Below, piece by piece: positions 1-64,000 of a stretch of 64,000 bases of DNA; within the stretch, counting starts at the first letter, position 1, and every line of letters begins with the position of its first letter. The stretch is from Treponemataceae bacterium. Its GTDB lineage: Bacteria; Spirochaetota; Spirochaetia; Treponematales; Rectinemataceae. The position numbers and the translations under genes were made by a program. Under the pieces are notes generated by a model. The model worked only from the letters and a program-made list of their open reading frames with translations, made no database searches and had not been told where the DNA came from. The stretch lies in assembly GCA_963678065.2 (NCBI GenBank), contig CAXXVZ010000003.1, positions 2,112,001-2,176,000 of the forward strand, read 5' to 3'.

Positions 1-10
1 ATTTCCCTTT

Positions 11-604
11 TCAGAATGGAATGGCCTGGGCGAGACGCACGACAAGCCCGATGAAAGCGCCGCCGGCCGCCCGTAGTATCACAAGCACGATGAAGCCGGT
101 AAGAAGCCCCTGCAGATAGTCGATGATCTTTCCGCGGTAGATGATCCCATTGATCCTGTGCAGGATGGGATTGAGCATGGCGTCGAGAACGAGGGAAATG
201 GGATGAAGGCTGTTCCACCGGGCAAAGAATATGATAATCCGGATCAGGATACCCGCCGAGACGAAGGACAGGAGGAAGGAAACGGCAGACCAGGCGGCAT
301 TGATGAGCAGTCCGATCACGATCCCCACGCTTATGCGGCCGGTGTAGGCTATAGTCGCGAATAGATTGTTGGCGACCGAGAGTAGTGCGAGGGCCACGAT
401 GGGGGAAAAATCGAACATGCCGGTTCTGAGCCCCGGAAAACGGGCAAAGTAGTGCAGGTAAGGATCGACGATGCTGCCCAGGGCTCTGGAAAACTTTCCC
501 TGATCGATCTCGGGAGCCCATGAAAGGAAGATCCGTATCGAGCAGAGAATCATGTAAACCGTGACGCCCGCACCCAGAAGTCGGGCAAGAACGGAAATAA
601 CCAT
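11..604 (-). CDS. YggT family membrane protein
   Basis: Two YggT-like repeats (IRIFLSW...IVDPYL...FDFSPIVAL); ATG at 604 preceded by GGAGG SD. Confidence 0.8.
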   Translation of the reverse strand: MVISVLARLLGAGVTVYMILCSIRIFLSWAPEIDQGKFSRALGSIVDPYLHYFARFPGLRTGMFDFSPIVALALLSVANNLFATIAYTGRISVGIVIGLLINAAWSAVSFLLSFVSAGILIRIIIFFARWNSLHPISLVLDAMLNPILHRINGIIYRGKIIDYLQGLLTGFIVLVILRAAGGAFIGLVVRLAQAIPF

Positions 605-764
605 GGCTTCCTCCACAGAAATCTGTAGGCTGGGAATTTTTAGGATAACGTTTCAAACCGGAATAGGCAAGATCGACTCTCTGCCCGGCCTGCCACGGCC
701 GGAGCGCAGCGCCGGTTGCTGCGCGCACGCCGCCGAAGCAGTATACTCGGAGTGGGGAGGGAGG

Positions 765-1580
765 ATGGAAACCGGAAAAATCCTCGCTGGCACATGTGGA
801 TACTCATACGATGACTGGCGAGGCGTCTTCTATCCCGAGACCCTGGCGAAGGATGATTTCCTCCGCTATTACTCGCTCTTCTTCCCCTTCGTCGAACTGG
901 ATTTTTCCTGGTACGCCATGCCGAAACCGGCTTCCCTCGCGCGGATGAGCGAAAGGACAGGAAGCGGCTTTTGCTTCGCGATAAAGGCCCACCGCAGTCT
1001 CACCCACGAGACCGGTCCCGACTGGAAGGAGCGGGCCGCGGAATTTGCCGCGGCGGCGGAGGCCCTGGCGGTGCGGGACAGGCTCGCGACCATCCTCATC
1101 CAGCTGCCCTACGGTTTTTCCTACACCGAAGACAACAGGCGCTACCTCGCGGCCCTTCTCGGCGAACTCGGCGGATTCCCCCTCGCTGTGGAATTCCGGA
1201 ACGAGTCCTGGTACAGGGAACGGGTCTTCGAGGGGCTCGCCAAACGATCGACGGCGCTAGTGCTCGTGGACAGGCCCGATCTCCCGGGACTGCCCCCCGA
1301 GGCTTCGGTAGTCACATCCTCCATGGCCTACCTCCGCTTCCATGGAAGGAATTCCGGACAGTGGTGGACGGGAGACGCGACGAGCCGATACGACTACCTC
1401 TATTCGGAGGAAGAGCTCGCTCTGCGGATACCGCGGATACGCGATCTTGCGCTCCGGGCGGCGACGGTGCTCGTCGCGTTCAACAATCATGCCGAGGGCA
1501 ATGCCATCGTCAACGCGAAAAGTATCGCCGACATGCTGAAGAGAGACGCAGACGCCGACAAGACCCCCCTCAATCCATGA
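765..1580 (+). CDS. DUF72 domain protein
   Basis: GTCGYSYDDWRGVFYP, VELDFSWY, AVEFRNESW, YLRFHGRN, RYDYLYSEEEL, FNNH motifs; GGAGG SD before ATG 765. Confidence 0.9.
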   Translation: METGKILAGTCGYSYDDWRGVFYPETLAKDDFLRYYSLFFPFVELDFSWYAMPKPASLARMSERTGSGFCFAIKAHRSLTHETGPDWKERAAEFAAAAEALAVRDRLATILIQLPYGFSYTEDNRRYLAALLGELGGFPLAVEFRNESWYRERVFEGLAKRSTALVLVDRPDLPGLPPEASVVTSSMAYLRFHGRNSGQWWTGDATSRYDYLYSEEELALRIPRIRDLALRAATVLVAFNNHAEGNAIVNAKSIADMLKRDADADKTPLNP

Positions 1581-2001
1581 TCCCGGGCCAGACCCGGTCC
1601 AGGTCATCCTCGAAACGGCGACGATCCGCGAAATCCTCTCCGCGCACTGAGGCCTGGCCTTCGCAGTCGAGCGCCATAAGAACAGCCTTGCTCCAGGACG
1701 GGCGGTTGCGGGACAGGACCTCGAAGGCGAGATCCCGGGACTCAGGATCCCGGCCGCCCCTGATGATCAACTCGAGATAGCCTTCCCCGAACAGCGTCGC
1801 GGCAGTCCAGCCCGTCGCCAGGATGAACTCGGCGACATTTCGCGCTCCGTGCGAGATATCGGGATGTTCGGTCAGCCAGCGATCGTGGAATCCTGAGATC
1901 CTGAGAGTCACTCCAGTCGAAGTGATCCAGAGCGCACCTGGATACAGCCGATAATCCCCCGCGCTCTCGGGCGCGTGCGTGGCCTCCTCTGAAGTCTCCA
2001 T
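1570..2001 (-). CDS. Hypothetical protein (143 aa)
   Basis: ATG overlaps the stop of the RluA gene (TGATG); globular-looking sequence METSEEATH...RVWPGIMD. Confidence 0.6.
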   Translation of the reverse strand: METSEEATHAPESAGDYRLYPGALWITSTGVTLRISGFHDRWLTEHPDISHGARNVAEFILATGWTAATLFGEGYLELIIRGGRDPESRDLAFEVLSRNRPSWSKAVLMALDCEGQASVRGEDFADRRRFEDDLDRVWPGIMD

Positions 2002-2657
2002 CAAGGACCTTCCCTGCCGGCACAATCCGGAAAACGCGCGAGAAATGCGGAAATGTGGTCGGGCATGGGGGATATCACCTCGACGCCCGATGGCAGCCTG
2101 AGGGACCGGGCCCAGAGCATGAGCCTTCTGACGCCATGCGTCTTCCTGACGGATTTGTTGAGCGCGAAATCCCCGTGCCGGTCGTCGCCGAGAATAGGGA
2201 GTCCTATGGAGGCGAGATGGATGCGGATCTGGTGGCTGCGTCCCGTTCCGAGGATAAGCTCGAGCGAGGAAAAGACCTGGCCGCCACCATCGTCGAGGGT
2301 CGAGATGAGACGGTACCGGGTGCTCGCCGACTTCAGCTCGCCCCTCACGCCTACCGGGTCCTCGATTTTTCCCTCGGGGCGCCCAGGAATTCCGCCGCAG
2401 ACCGCCAGGTAAGTTCTGATCACGTCTTTGGAAGCTACCAGCCCCGTCCACTTTTTTGCTCCGGCGGCCGATTTCGCGAAAACCACGCACCCCGCCGTCT
2501 CGCGGTCCAGCCTGTGAACGGGGAAAGCCTTCATGCCGAAATCCCGTTCGAATGCCTCGACGAGAGAAATCCTCACACCTTCTCCCGGCTGGGAAGGCAG
2601 GCCAGAAGGTTTGTCCACGACGACGATTTCGTCGTCTTCATACAGTCGTGCGATCAC
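2001..2657 (-). CDS. RluA family pseudouridine synthase
   Basis: VVVDKPSGL, catalytic HRLDRETAG, TGRSHQIRIHLASIGLPILGD; GTG start at 2657 inferred. Confidence 0.9.
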   Translation of the reverse strand: MIARLYEDDEIVVVDKPSGLPSQPGEGVRISLVEAFERDFGMKAFPVHRLDRETAGCVVFAKSAAGAKKWTGLVASKDVIRTYLAVCGGIPGRPEGKIEDPVGVRGELKSASTRYRLISTLDDGGGQVFSSLELILGTGRSHQIRIHLASIGLPILGDDRHGDFALNKSVRKTHGVRRLMLWARSLRLPSGVEVISPMPDHISAFLARFPDCAGREGP

Positions 2658-3051
2658 GGTGAGAAAGCATAATGGCCCGACGATTCCGGAACAAGCCATC
2701 GGCGACTGAAGGGCCCCGGATGCGTCAATGCAGCCCTTCCTGTTTGGTTTTGTTATGCATAAATATGCAGTTTTTATGCTAATGTCGAATTGAGATACTT
2801 CGCAAAACAATGCGTATTACGCTATTTGATGCTATTTGATACCAATAGCAGCAATGATTTCCAGACAACTTTAAATGGAAACGTCATAAAACATCGAATT
2901 TTGCAGAAAAACAAACAAATACTGCACCCAGGTCATTGCGACAAATCATCCGCTTCACTAGCATTGAGAGCATGATCCGGGCCTATTCGGGGACCGGATT
3001 CGACGCAGTTCATGAAGAATTCATGTACACGAAGCCCGCAAGGAGGCCACA

Positions 3052-3951
3052 ATGAAGCTGTCCAGTCTTTTGGATCCGAATCTGATCTGCATCAAGCCGA
3101 AGGTCGACACGAAAGAGCAGGCCATAGACCTGTTGATCCAGAAACTCTACCGTCACTACGCCTTCGAGCTCGACCGCGCAGAGATGGAAAAGAAGGTCGC
3201 GGAGCGTGAAAACCTCGGCGGAACATCCTTTCCCACGGGCATCGCTGTCCCGCACGCGAGGCTCGAGAATTTCAAGGACCTGATCGTCGGGATCATCATC
3301 CCTGAAACCCCCATAAAGACCGAAGCGAAGCCCATCCGCATGCTTGTCCTCATCCTGACGGACAAGTCGTCGTCGACCCTCTACCTCAACACACTGGCCG
3401 CTTTCGTGAAAATCTCCAAGGATGAGGGCAATTTCCTCCGCCTCGTCGACGCCGGGACCCCCCAGGATTTCATCGACACCCTGAAGGGCTTCGACATCAA
3501 CATCAAGAAAGAGCTCACCGTCGCCGACATCATGACGAAAGACCCCGTCACGGTCAAACCCGAGACGAACCTCAAGGAACTCGCGGATATTTTCTACATC
3601 CGCAAGTTCAGCTACGCTCCCGTCCTCGACGCGGCGGGAAGATTCATCGGCGAAGTGAACATCCGCGACATGCTCCGCCTCGGCATTCCCAACTACGCCA
3701 CCATGGTCGGGAGTCTCAACTTTCTCAGCACCTTCGAGCCGCTCGAGGAACTCCTCAAGAACGAGGACAAACTCCTCGTCAGCCAGATAATGAAAAAACC
3801 GTCCATCCAGTTTTCGCCCGACACATCTATCATCGAAGCCGTCCTCGAGATCTCCCAGAACAAGCGGCGCCACATTCCGGTAGTGGAGAATGGCAAGATC
3901 ATCGGCATCATCAGCGTGATGGACATTCTCAACAAGGTCATAAGGGGGTAG
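3052..3951 (+). CDS. PTS EIIA (Ntr/Fru-type) domain fused to a CBS domain pair
   Basis: N-terminal ERENLGGT...GIAVPHAR (phospho-His motif); C-terminal CBS repeats TVADIMT..., HIPVVENGKIIGIISVMDIL; AGGAGG SD. Confidence 0.85.
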   Translation: MKLSSLLDPNLICIKPKVDTKEQAIDLLIQKLYRHYAFELDRAEMEKKVAERENLGGTSFPTGIAVPHARLENFKDLIVGIIIPETPIKTEAKPIRMLVLILTDKSSSTLYLNTLAAFVKISKDEGNFLRLVDAGTPQDFIDTLKGFDINIKKELTVADIMTKDPVTVKPETNLKELADIFYIRKFSYAPVLDAAGRFIGEVNIRDMLRLGIPNYATMVGSLNFLSTFEPLEELLKNEDKLLVSQIMKKPSIQFSPDTSIIEAVLEISQNKRRHIPVVENGKIIGIISVMDILNKVIRG

Positions 3952-3953
3952 GA

Positions 3954-5237
3954 ATGTCAGTCGCCATGTGGATAGGCGTCGGCCTGTTCGTCGTCATATA
4001 CGCGATCATCTCCTCGGAGCTGGTCAACAAGACCATCATCGTCCTCGTCGGGGCCTCGCTTTTCATCGTCCTGCACCTTATCGGAACCGCCGAGGCTTTC
4101 AGCTCCATAGACTGGAACGTCATCTTCCTCCTCATAAGCATGATGATCATAGTCGGAATCACCAGAAAGACGGGCATCTTCCAGTACATCGCCATCAAGA
4201 CCGCCAAGCTCGCGAAGGGCGACCCGATGACCATCCTCATCCTCATGTCCTTCATCACGGCCTTCATCTCGGCCTTCCTGGACAACGTGACAACGGTCAT
4301 GATCATCACGCCAGTGACGATCCTCATCGCCGTCGAGCTCGGCATCAGCCCGATCCCCTTCATCATCACCGAGGCCATCGCCTCCAATGTCGGTGGAACG
4401 GCGACCCTCATCGGCGACCCGCCCAACATCATGATCGGCAGCGCGGCCGGTCTCGACTTCGTCAGCTTCCTCGTCAACCTCACACCCGTCATCCTCGTGA
4501 TCATGGCGGTTCTCTCCGGCGTCTACTACCTGATGTTTTCGAAAAAACTCCACGTCTCGAACGAGCGTAAGGCGCGCGTCATGGATTTCGACGAGAGCAA
4601 ATCGATCACGGACAAGCCCCTCCTCATCAAGTGCGGAGCTGTGCTGGGCCTCGTCATACTCGGCTTCCTCTTCCACGGGCTCATCGATGTCGAAGCCTCG
4701 GTGATTGCCCTGTTCGGGGCCTCCGTCCTCATGATGCTCACGGGTAGCCACGAGGTCGACGAGTTCTTCCACGACGTCGAGTGGGGGACCCTCTTCTTCT
4801 TCATCGGCCTCTTCATCCTCGTCGGCGCCCTCGTCGACCTCGGTGTCATGAAGATCCTTGCCGAGATGGTCCTGAACCTCACAAAGGGGAACATGAAGAC
4901 CACTTCGATAGCCCTCGTCTGGATTTCCGGCTTCCTCTCCGCCTTCATCGACAACATCCCCTACGTCGCGACCATGATTCCCCTCGTGAAGGGCATCGGA
5001 AACACTGTGGGCCAGGCGGCCATCGTCCCGCTCTGGTGGTCCCTCGCCCTCGGCGCCTGCCTCGGCGGAAATGGAACCCTCATCGGCGCTTCAGCCAACG
5101 TAGTTTCGGTCGGACTCGCCAACAAGTCAGGCTACAAGATCACATTCTGGGATTTCACGAAATACGGGGCCGTCATAACCTTCATCAGCATGATCATCTC
5201 GTCACTGTACATCTACCTGCGCTACTTCGTGTTCTGA
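3954..5237 (+). CDS. ArsB/NhaD (IT superfamily) ion transporter
   Basis: Very hydrophobic; SAFLDNVTT, ASNVGGTATLIGDPPNIMI, SAFIDNIP, GGNGTLIGASAN; begins 2 nt after the upstream stop. Confidence 0.9.
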   Translation: MSVAMWIGVGLFVVIYAIISSELVNKTIIVLVGASLFIVLHLIGTAEAFSSIDWNVIFLLISMMIIVGITRKTGIFQYIAIKTAKLAKGDPMTILILMSFITAFISAFLDNVTTVMIITPVTILIAVELGISPIPFIITEAIASNVGGTATLIGDPPNIMIGSAAGLDFVSFLVNLTPVILVIMAVLSGVYYLMFSKKLHVSNERKARVMDFDESKSITDKPLLIKCGAVLGLVILGFLFHGLIDVEASVIALFGASVLMMLTGSHEVDEFFHDVEWGTLFFFIGLFILVGALVDLGVMKILAEMVLNLTKGNMKTTSIALVWISGFLSAFIDNIPYVATMIPLVKGIGNTVGQAAIVPLWWSLALGACLGGNGTLIGASANVVSVGLANKSGYKITFWDFTKYGAVITFISMIISSLYIYLRYFVF

Positions 5238-5319
5238 GAAATCCGCTCCGGTCGCATGCCTCACCTGCGCCCAGATCGCTGGCGTGGCCGTTCACCCGGA
5301 CTTGTGGCCGGGCGCAGGT

Positions 5320-5360
5320 AAAAAGGCAGCCCCCTCCTGAGGTGGAGGGGGCTGTTCATT
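5320..5360. terminator. Intrinsic terminator between the convergent transporter and corA genes
   Basis: CAGCCCCCTCC-6nt-GGAGGGGGCTG stem; A-run on the left gives a U-tail on the minus strand. Confidence 0.75.
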
Positions 5361-5392
5361 TCAGGGCCGTCGCGTCAGCGGATCTACCCGCC

Positions 5393-6388
5393 TCAGTGCC
5401 TGTGGGTGGCGTTCCCCACGACGATTCCGCCCGTGACAGGTCCGGCGAGCGTACGCGCCCTCCGGGGCTTGCGATCTCGCATCAGGAAGGCTCCGAGAGC
5501 TCCGCTCGAGGAGCACAGCGCAACGATTATCAGGAAGGCGCTGGGATTGTCTTCGAAGGGGACCTTGACGTTCATGCTGAACATACTGACCACGAGGGTC
5601 GGTATCATGAGCACGATCGATATGACCGTGAGGCGCTTCATGACGATGTTCAGGTTGTTCGAGATGACAGATGCGAAGGCGTCCATCATGCCCGAGAGGA
5701 TGTCGGAGTAGATGCCCGACATCTCGATGGCCTGTTTGTTGTCGGTGAGGACGTCCTCGAGGAGTTCGGTTTCATCTTCAGAGAAGCGAATGGCGCGGGT
5801 CGTCGGGAATTTTTCGAGAAGAATTTCGTTGGATTTGATGCTCGTCGTGAAGTAGACGAGAGACTTCTCGATCGACAGGAGTTGGGTCAGCTCGTGATTC
5901 TTGACCGAACGCTGAAGTTCTCCCTCGATGATCGCTGTCCTGCGGTTGATGTCCTTGAGATAGCGCAGGTAGCAGATCGCAGCCCGCGAGAACAGGTGGA
6001 GGATGAAGGCGCTCTTGTTCTTGAGGTCGAGGCCCTTGACCCGGCCGTTCCGGATCTCATCGAGGACCTCGTTGTCGTACTGACATACGGTGATGATTCT
6101 GTCGGGGAAGAGGAGCACGCCGCAGGGCACCGTGAAATAGCAGACCTCGAACCTGGCATCGTAAACGGGAAGGCGGCAGATGATGAGCGTGTACTCGTCT
6201 TCTTTTTCGATTCGCGACTGCTCGTCGATATCCATGATGTCGAGGAGATGGTCGGGATTGACTTTGTAATCCCGTTCGAGGGCGGCGAGTTCTTCTTTGG
6301 AAGGATCGACCACGTCGATCCAGGCGAATTTACCCGGTCTCTCGACCAGGGCGAGGCGTGTGCCGTCGCTGATGCGGTATTTGACCAT
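5393..6388 (-). CDS. corA: CorA family magnesium/divalent cation transporter
   Basis: WIDVVDP, DEQSRIE, SVISNNLNIVMKRLT and two C-terminal TM helices; signature reads SMN instead of GMN; GGAG SD before ATG 6388. Confidence 0.85.
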   Translation of the reverse strand: MVKYRISDGTRLALVERPGKFAWIDVVDPSKEELAALERDYKVNPDHLLDIMDIDEQSRIEKEDEYTLIICRLPVYDARFEVCYFTVPCGVLLFPDRIITVCQYDNEVLDEIRNGRVKGLDLKNKSAFILHLFSRAAICYLRYLKDINRRTAIIEGELQRSVKNHELTQLLSIEKSLVYFTTSIKSNEILLEKFPTTRAIRFSEDETELLEDVLTDNKQAIEMSGIYSDILSGMMDAFASVISNNLNIVMKRLTVISIVLMIPTLVVSMFSMNVKVPFEDNPSAFLIIVALCSSSGALGAFLMRDRKPRRARTLAGPVTGGIVVGNATHRH

Positions 6389-6398
6389 GACAAACTCC

Positions 6399-6436
6399 AG
6401 AAAGGGCAGCACACGCAGAATACGGAAATGCTGCCC
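6399..6436 (-). promoter_or_regulatory. Putative attenuator hairpin in the corA leader
   Basis: Minus strand GGGCAGCA-17nt-TGCTGCCC followed by TTTCT, immediately before the corA SD. Confidence 0.5.
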
Positions 6437-6481
6437 GGCCGGGCCCCGCACGCGACAGTCGGGGACTCGGGCCTGGAGGCT

Positions 6482-6559
6482 CTAGTCCGATTGTCCGCGC
6501 CGGGGCGTACGTATGAATGGGGATGGTGGTTCCGAATGACTAGGGTCGGAATCCGGCAT
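6482..6559 (-). CDS. Putative proline-rich leader peptide of corA (MPDSDPSHSEPPSPFIRTPRRGQSD)
   Basis: GGAGG SD 6 nt before ATG; 6 Pro in 25 codons; lies in the corA 5' leader; not in the ORF track. Confidence 0.65.
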   Translation of the reverse strand: MPDSDPSHSEPPSPFIRTPRRGQSD

Positions 6560-6691
6560 GTACGTCCTCCTTCGCGGAATAGCCTTTTCCTGACTGGAAA
6601 TGGCGGCATGTAAGCCGTAGCTGAGTATAGCGACAGAGCTGGAAAAGGACAAGAGTTTAAAGGAAATTAACGGATCGAGAGGAAATGCCGG

Positions 6692-7681
6692 CTATGACCG
6701 CATCGGTCTCGCTGGGGCGCTACGCTCTGGAGCCGTGGCGAGAAAAACGCCTGCGACCGCGACGAGGCCGCCGGCGAGCTGCGTCGGCCCGAGCCTCTCC
6801 CCGAGAAGAATGTAGGCGGCGACCACCGAAACGACTGGTATGAGGTTGATGAACACGCTCGACTTCGCGGCTCCGAGGGTCTCGAGGGTGATGACGTAGA
6901 ACCAGTAGCCGATCGCGGAGGCGAAAATGCCCAAATAGAGTACGTTGAGCCACACCGCCAAGGGCGACGCGGGCGGCATGACAGGGAGCAGATTCGAGGC
7001 TGCTGCCGGCAGAGCCGAAGCCTGACCGGCAGACAGGGAACTCGCGACGACAGTCTTGCCTGCCCCCGCGGTCAGGTTTTCGTACAGCGCGAAGGGAATG
7101 CAGCCGAGCATTCCGAAAAAGATCTGCCAGAAGGTCACGGCGAGAAGGCCATACTTTCCGGAAAGCGGCTTTGTGAGAAAGGTGTAGGCGACCCATGAGA
7201 GTGCGGCCCCACCCATGAAGAGGTAGCCGGGGAGCGAAGAGGCTCCGCCCTTGGATTGAGTCACGATGAGCGCTACTCCCGCGAAAGACGCGATGACGCC
7301 CGTATATACCCTGAGGCCGTGCTTCGTTCCGAAGATGGCGCGCTCGGCCAGAATGGTCACGACGGGAATGGCGCCGATTATCAGGGAAGACTCAGAGGCC
7401 GAGAGCCTGAGGATACCGTTGTTCTCGAAAAAGAAATACAGCGTGACGCCGACAAGCCCGGCTGCGGCCAGGAGAGGAAGGTCACGGGGGCGCACGGCAA
7501 GCTTTTCCTTGAGCAGGAAGGCGATCAGGGGCAACAAGGCAGAGGCGACCATAAACCGCGACAGAGCGAGAGTCATGGGCGAAAGCCCCGTGAGGGCGAC
7601 CTTGATGGAGAGGAATGTCATTCCCCAGAGAAATGCGACCGCGAATCCGAGGGCGGTCGCTGTCCTGTGTGACCGGAGCAT
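6692..7681 (-). CDS. EamA/DMT family transporter
   Basis: LWGMTFLSIK, ~10 TM helices with two EamA repeats, FINLIPVVSV...LLGE; start 7681 chosen to avoid overlap with hutH. Confidence 0.85.
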   Translation of the reverse strand: MLRSHRTATALGFAVAFLWGMTFLSIKVALTGLSPMTLALSRFMVASALLPLIAFLLKEKLAVRPRDLPLLAAAGLVGVTLYFFFENNGILRLSASESSLIIGAIPVVTILAERAIFGTKHGLRVYTGVIASFAGVALIVTQSKGGASSLPGYLFMGGAALSWVAYTFLTKPLSGKYGLLAVTFWQIFFGMLGCIPFALYENLTAGAGKTVVASSLSAGQASALPAAASNLLPVMPPASPLAVWLNVLYLGIFASAIGYWFYVITLETLGAAKSSVFINLIPVVSVVAAYILLGERLGPTQLAGGLVAVAGVFLATAPERSAPARPMRS

Positions 7682-7739
7682 GGCGAACACTAGCGCCAAA
7701 CCCGTTTCTCGTCCACTGGGTCGATGGTATACTGGGGAG

Positions 7740-9308
7740 ATGAATATATTGCCCATCGACGGATCTTCCCTCGATCTGGAAAAAGTCAGCCTTGTGGCCC
7801 GCAAGGGATATGGAACCGAGCTCACGCCCGAAGCGCTGTCGCGGATGGCGCGGTCGAGGAAGATAGTCGACGACTGCGTCGAAGGAAACCTTGTCCGGTA
7901 CGGAATCACGACGGGCTTCGGCAAGTTTTGCGACGTCGTCATTTCCCGGGAGGAAAATGACAGCCTCCAGGAAAACCTCATCATGAGCCACGCCTGCGGC
8001 GTCGGGGAACCCTTCGCGGAAGAAATTGTCCGCGCGATGATGCTCCTCAGGGCGAACGCGCTCGCGGTCGGCCACTCTGGCATCCGCCCCTCGACGGTCC
8101 AGGCTCTCATCGCCATGCTCAACGCCGGAATCCACCCGGTCATCCCCGAAAAGGGCTCGCTCGGCTCCTCAGGAGATCTCGCCCCCCTCGCCCACATGGT
8201 CCTCGTCCTCATCGGGAAAGGGGAAGCCACCCACAAGGGCAGACGGATGGACGGGAAAACTGCTCTCGCCCAGGCGGGCCTCGCTCCGGTCAGGCTCTCC
8301 GCCAAAGAGGGACTCGCCCTCATCAACGGGACACAGGCGATGACGGCTGTCGGCGGTCTCGCCTGCCGCGACGCCCTCGCCCTGGCGCGCATCGCGGATC
8401 TGGCGGCCGCGCTGAGCGTCCAGGCCCTGTCCGGCATCACCGACGCTTTCGACGCGCGCGTCCACGCCTTGAGGCGACAGCCCGGGCAGATCGCCTGTGC
8501 GGCCACGCTCCGAAGCCTCCTCGAGGGCTCAGGCTTCACCACGCGTCAAGGCCAGGAGAGGGTGCAGGACGCCTACGCCCTGCGCTGCACGCCCCAGGTG
8601 CACGGAGCCAGCCGCGACGCGGTCGGATACGCGGCCGCCACGACGGAGCGCGAGTTCAACGCGGTCACGGACAACCCGATCATCTTCGACCCGGATCCGG
8701 AAATGGATGGAGCGACGGGCGGCATTATCTCCGGCGGCAATTTCCACGGCCAGCCCATGGCGCTGGCGATGGACTTCCTCGGCATCGCCTGCGCGGAGTA
8801 CGCGGATATCTCCGAACGCCGCATCGAGCGACTCGTGAACCCTGCCCTCTCCAATGGCCTACCCGCTTTCCTCTCACCAAGAGGCGGCCTCAATTCGGGC
8901 TTCATGATCACACAGTACGCGGCGGCGGCCCTTGTCTCCGAAAACAAAATCCTTGCGCATCCGGCGAGCGTGGACTCCATCCCCTCCAGCGCCAATCAGG
9001 AAGACCATGTATCCATGGGCACCATCGCGGCCCGCAAGGCGCGGAGCATCATCGCCAACGCGACGAGCGTGCTCGCCATCGAACTCCTCGCGGCCTGCCA
9101 GGCCCTGGACCTGCGCGCCCGCGCGAAAGGCCGGGCGGGAAAAACCGCGGAATTCCTTTCCGGGCGGACGCGGCCGGCCTACGAACTCATCCGCTCGGCC
9201 GTTCCCGAACTCGGCGACGACAGAGTCATGTATCCGGACATGGAGGCCGTGCGGAGGCTTGTCACGGACGGAAGTCTCGAGAAAACAGTCGATTTCATTG
9301 CGTTATAA
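7740..9308 (+). CDS. hutH: Histidine ammonia-lyase
   Basis: YGITTGFG, LIMSHACG, GSLGSSGDLAP (MIO site), KEGLALING, VQDAYALRC, SGGNFHG, NQEDHVSMG. Confidence 0.92.
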   Translation: MNILPIDGSSLDLEKVSLVARKGYGTELTPEALSRMARSRKIVDDCVEGNLVRYGITTGFGKFCDVVISREENDSLQENLIMSHACGVGEPFAEEIVRAMMLLRANALAVGHSGIRPSTVQALIAMLNAGIHPVIPEKGSLGSSGDLAPLAHMVLVLIGKGEATHKGRRMDGKTALAQAGLAPVRLSAKEGLALINGTQAMTAVGGLACRDALALARIADLAAALSVQALSGITDAFDARVHALRRQPGQIACAATLRSLLEGSGFTTRQGQERVQDAYALRCTPQVHGASRDAVGYAAATTEREFNAVTDNPIIFDPDPEMDGATGGIISGGNFHGQPMALAMDFLGIACAEYADISERRIERLVNPALSNGLPAFLSPRGGLNSGFMITQYAAAALVSENKILAHPASVDSIPSSANQEDHVSMGTIAARKARSIIANATSVLAIELLAACQALDLRARAKGRAGKTAEFLSGRTRPAYELIRSAVPELGDDRVMYPDMEAVRRLVTDGSLEKTVDFIAL

Positions 9309-9408
9309 ATCATTACAAACCGGAGGCTTCGCTTGCGGATGTTGAATGTCTAGTCATTCGGATGCCTGATCGGTATCATAATATCCAATTTGTCTCCGGA
9401 GGTACCCC

Positions 9409-12400
9409 ATGTCTGTCAAGCGTGACTTCGGTCTCAGACTCAATCGGCTCTCCCCCCAGGAGCGCGGACGCCTGATCGCCTATATCAATATCAAACTCGC
9501 GAGCCTCGGACTTCCCGTCTACAGCAGAGAAGGGACGAGCTTCGTGGAACTGGCGAGCGACATGCTCGCGACCTTCCGTGAGAAGGACAGGCTTCTGTCC
9601 AATTACCTCCCCCCCGCCGACCAGAGAATCCAGGATTTCCTCGACTCCTACCTCGGCGATCTCGGTCTGCAGACTCTTCCGAGGCTGCCCTCCAACACCC
9701 TTGTCCTCGACCGGTATGGCATGGCCCGCGAACTCTCCCTCGCGCCCAACGCCCACAAATTCGTCTCACCGATAATGACTTCGTATCGCCTCAGGAATGG
9801 AATTTTGCACAATCCCGCCAACGACAGACGCACGACGGAAGGCGTCTTCCATGTCGCCGAGGGAGGCCTTCCCATTCCGCTTGACAAGAAGGCCGTTCCC
9901 AAGCTTGCCTTCGCGCGGCTGCTCCAGGCCGCCATGAATCCCCCTCCCGAACTCATGGAGCTGCCCTTCACCGCGGGCGAACCACAGAAGGCCCATGTCT
10001 TCCTTTCTGCCCTGCTCAAACCCATGGTCAGGCCCGACGTGCCCGGCTTCTGCGAGGAGCGATCCATGGAAGTCCGCTTCTTCGCTCCCGGCTCCCTCGC
10101 GGCCAGCCTCGACTTCGTCGAGAGCATCTTCGGCAACTCCGGCGATCCCTACGTTCCGGAGAATGATTGTGCCCTCGACCCCGTCCACTGGACCGGAACG
10201 ACCGGCTGCATCGTTCTCGCCACCCACCTTACGGCCCTCACCAAAAAGGAGCTGGGCCTGCCCCATTACGACCAGGCGACGGAGCGGCAGAAGCGCGATG
10301 GCATGTGCTGGAAGGAACCGGGCGAGCGATACAACAACGGAAAACCCTTCAAGATCTGCGCGCGGGACGAGCGCGGCGTCATCGTCACCCTCATCGCGGA
10401 CAACTATTTCGGCTACTCAAAAAAAGAGATCAAGACCCAGATATCCTATTCGGCCAACATTCTCGGACTCGCGGAGGAAGAGCATTCGGGCGGAGCCCTC
10501 GTGTTCCCCTCCTACAATCACGGCATGCGGTTCCTTCCCGACACCAATCTCAAGAGCAGGGGCCACAACTTCGAAGGCGTCATAGAGCTCCTGAAGGGCC
10601 GCATCGACGTCAAGCCCGAGGGTTATGCGATCGACCTCACCTTCCCCAACATCGTCTACATCCCCGAGGATGCTGTCATCTCGCTCGAAGACCAGCAGAT
10701 CCGCTGGACCTGGGAGGGTCAGCCCCGCAGCCTCAGAGTCCTGCCGCACGAAGTCTATGTGAATCCCACCGGATACCGGATCAGGATGGAACGACACCCT
10801 GGTTCCGGAGCCTGGCGCCTCGTCGGCACGGTCGCCGAAGGCCTTTTATGCCACAAACCCTGCACCGTTTCGGGTGGAGGCAAGTCGGAGATAGCGAAAT
10901 CCATCTCTGACGCCATCAGTTTCTCACCCCTCACGATCGGCGACTACGAGCAGGACCTCAAGGCGGTCCAGGAAATCATCGACAGGGACTACGGCAACCG
11001 GTTCCGCGACCCCGACGAGAACCATGGCCTGGACGCGCGCAAGATCCTCTCGCCCAAACGTTCGCTCGGCTCCGTCATCAAGCTCCTGACGCCTTCGCCC
11101 CTCTACACCGACGAGTACAATGCCTGGCTCAGGACCATCCCCGAGCGCATAAAGTCCCTCGTATTCCTCGTCAAGCGATTCTACAACCCCGAGTGGGCTG
11201 ATGGCTGGATCAAGCGATTCACCGTCGATGCGGTCAACGGCACGACAGGCAACATTCTCAAATACGACGGCCGCCCCGTCCAGGGATCCTACCTCCGCGT
11301 CGGCCGAGATGCGCATGGCATGCGCAGGACGTTCAAGCTCCGGCAGGACTTCATGCCCGCCGAAAAGCGCCAGTGGGAGGACGACATCACAGGCTCGGTC
11401 ATCGCACCCGTCTCCGCCCTCAAGTACCTTCCGGCCTGGGCCGAAAAGATGGACAGCCTCAAATTCTGCAAAAACATCGAGGCCCGCTTCTTCCAGCGGC
11501 CCGATGACGCCGTCATCAGAGGTTACGACAAGCAGGCCGAAAAAGACCTCTCCCGGCAGGACAATTTCATCTCCAATTTCGAACCCCTCACGAGGGCCCG
11601 CGCCTCCGAGATCATCGAGAAGACCATTCAGTTCTCGGAGTACTCGGATCCCATGCGCACCTTCATCGAATCAGCCGAGGCCGATCCCCACTTCGAATAT
11701 TTCGTGGCCTCCGACCATCCCCGCATGGTCGACGGCGCCCCATCAAAGAATCCCCGCTACCTCCAGCTCGACCCGAACTACACCGACACCATCGGCCGCT
11801 ATCTGGCTGACCTTGGGCCCAGGCTCTACCGCAGGATACCGGCCGATATGGCCGTCCTCCATCCCGTCGGTGCCGTTCTTCCGGGAAGGCGCAACAACCC
11901 GATCGACAGGAAGGCGGGCATCCGGCCCCTCGCGGTCTACAGCCCCATCCACTATCAAGACCTTCCTGAGCTTTTCATGGATTTTGTCTGTTCGCTGACG
12001 GGGAAGAGCCCCTCCACCACAGGGGCCGGCAGCGAGGGCGCCCTCACGAAGGGACCATTCAACGCGCTGACACCGACCACGGACCTGAACAACTCGATGC
12101 TCTCCTTCATCCTCTCAGGATATGGCGGATTCACGACTGCGGCCGGCCACATCGGTTCGGGATACAAGATGGAGCACGACATCTCCCTTCTCGTGCCCGA
12201 ACTGTGGTCGCGGTTGACACCCGAAGAGCGGGACCCCGAATTCCTCAAAAGTCACGGCTACCTCGAAGAAGTGAAGGACTTCGAATACGAAGGCCGTCTC
12301 ATTCCGGCGAGCCGCCTCGGATGGCGCATCACTCCCCTGTTCGCCGCGACCTATCTCGGGCGAATCTTCGATACGCCCGCCGCTGTCTTCACCGAAGATA

Positions 12401-12867
12401 TTCTCCGGCCCGAACTCCAGTCCCTGCCCGAATTCGTCGACGGTGTCGAAAATATCGCCACGGCGATGGCGAAGGCAGCCCGAGACTATCTCGATGACGG
12501 CTCCATCGAGGCCGCGATTCCGCCCCTCCAGGCCGTCCTCTACGTCATGGCTACTGGCAGCTACAAGGGCAAGAGCATCCACGACCCTGAAATCCGCAGG
12601 CTCTTCGACCGCGAATACGTGATCTCCTCCGAGTGGTACAAGGAGAGGCTCGTCCGCTATCGCGACCACGAGATCGATTTCGTGAAAAAATCCATGGATT
12701 ACATCCGTCGGTTCCTGGCCGAAAAAGCTCAGACAGGGACGCCTACGGCCAGGAAGGCCCAGACCGAGTTGGTAAAAGCTCAGGAAAGGCTGAACGCGCT
12801 CAGGGAACCGGGTTACCTCGAGATCATCAAGGGAACACTGGGCCTCGACCCGCTCTACAGAGGCTGA
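9409..12867 (+). CDS. Probable pyrophosphate-dependent PEP carboxykinase (PEP carboxytransphosphorylase)
   Basis: 1152 aa; DRRTTEGVFH, DNYFGYSKKE, EEEHSGG, CHKPCTVSGGGKSEI, TGKSPSTTGAGSEGALTKGPFN match my recollection of PPi-type PEPCK; GGAGG SD. Confidence 0.8.
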   Translation: MSVKRDFGLRLNRLSPQERGRLIAYINIKLASLGLPVYSREGTSFVELASDMLATFREKDRLLSNYLPPADQRIQDFLDSYLGDLGLQTLPRLPSNTLVLDRYGMARELSLAPNAHKFVSPIMTSYRLRNGILHNPANDRRTTEGVFHVAEGGLPIPLDKKAVPKLAFARLLQAAMNPPPELMELPFTAGEPQKAHVFLSALLKPMVRPDVPGFCEERSMEVRFFAPGSLAASLDFVESIFGNSGDPYVPENDCALDPVHWTGTTGCIVLATHLTALTKKELGLPHYDQATERQKRDGMCWKEPGERYNNGKPFKICARDERGVIVTLIADNYFGYSKKEIKTQISYSANILGLAEEEHSGGALVFPSYNHGMRFLPDTNLKSRGHNFEGVIELLKGRIDVKPEGYAIDLTFPNIVYIPEDAVISLEDQQIRWTWEGQPRSLRVLPHEVYVNPTGYRIRMERHPGSGAWRLVGTVAEGLLCHKPCTVSGGGKSEIAKSISDAISFSPLTIGDYEQDLKAVQEIIDRDYGNRFRDPDENHGLDARKILSPKRSLGSVIKLLTPSPLYTDEYNAWLRTIPERIKSLVFLVKRFYNPEWADGWIKRFTVDAVNGTTGNILKYDGRPVQGSYLRVGRDAHGMRRTFKLRQDFMPAEKRQWEDDITGSVIAPVSALKYLPAWAEKMDSLKFCKNIEARFFQRPDDAVIRGYDKQAEKDLSRQDNFISNFEPLTRARASEIIEKTIQFSEYSDPMRTFIESAEADPHFEYFVASDHPRMVDGAPSKNPRYLQLDPNYTDTIGRYLADLGPRLYRRIPADMAVLHPVGAVLPGRRNNPIDRKAGIRPLAVYSPIHYQDLPELFMDFVCSLTGKSPSTTGAGSEGALTKGPFNALTPTTDLNNSMLSFILSGYGGFTTAAGHIGSGYKMEHDISLLVPELWSRLTPEERDPEFLKSHGYLEEVKDFEYEGRLIPASRLGWRITPLFAATYLGRIFDTPAAVFTEDILRPELQSLPEFVDGVENIATAMAKAARDYLDDGSIEAAIPPLQAVLYVMATGSYKGKSIHDPEIRRLFDREYVISSEWYKERLVRYRDHEIDFVKKSMDYIRRFLAEKAQTGTPTARKAQTELVKAQERLNALREPGYLEIIKGTLGLDPLYRG

Positions 12868-12882
12868 AAGGCAGGAGAAACC

Positions 12883-14142
12883 ATGAGGGGCAGCGGAGAC
12901 CTCGCGATAATCAACATATCCGAATGCCTCACCCCGAAGGGCTCCACGGCGCGGTGCGGCGCCTCCATGGCCGATATCGAAACCATTCCGGACGCGGTCA
13001 TCCTCATCCGGAATGGCCTCATCGCCTACGCGGGGCCCGCTTCGGGCATTTCCGCGGCTTCTTTCGCCGGAATGCCCATCCTCGACTCAGGCGGGAGACC
13101 GGCCATCCCGGGATTCGTCGACAGCCACACTCATTTCATCTTCGCAGGCTACCGGGCCGAAGAGTTCTACTGGCGTGCGGGCGGCATCCCTTACATGGAA
13201 ATCCACAAGCGCGGAGGTGGTATCAGGCGCAGCGTGGATGCCACCCGCGCGGCGTCCCTCGAGGAACTCGTCGCCCTGGGCAAGAAACGGCTTTCCGCCA
13301 TGACAGCCTCGGGGATCACGACCGTCGAAGGTAAATCGGGCTATGGTCTCGACCTCGGGACGGAGCTGCGGCAGCTCGAGGCGATGCGCGCGCTTGGCGA
13401 TGATCCCTCGGTCGCCGTCGACATCGTGCCGACATTTCTCGGCCCGCATTCGACTCCGCCGGAGTTCGTCGGGAACCCATCCGCCTACATCGACTACGTC
13501 ATCGCGACGGTTCTGCCCGAGGTCAGGGCGCGGAAGGCCGCCGTTTTCTGCGACATCTTCTGTGAAAAAAACGTCTTTGAGCTGGAGGATTCCCGTCGCT
13601 ATCTCGAAGCCGCCCGATCGCTCGGTTTCCGGCTCAAGCTTCACGCCGACGAAATCGAGAGGATCGGGGGAGCGGGACTGGCTGCCGAAATGGCCGCGAC
13701 GAGCGCCGACCACCTCCTCAAGGCTTCGATGGAAGACCTGGGAGCCATGGCGCGAGCCGGAGTCATCGCAACCTGCCTCCCCCTCACCGCCTTCACCCTG
13801 CGAGAGCCCTATGCCGACGCGCGAGGCATGATCGACGCGGGGCTCGCCCTCGCCCTCGCATCCGATCTCAATCCTGGCTCCTGTTTCTCCCAGTCCATTC
13901 CCCTCATCTTCGCCCTCGGGGTCCTGTATATGAAGCTGCTGCCTGAAGAAATACTGACAGCCCTGACCCTCAACGGTGCAGCCGCCCTGGGATTGGCCGG
14001 GAAGACGGGATCGATCGAAGCAGGGAAGCAGGGAGACATCGTCCTTCTCGACGCTCCCTCATGGAAGCATCTCGCGTACAATGTAGGCGCGAATCCTGTC
14101 TCCTGCGTCGTAAAGAACGGGATACCCGTCTGGGGTTCCTGA
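12883..14142 (+). CDS. hutI: Imidazolonepropionase
   Basis: PGFVDSHTH, EGKSGYGL, CDIFCE, KLHADE, SADHL, ASDLNPGS. Confidence 0.92.
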   Translation: MRGSGDLAIINISECLTPKGSTARCGASMADIETIPDAVILIRNGLIAYAGPASGISAASFAGMPILDSGGRPAIPGFVDSHTHFIFAGYRAEEFYWRAGGIPYMEIHKRGGGIRRSVDATRAASLEELVALGKKRLSAMTASGITTVEGKSGYGLDLGTELRQLEAMRALGDDPSVAVDIVPTFLGPHSTPPEFVGNPSAYIDYVIATVLPEVRARKAAVFCDIFCEKNVFELEDSRRYLEAARSLGFRLKLHADEIERIGGAGLAAEMAATSADHLLKASMEDLGAMARAGVIATCLPLTAFTLREPYADARGMIDAGLALALASDLNPGSCFSQSIPLIFALGVLYMKLLPEEILTALTLNGAAALGLAGKTGSIEAGKQGDIVLLDAPSWKHLAYNVGANPVSCVVKNGIPVWGS

Positions 14143-14161
14143 GTACCCCGGCCGGCTTAGC

Positions 14162-15766
14162 TCACATGATGGGGCGGGCGACCCGGAATCCGGAATAGTT
14201 GAGCGCGAGGGAAGGTCCGAAAGCCCCCCGGTAGGTCGGCTTGCATGCTGCCTCGTCGCTCGCGTAGCTGCCACCGCGGAGCACCCGGTGTGTGCCGGAT
14301 TCGGGTCCGCGAGGATCGGTCTGTGCCCCTGTCGGATACGCGCCATACCAGTCCAGACACCATTCCCACGCGTTGCCGGAAAAATCATACAGGCCCAGTT
14401 CATTCGGATTCTTTGTCCCGATGGCGTGGGTCCGGTTGTCGGAATTGCCATAGTACCAGGCGGCAAGCCGCACATCCACGGAACCGGCGTAGGCCGAACC
14501 GCGCGAACCCCTCCCGCCGCGCGCGGCATACTCCCACTGCGCTTCGGTGGGGAGCCGGTAGCCGTTGCGGGTCCAGTCGACGTAGTAGGAATCGGCCAAT
14601 GCCCGGTAAGCCGGCTGGAGCCCCTCTTTCCATGAAAGCCAGTTGCAGTATTCCGCAGTGTCGTTCCAGCTCACCACGGTGACGGGATCCCTCTCCGTCT
14701 GGACAAAGCCAGGATTCATCCAGGTCACATTCTTGTCGCGCTTCCACTCCCTGCCGGTCCAGACATAGCCTCCGCCGGAGAGTTCGGCCTGGGTTCTGTA
14801 TCCTGTCGACTCTACGAAGGCGCGGAACTCCCCGACCGTGACCTCGAACTTCCCTATGAGAAAGGAGGGGAGTGTGACCTGATGTACGGGTTTCTGGTCA
14901 TCTTCACCGCCAAGTGCACCCATCTGGAAGCTCCCTCCCTCGACCGTCACGATCTGCCAGGTATCTCTGGCCGTCTTCAGGGAACTGAGACCATCAGCCA
15001 GCCGCACTCCGGGATCGCGGGTATAGAACATGAAGGAAGTCTTCGCACCTTCATCCCGGGCGAGAAGCCTGCCTGTGGCCTTGTGGACTATTTTTACTGC
15101 TTTGATCTCCACCAAATACGTTCCCGAACCTTTCCGAGTCACAGAATAGTCGGCTTCCCCCGCGAGGGAATTCGTCTTGACGAGGCTGTCGAAGGCTGTA
15201 TATGTGGCGCCGATATCGCTCGCCCCGGCGATGGAGTAGCGGAAGCTGGATTTGAAAAGAAAATTGGGATCCGGCGATTCCACGGTTATCGGCCAGTATT
15301 TCAGATTTCTGTCGAAAGAACCAACAGTCAGCTTGACCTGGGGAGCCCCGATAGTGAAGATTTTGCGTTCCAGCTTCGCTATCGCCTCGACTTCCTCAGC
15401 AGCCAGTCGCTTCATGAAATCATCGTAGTTTTCCCAAGGTTTGGCCTCATCGGGCCAACCGACCCTTCTCAGTCGCGCAATCTCCGCAAGCGCCGATTCG
15501 AGAAGACTGATATCGGTGGAATGGACAGCGGAATACCCGCTGTCCGGGCTGCCCATCGTGGAGGGAAGCACCGGATTTGCCGATGCCGGAGCCGTCACCG
15601 CGGAAGGCTGCATGGTAGTCGTTGTGGTCGATGCGACAGCCGGAATTGTGGACCCTGGCGCTGTAGTAGGGCCTGAGGGTGCACTGTCGGTGGATTGAGC
15701 GTAGAGGACTGCGGAACCTGCCACAAAGCACAGCGCCAATATCCCTGCTTTTATCGTTTTTTTCAT
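14162..15766 (-). CDS. Exported protein with C-terminal FGE-sulfatase (SUMF1) domain
   Basis: Signal peptide, S/T/P-rich linker, EVTVGEF, PVTVVSW, YRLPTEAQWEYAARGG, NELGLYDFSGNAWEW, RVLRGGS, GFRVAR. Confidence 0.85.
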   Translation of the reverse strand: MKKTIKAGILALCFVAGSAVLYAQSTDSAPSGPTTAPGSTIPAVASTTTTTMQPSAVTAPASANPVLPSTMGSPDSGYSAVHSTDISLLESALAEIARLRRVGWPDEAKPWENYDDFMKRLAAEEVEAIAKLERKIFTIGAPQVKLTVGSFDRNLKYWPITVESPDPNFLFKSSFRYSIAGASDIGATYTAFDSLVKTNSLAGEADYSVTRKGSGTYLVEIKAVKIVHKATGRLLARDEGAKTSFMFYTRDPGVRLADGLSSLKTARDTWQIVTVEGGSFQMGALGGEDDQKPVHQVTLPSFLIGKFEVTVGEFRAFVESTGYRTQAELSGGGYVWTGREWKRDKNVTWMNPGFVQTERDPVTVVSWNDTAEYCNWLSWKEGLQPAYRALADSYYVDWTRNGYRLPTEAQWEYAARGGRGSRGSAYAGSVDVRLAAWYYGNSDNRTHAIGTKNPNELGLYDFSGNAWEWCLDWYGAYPTGAQTDPRGPESGTHRVLRGGSYASDEAACKPTYRGAFGPSLALNYSGFRVARPIM

Positions 15767-15870
15767 ATTCCAGGCTCCTTGTCGCGGACTCTGAATATCA
15801 TTTTAACATCCATTCACCGGCTAAACAAGTTTTTGCTCGGGAAAATGATCGCTTGGACCGACCGCTCACA

Positions 15871-16767
15871 TCACGCCGCCATCTTTCCCCTTGCATGCGT
15901 GGCCACGTACACGACGACGGCGGCAATAACGGAAAAGATGGTGATGATGAGGGGCTTTTCCGGCCTCTCTCCGTACACAAGAACACCGAGTGCGAGCTGA
16001 AGGCTTGGCGAAAGATATTGGATGAACCCCATGCGCTGAAGCGATATGGAATTGGCTGCGGTCGCGAAAAGAATCAGCGGTATCGCCGTCATCACGCCCG
16101 CGAAGGCGAGCAGAAAAGAAACGACCGGCCCCGCGGAGAGGAATGCCGCGGTTCCTGCCGACTGGCGGAATATGAGGTACATGATCGCTAAAGGCGAAAC
16201 GATGAGAGTCTCGACCGCCAGACCCGCCATTGGATCGAGTCCGGCCTTTTTCTTTAAAAGCCCGTAGAGGCCAAAACTCAACGCGAGTATGAGGGAAACC
16301 CAGGGAACCGACCCGTAAACCAGGGCTGCACCGAGAATCCCGAGCGCCGCGATCGAAACGGAAATCCCTGTCCATAGATCCATCTTTTCGCCGGCAAAAG
16401 CCGCCCCGAGAGCCACGGACACGAGCGGATTGATGTAGTATCCGAGCGCGCTCTCCGTAACCCTGCCCGAATTGACAGCCAGGATGTATACCCCCCAGTT
16501 AACCGTGATGAGGAGGGCGGCGGGCACAATGAGGCTCATCTGCCTTCGGTTCGCGAATATCGACCTGACTTTTTCTAGCTTTCCCGAGAAACCGAGCACA
16601 AATAGACAGAAGACTGCGGCCCACACGAAGCGGTGCCCCAGAATCTGGAGGGAATCGACCATTTTCAGCTGTTTCCAGTACAATGGAAACAATCCCCAGA
16701 TCCCGTATGCGAGGAAGGCCGCCAGCGTTCCCCTGGCCGTCCTGTCAACCTTTGTGTCGCCACTCAT
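15871..16767 (-). CDS. rarD: EamA family transporter RarD
   Basis: YGIWGLFPLYWK, ESALGYYINPL, SFGLYGLLKK, GFIQYLSPSLQ. Confidence 0.88.
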   Translation of the reverse strand: MSGDTKVDRTARGTLAAFLAYGIWGLFPLYWKQLKMVDSLQILGHRFVWAAVFCLFVLGFSGKLEKVRSIFANRRQMSLIVPAALLITVNWGVYILAVNSGRVTESALGYYINPLVSVALGAAFAGEKMDLWTGISVSIAALGILGAALVYGSVPWVSLILALSFGLYGLLKKKAGLDPMAGLAVETLIVSPLAIMYLIFRQSAGTAAFLSAGPVVSFLLAFAGVMTAIPLILFATAANSISLQRMGFIQYLSPSLQLALGVLVYGERPEKPLIITIFSVIAAVVVYVATHARGKMAA

Positions 16768-16915
16768 GGAATCATACTAACCAGGGTGTAGATATTAGTC
16801 GATAGAGAGGTCGATGAATATTCAGATCGCGCCGGTTTAGCCGGTGGATTGCGCAACTTTATGCATGATCCAGTATGATCGCGCTCCATACAGCCCAATG
16901 GCCCGCGCCCCCTCG

Positions 16916-17620
16916 CTATATCCCCAGATAGGCGGTTTTTACCTCGGGCTTGCTCGCTATTTCCCTGGCATCGCCCGAAAGAACGATATTCCCCGTCTCG
17001 AGGACATAGGCGCGATTCGCTATGGAAAGGGCCATCTGTGCGTTTTGCTCCACGAGGAGAATACTTGTGCCCTGTTTATTGATCTCGACTATTATCTTGA
17101 AGATTTCCTCCACGAGTATAGGCGAGAGTCCCATCGAAGGTTCATCGAGCAAAAGGAGGCTCGGCTGAGACATAAGGGCTCGAGCCATCGCGAGCATTTG
17201 CTGCTCGCCGCCCGAGAGAGTGCCGCCATACTGGCTTTCGCGCTCCTTGAGACGTGGAAAACTCTTATACGCGCGCTGAAGCGTGGCTTGGATCTCGGCC
17301 TGGTCTTTTCGCGTGTAAGCCCCCATCATGATGTTTTCCTTGACGGTGAGCGGAGCAAAGATCCGGCGACCTTCAGGGACATGACTCATGCCCATCTTGA
17401 CGATCTTCTCGGCCGGGACCGTGGTGATCTCCTCGCCGTTAAAGGTTATCGAGCCCTCTCGAGGCCGCAGGATTCCTGAGAGGCTCCTGAGTATGGTCGA
17501 TTTACCGGCGCCATTCGCACCGATGAGGGTGACGATCTCGCCCTTATCGACGTTGAACGACACGCCATGGAGGGCATGGATCGCGCCGTAGAATACGTGA
17601 AGATTCTCAACTCGCAGCAA
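16916..17620 (-). CDS. livF: Branched-chain amino acid ABC transporter ATP-binding protein
   Basis: GANGAGKST, VPEGRRIF, LSGGEQQM, LDEPSMGL, LLVEQN. Confidence 0.92.
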   Translation of the reverse strand: MLRVENLHVFYGAIHALHGVSFNVDKGEIVTLIGANGAGKSTILRSLSGILRPREGSITFNGEEITTVPAEKIVKMGMSHVPEGRRIFAPLTVKENIMMGAYTRKDQAEIQATLQRAYKSFPRLKERESQYGGTLSGGEQQMLAMARALMSQPSLLLLDEPSMGLSPILVEEIFKIIVEINKQGTSILLVEQNAQMALSIANRAYVLETGNIVLSGDAREIASKPEVKTAYLGI

Positions 17621-18410
17621 TTTTGCCGGCTCCTTTCCCGAGGTATGCCTCGATGACCATCGCGTTCGATTGTATCTCCTTGGGCGTGCCCCGCGCGATG
17701 ACCTCGCCGAAGTCCATCACAGTGAGATACTCGCAGATACCCATCACGATGCGCATCTGATGCTCGATGAGAAGTATCGTGAGATCGAAGCGATCCTTGA
17801 CGAAATGGATGAGGTCCATCAGTTCGATGATCTCGCGGGGATTCATGCCCGCAGCAGGTTCATCGAGCAAGAGGAGGCTCGGGTTGCAGGCCAGGGCTCG
17901 CGCTATTTCGACGCGGCGCTGTTGGCCATAGGGAAGGTTTCGTGCGATTTCGTCCGCTATGTTCTCTAGCTTGAATATCGAAAGGAAATCGAGGGCCTTC
18001 TCGGTGAGCTCTTTCTCCCCCTTGGCATATCGCCTCGATCGGAGAATGCTGTCGCCTAGCGTGTAACCTGCATGGTAATGGTACGCGATGCGAACATTGT
18101 CGAGAACCGAGAGGTTGGAGAAGAGGCGGATATTCTGAAAGGTCCGGGCGATGCCCGAGCGGGTGACCTCAAAACTCTCAAGGCCATCGACGCGCTCACC
18201 TTTGAATTCTATCGAGCCCGACGTAAGGGGGATGATCCCCGTGATGAGGTTGAAGGCAGTGGTCTTGCCCGCCCCGTTAGGACCGATGAGGCCCTGAAGG
18301 CTGCCCTTTGGAAGGCTCAAGTTGAAGTCCTTGACTGCAAGAAGGCCGCCGAAGGCCTTAGTTACGTCATTCATCGCGAGGATAGTCGCGCCTTTTTTCA
18401 AGTCTGCCAT
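17607..18410 (-). CDS. livG: Branched-chain amino acid ABC transporter ATP-binding protein
   Basis: GPNGAGKTT, ARTFQNIRLF, LPYGQQRRVEIARAL, LDEPAAGMN. Confidence 0.92.
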   Translation of the reverse strand: MADLKKGATILAMNDVTKAFGGLLAVKDFNLSLPKGSLQGLIGPNGAGKTTAFNLITGIIPLTSGSIEFKGERVDGLESFEVTRSGIARTFQNIRLFSNLSVLDNVRIAYHYHAGYTLGDSILRSRRYAKGEKELTEKALDFLSIFKLENIADEIARNLPYGQQRRVEIARALACNPSLLLLDEPAAGMNPREIIELMDLIHFVKDRFDLTILLIEHQMRIVMGICEYLTVMDFGEVIARGTPKEIQSNAMVIEAYLGKGAGKIAAS

Positions 18411-18411
18411 T

Positions 18412-19776
18412 TTATTTCCTCGCCCTCTTCGACTTTGCCGATAGTGCGGCTTTGATTTTGCCGCCTATGCCCTCGTCCCGGAAGAATCCCCATTCCACTG
18501 TGCCAAGGAGACCTTGAGGTCGGACGAGCATGAGCAAGAGAAGAGTGATCGGATAGAGAACGAAACGCCACGAGGGCGCGTCAGTCCCGAACTGGCCGAG
18601 GAGTACGCGCAAGAAGCCTTCGAGGAAAAATATCCAGCCGAATGCCGCCGCTATCGTGCCGGTCATGGAGCCAAGGCCTCCGAATACTACGATGATGAGC
18701 GGGTTGAAGCCCGAAATGAAGTCGAAAGTATTCGGCGAGAGGAATCCGATGTAATGGGCGTAGATACCGCCGCCTATGCCCGCAACAAAACTGCCGACGA
18801 CGAAGGCGAGGAGTTTGTTGTCCGCAACATTGATGCCCATCGCCCTGGCCGCTATTTCGTCCTCACGAACCGCCAACGTAGCACGACCCGTGCTAGACCG
18901 TATGAAATTTCGTATGAGTACTACGACAAAGAGAAGGAAAAAGAAGGCCCAGGCCCAATTTGTGAGCTTGGGTATACCGATCATACCCCGTCCGCCCTTC
19001 ATCTCTTGGAAGGGTAGGATCGTATCCGAATTGACGAGAAGGGTCTTCACGACGATGGCGAAGCCAAGTGTCGCGATACCGAAGTAGTCGGAGCCGAGGC
19101 TGAGCACAGGGAGACCGAAGAGGAAACTCACTTCAGCGGCGAAGGCTCCCGCAAAAATAACGGAGAGGAAGAACACCGCCTGAAGCGCAATGAACGATTT
19201 AAGAGGCCCGGGTGCGTCAGGAGTGCCGAACAGCGGAGTGCACATCGGTGATAGGATTTTACCAAGCCACACCGAGAGGAAGCCTACGGCGACGATCGCG
19301 AAGAGGTAAAATGTAAAGGCCGACAGCACAGGTACGCCACGCTTGCGCTTGAGGAACCGGCCCACGCCGAGGATAGTCAAGGCACCGAGTATAACGCCGA
19401 GGCCCACGACAATGAGTCCGCTCGCGTCGCCGTTCGTCCAGCGGTATGTGATATCGGCCGAGCAATAAGCCCCGATGCCGTAGAATCCCCACTGTGCTAA
19501 GCTGAACTGTCCATTGAAACCGTAAATGAGGTTGAGGCCGAGGGCCACCATTGTCATGGTGATGGCCTGGAACAATAATCCCTGGTCAAAAGCCGAAAAA
19601 AGGGCGAAAGAGCCTATCTTGGTAAGAATGATGGCCTGAATAACCCCGAAGGCCAGGACAATGGTAGCCGCTTTCTCCCAGAGCCTCTTGCGTCCGAGGC
19701 CCCAGAGCAATCCGTATATCCAAGCCATAAGGGCGACCATCTTTACAATGGTACTGACGAGGTATCCGAGTTCCAT
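18412..19776 (-). CDS. livM: Branched-chain amino acid ABC transporter permease (LivM-like)
   Basis: GLNLIYGFNGQFSL, DYFGIATLGF, AVREDEIAARAMGIN, GGLGSMTG; start 19776 inferred. Confidence 0.85.
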   Translation of the reverse strand: MELGYLVSTIVKMVALMAWIYGLLWGLGRKRLWEKAATIVLAFGVIQAIILTKIGSFALFSAFDQGLLFQAITMTMVALGLNLIYGFNGQFSLAQWGFYGIGAYCSADITYRWTNGDASGLIVVGLGVILGALTILGVGRFLKRKRGVPVLSAFTFYLFAIVAVGFLSVWLGKILSPMCTPLFGTPDAPGPLKSFIALQAVFFLSVIFAGAFAAEVSFLFGLPVLSLGSDYFGIATLGFAIVVKTLLVNSDTILPFQEMKGGRGMIGIPKLTNWAWAFFFLLFVVVLIRNFIRSSTGRATLAVREDEIAARAMGINVADNKLLAFVVGSFVAGIGGGIYAHYIGFLSPNTFDFISGFNPLIIVVFGGLGSMTGTIAAAFGWIFFLEGFLRVLLGQFGTDAPSWRFVLYPITLLLLMLVRPQGLLGTVEWGFFRDEGIGGKIKAALSAKSKRARK

Positions 19777-19786
19777 AATCCTCTCC

Positions 19787-20917
19787 CTATGCCTTTTCCA
19801 ACGATGGCTCACCGAACAGGCCAGTCGGCTTCACAAGGAGTACGATGATGAGGATTGTGAAGGCCACTGCATCGCGCATGGGCGTCGAGATGTAGCTCAT
19901 CGTCAGGGACTCGGCCTGCCCCATGATGAGGGCGCCAACGAAGGCTCCCGGGATGCTGCCAATCCCCCCGAGAACAGCTGCCACGAAGGCTTTGAGACCA
20001 GGGAGAGTGCCTAGCTGGGTCCAGATCGAGGAGTACGCTATTGCGTAGAGCACTCCTCCCAAACCCGCGAACGCTGCGCCGATGGCGAACGTGAAGGAGA
20101 TGACCCGATCCACATTGATGCCCATGAGCCGCGCCGTCGATTTGTCGTAAGAGGCTGCACGCATCGCTATGCCGATTTTTGTATGCTTGACAATAAACTG
20201 CAGAAGGATCTGCACAAGGATGGAGGCAGCGGCGATGATGAGAAATATATTGGAGAAAGAGATCGTATTGTCTGGTGAGGCCTGCCCCGAAACGATGGGG
20301 TGTATTCCGTCCTGAATGTACCAGGCTGTTGTGGGGAAGGGCGATTTATAAGGAATGAAGCGCCCTGAAAAGACGAAAGGCAGGGCACCGAAAAATTCGA
20401 GGAAAAACGAGACACCGATCGCGGTAATGAGAGCCGCGATACGCGGGGCATCGCGGAGGGGCTTGTATGCAACCCGCTCTATGGTTACCGCAAGGATGAC
20501 GCAGACCGCCATGGAGAAGAGGACTACCGTGAGCGAACCGATGATGAGCGAGAAAGAGGGAGCGATGCCGGGAAAGACAGCCTGTGGCCACTTGTGGAGG
20601 TTGAAGCGGCTGACCGCGTAGAAACTGGTGAAAGAACCCACCATGAAAACATCGCAGTGTGCAAAGTTAATGAGCTTGACTATGCCGTAGACCATCGTAT
20701 ATCCGAGCGCGATAAGGGCATATACGAAGCCGAGCTTGAGTCCGTCGAGCAGGTTCTGTATGAAAAGGATAGGATTGGACCATGCTTTACTCGTGATGTA
20801 GGCCACAGTCACGACGCCAAGGAGGATAATAAAAGCCCAGCCGACCCAGGCGAGAGGCGGTCCGCGACGCACCCTGGCGCTCTTCGCGGCTTTTGTTGTT
20901 TCGGTGCTAGCTGGCAT
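19787..20917 (-). CDS. livH: Branched-chain amino acid ABC transporter permease (LivH-like)
   Basis: YALIALGYTMVYGIVKLINFAH, KAFVAAVLGGIGSIPGA, KPTGLFG; start 20917 has GAGGT SD. Confidence 0.88.
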   Translation of the reverse strand: MPASTETTKAAKSARVRRGPPLAWVGWAFIILLGVVTVAYITSKAWSNPILFIQNLLDGLKLGFVYALIALGYTMVYGIVKLINFAHCDVFMVGSFTSFYAVSRFNLHKWPQAVFPGIAPSFSLIIGSLTVVLFSMAVCVILAVTIERVAYKPLRDAPRIAALITAIGVSFFLEFFGALPFVFSGRFIPYKSPFPTTAWYIQDGIHPIVSGQASPDNTISFSNIFLIIAAASILVQILLQFIVKHTKIGIAMRAASYDKSTARLMGINVDRVISFTFAIGAAFAGLGGVLYAIAYSSIWTQLGTLPGLKAFVAAVLGGIGSIPGAFVGALIMGQAESLTMSYISTPMRDAVAFTILIIVLLVKPTGLFGEPSLEKA

Positions 20918-21000
20918 TCGTGCTACCTCTTCGATGGACGATTCAAAGAGAGAGGACAAGCAGAAGCTTGCCCTCTCTCCGTTTTTATCAAGAAGTGGGA

Positions 21001-22137
21001 TTAAGGCTGGACGACGGAGTCGAAGACGATCTTGTCAGCCTTGACGGCGAGGATAGTCAGGGACTTCACCGGGTTGTGAAGCTTGTCCATCGTGATTATG
21101 CCCGAGACACCATTGAAGCTGATCTTCTCAAGGGCGGTCTTGACAGCAGTAGTATCGGCCTTACCCGCGCTCTGGATGGCAGTCAGAAGAAGATTCGTCG
21201 CGTCGTAGGCGAGAACGGCGAGAGCGTCAGGAACTTTGGCCTTACCGTCATCGGTCTTGTATGCGGCACCATAGGCCTTGAGGAGACCCTGGACTTCCTT
21301 CCGAGGATCATCAGGCGCGTAGTGATTGGTATAGTATCCGCCCGCCGCCGCTGCCTTGTCGAGGTCGGGAGAATCCCAGCCGTCGCCACCAACGAAAGGA
21401 ACGGAAATACCTTTCTCCTTGGCCTGCTTGGTCACGAGGTTGACGATGTTATAATAATCGGGAAGAAGCACGACTTCAGGCTTCGCATCCTTGATCTTGG
21501 CGAGAATGGCGGAAAAGTCGGTATCGGTCTTGGTGTAGGTTTCCTTTCCAACGATCTTGCCGCCGAGTTTCGTGAACTGCGATTCGAAGGCGGTCGCGAG
21601 GCCGATCGTATAATCATTGCCCTGATCATACAGGATAAAGGCTTTCTTCGCCTTTAATCTGGAGAAGGAGAACTGGGCGAGGATGCCGCCCTGGAAGGGA
21701 TCGATATAGCAGGCGCGGAAAATATAGTCCTTGGTCTTCCCGTCCTTGTCCACAGTGACATTGGGGTTCGTGGATGTCGGGCTGATCTCGAGGATCTTCG
21801 CGGGATTGGCGATCTCCGAGACGGGGATCGTGGCGCCGGAGCAGACTTCGCCGATGATAAATTTTACGCCATCCTGATTGATGACCTTGTTTGCGGCGTT
21901 GACAGCGGCATCGGCCGCGCATTGGCTGTCCTCGACGATGGGAACGATTTTCATCTTGAGGACTCCACCCTTGGCGTTCCACTCGTTGATGGCAAGCAAG
22001 GCGCCTTCTTTGGTCGAGAGGCCGAACGAGGGCACCGCGCCGGACAGGGGAGCCAAGATGGCTACCTTGAGGTCAGCGGCTCCGGCCGTGAAGACAGCCA
22101 GGACCAGGACGAGAGCGATGATCAGAACACGCTTCAT
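21001..22137 (-). CDS. Branched-chain amino acid ABC transporter substrate-binding protein
   Basis: Signal peptide; PLSG, IGEVCSG, FRACYIDPFQG, DFSAILAKIK, GGDGWD; LivK/LivJ family. Confidence 0.9.
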   Translation of the reverse strand: MKRVLIIALVLVLAVFTAGAADLKVAILAPLSGAVPSFGLSTKEGALLAINEWNAKGGVLKMKIVPIVEDSQCAADAAVNAANKVINQDGVKFIIGEVCSGATIPVSEIANPAKILEISPTSTNPNVTVDKDGKTKDYIFRACYIDPFQGGILAQFSFSRLKAKKAFILYDQGNDYTIGLATAFESQFTKLGGKIVGKETYTKTDTDFSAILAKIKDAKPEVVLLPDYYNIVNLVTKQAKEKGISVPFVGGDGWDSPDLDKAAAAGGYYTNHYAPDDPRKEVQGLLKAYGAAYKTDDGKAKVPDALAVLAYDATNLLLTAIQSAGKADTTAVKTALEKISFNGVSGIITMDKLHNPVKSLTILAVKADKIVFDSVVQP

Positions 22138-22165
22138 ACCTTCCTCCTAGAAAATAGATTCAATA

Positions 22166-22193
22166 AATATACCTTTCAAAATAAGGCTGTCAA
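22166..22193 (-). promoter_or_regulatory. Putative sigma70 promoter of the liv operon
   Basis: TTGACA-16nt-TATATT in AT-rich DNA upstream of the GGAGG SD. Confidence 0.5.
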
Positions 22194-22298
22194 GTGCAAC
22201 CATCATTTTCGATTCATGATTCCTTCACGTATTTGCAGTGATTACTTCGACTTGTAACTCCGCACGGAGAATCTCGAAAGAAATTTCCTCAAGGATAT

Positions 22299-22721
22299 TT
22301 ATGCAAGGACTTTTGTCACGCTTCTGGCGGTGAGCCTCTGGCGAACCTCGGGCAGTTCGCAATACCAGATCTCGAAGCTCGAAAAAAGCATCGCGGCAAA
22401 CGCAATTGAAAGGTATGTCCAGTTCGCGCGCTGAGCCCCGCCCTCGACCGTGACGGTGGCATGGGACAATACCATCAATATTCGGCTGATAATATTGAAT
22501 CCCTGCGAAAAGGCGAGGAGATACCAAGGCCAAGAGGCTATGTTCCGACGCAGGAGTACCTGTATGAGCGATATCACGGTCAGCAGCGTGAGGAAGACGG
22601 GGAGCCACCATTCTTGCGTCGTTATGTTGTAGATATTGAGGGGAAAAACGATAAGAGGAAGGATCTGAAGACACAAAATGACCGGAATCATTGCCCGGTT
22701 CGTGATGAATTTACGGAACAT
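22299..22721 (-). CDS. Hypothetical four-TM membrane protein
   Basis: 140 aa with four hydrophobic segments, upstream of and co-oriented with liv. Confidence 0.7.
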   Translation of the reverse strand: MFRKFITNRAMIPVILCLQILPLIVFPLNIYNITTQEWWLPVFLTLLTVISLIQVLLRRNIASWPWYLLAFSQGFNIISRILMVLSHATVTVEGGAQRANWTYLSIAFAAMLFSSFEIWYCELPEVRQRLTARSVTKVLA

Positions 22722-22964
22722 TGTAAAGTGTTATCATCGATAGAAGCACTTGTCAAGCCAATATCGATATCGAGGCCTGAACGCAAAAACGATGAGGATT
22801 CAGCGGGTGATTCAAGGGATTGACATGATTGGAAACCGATGGGTTGCCTTGAATAAAATGATATCATCGATACAGCCCATTTTCTGCTTTGCTTCATGTA
22901 CTCGCGCCCGGTCACATATCGGCATATCTATACAGAAGGGAGCCTCGGCCTATACACTGGCGCG

Positions 22965-24470
22965 GTGAAGAAAAGCCTCTTTCTGTTATATGTTTTCATC
23001 GCCTCCTTCGGCGCTGGTCTGTATGCCCAATCAGAAGCCTCCCTGCCAGAATTTTCTCCTCCCGAATGGAAGTATGGAATGATAGGACAAGGCGATATCG
23101 TGAAGACAAAGGTCGTAGCAACCAACCGGGCTGCCCTGTCGGTGAAATTGACCTTCGTGCCCACTTGTACCTGTTTGACTGTTTCGCCCGAGACACAGAC
23201 AATTGCGCCGGGAGGTTCGGCGACATTCGCCCTGAGCTTCGACTCGAAGGACTATGAGGGAAAAACACAACGCGCATATATCGTAAAAACCGACGTCTCC
23301 GGCGCGAAGCCCCTTTATTATCTCTTGAGCGGCGTAGTGCGCGTAGACAGACCGGCGAGCAACGAAACTCCCCTATCAGACAACGCTGGAGTGAGACCGG
23401 CGAGCACGAATTCGATCGTGGCACAATATTATTATACGCTTGGCTGCCATTCCTGTGAGGATTTTCTCTCCGTCGAGATTCCGAATTTCGAGGCGCGGTA
23501 CGGAATCCGCATATCGCTTGATCGACGCGATCTTTTGGACCCGTCGGTCTACGAAGAGCTCGCTGCCTTCGCCTCGTCCAGAGGAGTCCCGATAAAAGCC
23601 ATACCTGTGCTTCGGATCGGAAATGAGCTCCTACAAGGAGAAGAGGAGATTCGCGATCGTCTGCCAGGCCTGCTTTTGTCGCGAAACACTAAGGCAGCTT
23701 CCGAGGTCTCAGGCGGCACATCCGCCCTCACCGAGACCTCAGCCTCGGCGCAGGGAATTTCAGCGAGCTTGGCCGCTCTTCCCGTAATGGCTGCTGGTCT
23801 CATCGATGGCGTCAATCCCTGCGCTTTTACAACCCTCGTCTTTCTTCTTGCATCTCTCGCCCTCGCAGGGAAGGGCCGACATGAGATCCTCATCATTGGC
23901 GCCCTCTTTTCGTTAGGCGTCTTTTTGACCTACATGGGCATAGGATTCGGCCTTTTCGCTGCGCTGCGGGCAGCAGGCGCTGTCGCTCTCGTATCGACTA
24001 TCATACGTTGGGTACTTGTCACGGCCCTTGTCATGTTGGCAGCCTTGAGTGTCTACGATTATACACGAATAAAGGCAGGCAAAGCCTCCGAGATTCTGCT
24101 CCAGCTCCCGAACTCACTGAAACTCAAGATCCACGCGTCGATCCGTACCAGGGTCAGAACGGCCGCCCTCGCTGGTTCCTCCTTCGTCTTAGGTTTCTTC
24201 GTGTCGATATTTGAGTTCGCCTGTACGGGACAGGTTTATCTGCCGACTCTCGCATACCTCGCGCGAACGAAGGGAAAATCCAATTCTGTTCTCCTCCTCG
24301 TTCTATACAACCTATGCTTCATCGCACCACTCCTCGCCGTATTTGCGGCGAGTTATCTCGGGGTAAGTTCGAAGAGGATAGGAGCGGTTTTCCAGAAGCG
24401 CATGGGAGCGGTTAAGCTGGGTCTGGCCATCGTGTTTCTCGGTCTCGCTGCGCTGACACTGTTCAGTTAA
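22965..24470 (+). CDS. Ig-like (DUF1573-like) + thioredoxin-like + CcdA/DsbD-type transmembrane fusion
   Basis: Signal peptide; PTCTC and IAPGGSATF (DUF1573-like); GCHSC; DGVNPCAF and FEFACTGQVY membrane cysteines; GTG start inferred. Confidence 0.75.
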   Translation: MKKSLFLLYVFIASFGAGLYAQSEASLPEFSPPEWKYGMIGQGDIVKTKVVATNRAALSVKLTFVPTCTCLTVSPETQTIAPGGSATFALSFDSKDYEGKTQRAYIVKTDVSGAKPLYYLLSGVVRVDRPASNETPLSDNAGVRPASTNSIVAQYYYTLGCHSCEDFLSVEIPNFEARYGIRISLDRRDLLDPSVYEELAAFASSRGVPIKAIPVLRIGNELLQGEEEIRDRLPGLLLSRNTKAASEVSGGTSALTETSASAQGISASLAALPVMAAGLIDGVNPCAFTTLVFLLASLALAGKGRHEILIIGALFSLGVFLTYMGIGFGLFAALRAAGAVALVSTIIRWVLVTALVMLAALSVYDYTRIKAGKASEILLQLPNSLKLKIHASIRTRVRTAALAGSSFVLGFFVSIFEFACTGQVYLPTLAYLARTKGKSNSVLLLVLYNLCFIAPLLAVFAASYLGVSSKRIGAVFQKRMGAVKLGLAIVFLGLAALTLFS

Positions 24471-24534
24471 TTCAGGCGCTCAGCCGTTCCGGGGAAACTT
24501 CGAGACACGCTTTTTGCACAGTCGGACTGGTGTG

Positions 24535-24572
24535 AAAAAAAGGGCCGCAAGATTTCCCTTGCGGCCCTTTTT
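24535..24572. terminator. Bidirectional intrinsic terminator ending the ribosomal super-operon
   Basis: A-run, GGGCCGCAAG-ATTTCC-CTTGCGGCCC, T-run. Confidence 0.9.
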
Positions 24573-24627
24573 GCGCTGACGCTTTCGTGGCATCAGGCAG
24601 AAGATATTCCGGATGACGCCTGGCAGA

Positions 24628-24798
24628 CTATTTTGCGTTGGCGAGTGTGGCTTTGCAGACCTTGCAGATCTTGGTCTTTTTGCCTTCTACTTCCTGTTCG
24701 TACAGGACCTTGACGCCTTCCCTCTTGCAGACCGGGCAGGTAGCGCGACCGGAAGCGGGGGTCTGCCTGAGGCCTTTCCCACGATGGGCTTTAGACAT
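24628..24798 (-). CDS. 56-aa basic zinc-ribbon protein, probable spirochaete-specific ribosomal protein (bL38-like)
   Basis: MSKAHRGKGLRQTPASGRATCPVCKREGVKVLYEQEVEGKKTKICKVCKATLANAK; AGGAG SD; 22 nt after rplQ and before the terminator; below the ORF-track cutoff. Confidence 0.8.
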   Translation of the reverse strand: MSKAHRGKGLRQTPASGRATCPVCKREGVKVLYEQEVEGKKTKICKVCKATLANAK

Positions 24799-24820
24799 GC
24801 TGGTACTCCTCGAGGCCCGA

Positions 24821-25255
24821 TTACTCGGCCTTGTTCGTGGCCGCTTTGGCCTTTTTCTCAGTCTTTCGCTTTTCGCGATCGGCTTTCTTGTCGTCTTCCT
24901 TGCGGTCCACGAGCTCGAGGATCACCATGTCGGCTGCATCGTGCTTGCGGAATCCCACTCTGAGGATGCGAGTGTAGCCACCGTTGCGCTCCTTGAAGCG
25001 CGGGCCGATATCCGTAAACAGCTTGGCAAGGATGGCTTCATCCTGGATTTTTTTCGCGGCAATGCGGCGGTTGTGGACGGAATCCTCTTTTGCCCTCGTG
25101 ATCATCTTTTCCGCGGCTCTCCGGGCTTCGATAGCCTTGGCTCTCGTGGTGACGATCCGCTCGTGTTTAAAGAGCACAGTCATCATGTTCCGGATGAGGG
25201 CCTTCCTGTGGGCCGGTACCCGGTTCAGCTTGTTAAACCCGATCTTATGCTTCAT
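24821..25255 (-). CDS. rplQ: 50S ribosomal protein L17
   Basis: [21 protein letters not shown]. Confidence 0.97.
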
Positions 25256-26300
25256 CGGTCTCTTCCTTCTTCATCGAGAGTTTCAGATAACTTCTGAGGG
25301 CCGAATAATCCGTCATGCCGAGACCGAGGTTCCACTCGTTGAGTTTGTCCTTGATCTCCTGGAGGGACTTCTTGCCAAAATTGCGTGTCTTGGCGATATC
25401 GTCCTCTGTCTTTCTGGTAAGATCGCCGATGGACTTGATGTTGGCGTTCTTGAGGCAGTTCGAGGACCTCACCGAGAGTTCCAACTCCTCCACCGGAGTA
25501 TTCAGGATCTGTCTGACGCGCTCTTCGATCTCATCGTTCTGATCGTCGCCACCGAGCTCGCCTTCGTCGAAGTTGACGAAGATAGCAAAATGATCTTTTG
25601 CTATCTTGGCGGCCTCCGCGAGAGCATCTTCCGGCTTGACCGACCCATCAGTCCAGATTTCGAGCACGAGTTTGTCGTAATCGGAACGCTGTCCGACCCG
25701 GGTGGGCTCGACGCTGTACTTCACTTTCTTGACAGGCGAAAAGATCGAGTCCATGGGAATGGTTCCCACGATCTCGATATACTTCTCGTTGACTTCGGAC
25801 GGCACATAGCCGCGTCCCAGATCCACCTGTATTTCGATATCCAGATGGGCTTCTTTCATGAGTGAAGCTATCTTGATGCCGGGGTTGAGTACGTCAAGAT
25901 TCTTGTCTTTTCCAAAGAACTCGCCCGTGAGCGTCTCCATCCCCTTTATTTCATAAAGGAAAGTGGCCTGTTCTTCGTCGTTCGGAAGGCGAATCCTGAG
26001 CTGTTTGAGATTGTTGATAACTTCGATCGTGTCTTCGACGACTCCCGGAATCGTCTCGAACTCGCTCGTAACAACATGCTGCGCGCCCTCCGCATCGTAG
26101 CGAACTATCCGGACTGCCGAAATAGCGTAGCCCTGGATCGAAGAGAGGAGGATGCGGCGCAGCGTATTGCCTACGGTGGTACCGTAGCCGGGCTCGAAGG
26201 GATATGCGAGGAACTTGCCGTAGTCGGGTCCCGACTCGCTCTGCTCGTACGTTATGCCTTTCGGCCTCTTAAAACCCTTCAGTAGGTTCTTCCGCGCCAT
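25245..26300 (-). CDS. rpoA: RNA polymerase subunit alpha
   Basis: [36 protein letters not shown]. Confidence 0.97.
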
Positions 26301-26309
26301 CACGGCTCC

Positions 26310-26945
26310 TTATTTCGAATAGAGCTCAACTACGAGCTGCTCGCGGATATCCGCCATATCGGTGATGTCCTGGCGATGCGGATACGCACAGAGTTTTCCG
26401 GTCATATTGTCGACGTCTACCTCAAGCCAGGGCATAACACCGGAACGTCCGACTTCCTGGAGAGCATCTTTGATGAGGTCCATCTTCTTCCCGGAGGCGA
26501 GGATACCGAGCTTGTCTCCTTCCTTGACGGAATAGGAGGGGATGTTCACGCGTTTTCCATTGACCGCGACATGTCCATGCAGGACAAGCTGCCTGGCCTG
26601 AGCCCTGGAGGAAGCGAAGCGGAGTCTGTACACCACGGTATCGAGCCTGCGCTCGAGAAGAATGAACAGATTTTCGCCGGTTTTGCCTGGCATGCGGAGG
26701 GCTTTCTGGAAGGTATTGCGGAACTGAGCCTCCATAAGGCCATAAGACCGCTTCAGCTGTTGCTTCTCGCGCAGCTGCACGGCGTAGTCCGATTTCTTTC
26801 CGAGACGCGCCTTCGGGGCCTTCCCCGGCGGGAGGGCTTTCTTGTTGATGGGGCACTTGTCGCTCTTGCAGCGAGCACCCTTGAGAAACAATTTCTTCTG
26901 CTCGGTGCGGCAAAGCCTGCACACGGGTCCAGTATAACGGGCCAT
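26310..26945 (-). CDS. rpsD: 30S ribosomal protein S4 (Zn-binding type)
   Basis: MARYTGPVCRLCR, LERRLD, ARQLVLHGH, VVELYSK. Confidence 0.97.
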   Translation of the reverse strand: MARYTGPVCRLCRTEQKKLFLKGARCKSDKCPINKKALPPGKAPKARLGKKSDYAVQLREKQQLKRSYGLMEAQFRNTFQKALRMPGKTGENLFILLERRLDTVVYRLRFASSRAQARQLVLHGHVAVNGKRVNIPSYSVKEGDKLGILASGKKMDLIKDALQEVGRSGVMPWLEVDVDNMTGKLCAYPHRQDITDMADIREQLVVELYSK

Positions 26946-26962
26946 TCTCTATACCCCCTGAC

Positions 26963-27343
26963 TCAGATACGACGGGCTTTGCGGGGCCGGCACCCGTTGT
27001 GGGGAATGGGCGTGACGTCGTTGATCGTCTTGACTTTGAGACCGAGGGCGCCGAGCTGCCTGATGGCAGACTCGCGACCGATTCCAGGTCCCTTGACATA
27101 GACGTGGACTTCACGAAGACCCACAGTGAGCGCTTTCTGAACCGCGGTTTCAGCTACGGTTTGCGCGGCGAAGGGGGTGGACTTCTTTGCGCCGCGGAAT
27201 CCATGTCCGCCCGAGCTCGACCACGATATCGCGTTGCCCTTCAGATCCGTAATGGTGATGATGGTATTGTTGAAGGTCGCCTGGATGTAGACGTTGCCTT
27301 CATATACACTCTTTTTCTCTTTCTTCTTCTTTGCGACTGCCAC
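26963..27343 (-). CDS. rpsK: 30S ribosomal protein S11
   Basis: [28 protein letters not shown]. Confidence 0.97.
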
Positions 27344-27358
27344 TTTACGCCCCTTTGG

Positions 27359-27730
27359 TTACACGGCCTTCTTCTTGTTGGCCACGGTCTTTCTCTTACC
27401 CTTACGGGTGCGGGCGTTGGTCCTGGTCCGCTGACCATTGACCGGCAGGCCCCTGCGATGCCTCAAGCCCCTGTAACAACCGATGTCCATGAGGCGCTTG
27501 ATGTTGAGCGCCGTGAGCGAGCGAAGCCGACCCTCAACCATGTAATCGCTCTCGATCACCTTGCGGAGTTCGTTGACTTCCTCGTTCGAAAGATCATTGA
27601 TCTTTTTCGCGGGGTCAATCTTTGTGGTCTCGCAGATCTTGCGGGCGCTGGTCCTTCCGAGCCCGAAGATGTATGTCAATGCGATTTCCACGTGCTTGTT
27701 CGGGAGGTCTACTCCCGCTATACGTGCCAT
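27359..27730 (-). CDS. rpsM: 30S ribosomal protein S13
   Basis: [36 protein letters not shown]. Confidence 0.97.
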
Positions 27731-27746
27731 GAGCTACCTCCTCCCC

Positions 27747-27860
27747 TCAGCCTTGCTTCTGCTTGTGCTTGGGGTTTTCGCAGATGATGCGGACGATACC
27801 GTCGCGCTTTATCACCTTGCACTTGTCGCATATCTTCTTGACGCTAGTCCTAACTTTCAT
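27747..27860 (-). CDS. rpmJ: 50S ribosomal protein L36
   Basis: Hand translation [37 protein letters not shown]; not in ORF track. Confidence 0.96.
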
Positions 27861-27913
27861 GGGTTCCCCCTACGCGCGCATCGCGCCATTAAATACCATT
27901 TGGACGAAAGATT

Positions 27914-29236
27914 CTACAGGTTGCGGGATCGTATGTGCCCCTTGCGCACGAGGCCGTCATGATGGTGCATCTTGAGAAGCGCCTCAATCTGGGACATCGT
28001 GTCGAGGTCGACACCGACCAGGATCAGGAGCGAAGTACCTCCGAGGAGGTAGGCAAGCTGGCTCGGAAAATTGAACAGCTTCTGCACGAGACTCGGTATC
28101 AGCGCGATGAGCGCAAGGTACAGGGCTCCGGGCAATATGATCCTGTTCAGTATCCTCGTGAGGTGCTCTTCCATCTTGTCGCTTCGGATTCCCGGAATCG
28201 AACCGCCGTTTTCACGGATGTTCTTTGATATTTCCGCCGGATTCAACGAAACCTGCGTGTAAAAATAGGCGAAGAAGATGATGAAAGCGACATCCAGCGC
28301 GCTGTACCAGAAGCCCTGGGGTCTCAGCCAGTACGCGAAATCCCTGAGCCACTTCGCGTTTACGCCGAAACTCTGCGCGATCTGAAGCGGGAAAGTCAGA
28401 ATGCTCGAGGCGAAGATGACCGGGATAACTCCGGAAGGATTGATCTTGAACGGTATGTAGGTATTCTGGGCGCCGTACATCTTCCTGCCGACAACGCGTT
28501 TGGCGTAATTGACGGGAATCTTCCTCTGCCCCTGCTGTTCCATGACGACGAGGGCGACGACCGCCACGAACATCGCGATGACGACGATGGCATAGATGGC
28601 GTTGATTTCCCCATTCTGGATTTTCTTGATCAACTCATAGAAGGCATTGGGGAGCCTGGCTACTATTCCGGCAAAAATCAGAAGAGAGATTCCGTTTCCG
28701 ATCCCCCTCTTGGTGATCTGTTCGCCGATCCAGATCAGGAACATGGTGCCCGTCGTCACCGTAATTACGGCGACTATGGTATACATGAGCCTGGAGTTCA
28801 TCGCTATCGCGTTCGGGATCCTGTCGGCCCAGACAGTAACGGAGTAGGCCTGAATGATGCAGACTCCGATGGTGCCGAGCCTCGTCCAGCGGGCGATCTT
28901 CTTGCGACCGCCTTCCTCTTCCGCAACGCGCTTGAGCTTCGGGAAGACGATGAGCATGAGCTGCATGATGATCTGCATGCTGATATAGGGCATGACGCCC
29001 ATCATGAAGAGGGAGAAGTTCTTGAACGCGCCGCCGGCGAAGAAATCGAGATAGTCGGTAATCCCGCCAGAGCCGCCTGCCTGGCTGGCAAAATAGGACT
29101 GCAGCGCGCTCGCATTGATTCCCGGAATGGGAAGGAAAGCGCCGAGTCTGAATACTCCCAGCCAGAAAAGCGTGAACAGAATCCTTTCCCGGAGTTCCTT
29201 GATGCGGAAGATATCGGAAAGCGGATTGCCAGCCAT
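27914..29236 (-). CDS. secY: Preprotein translocase subunit SecY
   Basis: GVMPYISMQII, GIGNGISLLIFAGI, GVIPVIFASS, GGTSLLILVGV. Confidence 0.97.
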   Translation of the reverse strand: MAGNPLSDIFRIKELRERILFTLFWLGVFRLGAFLPIPGINASALQSYFASQAGGSGGITDYLDFFAGGAFKNFSLFMMGVMPYISMQIIMQLMLIVFPKLKRVAEEEGGRKKIARWTRLGTIGVCIIQAYSVTVWADRIPNAIAMNSRLMYTIVAVITVTTGTMFLIWIGEQITKRGIGNGISLLIFAGIVARLPNAFYELIKKIQNGEINAIYAIVVIAMFVAVVALVVMEQQGQRKIPVNYAKRVVGRKMYGAQNTYIPFKINPSGVIPVIFASSILTFPLQIAQSFGVNAKWLRDFAYWLRPQGFWYSALDVAFIIFFAYFYTQVSLNPAEISKNIRENGGSIPGIRSDKMEEHLTRILNRIILPGALYLALIALIPSLVQKLFNFPSQLAYLLGGTSLLILVGVDLDTMSQIEALLKMHHHDGLVRKGHIRSRNL

Positions 29237-29260
29237 GCTAAGCCTACCTTACGTTGCACA

Positions 29261-29719
29261 TCAGACGTTGACGTCGGAGGGTGTCTCCACCTTTCCGCCA
29301 GCATTCTCGATCTTGGCCTTCGCCGGAGCCGACACCTTATCAACCTGGAAGGTAAGGCCCACCGACAACTCGCCGTTGCCGAGAATCTTGATGAGTCCGG
29401 AAGCTTTTTTTACCAGCCCCTTCACGAGAAGAGAGGCCCCATCGACGATCTCTCCGGCTTCATAGCGGCCATCGATGTCGCAGAGGTTAACGACCTGCCA
29501 GTCTTTCTTGAAGATGTTGGTGAATCCGCGGTGGGGCAGGCGTCTGTAGAGAGGCATCTGTCCACCCTCGAATCCAGGGTAAGTCTTTCCGCCGGAGCGG
29601 GACTGCTGGCCTTTATTGCCCTTGCCGGCCGTGGTTCCGAGTCCGGAACCCTGACCACGCCCCACTATCCGTTTGCGCTTGTTGGCTCCCTCGGGAGCAT
29701 GGAGCATGTAATCGGACAT
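29261..29719 (-). CDS. rplO: 50S ribosomal protein L15
   Basis: GRGQGSG, FEGGQMPLYRRLP; ATG overlaps the rpmD stop. Confidence 0.95.
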   Translation of the reverse strand: MSDYMLHAPEGANKRKRIVGRGQGSGLGTTAGKGNKGQQSRSGGKTYPGFEGGQMPLYRRLPHRGFTNIFKKDWQVVNLCDIDGRYEAGEIVDGASLLVKGLVKKASGLIKILGNGELSVGLTFQVDKVSAPAKAKIENAGGKVETPSDVNV

Positions 29720-29904
29720 TAGTCGATCTCCTTGCATGAGACGAGGTGCTGGACCCTGGCCACCATTCCGAGAATGGCGGGGTTGGCATCCTTGATCGTC
29801 TTGGAGCTGATCTTCCTGAGGCCGAGCGAACGCACGGTCGCCCGCATCTGGGGTTTCTGGTGGATCGTGCTCTTAACCAGTGTGATTTCAATTTTCTTTG
29901 CCAT
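29719..29904 (-). CDS. rpmD: 50S ribosomal protein L30
   Basis: ITLVKSTI, SLGLRKI, GMVARVQHLV. Confidence 0.95.
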   Translation of the reverse strand: MAKKIEITLVKSTIHQKPQMRATVRSLGLRKISSKTIKDANPAILGMVARVQHLVSCKEID

Positions 29905-29907
29905 GAC

Positions 29908-30420
29908 TTAGCCCCACAGATCCTTCAGCGTCTTGCCGCGGTTTTTCGCGACAGCCTTGGCATCCATCAGCTTGCCCACTCCGTCGAATACGGCGCGGAC
30001 AATATTCATGGAGTTCCGGGATCCGACGCACTTGGAAAGGACATCGGTGACGCCGCCCGCTTCCATGATGGCGCGAACGGGGCCTCCGGCGATGATTCCG
30101 GATCCAGGACAAGCCGGTTTGATGAGCACTTTGGTAGCCTTGTATTCGCCGACGATTTCGTGCGGAACGGTACCAGCCTTTACGGGCATTTTGACCATCG
30201 CCCTCTTGGCTTTTTCAATGCTCTTCCTTATGGCTTCGGTGACGTCGTTCGCCTTACCGAAACCGAAGCCCACATTGCCGGAACGGTCGCCGACGACGGT
30301 CAGGGCGGAGAAGGAAAATCTCCGTCCACCCTTGACTACCTTAGCGGTCCTGTTCAGCTTGACGAGCTTCTCTACATTGTTGTCGCGCGATTGCGCGTCG
30401 TCTCTTCTATTCCTGTCCAC
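29908..30420 (-). CDS. rpsE: 30S ribosomal protein S5
   Basis: KVVKGGRRFSF, GIIAGGPVRA. Confidence 0.97.
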   Translation of the reverse strand: MDRNRRDDAQSRDNNVEKLVKLNRTAKVVKGGRRFSFSALTVVGDRSGNVGFGFGKANDVTEAIRKSIEKAKRAMVKMPVKAGTVPHEIVGEYKATKVLIKPACPGSGIIAGGPVRAIMEAGGVTDVLSKCVGSRNSMNIVRAVFDGVGKLMDAKAVAKNRGKTLKDLWG

Positions 30421-30432
30421 GAGGAGCTCCTC

Positions 30433-30798
30433 CTAGAATTGGATCCCGGCCTTGCGGGCGCCATCGGCTATTGCCTTGACGATGCCGTGATACTTGTATC
30501 CATTGCGGTCAAAGACCACGACGGAAACATTCTTTTCCTTGAGCCGCTTGCCGATCTCCTCGCCCAGTTTCGCTCCACCTTCAACAGTCCGCTTGATGTC
30601 CTTGAGCGCGGGCTCGAGGGTGCTGGCGGACACGATTGTGTTGCCGACGGAGTCGTCGATAACCTGGACGTAGAGATAGCGATTGGATTTGAAAACAGTC
30701 ATCCGCGGCTTCTCGGGAACTCCCTCGATATTCTTGCGGACGTGGATCTTCCGTTGCTCGCGTTTGCGAAGCTTATCGTTCAGTTCTTTAACGCTCAT
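30433..30798 (-). CDS. rplR: 50S ribosomal protein L18
   Basis: VVFDRNGYKYHG, ARKAGIQF. Confidence 0.96.
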   Translation of the reverse strand: MSVKELNDKLRKREQRKIHVRKNIEGVPEKPRMTVFKSNRYLYVQVIDDSVGNTIVSASTLEPALKDIKRTVEGGAKLGEEIGKRLKEKNVSVVVFDRNGYKYHGIVKAIADGARKAGIQF

Positions 30799-30808
30799 GC
30801 CTGCCGCC

Positions 30809-31351
30809 TCACTTCACACCGGTCTTGCCGACTTTCTTGCGGATCTTCTCGTCCTCGTACCTGATGCCCTTGCCCTTGTACGGTTCGGGAAGACGCAGAC
30901 CCCTGACTTCGCTGGCGAACTGTCCGACAAGCTGACGATCAAAACCGACGATAACAACCTTCTGGTTGTTCGCTTCGGTGGTCACAGTGAGCCCATCCGG
31001 AACGGCCACCACGAAATCGGTGGAATATCCGAGGCTCATGACAAGGAGCTTGCCTTGCACTTCGGCACGGTAGCCGACGCCGTTGATCACCAGGACTTTC
31101 TTGAAACCCTGGGAGACGCCTAACACCATGTTGTTGATCAGGTTACGATAGAGCCCATGGAAGGCCTTGGCCTGCTTGGTATCGTTCTTCCGGGTCACAA
31201 CGACGGTTCCGTCTTTGACGGCGATTTCGACTTCAGGAACGTAATCTTGGGACAACTTTCCCTTGGGCCCCTCGACGGTTACCTGGGTGGGATTCACAGT
31301 GACTTTCACACCCTGGGGAACCAGGACCGGCCGTATTCCGATTCTCGACAT
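30809..31351 (-). CDS. rplF: 50S ribosomal protein L6
   Basis: [16 protein letters not shown]. Confidence 0.97.
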
Positions 31352-31366
31352 GTATAGTACCCTCGG

Positions 31367-31765
31367 TTACCAAACGGTGCAGATAAGCTCGCCGCCGACT
31401 TTCTTCTCGACAGCCTTGCGTCCGGTCGTCACTCCCACAGAAGTGGAAACGATGAGGGCGCCATAGCCATTGAAGACGCGGGGAAGCTCTTTATACCCCG
31501 AATATACGCGGCGGCCGGGTTTGGAAACCTTGTCCACCCCGTGAAGGATGGGCTCGTTCGCTTCGTCGTATTTGAGGAATATGCGGATGACATTGGATCC
31601 CTCCGCCTGGATCTTCTTGAAGTTCTTGATAAAACCCTCAGTCTTGAGGATCTTGACAATTTCGAGCTTAAGCTTCGAGGTCGGAATATCGACCTTCTCA
31701 TGCCGTGCCGCGCTCGCGTTGCGGATTTTTGTCAGCATGTCCGCGATGGGATCGGAAACGCTCAT
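31367..31765 (-). CDS. rpsH: 30S ribosomal protein S8
   Basis: [29 protein letters not shown]. Confidence 0.97.
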
Positions 31766-31774
31766 CGCTACCTC

Positions 31775-31960
31775 CTACCAGCTCGACTTCGTCACGCCGG
31801 GAATCAGACCCTCGGAAGCAAGCTTCCGGAAGCAGATTCGGCACATATCGAACTTGCGTAAATACCCCCGCGCCCTGCCGCAAACCTTGCAGCGCCGGAC
31901 CGTGCGGGTCATGTATTTCGGCTTCTTCAAAGCCTTAAGAATCATCGCCTTGCGCGCCAT
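31775..31960 (-). CDS. rpsN: 30S ribosomal protein S14 type Z
   Basis: RCKVCGR...[14 protein letters not shown]. Confidence 0.96.
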
Positions 31961-31971
31961 TTAAGCCTTCC

Positions 31972-32532
31972 TTACTTCCTGAAGGGCATGCCCATCTTGG
32001 CCAGGAGGGTTTTAGCCTCCCTGTCCGTTTTTGCGGTCGTAACGATCGCGATATTGAGACCCATTATCTTCTCGATCTTGTCGAAGTCGATCTCCGGAAA
32101 GATAATCTGCTCGTTGAGTCCGAGCGAGTAGTTTCCGTGACCGTCAAAGGCATTGGGATTGACGCCCCTGAAGTCCTTTACGCGGGGAAGCGCGACATTC
32201 ATGAGTCTGTCGAGGAATTCCCACATATAGTTTCCGCGGAGCGTGACGCGCGCACCGATTTCCTGTCCCTCGCGGATTTTAAAGGTCGCGATGGATTTCT
32301 TCGCCTTGGTCTTTACCGCATGCTGGCCCGTGATGTGTCCGATGTCTTCGACAGCCGCGTCGAGAATTTTTTTGTTCTCTTTCGCTTCTCCGACGCCCAT
32401 CGACACGACGACCTTCACGAACCTGGGCACCTGCATCATGGAAGTGTAGCCCAGCTCCTTGAAGAGCTCGGGAGCGATAGTTTCTCCGTATACTTTCTTG
32501 AGCCGGGGAACGGTATTCTTCTTCTCGGCCAT
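31972..32532 (-). CDS. rplE: 50S ribosomal protein L5
   Basis: [24 protein letters not shown]. Confidence 0.96.
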
Positions 32533-32533
32533 A

Positions 32534-32851
32534 TCAGATGACCTCCCCGCACTTGCGGCAGACACGCTTCTTGACATCGCCATCGAGCTTGTAGCCCAAC
32601 CGGACGGGTCCGCACTTCTTGCAGACAATCATGATGTTGGAAAGATCGATCGAAGCTTCGATCTCGGCAATGCCACCACGATCGGTCTGCTTTCGCTTCT
32701 TCATGGCCTTTTTGACCATGTTGACGCCGGCCACGATCGCACGACCCTTATCGGTGTCGACCTTGACGATCTTCCCCTGCTTTCCCTTGTCCTTGCCGGC
32801 TATGACCTGGACGAGGTCCTCCTTTCGGAGCTTATACTTGATCTCGGCCAT
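32534..32851 (-). CDS. rplX: 50S ribosomal protein L24
   Basis: [14 protein letters not shown] motif; C-terminal CKKC/CRKC. Confidence 0.96.
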
Positions 32852-32862
32852 CCCCTGACTCC

Positions 32863-33231
32863 TTACAGGACCTCGGGCGCGAGGGATACAATTTTCATGT
32901 AATCCTTCTCACGGAGCTCGCGAGCTACCGGCCCGAAAATGCGCTTCCCCTTGGGATTCTTGTTCGCATCGATGATGACGCATGCGTTGTCGTCGAAACG
33001 AATGTATGTTCCGTCCGGGCGGCGATATTCCTTGTGCGTGCGCACAACGACCGCTTTTTCGATAGTTCCCTTCTTGATCGCGGAGTTGGCAATGGTCGTC
33101 TTTATCGCAACGACGATGATATCGCCTATCCTCGCATATCTTCTGTGGGTGCCACCGAGAACCTTGATAACCTGAACCGTTTTGGCTCCGGAATTGTCGG
33201 CGACGACCAGTTTTGATTCAACTTGTACCAT
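32863..33231 (-). CDS. rplN: 50S ribosomal protein L14
   Basis: [26 protein letters not shown]. Confidence 0.97.
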
Positions 33232-33249
33232 ATCTGTATCCCCGTCGCC

Positions 33250-33522
33250 TTATTTCGCTCTCTCGACGATTTCCGCCAGACGCCAGCGCTTGTCGCGCGA
33301 AAGCGGGCGGCACTCGACCACACGGACGGTGTCGCCGATGTGGGCCTGATTGGTCTCGTCGTGAGCCTTGATCTTCTTGGACCTGTTCACGTACTTCTTG
33401 TAGAGAGGGTGCAGCTTCCGCATCATGATCTCGACGACAATAGTTTTGGACATCTTGTCGCTGACCACGATCCCCTGAAGTTCCTGCCGGCCCTTCACTT
33501 CTTTCTGAACGTCGTTTTCCAC
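33250..33522 (-). CDS. rpsQ: 30S ribosomal protein S17
   Basis: [28 protein letters not shown]. Confidence 0.96.
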
Positions 33523-33537
33523 GTTCGTCTCCTCGGA

Positions 33538-33735
33538 CTAGCGCGCCAACCCGGCGGCTTGCTGACGGATGAGGGTCTCGACCCGGGCGATCTGGCGCCT
33601 GATATTACGCTTCTGGAGGGGGTTTTCCACGTGGCCAACCACCATCTGGAAGCGCAGGTCGAAATATTTCTTCTTGAGCTCTTCCCTTTTCAGGATGAGC
33701 TCTTCATGCTTGAGCTCTTTGAATGAGTTCTTCAT
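33538..33735 (-). CDS. rpmC: 50S ribosomal protein L29
   Basis: YFDLRFQ, RRQIARVET. Confidence 0.94.
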   Translation of the reverse strand: MKNSFKELKHEELILKREELKKKYFDLRFQMVVGHVENPLQKRNIRRQIARVETLIRQQAAGLAR

Positions 33736-33739
33736 TTCC

Positions 33740-34156
33740 TCACTCCGTTTCCGCGCGGAGCGCGAACTTTGTCTTGACGGGAAGCTTGGAACCCGCAAGG
33801 CGCATGGCCTCTTCGGCCACTTTGGCTTCTACGCCGGACAGCTCGAAGAGCACGGTCCCGGGACGGACTACGGCGACCCAATACTCGAGCGCTCCCTTTC
33901 CTTTACCCATGCGGGTTTCCGCAGGCTTCTTGCTGTAGGGCTTGTCAGGGAAAATTCGGATCCAGAGCTTTCCGCCGCGCTTTATGTACCTATTGAGGGC
34001 CACGCGCGCCGCTTCGATCTGCCTGTTGGTCAGCCATTCGGGCTCGAGACAGACCAAACCGTATTCACCGAAGGCGATAGTATCGCCGGTGTGGGCATTG
34101 CCATGAACTCTTCCGCGCTGCTGCTTGCGGTATTTTACTCTCTTGGGACTCAGCAT
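33740..34156 (-). CDS. rplP: 50S ribosomal protein L16
   Basis: [20 protein letters not shown]. Confidence 0.97.
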
Positions 34157-34159
34157 GAT

Positions 34160-34933
34160 TTAGCTCCTCGCCCTCGCCTCAAACGGGCGTCCTTCGCCGC
34201 GGGGCGGGCGCCTGTCCGGGCGATCTCCGCGTTCAGGGCGATCATCGTGATCGCGGCGCTGCTTGCGGACAAGGGTACCGGCATCTTCGTTTTTGTCGCT
34301 TCGGTAGACCATCCCCTGGTAAATCCACACTTTGACGCCAATCTTGCCGAAGGTAGTGGAAGATTCGGCAAAGCCGTAATCGATATCGGCCCTGAGCGTG
34401 TGAAGAGGAACGCGTCCGTCCTTGTGCTGCTCCGTCCTGGACATGTCAGCGCCACCGAGGCGGCCGGAGACGCGGATCTTGCAACCCTGTGCACCGCCCT
34501 TCATGGCATTCGCGACAGCCATTTTAATCGCCTTGCGGAAAGAACCGCGGTTCTCAAGCTGGCGAGCGATGGATTGTGCCACAACCTGTGCATTTGTGTC
34601 CGTCTTCTTGATCTCTTTGATCTTGATCTGGACTTTTTTGGTCGCGACCTTCTGAAGCTCGGCACCGATCTTCTCGATGTTGGCACCCTTCACGCCGATG
34701 AGGACTCCGGGACGGGCAGTGTGGATAACTACCGTGACCCGCTGGGGGTGGCGAACAATCTCGATTTCGGCAATCTCGGAACCCTTGGTTTCAGGGAGTT
34801 CGTTGATCCGCCTGCGGATCGCGAGGTCCTCATGGAGAGTCTTGGCATAGTCGCGCGGGTCGACGTACCAGCGGGACTTCCAGTCCTTGTTAATCCCTAA
34901 TCGTAATCCGATAGGATTTACTTTCTGGCCCAC
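34160..34933 (-). CDS. rpsC: 30S ribosomal protein S3
   Basis: [27 protein letters not shown]. Confidence 0.97.
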
Positions 34934-34934
34934 G

Positions 34935-35300
34935 TTACGCCTCCACCTTTCCGATCTCGTCGATTACGCACGTGATGTGAGACATCCGTTTAATTAGCAT
35001 GTCGGCGCGCCCGCGGGCACGGAACCAGACACGCTTCATGCGCGGACCTTCGTCGATTCTCAGCTCTTTGACGTAGAGCATGTCCTCCGCCAGCTTGCGG
35101 TTCTGGCTAAGGGCGTTGGACGCCGCGGAAACCACGACTTTCTTGATAAGCCTGGCTCCCTTGTTCGGCGTGTTGTCAAGGATGGCGATGGCCTCTGCGT
35201 AGGGCTTCGTCCTGACAAGATCCGCCACAGGGCGAACCTTTGAGGGTGAAGCGATAAGCCATTTGGCCGTCGCGCGGTAACCGGTCTTGGTTGCTGCCAT
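34935..35300 (-). CDS. rplV: 50S ribosomal protein L22
   Basis: [23 protein letters not shown]. Confidence 0.95.
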
Positions 35301-35308
35301 TATCGCGC

Positions 35309-35590
35309 CTACCTCTTCTCGGCCTTCTTGTCGCTGCCCGCATGACCGCGGAAAACCCGCGTGGGCGCGAACTCGCCAAGCTTGTGACCGACGAGATTCT
35401 CGGTCACATAGACCGGGACCCAAGTCTTGCCGTTGTAAACCGAAATAGTCTGACTGACCATCTCGGGAATGATGGTGGAAGTGCGGGAGTAGGTTTTCAC
35501 CATCTTCTTATCTCCCGCCTTGTTCATCTCAATAACCTTCTTGTACAGGCTCTTCTCGATGAAGGGCCCCTTTTTTACGGACCTTGACAC
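35309..35590 (-). CDS. rpsS: 30S ribosomal protein S19
   Basis: [19 protein letters not shown]. Confidence 0.97.
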
Positions 35591-35604
35591 AGTTCGCTCC
35601 TATC

Positions 35605-36435
35605 TCACTTACGGCGCTTGACGATGAAGCGGCTGGACGGCTTGTGCACATCGCGCGTCTTGTAGCCCTTCGCCGGCTGGCCCCACGGGGAGACCGGCTG
35701 CTTGAAGCCCTTGCCACGTCCCTCTCCACCTCCGTGCGGGTGGTCGACCGGGTTCATGACGGTTCCGCGAACGGTGGGTCTGATTCCGAGCCAGCGGTTG
35801 CGTCCCGCCTTTCCGATCCGTTCGTTCATGTGCTCTTCGTTTCCGACGGCGCCGATGGTGGCCATGCACTTCTTGAACACCATGCGGAGTTCCCCGGAGG
35901 GGAGCTTGAGCACGACATAATCGCCCTCTTTGGCCGCGATGAGGGCACTTGCGCCTGCGGAGCGGGCGAGCTGCCCACCCTTGCCGAGGGTGAGTTCCAC
36001 GTTGTGGACCGTGAGACCGACGGGGATGAACTCGAGCGGCAGAGCGTTGCCCGGCTCGATGGCTGCATCGGGACCGGACACTATCTTCTTGCCAACGACG
36101 AGGTCTTTCGGAGCGATAATGTAGCGCTTCTCTCCGTCTGCATAGATGATGAGCGCAATGTTCGAACTCCGGTTGGGATCGTACTCTATGGCAGTGACGA
36201 TCCCGGGGATTCCCGTCTTATCGCGCTTGAAGTCGATGTCGCGATAGCGGCGTTTATGACCGCCACCATGGTGCCGCACGGAGATGCGCCCATTGGACGC
36301 ACGACCACCAGTGCTCGACTTACCCTTCGTAAGAGATTTTTCGGGCATGCTCTTATTGGTGGTGATCTCATCGTTCACCACCTGCACGCGATGCCGGAGG
36401 CCGGGCGTGATAGGCCTGAAAGTCTTTATACCCAT
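35605..36435 (-). CDS. rplB: 50S ribosomal protein L2
   Basis: [21 protein letters not shown]. Confidence 0.97.
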
Positions 36436-36450
36436 AATTTCCCCTTACGC

Positions 36451-36735
36451 TTATGCGCCCTCGAAGATCTTGATCGTCTCTCCGGCCCGGAGGCGGACGA
36501 TCGCCTTCTTCCACTCGGCTGTCTTGCCGGGGCGACCCCGCAGCCGCTTGGGCTTGGATGTCACATTGATTACGTTGCAGGAAACCGGATGCACATTGAA
36601 CATCCTGCGCACAGCCTCCATTATCTGGATTTTTCCCGCGCGGGGATCAACCCTGAATGTATACTGTCCAAGTTCCCTGATGACATTGCTCTTTTCCGTG
36701 AGCACGGGTTCGATCAGAATCGAATCGTATTCCAT
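36451..36735 (-). CDS. rplW: 50S ribosomal protein L23
   Basis: PVLTEKS, WKKAIVRL. Confidence 0.96.
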   Translation of the reverse strand: MEYDSILIEPVLTEKSNVIRELGQYTFRVDPRAGKIQIMEAVRRMFNVHPVSCNVINVTSKPKRLRGRPGKTAEWKKAIVRLRAGETIKIFEGA

Positions 36736-36746
36736 ATTCCGGCTCC

Positions 36747-37382
36747 TTACTTGTCCGCGTAGAACTCGTTGAGTTCATTGGCGGCCGAGGCGAGGACAAT
36801 CACTTTCCGGCCGTAGAAGAGATCGTGCGCCCTCAACCTGTTGAATGACAGGAAGCTGAGCCAGGGAAGATTCCTTCCAGCGCGCTTTATCCGGGCATCG
36901 TCATCTTTGAGGATGACGACAGTGCGCTGAGGATTCGCCTGATCGACAAATGAAGCGAGTTTCGCGGCGAGATCCTTGGTCTTCCCGGACTCTACCGTGA
37001 AATCCTCGACAACGGTCATGGTGCCATTCTGTGCCTTGAGACTCAGAATCGTCTTCAGGGCGAGCCTCTTGGCCTTGCGGGGCATCTGATAGGAGTAATC
37101 CCTGGGCTTGGGGCCAAAGCTGATACCTCCGCCGACGTAAACGTTGGACTTGGTATCGCCGTGGCGCGCACGGCCGGTGCCTTTCTGGCTGTACGGCCTG
37201 CGGTTGGTGCCATGAACTTCTCCGCGATCTTTCGTGCAGGCAGTGCCGACGCGGGCATTCGCGAGTTCGTTGTTGATCGCATAGTAGATAACATCTTCAT
37301 TAATGGGGAGACCGAATACGGCTTCGGAAAGCTCAACAGTCCCGAGCTCCTTCCCCTGCAAGGAAATTATTTTCCTTTCCAT
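36747..37382 (-). CDS. rplD: 50S ribosomal protein L4
   Basis: QKGTGRARHG, GGGISFGPKPR. Confidence 0.96.
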   Translation of the reverse strand: MERKIISLQGKELGTVELSEAVFGLPINEDVIYYAINNELANARVGTACTKDRGEVHGTNRRPYSQKGTGRARHGDTKSNVYVGGGISFGPKPRDYSYQMPRKAKRLALKTILSLKAQNGTMTVVEDFTVESGKTKDLAAKLASFVDQANPQRTVVILKDDDARIKRAGRNLPWLSFLSFNRLRAHDLFYGRKVIVLASAANELNEFYADK

Positions 37383-37396
37383 TGGGTCCTCCGCCT

Positions 37397-38020
37397 TCAG
37401 CTCTTCTTGACGGCGCTGCGCACGACAACGTCGCAATTGCGCGGACCGGGAACGGCACCGCGAATCAGAATACAACCCTTTTCGGCGTCCACGCGGACAA
37501 CCCTGAGGTTCTGAACAGTCACCTTCTCGCGGCCCATGCGCCCGGGAAGCTTGACATTCTTGAAAGTGCGATGAGGCCAGGTACTCTGTCCGGTGGAACC
37601 AGGTTCACGATGAAACTTGGAACCGTGAGTGGCACGTCCGCCTCCGAATTTCCAGCGTTTTACGACGCCCTGAAAACCCTTTCCCTTTGAGGTAGCCGTT
37701 ACGTCGACATAGCGGATTCCCTCGAGGGTCGCGACATCGAGGCTATCGCCGACAGCAACTTCCTTCTCAAAATCCCGCAGCTCCTTAAGTATCCTTTTGG
37801 GAATTACAGGCTGGGGAAACTGTCCCGCGTAGGGCTTGGTAATCTGCACTTTCTTCTTGTCATACACACCGAGAACGACGGCGTTGTATCCATCCTTGTC
37901 GGCCACTTTTTTCCCGACAACGACGTTCGGCGCAATCTGCACCACCGTCACCGGTATGAGTTTCCCGGTCTGGTCAAAGACCTGGGTCATACCGACCTTC
38001 TTTCCGATAAGTCCGATCAT
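37397..38020 (-). CDS. rplC: 50S ribosomal protein L3
   Basis: GKKVGMTQVF, SKGKGFQG, GAVPG. Confidence 0.97.
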   Translation of the reverse strand: MIGLIGKKVGMTQVFDQTGKLIPVTVVQIAPNVVVGKKVADKDGYNAVVLGVYDKKKVQITKPYAGQFPQPVIPKRILKELRDFEKEVAVGDSLDVATLEGIRYVDVTATSKGKGFQGVVKRWKFGGGRATHGSKFHREPGSTGQSTWPHRTFKNVKLPGRMGREKVTVQNLRVVRVDAEKGCILIRGAVPGPRNCDVVVRSAVKKS

Positions 38021-38095
38021 TCGGCACTCCTAGCGTTGAACGGTCCAGGCACAAAGCCCGATCGTTTACTGCTGACAAAACAACAAGCGAAAAGC

Positions 38096-38401
38096 TTACT
38101 GTTTGATCTCTACATCCACACCTGCAGGAAGCTCAAGCTTCATGAGAGCGTCCATGACATCCGGCGTAGGATCGATGATATCGATCAGACGCTTATGGGT
38201 CCTCATCTCGAACTGCTCACGCGATTTCTTATGAACATGCGGTGAACGCAGTACGGTGATCTTGTTGATGCGCGTAGGAAGCGGTATCGGTCCCGAAACC
38301 TTGGCACCCGCCTTCTGAACGGTCTGAACAATACCACGGGCGCTGTCGTCGATAAGACGCACATCAAACCCTCTGAGCCTGACGCGAATTCTGTCCTTCA
38401 T
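38096..38401 (-). CDS. rpsJ: 30S ribosomal protein S10
   Basis: [22 protein letters not shown]. Confidence 0.97.
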
Positions 38402-38550
38402 GTGTCCTCCAAAGATCTCTTGCACAGGCATCGGTTGATCGTACCCGGGAGGGCGCATCATCCAATCACAATGCCGCAGGACCTTAGGGAGGCCCTGCCA
38501 CTATCAGTGCGGAACCCCCTTGCGGGGGTTCCACCAAAGAAACAGCTACG

Positions 38551-39741
38551 TTATGCGATGATCTCGGTAACCTGTCCGGAAGCCACAGTGCGTCCACCCT
38601 CACGGATGGCGAACTTGAGCCCCTTCTCCATGGCGATTGGATAGATCAGCTCGACAATGATCTCCGTGTTATCGCCAGGCATGACCATCTCCTTGCCCTC
38701 GGGAAGAGTGACAGTTCCAGTGATGTCCGTCGTGCGGAAGAAGAACTGGGGCCTGTAGCCAGCAAAGAACGGGCTATGGCGTCCACCTTCTTTCTGATCA
38801 AGGCAGTAGATCTGACCCCTGAACTTGGCATGAGGCGTGATTGAGCCGGGTTTTGCAAGAACCTGCCCGCGCTCGACTTCCTTCTTATCCACACCCCGAA
38901 GAAGAGTTCCGACGTTATCGCCGGCCTGACCTTCATCGAGAAGCTTGTTGAACATCTCGACGCCCGTGACGACCGTCGCGCGCGTCGGCTTGATACCGAC
39001 GACCTCGACGTTGTCGTTTACATGGATAATACCGCGCTCGATACGGCCAGTGACGACAGTTCCACGTCCGGAGATGGAGAAGACGTCCTCAATGGGCATC
39101 AGGAAGGGCTTGTCGGTAACACGCTCGGGGTCAGGGAAGAAGGTATCCATAGCATCGAGGAGTTCCTGAATGCACTTGGTCGCCTCGGGATTGTCGGGCT
39201 CAGAGAGGGCTTTAAATGCCGCACCCTTGATGATCGGGGTCGTGCTTCCAGGGAACTTCTGAAAGGTAAGAAGATCGCGAACCTCTTCCTCGACAAGCTC
39301 GACAAGCTCAGGATCATCGACGAGGTCAACCTTGTTCAGGAAGACAAGAATCGAAGGAACGCCGACCTGGCGGGCAAGAAGGACATGCTCGCGAGTCTGT
39401 GGCATGACAGAGTCGGGAGCCGAAACAACGAGAATGGCACCATCCATCTGCGCGGCGCCGGTGATCATGTTCTTGATGTAGTCGGCATGCCCGGGGCAGT
39501 CGATGTGAGCGTAGTGGCGCTTTGCAGACTGATACTCGAGATGCCTGGTGTTGATGGTGATACCGCGAGCCTTCTCTTCAGGGGCGTTGTCGATGTCATC
39601 GAACTTCATCGCCTTGTCGCCGAACTTGCGCGAGCAGTACTGCGTGATGGCAGCGCTGAGCGTCGTCTTACCATGGTCGATGTGTCCGATGGTGCCAACG
39701 TTCATATGGGGCTTGGTCCGATCGAATTTTTCTTTAGCCAT
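38551..39741 (-). CDS. tuf: Elongation factor Tu
   Basis: [35 protein letters not shown]. Confidence 0.98.
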
Positions 39742-39796
39742 ATGCTTCTCCTCTTTGGCTTCGTATCGCCAAATATTTTCTTGGGTGGGCTTATGG

Positions 39797-39825
39797 ATTA
39801 TAAAGAAAGAGAACAGGCTGTGCAA
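39797..39825 (-). promoter_or_regulatory. Putative sigma70 promoter of tuf and the downstream S10 operon
   Basis: TTGCAC-17nt-TATAAT, about 55 nt upstream of tuf. Confidence 0.7.
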
Positions 39826-39901
39826 GTGGCACGAAGACCGATTCGAAGTCTATAATCACTTTTCCCAAGCTGACATACACTAGTTGATCGCGGGTTTTGT
39901 T

Positions 39902-42028
39902 TCAAGTCCCAGAAATGGAAGGCGGCGCGGGCTCGAATCTGAAAAACCGCGCCTGGAAGACGGCCCTGCCCTCAGTCGCCGACCGCAACTCCGTTGCGAA
40001 GCCGAAAAGGACCCGCATCGGGGCTGCCGCTGCTATGCTTTTCCCACCCTGGACATCGTCCACCGATTCCAGCCGCCCCCCCCTCGATGTGATGGCGGCG
40101 GCAGTCGCGCCAAAAAAGGCTTCGGGCACTTCGACCTCGACCCTCATCACCGGCTCCAGGAGAATACCCTTCGCGTGACTCGTACAGTATCGGCCACAGA
40201 GAGAAGCCGCAGCCTCAACTGCAACTTCGGCGAGGCGGCCCGAACCCGTCGGAACCTGGACATCGCGTATCGTTGCCCGGATGTCGTCGAGCGGGTGACC
40301 GGATACCGGCCCCGCCGAAAGTGCGGACGACAGACCCTTCCGCGCGGCTTCGATCCAGACAGCGGGTATCCTGAGACCCGGCGCAGCCTCGATGAGCATG
40401 CCAGATCCGCGGGGACCGGGTGCGAGTTCAGCCTCGACGGCAGTCCGCATCCTCTCGCCGCCGATATCCCTGTCGAATTCTTCGCGATGAGAGACTGCAA
40501 CAGTCAAGGTCTCCCGGTAGGCAACACGCGGATTCCCCGTCCTGATGCGCGCACCGTACTCGCGGGAGAGACGCTCGATAGCCACCTCGAGGTGAAGTTC
40601 GCCAAGGCCCGACAGTTCGTAACGCCCGGTCTGCGGGTCCTCGAAAACCCGGAGGGCGGAATCCTCCGCCACGAGGGCCTCGAGGGCTGATCCTATCTTG
40701 GCCGTGTCGGAAGCCGTGCGCGGCTCGATCACAACAGAAACCACCGGCTCGGGAACCCGCATGGACTCGTACAAAAGGGGATGTGCGGGGTCGCAGAGAG
40801 TCGCTCCGGAACCGCCTACGGAAGGAGCGCCGGAAAGCGAGAGGGCGACGATATCGCCGGCTGCGGCCTCCGGAGTCTCTTCCAGCTTGTCGGCCTGGAT
40901 GCTGAATATTTTTTTTGTGCGGACAATGACTTTGGATTGCGAGTCGAGGATGCGCCCGCCGGCCTGCAGACTGCCCGACCAGACTCTCGTCCAACAGAGC
41001 CTGCCGTTCTGTGGATCTGAACTTGTCTTGAATACGAGTGCTGAAAACGACTCATGGCGGTCCGGCCGCCTGCGGACCTTGCTCCCTGTTTTCGGTTCCA
41101 CTCCCTCAGGCGTGGCCGCCTCGAAAGGAGAGGGAAGAAAGTCTCTGACGGCATCGAGAAGAAGCATGGCGGGAAGATCCCTGAACGCTGTCCCACAGAG
41201 GGCCGGAACAAGGCTGAGGGATAGTGTCGCCCTCCTCAAAGCCACAAGAATCCTCTCCGGGGAGACCGTCGCTCCTGTCAGGAAGTCCTCCATGATGGAG
41301 AGATCGTGGTCGGCGAGTTTTTCGACAAGAAACGAGCGCAGTTTTTCGGCTCGAGGCAGAAGATCCTCCGGTATTGCGCACGGAAGCTCGGCTGGCGCGT
41401 CTCCTCTTTCTCGACCTGATGGCAAAGGCGGAAGGTCTTCGGAGAATCTGCGGGCGTCCATGCGGATGAGATCGATAATTCCCTTGAAGGACTCGCCCTC
41501 GCCCCAGGGCATCTGGACGGCCACGACACCCGGCTCTACGCCGGAACGGAGATCATCAAGAACAGACAGGAAATCAGCCCCCCTCCGGTCCATCTTGTTC
41601 ACGAATACGAGCCTTGGGAGACCGGATTTTGCGCAGGCCGCGATGAGCACCTCTGTCCTCGACTGGACCCCCGCGACACCGCAGACCGCCAGAACAGCGC
41701 CATCGAGGGCACGGATCGACCTGTCCACCTCGGCGCCGAAATCTACATGTCCGGGCGTATCGATGAGATGGATGAAACAGCCTTTCCAGCCAAGATTGAC
41801 CGAAGCGGCTTTGACGGTGATTCCCCTCTCCCGCTCAATATCGAGATAGTCGGTAGCCGTCGTGCCCTCATCGACACCCCCGGCTACGGGGCGGAGTCCG
41901 GCCACATGGAGCAGCCTTTCGGTGAGCGAGGTTTTTCCCGCATCGATGTGGGCGAGTATACCGATATTCCTGACGGCATCGAGAGGGGCAGAGCCTGAGT
42001 TTTCGGATCCGGAAGTTTCGGGAGCCAT
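39902..42028 (-). CDS. Divergent elongation factor G paralogue (EF-G2-like)
   Basis: AHIDAGKTS, RERGITV, DTPGHVDF, NKMD, GLGELHLE, LLEPVM, FGFATELRS; occupies the fusA slot but domain IV loops are divergent. Confidence 0.85.
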   Translation of the reverse strand: MAPETSGSENSGSAPLDAVRNIGILAHIDAGKTSLTERLLHVAGLRPVAGGVDEGTTATDYLDIERERGITVKAASVNLGWKGCFIHLIDTPGHVDFGAEVDRSIRALDGAVLAVCGVAGVQSRTEVLIAACAKSGLPRLVFVNKMDRRGADFLSVLDDLRSGVEPGVVAVQMPWGEGESFKGIIDLIRMDARRFSEDLPPLPSGRERGDAPAELPCAIPEDLLPRAEKLRSFLVEKLADHDLSIMEDFLTGATVSPERILVALRRATLSLSLVPALCGTAFRDLPAMLLLDAVRDFLPSPFEAATPEGVEPKTGSKVRRRPDRHESFSALVFKTSSDPQNGRLCWTRVWSGSLQAGGRILDSQSKVIVRTKKIFSIQADKLEETPEAAAGDIVALSLSGAPSVGGSGATLCDPAHPLLYESMRVPEPVVSVVIEPRTASDTAKIGSALEALVAEDSALRVFEDPQTGRYELSGLGELHLEVAIERLSREYGARIRTGNPRVAYRETLTVAVSHREEFDRDIGGERMRTAVEAELAPGPRGSGMLIEAAPGLRIPAVWIEAARKGLSSALSAGPVSGHPLDDIRATIRDVQVPTGSGRLAEVAVEAAASLCGRYCTSHAKGILLEPVMRVEVEVPEAFFGATAAAITSRGGRLESVDDVQGGKSIAAAAPMRVLFGFATELRSATEGRAVFQARFFRFEPAPPSISGT

Positions 42029-42058
42029 AATAAGGCTGATTATCCTTCATGCCCGAAT

Positions 42059-42093
42059 AAAAAAGAACCCCGTCCGGAAAGGACGAGGTTCTT
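42059..42093 (-). terminator. Intrinsic terminator after rpsG
   Basis: Minus strand AAGAACCTCGTCC-TTTCC-GGACGGGGTTC followed by TTTTTT. Confidence 0.8.
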
Positions 42094-42213
42094 CTCGACT
42101 AACAAGCGGCAGCATCGTAGATGAACGGATGATCCGGTTCATCTTCCTTGCCAACAGCCCTCACAGGCCTTCTTGGCCGATGCGCGACTGCCAGCGTCCG
42201 GGCGATTTCGACC

Positions 42214-42684
42214 TTACCACCTGTAATGGGCGAAAGCCTTATTGGCTTCGGCCATCTTGTGGGTGTCTTCCTTTTTCTTGACCGCCGTGCCGGTATTGTT
42301 GTAGGCGTCCATGAGCTCGTCGGCGAGCTTGTCCGCCATGGCCTTCCCGGAACGGGCGCGCGTGGCGTTGATGATCCAGCGCATCGCGAGGGCTTCCCTG
42401 CGGATATCGCGGATCTCGATGGGCACCTGATAGGTGGCGCCGCCGACGCGGCGGGATTTTACCTCGACGACGGGCTTGGCGTTGTCGAGAGCCTTGTTGA
42501 ATACGTCGAGGGCGGGAACTCCGGCCTTTTTCTGGAGAATCTCCATCGCGTCGTACACGATGCGCGTGCAAATGGATTTTTTGCCCTGCATCATCATCCG
42601 GCAGACGAATTTGGTTAGGATTACGGAATTGTACTTGGTGTCAGGCAAATGACCCCTGTCGATTGTCTTCTTCTTGCGACCCAT
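42214..42684 (-). CDS. rpsG: 30S ribosomal protein S7
   Basis: [27 protein letters not shown]. Confidence 0.98.
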
Positions 42685-42696
42685 ATTCTGCGCTCC

Positions 42697-43071
42697 TTAT
42701 GCCTTCGGTCTCTTGGCACCGTACTTGGAGCGTGCCTTCTTGCGGTCTTCTACGCCGAGGGTATCCTTGGCTCCGCGGACAATATGGTAGCGCACACCGG
42801 GGAGATCCTTGACACGGCCTCCGCGGATAAGAACCACCGAGTGCTCCTGGAGATTGTGCCCGACTCCGGGAATGTACGCGGTGACTTCGATGCTATTGGA
42901 CAACCTGACGCGGGCTACCTTGCGGAGGGCCGAGTTCGGTTTCTTGGGCGTGACTGTCATGACACGCGTGCAGACACCACGGCGCTGAGGACATTCCTGC
43001 AGGGCGGGGGCTTTAGTCCGCCATACATTGCTTTTGCGACCGAGGCGGATGAGCTGGTTGATCGTCGGCAT
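42697..43071 (-). CDS. rpsL: 30S ribosomal protein S12
   Basis: [25 protein letters not shown]. Confidence 0.98.
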
Positions 43072-43185
43072 AAATGCTATCGACTCCCTTGTTTGTGCCC
43101 GGATGTCAGCATCATCCTGGCTAAAATCTTGATACGGGACAGTGAATGCTGCCAAGACAGCCGGTGGAGCTGTCCTGAGCGATGT

Positions 43186-43215
43186 ACACTACCCTCCCGC
43201 GCTTTTTCCTGTCAA
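43186..43215 (-). promoter_or_regulatory. Putative promoter of rpsL-rpsG
   Basis: TTGACA-18nt-TAGTGT. Confidence 0.45.
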
Positions 43216-43273
43216 GAGTCCCACCACGGGAATTCGAATTCAATTCCATGTGGCGGAACAAAATTCCAATATC

Positions 43274-47647
<4,374 letters not shown>

Positions 47648-47662
47648 GCTTCGGTCCCTCCC

Positions 47663-50600
47663 TCAGAAAGCGCCTTGCTTTTGGATGATGTCGTCGTCGC
47701 GCTCCGTGAGGGCGATCTGTTTGCCCTTGGAGTCGAAGACCCGGATGTCCAGCGCGAGACCGCGGAGTTCCTGGACCATGACGTTGAAGGCTTCCGGTAT
47801 GCCGGCCGCGGTGTGCGGTTCGCCTTTGACGATGGCCTCGTAAACCTTGGCTCTTCCGGTCATGTCGTCTGACTTGATCGTGAGGAGCTCCTGGAGCGTG
47901 TTGGCCGCACCGTAGGCCTCAAGGGCCCACACTTCCATTTCACCGAGGCGCTGGCCGCCGAACTGAGCCTTTCCGCCCAGCGGCTGCTGGGTGACGAGGG
48001 AGTAGGGGCCGGTGGAACGGGCGTGCATCTTGTCGTCGACAAGGTGGTGCAGCTTGATAAAGTATATGACGCCGACGGTGACCTTGTTCTGGAAGGCTTC
48101 GCCGGTCCTGCCGTCCATGACGGTGGTCTTGGAATTGAAAGGAAGTCCCGCTTCCTTGAGCTTGTCCTCGATCTGTTCCTGCGAAGGAGACTGGAAGACG
48201 TGGCAGGCGTACCATTCGTCGAGAGTGCTCCCTGCCCAGCCGAGCTCGGTCTCCATGATCTGGCCGATGTTCATCCGCGAAGGGACGCCGAGAGGGTTTA
48301 AGCAGATGTCGAGGGGAGTTCCGTCCTCGAGATAGGGCATGTCCTCGACGGGGAGGACACGGGCCACGACGCCCTTGTTTCCGTGGCGTCCGGCCATCTT
48401 GTCGCCTTCCTTGAGCTTGCGCTTGGCGGCGATGAGGACCTTGACCACTTCCTCGACTCCGGGGGACAGGTCGTCGTTGGCGGAGCGCTTGAGGCGCTGG
48501 ACATCGATGATCGTGCCCTCGATTCCATGCGGAACCCTGAGGGAGGAGTCGCGGACATCCTTGGCTTTTTCGCCGAAGATGGAGTTGAGAAGCTTGAACT
48601 CGGGCGTAGTCTCGGTCTCGCTCTTGGGCGTGACTTTCCCGACGAGGATGTCGCCGGCCTTCACCTTGGCGCCGACGCGGATGATTCCCTCGAAATCGAG
48701 ATTATCGAGGCTCTTCTCGCTCGTGTTGGGGATGTCCCTGGTGATCCGCTCCGGCCCGAGCTTGGTTTCGCGGACTTCCGTCTGGAATTCCTTGATGTGG
48801 ATGGAGGTGAACATGTCCTCTTTGACCACGCGCTCGGAGATGAGGATGGCGTCCTCGTAGTTGTAGCCGTTCCAGGGCACGAAGCCGGCGAGGATGTTGC
48901 GGCCGAGGGCGAGCTCGCCGTCGCGGGTGGCGGGGCCGTCCGCGAGAACCTGTCCCTTCATGACCTTCTCGCCTACGCAGACGATGGGCCGCTGGGTGTA
49001 GCAGGTATCCTGGTTGGTCCGCTGGTACTTCACGAGATCGTAGGTGTCGAAGACATCCTTCGACTCGCCTTCGGGGACTATGACAACCTTGTACGCGTCG
49101 ACGAATTTGACGACACCGCCGCGCTTGGCCTTGACGAGGACTCCGGAATCGTAGGCGGTCTTGCGCTCCATGCCAGTTCCGACTCTCGGCGGCTCGGGGA
49201 AGACGAGGGGAACGCCCTGACGCTGCATGTTCGAGCCCATGAGGGCTCGGTTCGCGTCGTCGTGTTCGAGGAAGGGAACGAGAGCAGCGGATACGGATAT
49301 GATCTGTTTGGGGGAAACATCCATGTACTGGAGTTCGTTCGCTGGACGCGTGGTGTAGTCGCCCTGATGCCGGCAGGAGATCGAGGTGTCGAGGAAGTTC
49401 CCTTCGCGGTCGATGCGGGCCGATGCCTGGGCGATGTAGTACTTGTCCTCGTCCATCGCGGAGAGGTATTCGATTTCCTTCGTTGCGATGCCGTTCGCAA
49501 CCTTGCGGTACGGGGTCTCGAGGAAGCCGTATTCGTTGACGGTGGTGTACGTGGCGAGGGAGACGATGAGTCCGATGTTCGGACCTTCCGGTGTCTCGAT
49601 GGGGCACATGCGGCCGTAGTGGGTGTAGTGGACGTCGCGGACTTCGAAGCCGGCCCTGTCTCGGGAGAGGCCGCCCGGTCCGAGGGCGTTGAGACGCCTC
49701 TTGTGGGTGAGTTCAGCGAGCGGGTTGACCTGGTCCATGAACTGGGAGAGCTGGGATGAGCCGAAGAATTCCTTGATGGCCGCGACGATCGGTTTGATGG
49801 ACACAAGATCCTGCGGCCTGATGGTGTCGGTCTCTTTGAGGCTCATGCGCTCTTTGGCGATGCGCTCCATGCGACTGAAGGCGCTCTTCATGACGTTGGC
49901 GAGGAGTTCACCGACGGAGCGGACGCGGCGGTTGCCGAGGTGGTCGATATCGTCGACGTTGGATTCGCCGTAGTAGACCGACATGAGGTACTTCATGCTG
50001 GCGATGATGTCAGTCCTCGTGAGGGTGAACTCTTTTTCCGGGACAGCATAGTCGAACTTCTTGTTGAGCTTGTAGCGGCCGACCTTGCCGAGGTCGTAGC
50101 GGCGGGCCGAGAAAAACATGTTGTTGAGGTCACGCTCGGCATTCTCGACGGTGATGGGTTCGCCGGGCATGAGTGTCGAGTAGACCGCGGAGAGGGCTCC
50201 GGCCCTGGAGGGCTCGTCCTGGTCGGGGTCTTCCTTGACGAGCTTGACGTCCTCGCGCTCGAAGCAGTTGAGGATCATGTCGAAGTGAAGGGAATCGGGA
50301 TGATCGAAGTTGACGACTTCGATCCGGGTTATGCCCGCGTTGGCGAGTTCGTCGATGTCGTGGAGGTGGAGCTTGTCGCCGGCCCTGAAAAGGCGTTTCT
50401 TCTCGCCGTTGAGCTCGGCGTAGACGGGTTTGGCGAGGATGCGGTTGATGGCCTCTTCCTTCTGGTCGCGAAGGAGGCCGATCTCTATGGACTGCGATAC
50501 ATAGAAGGCGCGGATGATGTCTTCGCGGGTCTGGTAGCCGAGAGCCCTGAGGAACATGGTTCCGAGAATGCGCTTCTTGCGGTCGATTTTCGCGTAGATG

Positions 50601-51157
50601 AGTTCTTTCTTCTGGTCGATTTCAAATTCGAGCCAGCTTCCGCGGTAGGGGATTATCCTGGCGGAATACACGCCCTTCTCGTGGCAGAAGATGACGCCGG
50701 GAGAGCGGTGGATCTGGGAAACGACGACTCGTTCGGCTCCGTTGATGATGAAGGTGCCGCGGTCGGTCATGAGGGGAATGTCGCCGAGATAAATTTCCTT
50801 CTGGCGAATTTCACCCGTTTTCTGGAACACGAGGTTTATGCGCGCCTTCAGGGGGATGGAAAACGTCAGCCCCTTCTGCTTGCAGTCTATCTCGGAGTAT
50901 TTCATGGCGGATTCGTCGAGATAGTAGTGTTCGTATTCGAGGAGCATATCTCCGTTGGGGCTTTCGATGGGGAAGGTGGTCTTGAAGACCTCTTCGAGTC
51001 CCAAGGGATCAGGAGTCTGCCCAAGGCGGACCTTGTCGCGCTGGAGGAATTTCTCGTAGGAGGAAACCTGGATGTCGATCAGGTCGGGAAGCTCCATGGC
51101 TTCTTGATAGTCTTTGCCGAAATACCGGCGTTCAATCTTGTTTTCGTTATATGCCAT
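47663..51157 (-). CDS. rpoB: RNA polymerase subunit beta
   Basis: [35 protein letters not shown]. Confidence 0.98.
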
Positions 51158-51301
51158 CCGTCACCCCTCCTGCAGCGCGCGTTTTTGGTGCACGCGGATC
51201 GGTTCGGTCATAACCAGAACTTGCTATATGGCGAGCCGCCTTGAGGACGGCCACACATTTCCTTGTCCAGCCCGCACCCGACCGATCAGGCAGAGTGCGA
51301 C

Positions 51302-51348
51302 AAAAGGTTCCGGGAAGACGCGCGCGCAGGCGCGCGACCCCGGAACCT
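51302..51348 (-). terminator. Putative attenuator/terminator between rplL and rpoB
   Basis: GGTTCCGGG...CCCGGAACC long stem with an inner CGCGCG stem, followed by TTTT on the minus strand. Confidence 0.5.
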
Positions 51349-51421
51349 GAGGGAGCGATCCGGCCGCAAAACCGGATCGCAATCCTTCGAGAGGATACTC
51401 AAAAATAGTCCGAATGCAAAA

Positions 51422-51808
51422 TTATTTGATTTCAACGGCTCCGCCGGCGTCAACAATCTGCTTCTTGATCTTCTCGGCTTCAGCCTTGGGGACATTCTCC
51501 TTGATGGCTTTGTCGCCCGCTTCGACGAGATCCTTCGCTTCCTTGAGTCCGAGGCCGGTGAGGGCGCGGACTTCCTTGATGATGGAGATCTTCTTATCGG
51601 CCGGAACGCCACCCTTGAGAATGACGGTGAACTCGGTCTGCTCTTCGACCGGGGCTGCTGCTGCGGCTGCGGGGCCGGCGGCTGCGGCGACGGGGGCGGC
51701 GGCGGTGACGCCGAACTTGGCTTCCATCGCCTTGACGAGGTCGGCGACTTCGAGAACGGTCATGGATGCGATGGCGTCGAGAATCTGGTCGGTGCTGAGA
51801 GCTGCCAT
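51422..51808 (-). CDS. rplL: 50S ribosomal protein L7/L12
   Basis: KFGVTAAAP hinge, [13 protein letters not shown]. Confidence 0.97.
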
Positions 51809-52092
51809 AATTATCTTCTCCTTATAAGAAGTAATCGGTTTCGTCCTCCAGGAGGACGTTCCGCCTCAAGGGGTATCGCCCCTTCGCGGCGGATGGATCG
51901 GGTGGGCGCCTGAATGGCACCTCCCTTTTGCGGCATCCCTTCCGGTCTGCCTTTTGTGGACGGACAGGTACGACAGCGTATCGGAAGCCTGACCGTCCGT
52001 ATCAAGAAACCCGAAAACAGAAGTTCCCGGACTCTTTACCGTCGGCGACTGCATCCTCGGTCTCCCCAAAGAGGCCCCGGACGCGTCACCTA

Positions 52093-52641
52093 TCAGCCCT
52101 GCTGCTGGGCCTTCTGCTCTTCGATAGCCTTGAGGACCCTGACAAGCTTGGTCGGAACGCCATTGAGGGCGTAGACGAGGTTCTGCATGGGGCCGTTCAT
52201 GGCGGACATGAGCATGGAGAGAAGCTGCTTCTTGCCGGGTAACCTGGAGAAGGCCGCAATCTGGACCTCATTCATGAATCCCCTGTCAATAAGTCCGCCC
52301 TTTACCTTGAGCGCGGGGATCTCCTTCGCGAAGTCGAGCATGATCTTGGTCACTTCGTTGGATTCGTCCTTGACGAATGCGACGCCCGTCGGCCCCTCGA
52401 GCACGGGCTCGACGGCCTTGGGATACCCAAGCTCCTCGAAGGCGATGCGGGCAAAGTTGTTCTTGACGACATGGAATTCGGCTTTCTTCGCCCTGAGCTG
52501 CTTGCGCAGGAGGGAAATCTGCTCGACCGTCAGGCCGCGGTATTCCGCGAACACGAAGTCGGCGTTCGCGCCGATTTTGTCCTTGAGCTCGCCGATGGCG
52601 GCGACTTTGGTCGGCTGGACCCTGGTGGCTCTCATTGCCAT
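52093..52641 (-). CDS. rplJ: 50S ribosomal protein L10
   Basis: EYRGLTV, VVKNN, LEGPT. Confidence 0.96.
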   Translation of the reverse strand: MAMRATRVQPTKVAAIGELKDKIGANADFVFAEYRGLTVEQISLLRKQLRAKKAEFHVVKNNFARIAFEELGYPKAVEPVLEGPTGVAFVKDESNEVTKIMLDFAKEIPALKVKGGLIDRGFMNEVQIAAFSRLPGKKQLLSMLMSAMNGPMQNLVYALNGVPTKLVRVLKAIEEQKAQQQG

Positions 52642-52644
52642 ATC

Positions 52645-53331
52645 TTACCTCTTCTCGTTCTGGACGACGGCGATGCGGACGCTCGGGCCCATGGTGGATG
52701 CGAGATAGACCGATGTGATGAACTCGCCCTTCGCGTCGGAAGGCCTCTTGCGCCTGACATCATCGAGAAGTGTGGTGAGGTTTTCGGCGACCTTCTCCGC
52801 TTCCATGGACGACTTGCCGATGGCAAGGTGGATGATGCCGGTCTTGTCAGTGCGGAACTCGGTGCGTCCCTTGCGGAGCTCGGCGAGGGCGGCCTTGAGG
52901 TCGTGGGTGACGGTGCCGGTCTTGGGGTTCGGCATGAGTCCCTTGCGGCCGAGCACCATACCGAGCTTGCCGACATCCTTCATCATGTCGGGAGTTGCGA
53001 CAGCGACGTCGAAATCGAGCCATCCGCCCTTGACCTTCTCGATATACTCCGCGTCGCCTGCGTAGGCGGCGCCGGCTTCGAGGGCTTCCTTGACCTTTTC
53101 AGGCTTGCAGAACACGAGTATCTTCTTCTCGCCGCGGAACTGATGGGGCAAGACGACCGTATCGCGCACCGACTGGCTCTTCTTGAGGTTGAGCTTGACG
53201 TGGACCTCCACAGTCTCGTCGAACTTGGCGAAATGCAGGTCCTTGACGAGAGCGCAGGCGGCCGGAACTTCGAGTTCCTGGCTGCGGTCGTACTTCTTTA
53301 CCGCTTCGATGTATTTTTTGCCGTGCTTCAT
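52645..53331 (-). CDS. rplA: 50S ribosomal protein L1
   Basis: KFDETVE, GLMPNPKTGTVT, STMGP. Confidence 0.97.
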   Translation of the reverse strand: MKHGKKYIEAVKKYDRSQELEVPAACALVKDLHFAKFDETVEVHVKLNLKKSQSVRDTVVLPHQFRGEKKILVFCKPEKVKEALEAGAAYAGDAEYIEKVKGGWLDFDVAVATPDMMKDVGKLGMVLGRKGLMPNPKTGTVTHDLKAALAELRKGRTEFRTDKTGIIHLAIGKSSMEAEKVAENLTTLLDDVRRKRPSDAKGEFITSVYLASTMGPSVRIAVVQNEKR

Positions 53332-53334
53332 ATA

Positions 53335-53766
53335 TCAGAGCTCCGTCTCGACGCCCATGGAACGGGCGGTGCCGGCGATGATCCGCTTCGCAGCCTCGAG
53401 GTCATTCGCGTTGAGGTCGGGCATCTTGAGTTTGGCGATGCCTTCCAGCTTCTCGCGGCTGAGCTTTCCGACTTTCTGCTTGTGAGGAACGCCCGAACCC
53501 TTCTCGATTCCCGCCGCCTTCTTGATGAGCACGCTGGCGGGCGGGGTCTTCAGGATAAAGGTGAAGCTCTTGTCCTGGTAGACCGTGATGATCGCAGGAA
53601 TGATGAGGCCGGCTTCCATACTCTTGGTTCTGTCATTGAACTGCTGACAGAACTGGGGAGAGGAAACGCCGTGGGGACCCAGCGCGGGGCCTACGGGCGG
53701 CGCGGGTGTCGCTTTTCCTGCAGGACACTGCAGTTTGACGATGGCGACAACTTTCTTTTTTGCCAT
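53335..53766 (-). CDS. rplK: 50S ribosomal protein L11
   Basis: [21 protein letters not shown]. Confidence 0.97.
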
Positions 53767-53954
53767 AGCCTTCTCCTTTCGTGGTGTACCCGGATCCGTA
53801 CGGTTCCGGGGTAGCGCCCCTCCCTGTTTCAGGAGGAGCTCCCATCTGCGGAGCTATATGCCCTCTATGAGAAGCACGCCGCATCCCTTTCGAGAAACCC
53901 GTGCCGCTGTACAAAGATCATGTTCCGCGGAACGCGCGCCCCGCGGCGCCGGAA

Positions 53955-54512
53955 TCAAACCTTCTCCACCTGGAGGATGTCGACTTCGACGGGGGTCGAA
54001 CGGCCGAAAATTCCGACCATGACCTTGAGCTTGGACTTTTCAACATTGACTTCTTCGATCGTGCCCGTGAACGACTCGAAGGGCCCCTCGATGATCTTGA
54101 CCTGCTCGCCCTGAGAGAAGGTCTGACGCGCACGGACAGAGCGCTCGCCCTTGATCTCGCCCGTCCGCTGAAACACGCCCTTGGCCTCGTCCGAGGATAT
54201 GGGCTGGGGTTTGCGGTTGAGGCTGCCGCCCACAAAACCCGTCACTCCGGTGATCTTGCGGATGCCGGAACAGGCGGCCTTCCAGTTGTCGTCGGGAAGA
54301 TCCATCTCGACGAGAAGATACCCGGGAAGAATCTTGCGGGATGAGGAACGGCGCTTGCCGTCCTTGATGTCGACCACTTCCTCGCTGGGGACTTTTATAT
54401 CGGTGACGACTTCGCGGGAGAGATCCCCGTTGGCCAGCATCATCCGGATTGTCTTCTCTATCTTGTTCTCGTATCCGGAATATACGTGAAGGACGTACCA
54501 GGCTTTTGCCAT
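53955..54512 (-). CDS. nusG: Transcription elongation factor NusG
   Basis: WYVLHVYSGYE, PGYLLV, KOW EGPF, IFGRSTPVE. Confidence 0.97.
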   Translation of the reverse strand: MAKAWYVLHVYSGYENKIEKTIRMMLANGDLSREVVTDIKVPSEEVVDIKDGKRRSSSRKILPGYLLVEMDLPDDNWKAACSGIRKITGVTGFVGGSLNRKPQPISSDEAKGVFQRTGEIKGERSVRARQTFSQGEQVKIIEGPFESFTGTIEEVNVEKSKLKVMVGIFGRSTPVEVDILQVEKV

Positions 54513-54525
54513 GGATTCTCCCGCC

Positions 54526-54708
54526 TTAGCGGAAAACTACTTCAATGCCGGCGACGAGGATAAAATCGATGAGGCCGAGGATGAGAGCCATGGCAATGGT
54601 GGAAACGACGACGACCTTCGTGGAGGCCATGACGTCTTCCTTGCTCGGCCAAACGACTTTGCCGAGTTCAGCATAACAATCTTTGAAGAACTGAATGATC
54701 TTCTTCAT
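54526..54708 (-). CDS. secE: Preprotein translocase subunit SecE
   Basis: ELGKVVWPSKE plus one TM helix; directly upstream of nusG. Confidence 0.94.
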   Translation of the reverse strand: MKKIIQFFKDCYAELGKVVWPSKEDVMASTKVVVVSTIAMALILGLIDFILVAGIEVVFR

Positions 54709-54775
54709 TACGGCTCCTTGCACCGACGCAAAAAAGTGCCAAACTGCTCGCTCGGCACTTGATCATCGAAGGAAA

Positions 54776-54848
54776 CAGGCCAGGTAGGACTCGAACCCAC
54801 AACATCCGGTTTTGGAGACCGGCGCTCTACCATTAGAGCTACTGGCCT
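54776..54848 (-). tRNA. tRNA-Trp (CCA)
   Basis: AGGCCAG/CTGGCCT acceptor stem, CCGGT-CTCCAAA-ACCGG anticodon arm, GTTCGAGT T-loop; 3' CCA not encoded. Confidence 0.96.
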
Positions 54849-54853
54849 ATGTA

Positions 54854-55027
54854 CTACTTGACCTTCGTTTCCTTGTGGAGAGTATGCTTCCGGTCCCACT
54901 TGCAGTACTTCATGAGCTCAAGCTTTTCCTGCATGGTCTTGCGGTTTTTCGTGGTAGTGTAGTTCCGGCGCTTGCATTCAGAACACGCGAGAGCGATAAT
55001 TTCAACAACCTGTTTCTTGGCGGCCAT
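54854..55027 (-). CDS. rpmG: 50S ribosomal protein L33
   Basis: Hand translation [57 protein letters not shown]; not in ORF track. Confidence 0.95.
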
Positions 55028-55086
55028 TTTTTGGTCCTTTCACGGCACACGGAATATAGTTGCGTGGACCGGGGGTATGCTCGGTG

Positions 55087-55159
55087 AGCCCTCGAACGGA
55101 ATCGAACCGTTGACCTTATCCTTACCATGGATATGCTCTGCCAACTGAGCTACAAGGGC
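55087..55159 (-). tRNA. tRNA-Thr (GGT)
   Basis: GCCCTTG/CGAGGGC acceptor stem, TATCC-ATGGTAA-GGATA anticodon arm, GTTCGATT T-loop; 3' CCA not encoded. Confidence 0.95.
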
Positions 55160-55176
55160 ATTAAGAAAGCGGTGGA

Positions 55177-55205
55177 AATCTATCATCCGGAGAAGCCCGT
55201 GTCAA
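55177..55205 (-). promoter_or_regulatory. Putative sigma70 promoter heading the tRNA-Thr/rpmG/secE/nusG unit
   Basis: TTGACA-17nt-TAGATT with TG at the extended -10 position. Confidence 0.7.
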
Positions 55206-55261
55206 GCCTCCGGAAGGGTTTTTTTGCGCAGCAGGAACCGCGCCACAAGCTTCCACTCACT

Positions 55262-56857
55262 TCACTTTCTCTTTTTCCTGCGCGCGAAGGCCCTCACTAT
55301 CGACGCGGCTACGGGATCCTTCGTCAAAAACAGAATTCCCGCCATAAGAGCGAGAAACACGATGGTTTCGGCCAGGAATGGCATCCCCGCGTATATCAGC
55401 CTCGATCGGGAGGCGGAAAACGCCGAAAGAAAAAGCGGGCGGATGAGCAGGATCGGGGCAGCTCCCACCAATGAGTACAAGAGAATCTTGCCGGAATAGC
55501 CCAGGGTTTTCCCGAAGGCGCTCTTCAGCCCATGCATGCCGGAGCGGAGTAGAGCCCACGAAAGCATGGCCGTGTTGGCGAGGCTCGCGACGGAGAGGGC
55601 TATGGCGATGCCAGGTCCCTTCAGAAGCCCGACGAGGAGGAGGGCGACGAGGATATTGACGATGAAACTGATTATTCCGGCGTAAGTCGGGGTCTTCGTG
55701 TCAGAGCGGGCATAGAAGGCAGGGGCGATGACGCGGTTCATCGCGATGAACAGGAGCCCGGTCTGGTGCCAGAAGAAGACAGAAGCTGTCATGCGGACGG
55801 ATTCGTCTCCGAACTCCCTGGCTTTGAACAGAAGCGTGACGATGTCGCGACCCGTGATCATGGAAAAGACGGCGACGGGAATCGTCGCGAGGACCATGGA
55901 TTCCATGGCGTGGCCGAGGCGCTCGGAGAATGTGTCCCAATCGAGCTTGCGGGCCGCGTCGGCGAGCTCCGGCAGCAGCACCGTGCTGGTGGCGACGGCG
56001 AACACGCCGAGAATGAGTTCCTGGAGCCGGAGCGAATACTGGAGGCTGGAGGCGACGCCCGTTCCCGCGCGGGAAGCGAGGGCGGTGCTGACTATGTCGT
56101 TGATCTGATAGGCAGCCATGCCGACGATGGTCGGGGCGACGAGCGACATGACCTTGCGCATGCCCGGATTGCGGAAAGCCTTCCCGAGCGGCATGAACCC
56201 GAATCGATAGCCGGTCCTGAGGACTGCAGGAAGCTGACAGACCGCCTGGGCCACGCCTCCCACAACGACAGCCACGGCCATCGCGCGCGCAGGATTTCCG
56301 GCAAGTCCGCCGATGAGCCAGGGCACCCCTATGAAACAGACATTGAAGAGGATAGGCGCTATGCCTGAAGGCGTGAAAACGCCGATGGAGTTCAGTATCC
56401 CCTGCAGGAGCGCGGCCACGGAGACGAGGGCCAGGAAGGGGAACATGATGCGCGTCAGAACCGTCGTTTCGGCGGGATCGGACCCGAAGGCCCTGACTAT
56501 CCAGGGGGCGAGGGCGATGCCGAGGGCCACGACGCAGCCTACGAGGACAGTGAGGACGGTCAGGGTGGCGGAGAGGAATTCATTCGTCGCCTTTTCGTCA
56601 TTCGCGTGGAGGTAGCCCTTGAAGGTGGGGATGAAGGCTACGGTGACGGAACCCTCTGCGAAGAGCCTGCGCATGAAATTGGGAATGACGAAAGAGACGG
56701 CGAAAGCGTCCGAGAGGGGGCCAGTCCCGAGGAGGGCTGCCTTCGTCATCTCGCGGACAAGGCCGAGGACGCGGGAAATCATGGTGAGAACGGACAGTTT
56801 GCCCGCGTTTCTCATCATCCGCGACGCGGCTGTGTCGTTCTTTTTCTCGTCGGGCAT
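55262..56857 (-). CDS. murJ: Lipid II flippase MurJ
   Basis: SRVLGLVRE, PNFMRRLFAEG, FYARSDTKTP; start 56857 inferred. Confidence 0.93.
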   Translation of the reverse strand: MPDEKKNDTAASRMMRNAGKLSVLTMISRVLGLVREMTKAALLGTGPLSDAFAVSFVIPNFMRRLFAEGSVTVAFIPTFKGYLHANDEKATNEFLSATLTVLTVLVGCVVALGIALAPWIVRAFGSDPAETTVLTRIMFPFLALVSVAALLQGILNSIGVFTPSGIAPILFNVCFIGVPWLIGGLAGNPARAMAVAVVVGGVAQAVCQLPAVLRTGYRFGFMPLGKAFRNPGMRKVMSLVAPTIVGMAAYQINDIVSTALASRAGTGVASSLQYSLRLQELILGVFAVATSTVLLPELADAARKLDWDTFSERLGHAMESMVLATIPVAVFSMITGRDIVTLLFKAREFGDESVRMTASVFFWHQTGLLFIAMNRVIAPAFYARSDTKTPTYAGIISFIVNILVALLLVGLLKGPGIAIALSVASLANTAMLSWALLRSGMHGLKSAFGKTLGYSGKILLYSLVGAAPILLIRPLFLSAFSASRSRLIYAGMPFLAETIVFLALMAGILFLTKDPVAASIVRAFARRKKRK

Positions 56858-56981
56858 GAGAGCGAGACTACTCCGAACGGGTATTCCACCACAAGGACGG
56901 GGCCTGAGGCTGTCGGCCGGAAAGGCGTCCCGCCACTCCCCCTTCAACATTTTCCCGCTCCGGGAGTATAGATTAAGGATC

Positions 56982-57806
56982 ATGAATATCGACCTCATCG
57001 CCCTCGACCTCGACGACACTCTCCTGCGCGCCGATCTGACCATATCTCCCGCCAACCGCGCGGCCCTCCGCGAAGCGGAAGAGGCCGGTGTGGAACTCGT
57101 CCTGGCCTCAGGACGGAACATCCACTCCATGCGCGCCTACGCCGATCAGATAGGGCTCAGCAAGCGGGGGGACTTTCTCATCTGCTCCAACGGAGCCGAG
57201 ATCCTTGCCGCGGATACGGGCGAAGTCCTGGAGAGACTCATGCTCTCGCCGGAGCTCTGCCGAGAGGCGGCGGCCGCGATCGAGAAGGAAGGATTCCCCT
57301 GGCAGGTCTATGTCGACGGACGCATCTACTGCAGCGAAGTGAATTCCTGGGCCGAAAAAGACGGGTACCTGACAGGGCAGCCCGTCCTTCCGGCCGGCGA
57401 CAGGGAATCGCTTTTCCGCTCGGGTCAGATCAAGTTCGTGGTTCCGGGCGAACCGGCGCGCATAACCGCGCTGCTCGGGGTACTCTCGGCGCAGTTCGCG
57501 GGCCGGGCCGAAGTCCTGACGTCCAAACCCTACTTTCTCGAAGTATTGCCCCTCGGGGCGGACAAGGGAGAGGCTCTCTCCCGGCTCGCGCGCCGGCTCG
57601 GCATACCGATGGGGCGGGTGATGGCCATCGGGGATGCCATGAACGATCTCGGAATGATCCGCGTGGCCGGTTGGGGCTGCGCGCCCGCGAACGCCATCGA
57701 GTCCGTCAAGGAAGCAGCGCGGGTCGTCTCTCCCCTCACGAACGAGGATGACGCCGTCGCATCCCTCGTCAGATCGCTCGCCCTTGAGGGGCGGGAGCGC
57801 ACCTGA
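56982..57806 (+). CDS. Cof-type HAD-IIB hydrolase
   Basis: ALDLDDTLL, ASGR, ICSNGA, DKGEAL, AIGDAMNDLGMI. Confidence 0.9.
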   Translation: MNIDLIALDLDDTLLRADLTISPANRAALREAEEAGVELVLASGRNIHSMRAYADQIGLSKRGDFLICSNGAEILAADTGEVLERLMLSPELCREAAAAIEKEGFPWQVYVDGRIYCSEVNSWAEKDGYLTGQPVLPAGDRESLFRSGQIKFVVPGEPARITALLGVLSAQFAGRAEVLTSKPYFLEVLPLGADKGEALSRLARRLGIPMGRVMAIGDAMNDLGMIRVAGWGCAPANAIESVKEAARVVSPLTNEDDAVASLVRSLALEGRERT

Positions 57807-57822
57807 TCCGGGCAACGCCAGC

Positions 57823-58623
57823 CTATCTGCCAAGTCCGGCCAGAAACTCCATGAGGTATTGCTGGACGCCTCCGAAATACTCCTTCTGAAGGGCGACGGC
57901 CTCGAGGCCGATATAGCGGTAATGCCAGCTCTCCCACAGATAACCGGTCACAGGCTCCAGTCCGCGGGGATAGGACTGGGAGAAGCCGAAGCGGGAGGCG
58001 TTGGCTTCGAGCCAGATGCCCGCCTTGGTCTTGGCGAAGGAATTGTCGATCGAGCCGAAGTCGATGGCCGTTCCCAGCTGATGCTGCGATTGTCCCGGAC
58101 GCGCTGAAACGCGGGAAGCCTCGGACTCACCCATCTCCTTGACGTTTCGCGCGAACACTTCGGTCTGATAGGCGTAGGAGCGGTAGGTCGACGACACGAC
58201 GAGAACGATCCCTTCGGATCGGGCGGCCTTGTCCATTCTGAAGAGGGCTTCCATGACTGGCTTGCGAAGGTTCAGCCCCTTTTTCGCGACGGAGAGACCC
58301 GATCCGTCGAGGCCCGTCAGCCCCTGCGGGACGAAATCGGCGGAAAGACCTGTATTCTTGTCCACAAGGCAGAGCAAGCCGGGATCTGCCGCCATGGCAG
58401 CGGTCACGGCGCCGAGAAGGACTTCGAAACGCCCCGGCGAGGCTTTGATCCGTTTCATGATGGCGCCTGCTTCGGCTTTGGCCGAGCGGGTCGACTCGAG
58501 AATGGCTTTGTACACGGGCAGCCGGGCAGTTGCAGCTCCGCCGCCACCGTTGCCCGCTTCGGATGGCGCGCAGGCATAGAACAGCATGATCGCTGTCAGG
58601 ACCACCGGACCGGAAATCTTCAT
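57823..58623 (-). CDS. M15 (VanY-like) D-Ala-D-Ala carboxypeptidase, probable lipoprotein
   Basis: SSTYRSY, ARPGQSQHQLGTAID, WESWHYRYIG; LFYAC lipobox-like. Confidence 0.87.
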   Translation of the reverse strand: MKISGPVVLTAIMLFYACAPSEAGNGGGGAATARLPVYKAILESTRSAKAEAGAIMKRIKASPGRFEVLLGAVTAAMAADPGLLCLVDKNTGLSADFVPQGLTGLDGSGLSVAKKGLNLRKPVMEALFRMDKAARSEGIVLVVSSTYRSYAYQTEVFARNVKEMGESEASRVSARPGQSQHQLGTAIDFGSIDNSFAKTKAGIWLEANASRFGFSQSYPRGLEPVTGYLWESWHYRYIGLEAVALQKEYFGGVQQYLMEFLAGLGR

Positions 58624-58806
58624 GCCGGGGACTATACCGCCGGAAAGGAGAGAATGGGAAGGCGGGATTCTCCCATCTTTCCGGACTCTCCGAATCCTCT
58701 TGGCCACCCCTGCACAGCCTGACCGCTGCCTCGACCGGGCGCTCTTCAAAATGGGTTGCAGCCTGCCCCCTTGCCTTCCACGCCGGGAAAGACCATTCTC
58801 GGTCCC

Positions 58807-59607
58807 GTGAAACACAGAGACTACCAGGCATTTGTCGCGATCAGGGAAGAGTTCAGGGCGCTTGTATCGGGGATGAACTCGCGCGCTCCCTGGCTTTCAG
58901 CCCTTCAGGATGTTCTGCGGATCGACTGCGGTTACGACGATTACGCCATCGAAACCCCTGTCGTGTTCAACGGAGAGCTAGACGATGTCGGCCCCGAGAC
59001 CGAACCCCGCTTCATCGTCGTCGCGGACAATCCAGGAAAAAAGGAACAACTGTCGATAAACCGGCGCTACCTTGTCGGCCAGTCCGGAAAGCTCGCCGCG
59101 GGATGGTTCGACAGGGAGCTGGGCCTGGATTTCAGGAAAGAGGTCATCATCCTCAACAAGACGCCCATCCATACCCCGAAGACGGCCGAATTGCGCAAGC
59201 TTCTCGCCGTAGCCGGACCGCGGCGCAAAGAATTGGCCGTTATGCTCGAAGAGAGTCAGGTGACAATGGCCAGGCTGGCTTTCCGCCTTCAGGCCTGCCT
59301 CGGCTGCCCCGTCTGGATCTCGGGGTACGGAGAACTCGGTAGCCGCGGGCTCTTCTTCCCCTACGCCCGGGAGATCACGAGACTGTACGCGTCGGCCCCG
59401 GAGCGGCAGAGGGATGCTCTCTGGCTTTTCAGACACTTTTCGATGAACCAGTTCGCAATCGAGATGCGACTGAAAGCGGATCCTGTCGGGGACCATGCGG
59501 CGGGGGACTCGAATACGGACATTCCTCCGGCTGATCCGCGAGCGCGGACGCTCGTCGCATTGAGGCGAATCGGAACGGAAAACAGGAAGAGGATACTGGG
59601 GTTCTGA
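58807..59607 (+). CDS. Hypothetical protein with uracil-DNA glycosylase-like motifs
   Basis: IVVADNPGKKE, LVGQSG, ILNKTP, FRHFS resemble UDG superfamily motifs; GTG start inferred. Confidence 0.55.
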   Translation: MKHRDYQAFVAIREEFRALVSGMNSRAPWLSALQDVLRIDCGYDDYAIETPVVFNGELDDVGPETEPRFIVVADNPGKKEQLSINRRYLVGQSGKLAAGWFDRELGLDFRKEVIILNKTPIHTPKTAELRKLLAVAGPRRKELAVMLEESQVTMARLAFRLQACLGCPVWISGYGELGSRGLFFPYAREITRLYASAPERQRDALWLFRHFSMNQFAIEMRLKADPVGDHAAGDSNTDIPPADPRARTLVALRRIGTENRKRILGF

Positions 59608-59636
59608 GCGGGGAAAAACAGGCATGCAAATTGGGT

Positions 59637-60209
59637 TCAGGAATCGGAGTCTGATAGCCTTAGTGGAGTGGAGCGGCCGCCCGCACACAGCTTCAGAATC
59701 ATGCGGTCGCCGTCAGGTGTAAATCCTGCCCTGAGGTACATCGACCGGGCTTCTTCCGTCGGCTGGAGAAACAGTTCGCGCAGACCGATCCGGCGCGCCT
59801 CTGTCAGGGCCAGAGCGACAAGCGCCGAAGCCGCCCCGGACCTGCGGAATGCGGGAAGCGTGTACACCCCCATCAGCTCGGCCCTTCGCGCCCGCCAACT
59901 CCGGACTGCGCTTCCCCTTCCGCGGGGGAACAGAAGGGCGCATGAAGACACCGGCCTGCCCTCTGTTTCGGCGAGCCAGTAGATGGTCTTCCCCGAAGAG
60001 ATTCCGCGGCGGAACATTTCCGACAGACCGGCTCTCAGGGCCGCTTCGTCCTCGGGAGCGATTTCTTTGACCGCGCGCATGAAATCGACGCGGAAGTCGA
60101 CGAGGACGGGTATGTCCTCGTCGCAGGCCAGCCGGAGCTTCAGGGGCAGCCGCGGTCCGGACACCGGGGCGACTTGCCCTGAAATGGACGGCTGCGGCAG
60201 GCCCATCAT
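59637..60209 (-). CDS. GNAT family N-acetyltransferase
   Basis: LRLACDEDIP, VYTLPAFRRSGAAS (acetyl-CoA motif A), SMYLRAGF; begins 2 nt after the NYN stop. Confidence 0.8.
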   Translation of the reverse strand: MMGLPQPSISGQVAPVSGPRLPLKLRLACDEDIPVLVDFRVDFMRAVKEIAPEDEAALRAGLSEMFRRGISSGKTIYWLAETEGRPVSSCALLFPRGRGSAVRSWRARRAELMGVYTLPAFRRSGAASALVALALTEARRIGLRELFLQPTEEARSMYLRAGFTPDGDRMILKLCAGGRSTPLRLSDSDS

Positions 60210-60211
60210 GA

Positions 60212-60964
60212 TCAGCGGGTCTTTGTCTTGAGCCTGAGATAGACCTGCTTCCCGGGATCCATGGGGTTGGCCCTCTCGTCGATATCGAAGAGACTGGAAG
60301 CCTTGATGAGGTCGGCGAGTTTGCGGAAGCCAAAATTGCGCGGGTCGAATTCGGGCTGTCTGTTCGCGATGTAGGTTCCGACCGCACCGAGGTAGGCCCA
60401 CCCGAACTCGTCGGCCGCGTCCTCGACGGCGCTCTTGAGCAGGTTTTCGACTTTCTTGTCGGCCCGGAAATCGGGCGTGCTGGCTTTCGGAACATCCTTC
60501 CCCTCGCGCTCGCTTTCGGGCTCCCGCAGGATCTCCGTGTAGACGAATTTGTCGCACGCGGCGACAAAGGGCTTCGGCGTCTTCCTCTGACCGCAGCCGA
60601 GGACGAGCTTGCCATCCTCGCGCAGACGAGCCGCGAGTCGGGTAAAATCGGAGTCGCTCGACACGATGCAGAAACCGTCGAGGTTCTCGGTGTAGAGCAG
60701 GTCCATCGCGTCGATGATCATGGCGCTGTCGGTCGCATTTTTCCCGGTCGTGTAGGCGAACTGCTGGACCGGCTGGATGGCAAACTCGAGGAGTTTGTCC
60801 TTCCATGACCGGAGATTCGTGCTCGTCCAGTCGCCATAAATGCGTTTTACGCTCGCCACGCCATACTTGGCGATCTCCGCGAGGAGCCCCTCGACGATGA
60901 GGGCCTGGGTATTGTCCGCGTCGATAAGGACGGCCAGCTTGAGCTGGCTCTGTTCGTTTTTCAT
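60212..60964 (-). CDS. NYN domain (PIN-like) protein with C-terminal OST-HTH/LOTUS domain
   Basis: AVLIDADN, RIYGDW, GKNATD, VSSDSDF, FDPRNFGFRKL. Confidence 0.9.
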   Translation of the reverse strand: MKNEQSQLKLAVLIDADNTQALIVEGLLAEIAKYGVASVKRIYGDWTSTNLRSWKDKLLEFAIQPVQQFAYTTGKNATDSAMIIDAMDLLYTENLDGFCIVSSDSDFTRLAARLREDGKLVLGCGQRKTPKPFVAACDKFVYTEILREPESEREGKDVPKASTPDFRADKKVENLLKSAVEDAADEFGWAYLGAVGTYIANRQPEFDPRNFGFRKLADLIKASSLFDIDERANPMDPGKQVYLRLKTKTR

Positions 60965-63204
60965 TATTCTTCTCCAAACAGGGAGGCGCGCACTCTTCTG
61001 ACGGCGCTTGCAGCTCCCAGATTGATCCGCACCGGTCCCCCGGTGGCGAGATCTTCGGCTTCGAGAACCATCCCTTTTTCGGATTTCTCGAGCCTCACAG
61101 GCCGGACCATCAGGCAGACTGCATCGTCACCCGCCGGTCTGTACATGATTTCAAGCCGATCGCCGACCGATTTCAGGGTTTTTTCCACAACCCGGACCTT
61201 GCCCTGGTAATCCAGTCCGCCGGCTTCCTGTCTCTCCGACCTGGCATCGGCTTCCAGCATCTGCGACTCGGTCAGGATGAGTCGCCTGTCGATGCGGTCG
61301 GAAATTTCCCTTCGTTCGCTCTCCGTTTTCACGGCGCCAAGGCCGGCGAGACTCTGTTTCAGCCGGGCGATCATTCTTCCAGGAGCCGGCTGACTCGTCC
61401 GTCCCGGGGCAGCGCCAGACTGGATGCCCGTTCGCGGAGAAGGAAGGGCGAAGCCAAATCCAGGACCGTCTTCGATTACAGCCGAACTCCCCGCTCCTCG
61501 ACCCGGCCTTCTTTCGCGCCGCGACACCGAATCGTCGCTTGCCGGAGCCTCGTTGACGGGTGGCACTTCCAGTCCGGCCTTCAGCAGGGCCCTTTCGAGG
61601 TCCTCCGGGGCGGCCGCCTTGAGGAAGTACACCCCGGGCGCCAGGATTTCCGCGATAAAGGAATCGAGTATGAGCTCATGTTCCAGAATGGGTCGCAGCC
61701 TCTCGTCCGCGACGATCACCGTGCCACGGTATTGTCTGAGCGAATGGAAATCCTTGTCCCACGATTCGAAGGAAAAGGCGAGGCTCTGGGGCAGCGCTCT
61801 GCCGGAGAGTGATTCCAGCCGTTCCCGTATCGAGGCGAGGCTGTGTCCCATGCCGAGGGCCCGGCGGAATCCGCTCCTTTCTGCCTCGAAGCTCCAGACC
61901 CTGCCCAGACTGACGGGTTTCGCGACAAGGCCGACAAAGAGCCTTTCCGCGAGCTCCGCTTCGGGGAGAAGGTGGAGCGCGTGGGTCCCTTCCGTCACCA
62001 GAACGGGTTTCCTGGTTTCGGACCGTTCAGGAATACCGCTTCCCTCCCACCGCAATCCGGTTCCGGAAATCACGAACAGGCCGAGGTTCTCGAGAGCTTC
62101 CACGATTTTCCTAGAGTCGGTCCGGAATCCTGACCTGTAGAGGCAGACTGCCATCCACCGCCCCAGCGCCTGACGCGAAAAGACGAACTGCGGTCCGACG
62201 CCTGTGGCTCGAAGCGAGGCCTCGAGGCAAGCTGACAGCGCCTGTGGATCTTCCCGCACTCCGTTTTCCGTCCAGGAATCGGCGAGAGACAGAGCCAGCC
62301 TGAAGGGGAGTTCCTGCCCCGCTTCGGCGACGATCGACTCGAATGAATCTCCGGCTCGCCTTCCTTCCCCGGAATCGGAGAGAGGCAGGAAGCCGGCCGT
62401 CGCGAGTGCGTTCACCATGGCTTCGATCCGCGCCGTCCCCGCGCCGGGCATGGCCGATGCGAGTTTTTCCAGTCCTTTTTTTGAAATACCCCCATCTTTT
62501 CTGATCCAGCCCGGGTTGTGGTGGAGGAAGCAATACAGGGCTACCGCGAACATTGCCGGCGACCAGGCTTGTGCCGCATTCTGTACGCCGGATACGGACC
62601 CCTCCCGCCCCGAAGCCGGAGTCGACGCCGGTCCGTGGGGGTCCTCGGCGGCCTGACTCTGCCCCGCGCCCGGGGCAGGCGTTTCCGCCGGGCGCGAGTC
62701 GGCAAGAAGATACTCGGGATCGAGAATGACCGGGAGCAGTCGCTGTTCGATGAGGGGATTCAGGGCGACGAGGCGCCTGCCGCCTTCCTGGAACCTGAAC
62801 AGCAGGAGCCTGTCGTTGAGATTCGCGACGCGCAGCCCCAGTTCGAAAAGCGGCAACTCGCCCAGAAAAAAGCCTTTCAGCTCCTCCTCGGGAAGCGGAC
62901 CCGCGAGCCAGGATGTGCCGAGAATGGCTATATCGAGCCCATCGAGCAAGGAGACGAGGGCTTCCCCCGTCTCGGGGCGAAGGAGAAAGCTTTCCAGCCT
63001 CGATACGAGCGTACGCTTGTCGTAGGGTGTCCGTATCTTTCCCAGATAGTTTCTGACCGTCCCGAGCAGTATCTCGCCGTCGCCCGTCATCATGGCGGAA
63101 TACCAGACGTCACGGTCCGGACGCTTGCGCAGACTCGTCCGGTACGCTGTGCCCTCGCGACCGAAACGATCGCCCGGGTAATTCTGGTACTCGGCCCCGC
63201 TCAT
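60964..63204 (-). CDS. XPB helicase-associated protein with probable C-terminal WYL-like domain
   Basis: RRALGMG...LESLSGRALPQSLAFSFESW resembles the Helicase_C_3 domain; C-terminal LEIMY...VRPVRL...LEAED...RINL; ATGA overlap with XPB (true start could be the later MMTGD). Confidence 0.65.
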   Translation of the reverse strand: MSGAEYQNYPGDRFGREGTAYRTSLRKRPDRDVWYSAMMTGDGEILLGTVRNYLGKIRTPYDKRTLVSRLESFLLRPETGEALVSLLDGLDIAILGTSWLAGPLPEEELKGFFLGELPLFELGLRVANLNDRLLLFRFQEGGRRLVALNPLIEQRLLPVILDPEYLLADSRPAETPAPGAGQSQAAEDPHGPASTPASGREGSVSGVQNAAQAWSPAMFAVALYCFLHHNPGWIRKDGGISKKGLEKLASAMPGAGTARIEAMVNALATAGFLPLSDSGEGRRAGDSFESIVAEAGQELPFRLALSLADSWTENGVREDPQALSACLEASLRATGVGPQFVFSRQALGRWMAVCLYRSGFRTDSRKIVEALENLGLFVISGTGLRWEGSGIPERSETRKPVLVTEGTHALHLLPEAELAERLFVGLVAKPVSLGRVWSFEAERSGFRRALGMGHSLASIRERLESLSGRALPQSLAFSFESWDKDFHSLRQYRGTVIVADERLRPILEHELILDSFIAEILAPGVYFLKAAAPEDLERALLKAGLEVPPVNEAPASDDSVSRRERRPGRGAGSSAVIEDGPGFGFALPSPRTGIQSGAAPGRTSQPAPGRMIARLKQSLAGLGAVKTESERREISDRIDRRLILTESQMLEADARSERQEAGGLDYQGKVRVVEKTLKSVGDRLEIMYRPAGDDAVCLMVRPVRLEKSEKGMVLEAEDLATGGPVRINLGAASAVRRVRASLFGEE

Positions 63205-64000
63205 TCCCATGCCTCGATCTGGTACCGATAACCTTGCTCTGTCAGAAATTTCCGGCGGTTCGACGCGAATTCTTCTTCCACCGTGAAGCGTGTCACGAGT
63301 GAGTAAAACCAGGAGTTTCGCGCCTTGGGTCTGAGAATTCGACCGAGCCGCTGTGCCTCCTCCTGCCGCGAGCCGAAGGAGCCCGAAACCTGGATCGCCA
63401 CCGAGGCATCAGGAAGATCGATGGCAAAATTGGCAACCTTGGAGACTACGATGATCCTCAGTTTTCCCGCTTTGAAATCGCCGTAGATCCTCTCGCGTTC
63501 CGGATTCGGAGTCTTTCCCGTGATGAGAGGAACGCCGAGGTCGCGCGAAATTTTTCCAAGTTGATCGAGGTATTGCCCGATCACGAGGATCTGGTCCTCA
63601 GGGTGATTCTCTGTGAGCTCCCGCACCGCCTCGATCTTGGACTCGTTCTCGGCCGCAATCCTCACTTTATCGCGGGGTTCGGCCACGGCATAGGCGAGAC
63701 TCGCGGCGGAAGGCAGCGGAATCCTTATCTCCCGGCAATACGCTTCCGCGATGAACCCCTTGCGCTCGAGATCCTTCCAGGGCACGTCGTAGCGCTTGGG
63801 ACCTATGAGGCTGAACACATCTTCCTCAAGGCCGTCCTCGCGCACGAGTGTGGCGGTGAGCCCCAGACGGCGCACCGCCTGGATTTCTGCCACGACGCGG
63901 AAGACCGGGGCCGGCAGGAGGTGGACCTCGTCGTAGATCACGAGCCCCCAGTTTTCCCGCCTGAAAAGCTGGAAGTGCGGAAAATCCGCATTTTTGTCCG
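63201..64000 (-). CDS. XPB/Ssl2-like superfamily II DNA helicase (5'-partial, runs off the window)
   Basis: IYDEVHLLPA, LGLTATLVRED, SKVANFAIDLPDA, GSRQEEAQRLGRILRPK. Confidence 0.92.
   Translation of the reverse strand, partial: DKNADFPHFQLFRRENWGLVIYDEVHLLPAPVFRVVAEIQAVRRLGLTATLVREDGLEEDVFSLIGPKRYDVPWKDLERKGFIAEAYCREIRIPLPSAASLAYAVAEPRDKVRIAAENESKIEAVRELTENHPEDQILVIGQYLDQLGKISRDLGVPLITGKTPNPERERIYGDFKAGKLRIIVVSKVANFAIDLPDASVAIQVSGSFGSRQEEAQRLGRILRPKARNSWFYSLVTRFTVEEEFASNRRKFLTEQGYRYQIEAWE

Follow-up and report, generated by a model that had tools for sequence, protein, structure and literature searches.

A conserved leader ORF with a near-invariant AGU serine codon upstream of spirochaete corA genes, a candidate ribosome-based Mg2+ sensor

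Results

Organization of the corA leader

The window analysed here is a 64,000-nucleotide stretch of a Treponemataceae genome, and all of the leader features described below lie on its minus strand. A corA-family Mg2+ transporter gene occupies 5393..6388, with its ATG at 6388. The initial annotation had named this gene corA, which is supported by its match to PF01544 (8.5e-54), and its match to TIGR00383 in a profile search falls below the cut-off of that model. Further upstream, a single sigma70-like promoter (TTGTCC-17-TATACT; 1 found versus 0.1 expected) was identified at 6624..6652, with a predicted start at ~6617. As this promoter precedes the leader ORF, the ORF should lie inside the corA transcript, and the predicted transcription start is not downstream of the ORF, as its proposed regulatory role presupposed. 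The ORF (6482..6559) encodes the expected 25-residue peptide, with six prolines, an EPP motif and a TPRR segment, and is led by the Shine-Dalgarno (SD) sequence AAGGAGG at 6566..6572 (its GGAGG at 6570-6566), which is conserved in our leader alignments A1 and A2. Codons 2-6 (6542..6556) specify the acidic and small residues PDSDP, a predicted ribosome-destabilising segment according to the alignments and to the rules for intrinsic ribosome destabilisation (IRD) in the available text of bioRxiv 2021.02.02.429294, while codon 7 (6539..6541) is a serine AGU that is near-invariant in the leader alignments of the family.

The remaining parts of the leader are best described by their predicted pairing. 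The 3′ half of the upstream ORF (uORF), i.e. its PRRGQSD codons at 6484..6506, is a predicted anti-anti-SD strand, and its partner in the predicted ON helix, at 6443..6467, otherwise folds as part of an inner OFF structure. The anti-SD CTCCAG at 6473..6478 is predicted to pair in the OFF state with the corA SD, CTGGAG at 6395..6400, and matching anti-SD sequences occur in relatives. A GGGCAGCA/TGCTGCCC hairpin at 6404..6436 and a TTTCT tract at 6403-6399, which runs into the corA SD, are both present as first described, but comparison does not support their reading as an intrinsic attenuator. The hairpin is a lineage-specific insertion and not a conserved terminator, its 8-mer is present in only 1 of 127 leaders (that of the window itself), it is not called as a terminator by terminator prediction, and terminator-like sites occur in just 3 of 89 leaders. 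An Rfam search returned no family match in the window leader, and searches of NCBIfam, Pfam and PDB with the leader peptide gave none either. Outside of the leader, a sub-threshold Rfam Glutamine-II match at 5286-5356 overlaps a GC hairpin that lies where corA and an ArsB/NhaD-like gene converge; this hairpin is probably a terminator.

Conservation of the uORF and its acidic start

We compared 103 orthologous corA leaders of the order, 23 of them full-length and 80 more picked from 169 matching genomes. We called an SD-led uORF, 21-52 codons in length, in 81 of them, with all five families represented, so the uORF is indeed conserved in relatives as had been anticipated, and it is absent from distant corA paralogs. 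In many of the 22 orthologs with no called uORF, corA is immediately preceded by a promoter or by another gene; this group also includes one leader cut by a contig end, one weak-SD look-alike (L108) and two apparent cassette deletions recognized by eye. In the latter two (L032 and L033, compared with L007 of the same genus), the whole uORF cassette has apparently been lost through a ~140-nt deletion bounded by short repeats, with the promoter and SD retained, and they appear to be either natural constitutive alleles or assembly artefacts. Within the window's own genome, only 3 of 2,054 SD-led short-ORF matches fit the leader motif, and the window uORF is more than a chance occurrence. Promoter-like sites precede the uORF in 56 of 80 relatives, versus 27.4 in shuffles, and lie between the uORF and corA in 8 of 80.

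Third codon positions vary across the uORFs, which is a coding signature, and the conserved part of the peptide is restricted to its start (MPDSD, MSDSDGGGS, MDSDPGS and similar). Since Asp or Glu occurs within codons 2-6 in 79 of 81 uORFs, while 26 of the 81 have no Pro among their first 10 codons, acidity rather than proline is the common feature; PP is found in 28 uORFs and EPP or DPP in 7. Proline stalling dependent upon EF-P, which the initial annotation placed at the core of the mechanism, is thus not supported as a general property of these leaders. In seven relatives (L089, L090, L092, L093, L094, L096 and L098), the uORF starts 61-103 nt upstream of corA and runs out of frame over the corA start, so its completed translation would block corA directly with no hairpin needed. 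Clostridial and enteric leaders, which were sampled by transporter rather than by motif, carry an intact uORF in 24 of 30 and 22 of 29 corA leaders, respectively, one frameshifted copy and one partial locus having been left out. One enteric corL (L292, from a 1.9 Mb genome) has a one-base frameshift, and several reduced genomes have no called corL.

A near-invariant AGU codon follows the acidic start

The window leader fits a conserved N-terminus of Asp, Pro/Gly and then Ser(AGU), a feature that we defined from the alignments presented here. Among 117 distinct spirochaete, clostridial and enteric leaders, E. coli corL included, the first AGY codon is AGU in 111 (71/75 in Treponematales, 20/22 in clostridia and 20/20 in enterics) and AGC in 3, although kin are not independent and these counts overstate the number of events. 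AGT accounts for 108 of the 228 Ser codons in uORF codons 2-12 versus 18 of 645 in adjacent corA coding parts, and genome-wide for 5.7% of Ser codons in the window's own genome, where AGC outnumbers AGU by ~3.7:1. It is in frame in 72 of 75 leaders, compared with 4 and 1 for the two remaining frames, falls within codon positions 5-10, and is preceded almost exclusively by D, G, P, S, T, C, E and A, a composition of the kind reported to promote IRD (bioRxiv 2021.02.02.429294, available text). We looked for a pairing partner of the AGU common to the leaders and found none, which, together with the fixed frame and position, points to selection on the codon as the ribosome reads it. The window's own genome reads AGU with tRNA-Ser(GCT), i.e. 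by wobble, and we infer that this reading may be slow or Mg2+-sensitive here.

Several further observations concern the context of this codon. In one clade (A2 columns 37-54), a small GGGGGU/ACCCCC hairpin has the AGU codons in its loop, and in enteric corL the AGU also sits within a hairpin. The own-genome tRNA-Arg at G000 C5:740221-740296 has the anticodon GCG and no ACG tRNA was found in that genome; decoding of CGU, a frequent codon behind AGU, would therefore involve G-U wobble as well. We also considered a conserved TAG in the -1 frame around the AGU and discarded it because it is missing from several leaders (L003, L046, L049 and L088).

Association with magnesium-transporter genes

A genome-wide search with the leader pattern including AGT returned 85 matches, 71 of which precede corA (60), mgtE (9), mgtB (1) or Nramp (1), with 2 of the remainder truncated and 12 other or unknown. 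The 60 corA assignments comprise 54 by blastp, 5 by tblastn and 1 by identity with L099. These matches belong to Spirochaetota, Bacillota and a small number of proteobacterial entries, and those records bearing the same leaders that carry an organism name are from Treponema and its relatives. Searching metagenomes with the pattern lacking AGT yielded at least 120 matches, 40 of them with short flanks. Among the matches listed, AGT is found at codons 7-9 in 17 of 19 Mg-transport leaders versus 3 of 101 others (Fisher p ~1e-15 with duplicates included; 14 of 16 distinct Mg-transport leaders have AGT), and 17 of the 20 AGU-bearing matches among those listed are Mg-transport leaders. A Clostridia scan without AGT gave 16 matches in 401 genomes, two of them before Mg transporters, one of these with AAC instead. 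Pattern scans without AGT in Clostridia and Enterobacterales mostly recovered ordinary gene starts.

At mgtE loci of the order, a uORF of this type is present in 12 of 29 and has AGT in 8 of the 12. The codon is evidently dispensable for some acidic leaders, being absent from MgtL and from the other 4 mgtE leaders; L448, L449 and L454 of this order start with MHDSAD, have no early AGU and are a possible second subtype. The own genome encodes Rho, EF-P and bL31, a protein whose loss, like low Mg2+, enhances peptidyl-tRNA drop-off in IRD sensors; its MgtA-like gene has no such leader, and our searches of it found no MgtE. Two other observations arose from these searches. An SD-led MDCDPGRPGWKLLS element, an unexplained repeat, recurs in many metagenome contigs with no downstream Mg transporter (L309, L312-L314, L327, L330, L334, L344, L398 and L402). 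In addition, a CNNM/CorC-type efflux protein at L135 itself begins with MDPEPGS, and similar clostridial proteins (L202-L204) begin with MELEPEP; the former start fits the IRD repression reported for E. coli ybeX/corC, a mirror-image logic.

Predicted folding of the leaders and RNA contigs

Many leaders contain a pyrimidine stretch after the uORF stop codon that is complementary to the corA SD, while the uORF 3′ half is complementary to that same region. For 89 distinct, non-overlapping, non-enteric leaders, opening the corA start required on average 7.6 kcal/mol when the native uORF 3′ half was present, 12.4 kcal/mol when it was absent and 11.4 kcal/mol when it was shuffled (12 shuffles each). 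A total of 79 leaders were below their own shuffle mean, 4 were above it and 49 were below all 12 shuffles. When a leader's own duplexes were compared with within-family swaps, its own were better in 19 of 23 cases for family f1 and 10 of 10 for f3, with weak results for f6 (9/17) and the clostridia (14/21). In the window leader, the predicted ON helix (6506-6484 with 6467-6443) and OFF helix (CTCCAG at 6478-6473 with CTGGAG at 6400-6395) correspond to corA-start opening energies of 10.5 and 14.4 kcal/mol, respectively, a modest gap, with 10.7 kcal/mol for the post-stop RNA alone. An earlier folding design, in which 9 nt past the stop were masked and which had no control, placed the window leader among 16 of 89 that responded in the wrong direction. 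Formal covariation in a 12-sequence clade is weak, with two-sided changes at 3 pairs of the ON helix, a value equalled or exceeded by 157 of 500 shuffles, and at none of the OFF helix. Overall, the folding controls point to a translational switch that would be weaker in the window leader.

We also inspected metatranscriptome contigs from four runs (X1-X4) of one study, available as contigs only and representing small shares of each run, so that stretches not covered by a contig are uninformative. A short contig covers the leader in three of the four runs, leader-only contigs occur, and one contig extends 13 nt into corA. In run X1, one contig (depth 5.5) ends at 6392, the base of the predicted OFF helix, and is followed by an A-rich tail in sense orientation; no 30-nt window with ≥25 A or T exists anywhere in the genome, so the tail is not genomic. 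This hints, though weakly, at an RNA 3′ end in that position.

Discussion

A candidate ribosome-based Mg2+ sensor

The interpretation that we favor, and hold to be somewhat probable, is that the conserved corA leader is an IRD-type ribosome-based Mg2+ sensor with an MgtQ-like translational output, in which the AGU serves as a waiting point. In the available text of bioRxiv 2021.02.02.429294, MgtL translation is reported to abort within the first six residues, more so at low Mg2+, with small residues favoring abortion, and in that of PMC8092293, Asp2 and Glu5 of MgtQ, rather than Pro, are reported to free a masked ribosome binding site (RBS). By analogy, at low Mg2+ a ribosome whose tunnel is nearly empty and whose nascent peptide is acidic would dissociate during its wait at a slowly read AGU. 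The freed uORF 3′ half, which in the folding model draws away the RNA that would otherwise mask the corA SD, would then form the ON helix and permit corA translation. At high Mg2+, the ribosome would complete the uORF and the anti-SD would sequester the corA start; the corA message, left untranslated, may then be truncated by Rho or by decay. Because a ribosome still sitting on the window's uORF stop codon would itself open the SD (8.6 kcal/mol), the model needs prompt termination. A broader claim, that one AGU after a short acidic peptide is a cross-phylum Mg checkpoint, is more tentative, and we consider it possible but short of probable. Here, wobble decoding of AGU would set the waiting time of an unstable, nearly empty ribosome, and this would be the sensing step both of E. 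coli CorL and of many unannotated leaders, one large family, that precede corA, mgtE and Nramp genes in Spirochaetota and Bacillota. Of the sensor as initially conceived, the conserved, ribosome-read leader tied to Mg2+ transporters is retained, while its proline core and intrinsic attenuator are not.

The least improbable alternative, still an unlikely one, keeps the same ribosomal sensor and makes Rho-dependent transcription termination its main output. This is how enteric corL and mgtL operate (for corL, see PMC5314796 and PMC11552253, available text), and it would suit the presence of rho, the contig end and A-rich tail at 6392, and the leader-only contigs in three of four runs. However, the anti-SD/SD pairing is kept across clades, the post-stop spacers are short (26-132 nt) and structured, seven uORFs overlap the corA start, and one contig runs into corA; Rho action could also be secondary to blocked translation. 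Ranked below this, and improbable in our estimation, is sensing by a pause in decoding AGU, through the G34-U3 wobble of tRNA-Ser(GCU) or the supply or modification of this tRNA, with the ribosome stalling intact and the acidic residues only assisting. It would account for the 111:3 ratio of AGU to AGC against the opposite genomic preference, for the lack of a conserved pairing partner, and for L016 and L017, which retain AGU with 0-1 acidic residues, but not for the near-universal retention of acidic residues or the function of MgtL and MgtQ without AGU, and the hairpin around the enteric corL AGU could explain its conservation there.

We find two other explanations much harder to reconcile with the comparative data. 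Control of an intrinsic terminator (the GGGCAGCA hairpin and its U tail) by EF-P-dependent proline stalling, as initially proposed, draws upon the six prolines and EPP of the window ORF, the presence of EF-P and the PP motifs of some relatives. Against it, EPP or DPP is rare and many uORFs have no early proline, the Pro-Arg codons further along belong to the strand predicted to form the ON helix, and the hairpin is unique to the window leader, with a weak tail and few terminator-like sites elsewhere; we judge it very unlikely. An RNA-only Mg2+ switch with an incidental ORF is the most improbable of all: the window leader does fold better than its shuffles (z -2.9) and some uORF codon positions are fixed by hairpins, but the SD, AUG and reading frame are conserved even though the RNA folds vary from clade to clade, the AGU shifts only in steps of three, and no Rfam family matches.

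Comparison with known Mg2+-responsive leaders

The destabilisation-based sensor that we favor has counterparts among characterized systems. The initial annotation supposed that such a leader had not been described on corA; this fails, since the corA genes of E. coli and Salmonella carry the uORF corL (ysgD), for which Mg2+ regulation has been demonstrated (PMC11552253, available text). Our literature searches found no description of the spirochaete and clostridial leaders or of a fixed AGU, though earlier CorL papers may note a conserved serine; "AGU" is absent from the main text of PMC11552253, and the available text of PMC4833913 and PMC13285730 has nothing on these leaders. If our interpretation is true, ribosome-based Mg2+ sensing, so far worked out in enterics, reaches a widespread spirochaete and clostridial family that stands where no M-box is found. 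The AGU codon also provides a strong handle for finding Mg-transport leaders. The M-box (ykoK) riboswitch, RF00380, is likewise a Mg2+-transporter leader, and it has no match in the window leader or its own genome.

MgtL of enteric mgtA shares an acidic-Pro N-terminus (MEPDPTP), which reportedly causes Mg2+-sensitive IRD (bioRxiv 2021.02.02.429294), but it is Pro-rich, has no AGU, has a Rho output and precedes a P-type ATPase gene, whereas prolines are dispensable across the present family and the window leader precedes corA. MgtQ of Salmonella mgtCB is closer in its logic, as it too is a short uORF with acidic residues, and abortion of its translation unmasks the RBS, an output predicted for the present family; its action is reported to be bL31-dependent with Pro not required (PMC8092293, available text). 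A Serratia MgtQ ortholog matched our leader motif pattern, and we considered AGU as a common element and rejected it because just 1 of 12 MgtQ orthologs keeps it. MgtQ is also intergenic, lying between mgtC and mgtB before a P-type ATPase, and the window leader is not so placed.

CorL resembles the present leaders in being a uORF on a corA gene and in its start, M-D-T-P-S with Ser encoded by AGU in all 20 distinct enteric leaders, which is close to the treponemal MDTYPS and MDTEPGS, a resemblance that does not imply common descent. The two differ in that CorL starts at a UUG 200-300 nt upstream of corA and acts via Rho, a rut site and stem-loops A-E, while the present uORFs have a strong SD and an AUG ~60-225 nt upstream, different predicted folds and predicted RBS masking. 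According to the available text on E. coli, Mg2+ controls corA by way of corL and Rho (PMC11552253, PMC5314796), and corL translation is inversely related to corA and required for the Mg2+ response (PMC11552253). The same 2024 paper describes how CorL senses Mg2+ as uncertain, given its few acidic and proline residues, a question that the AGU codon makes testable by one synonymous change.
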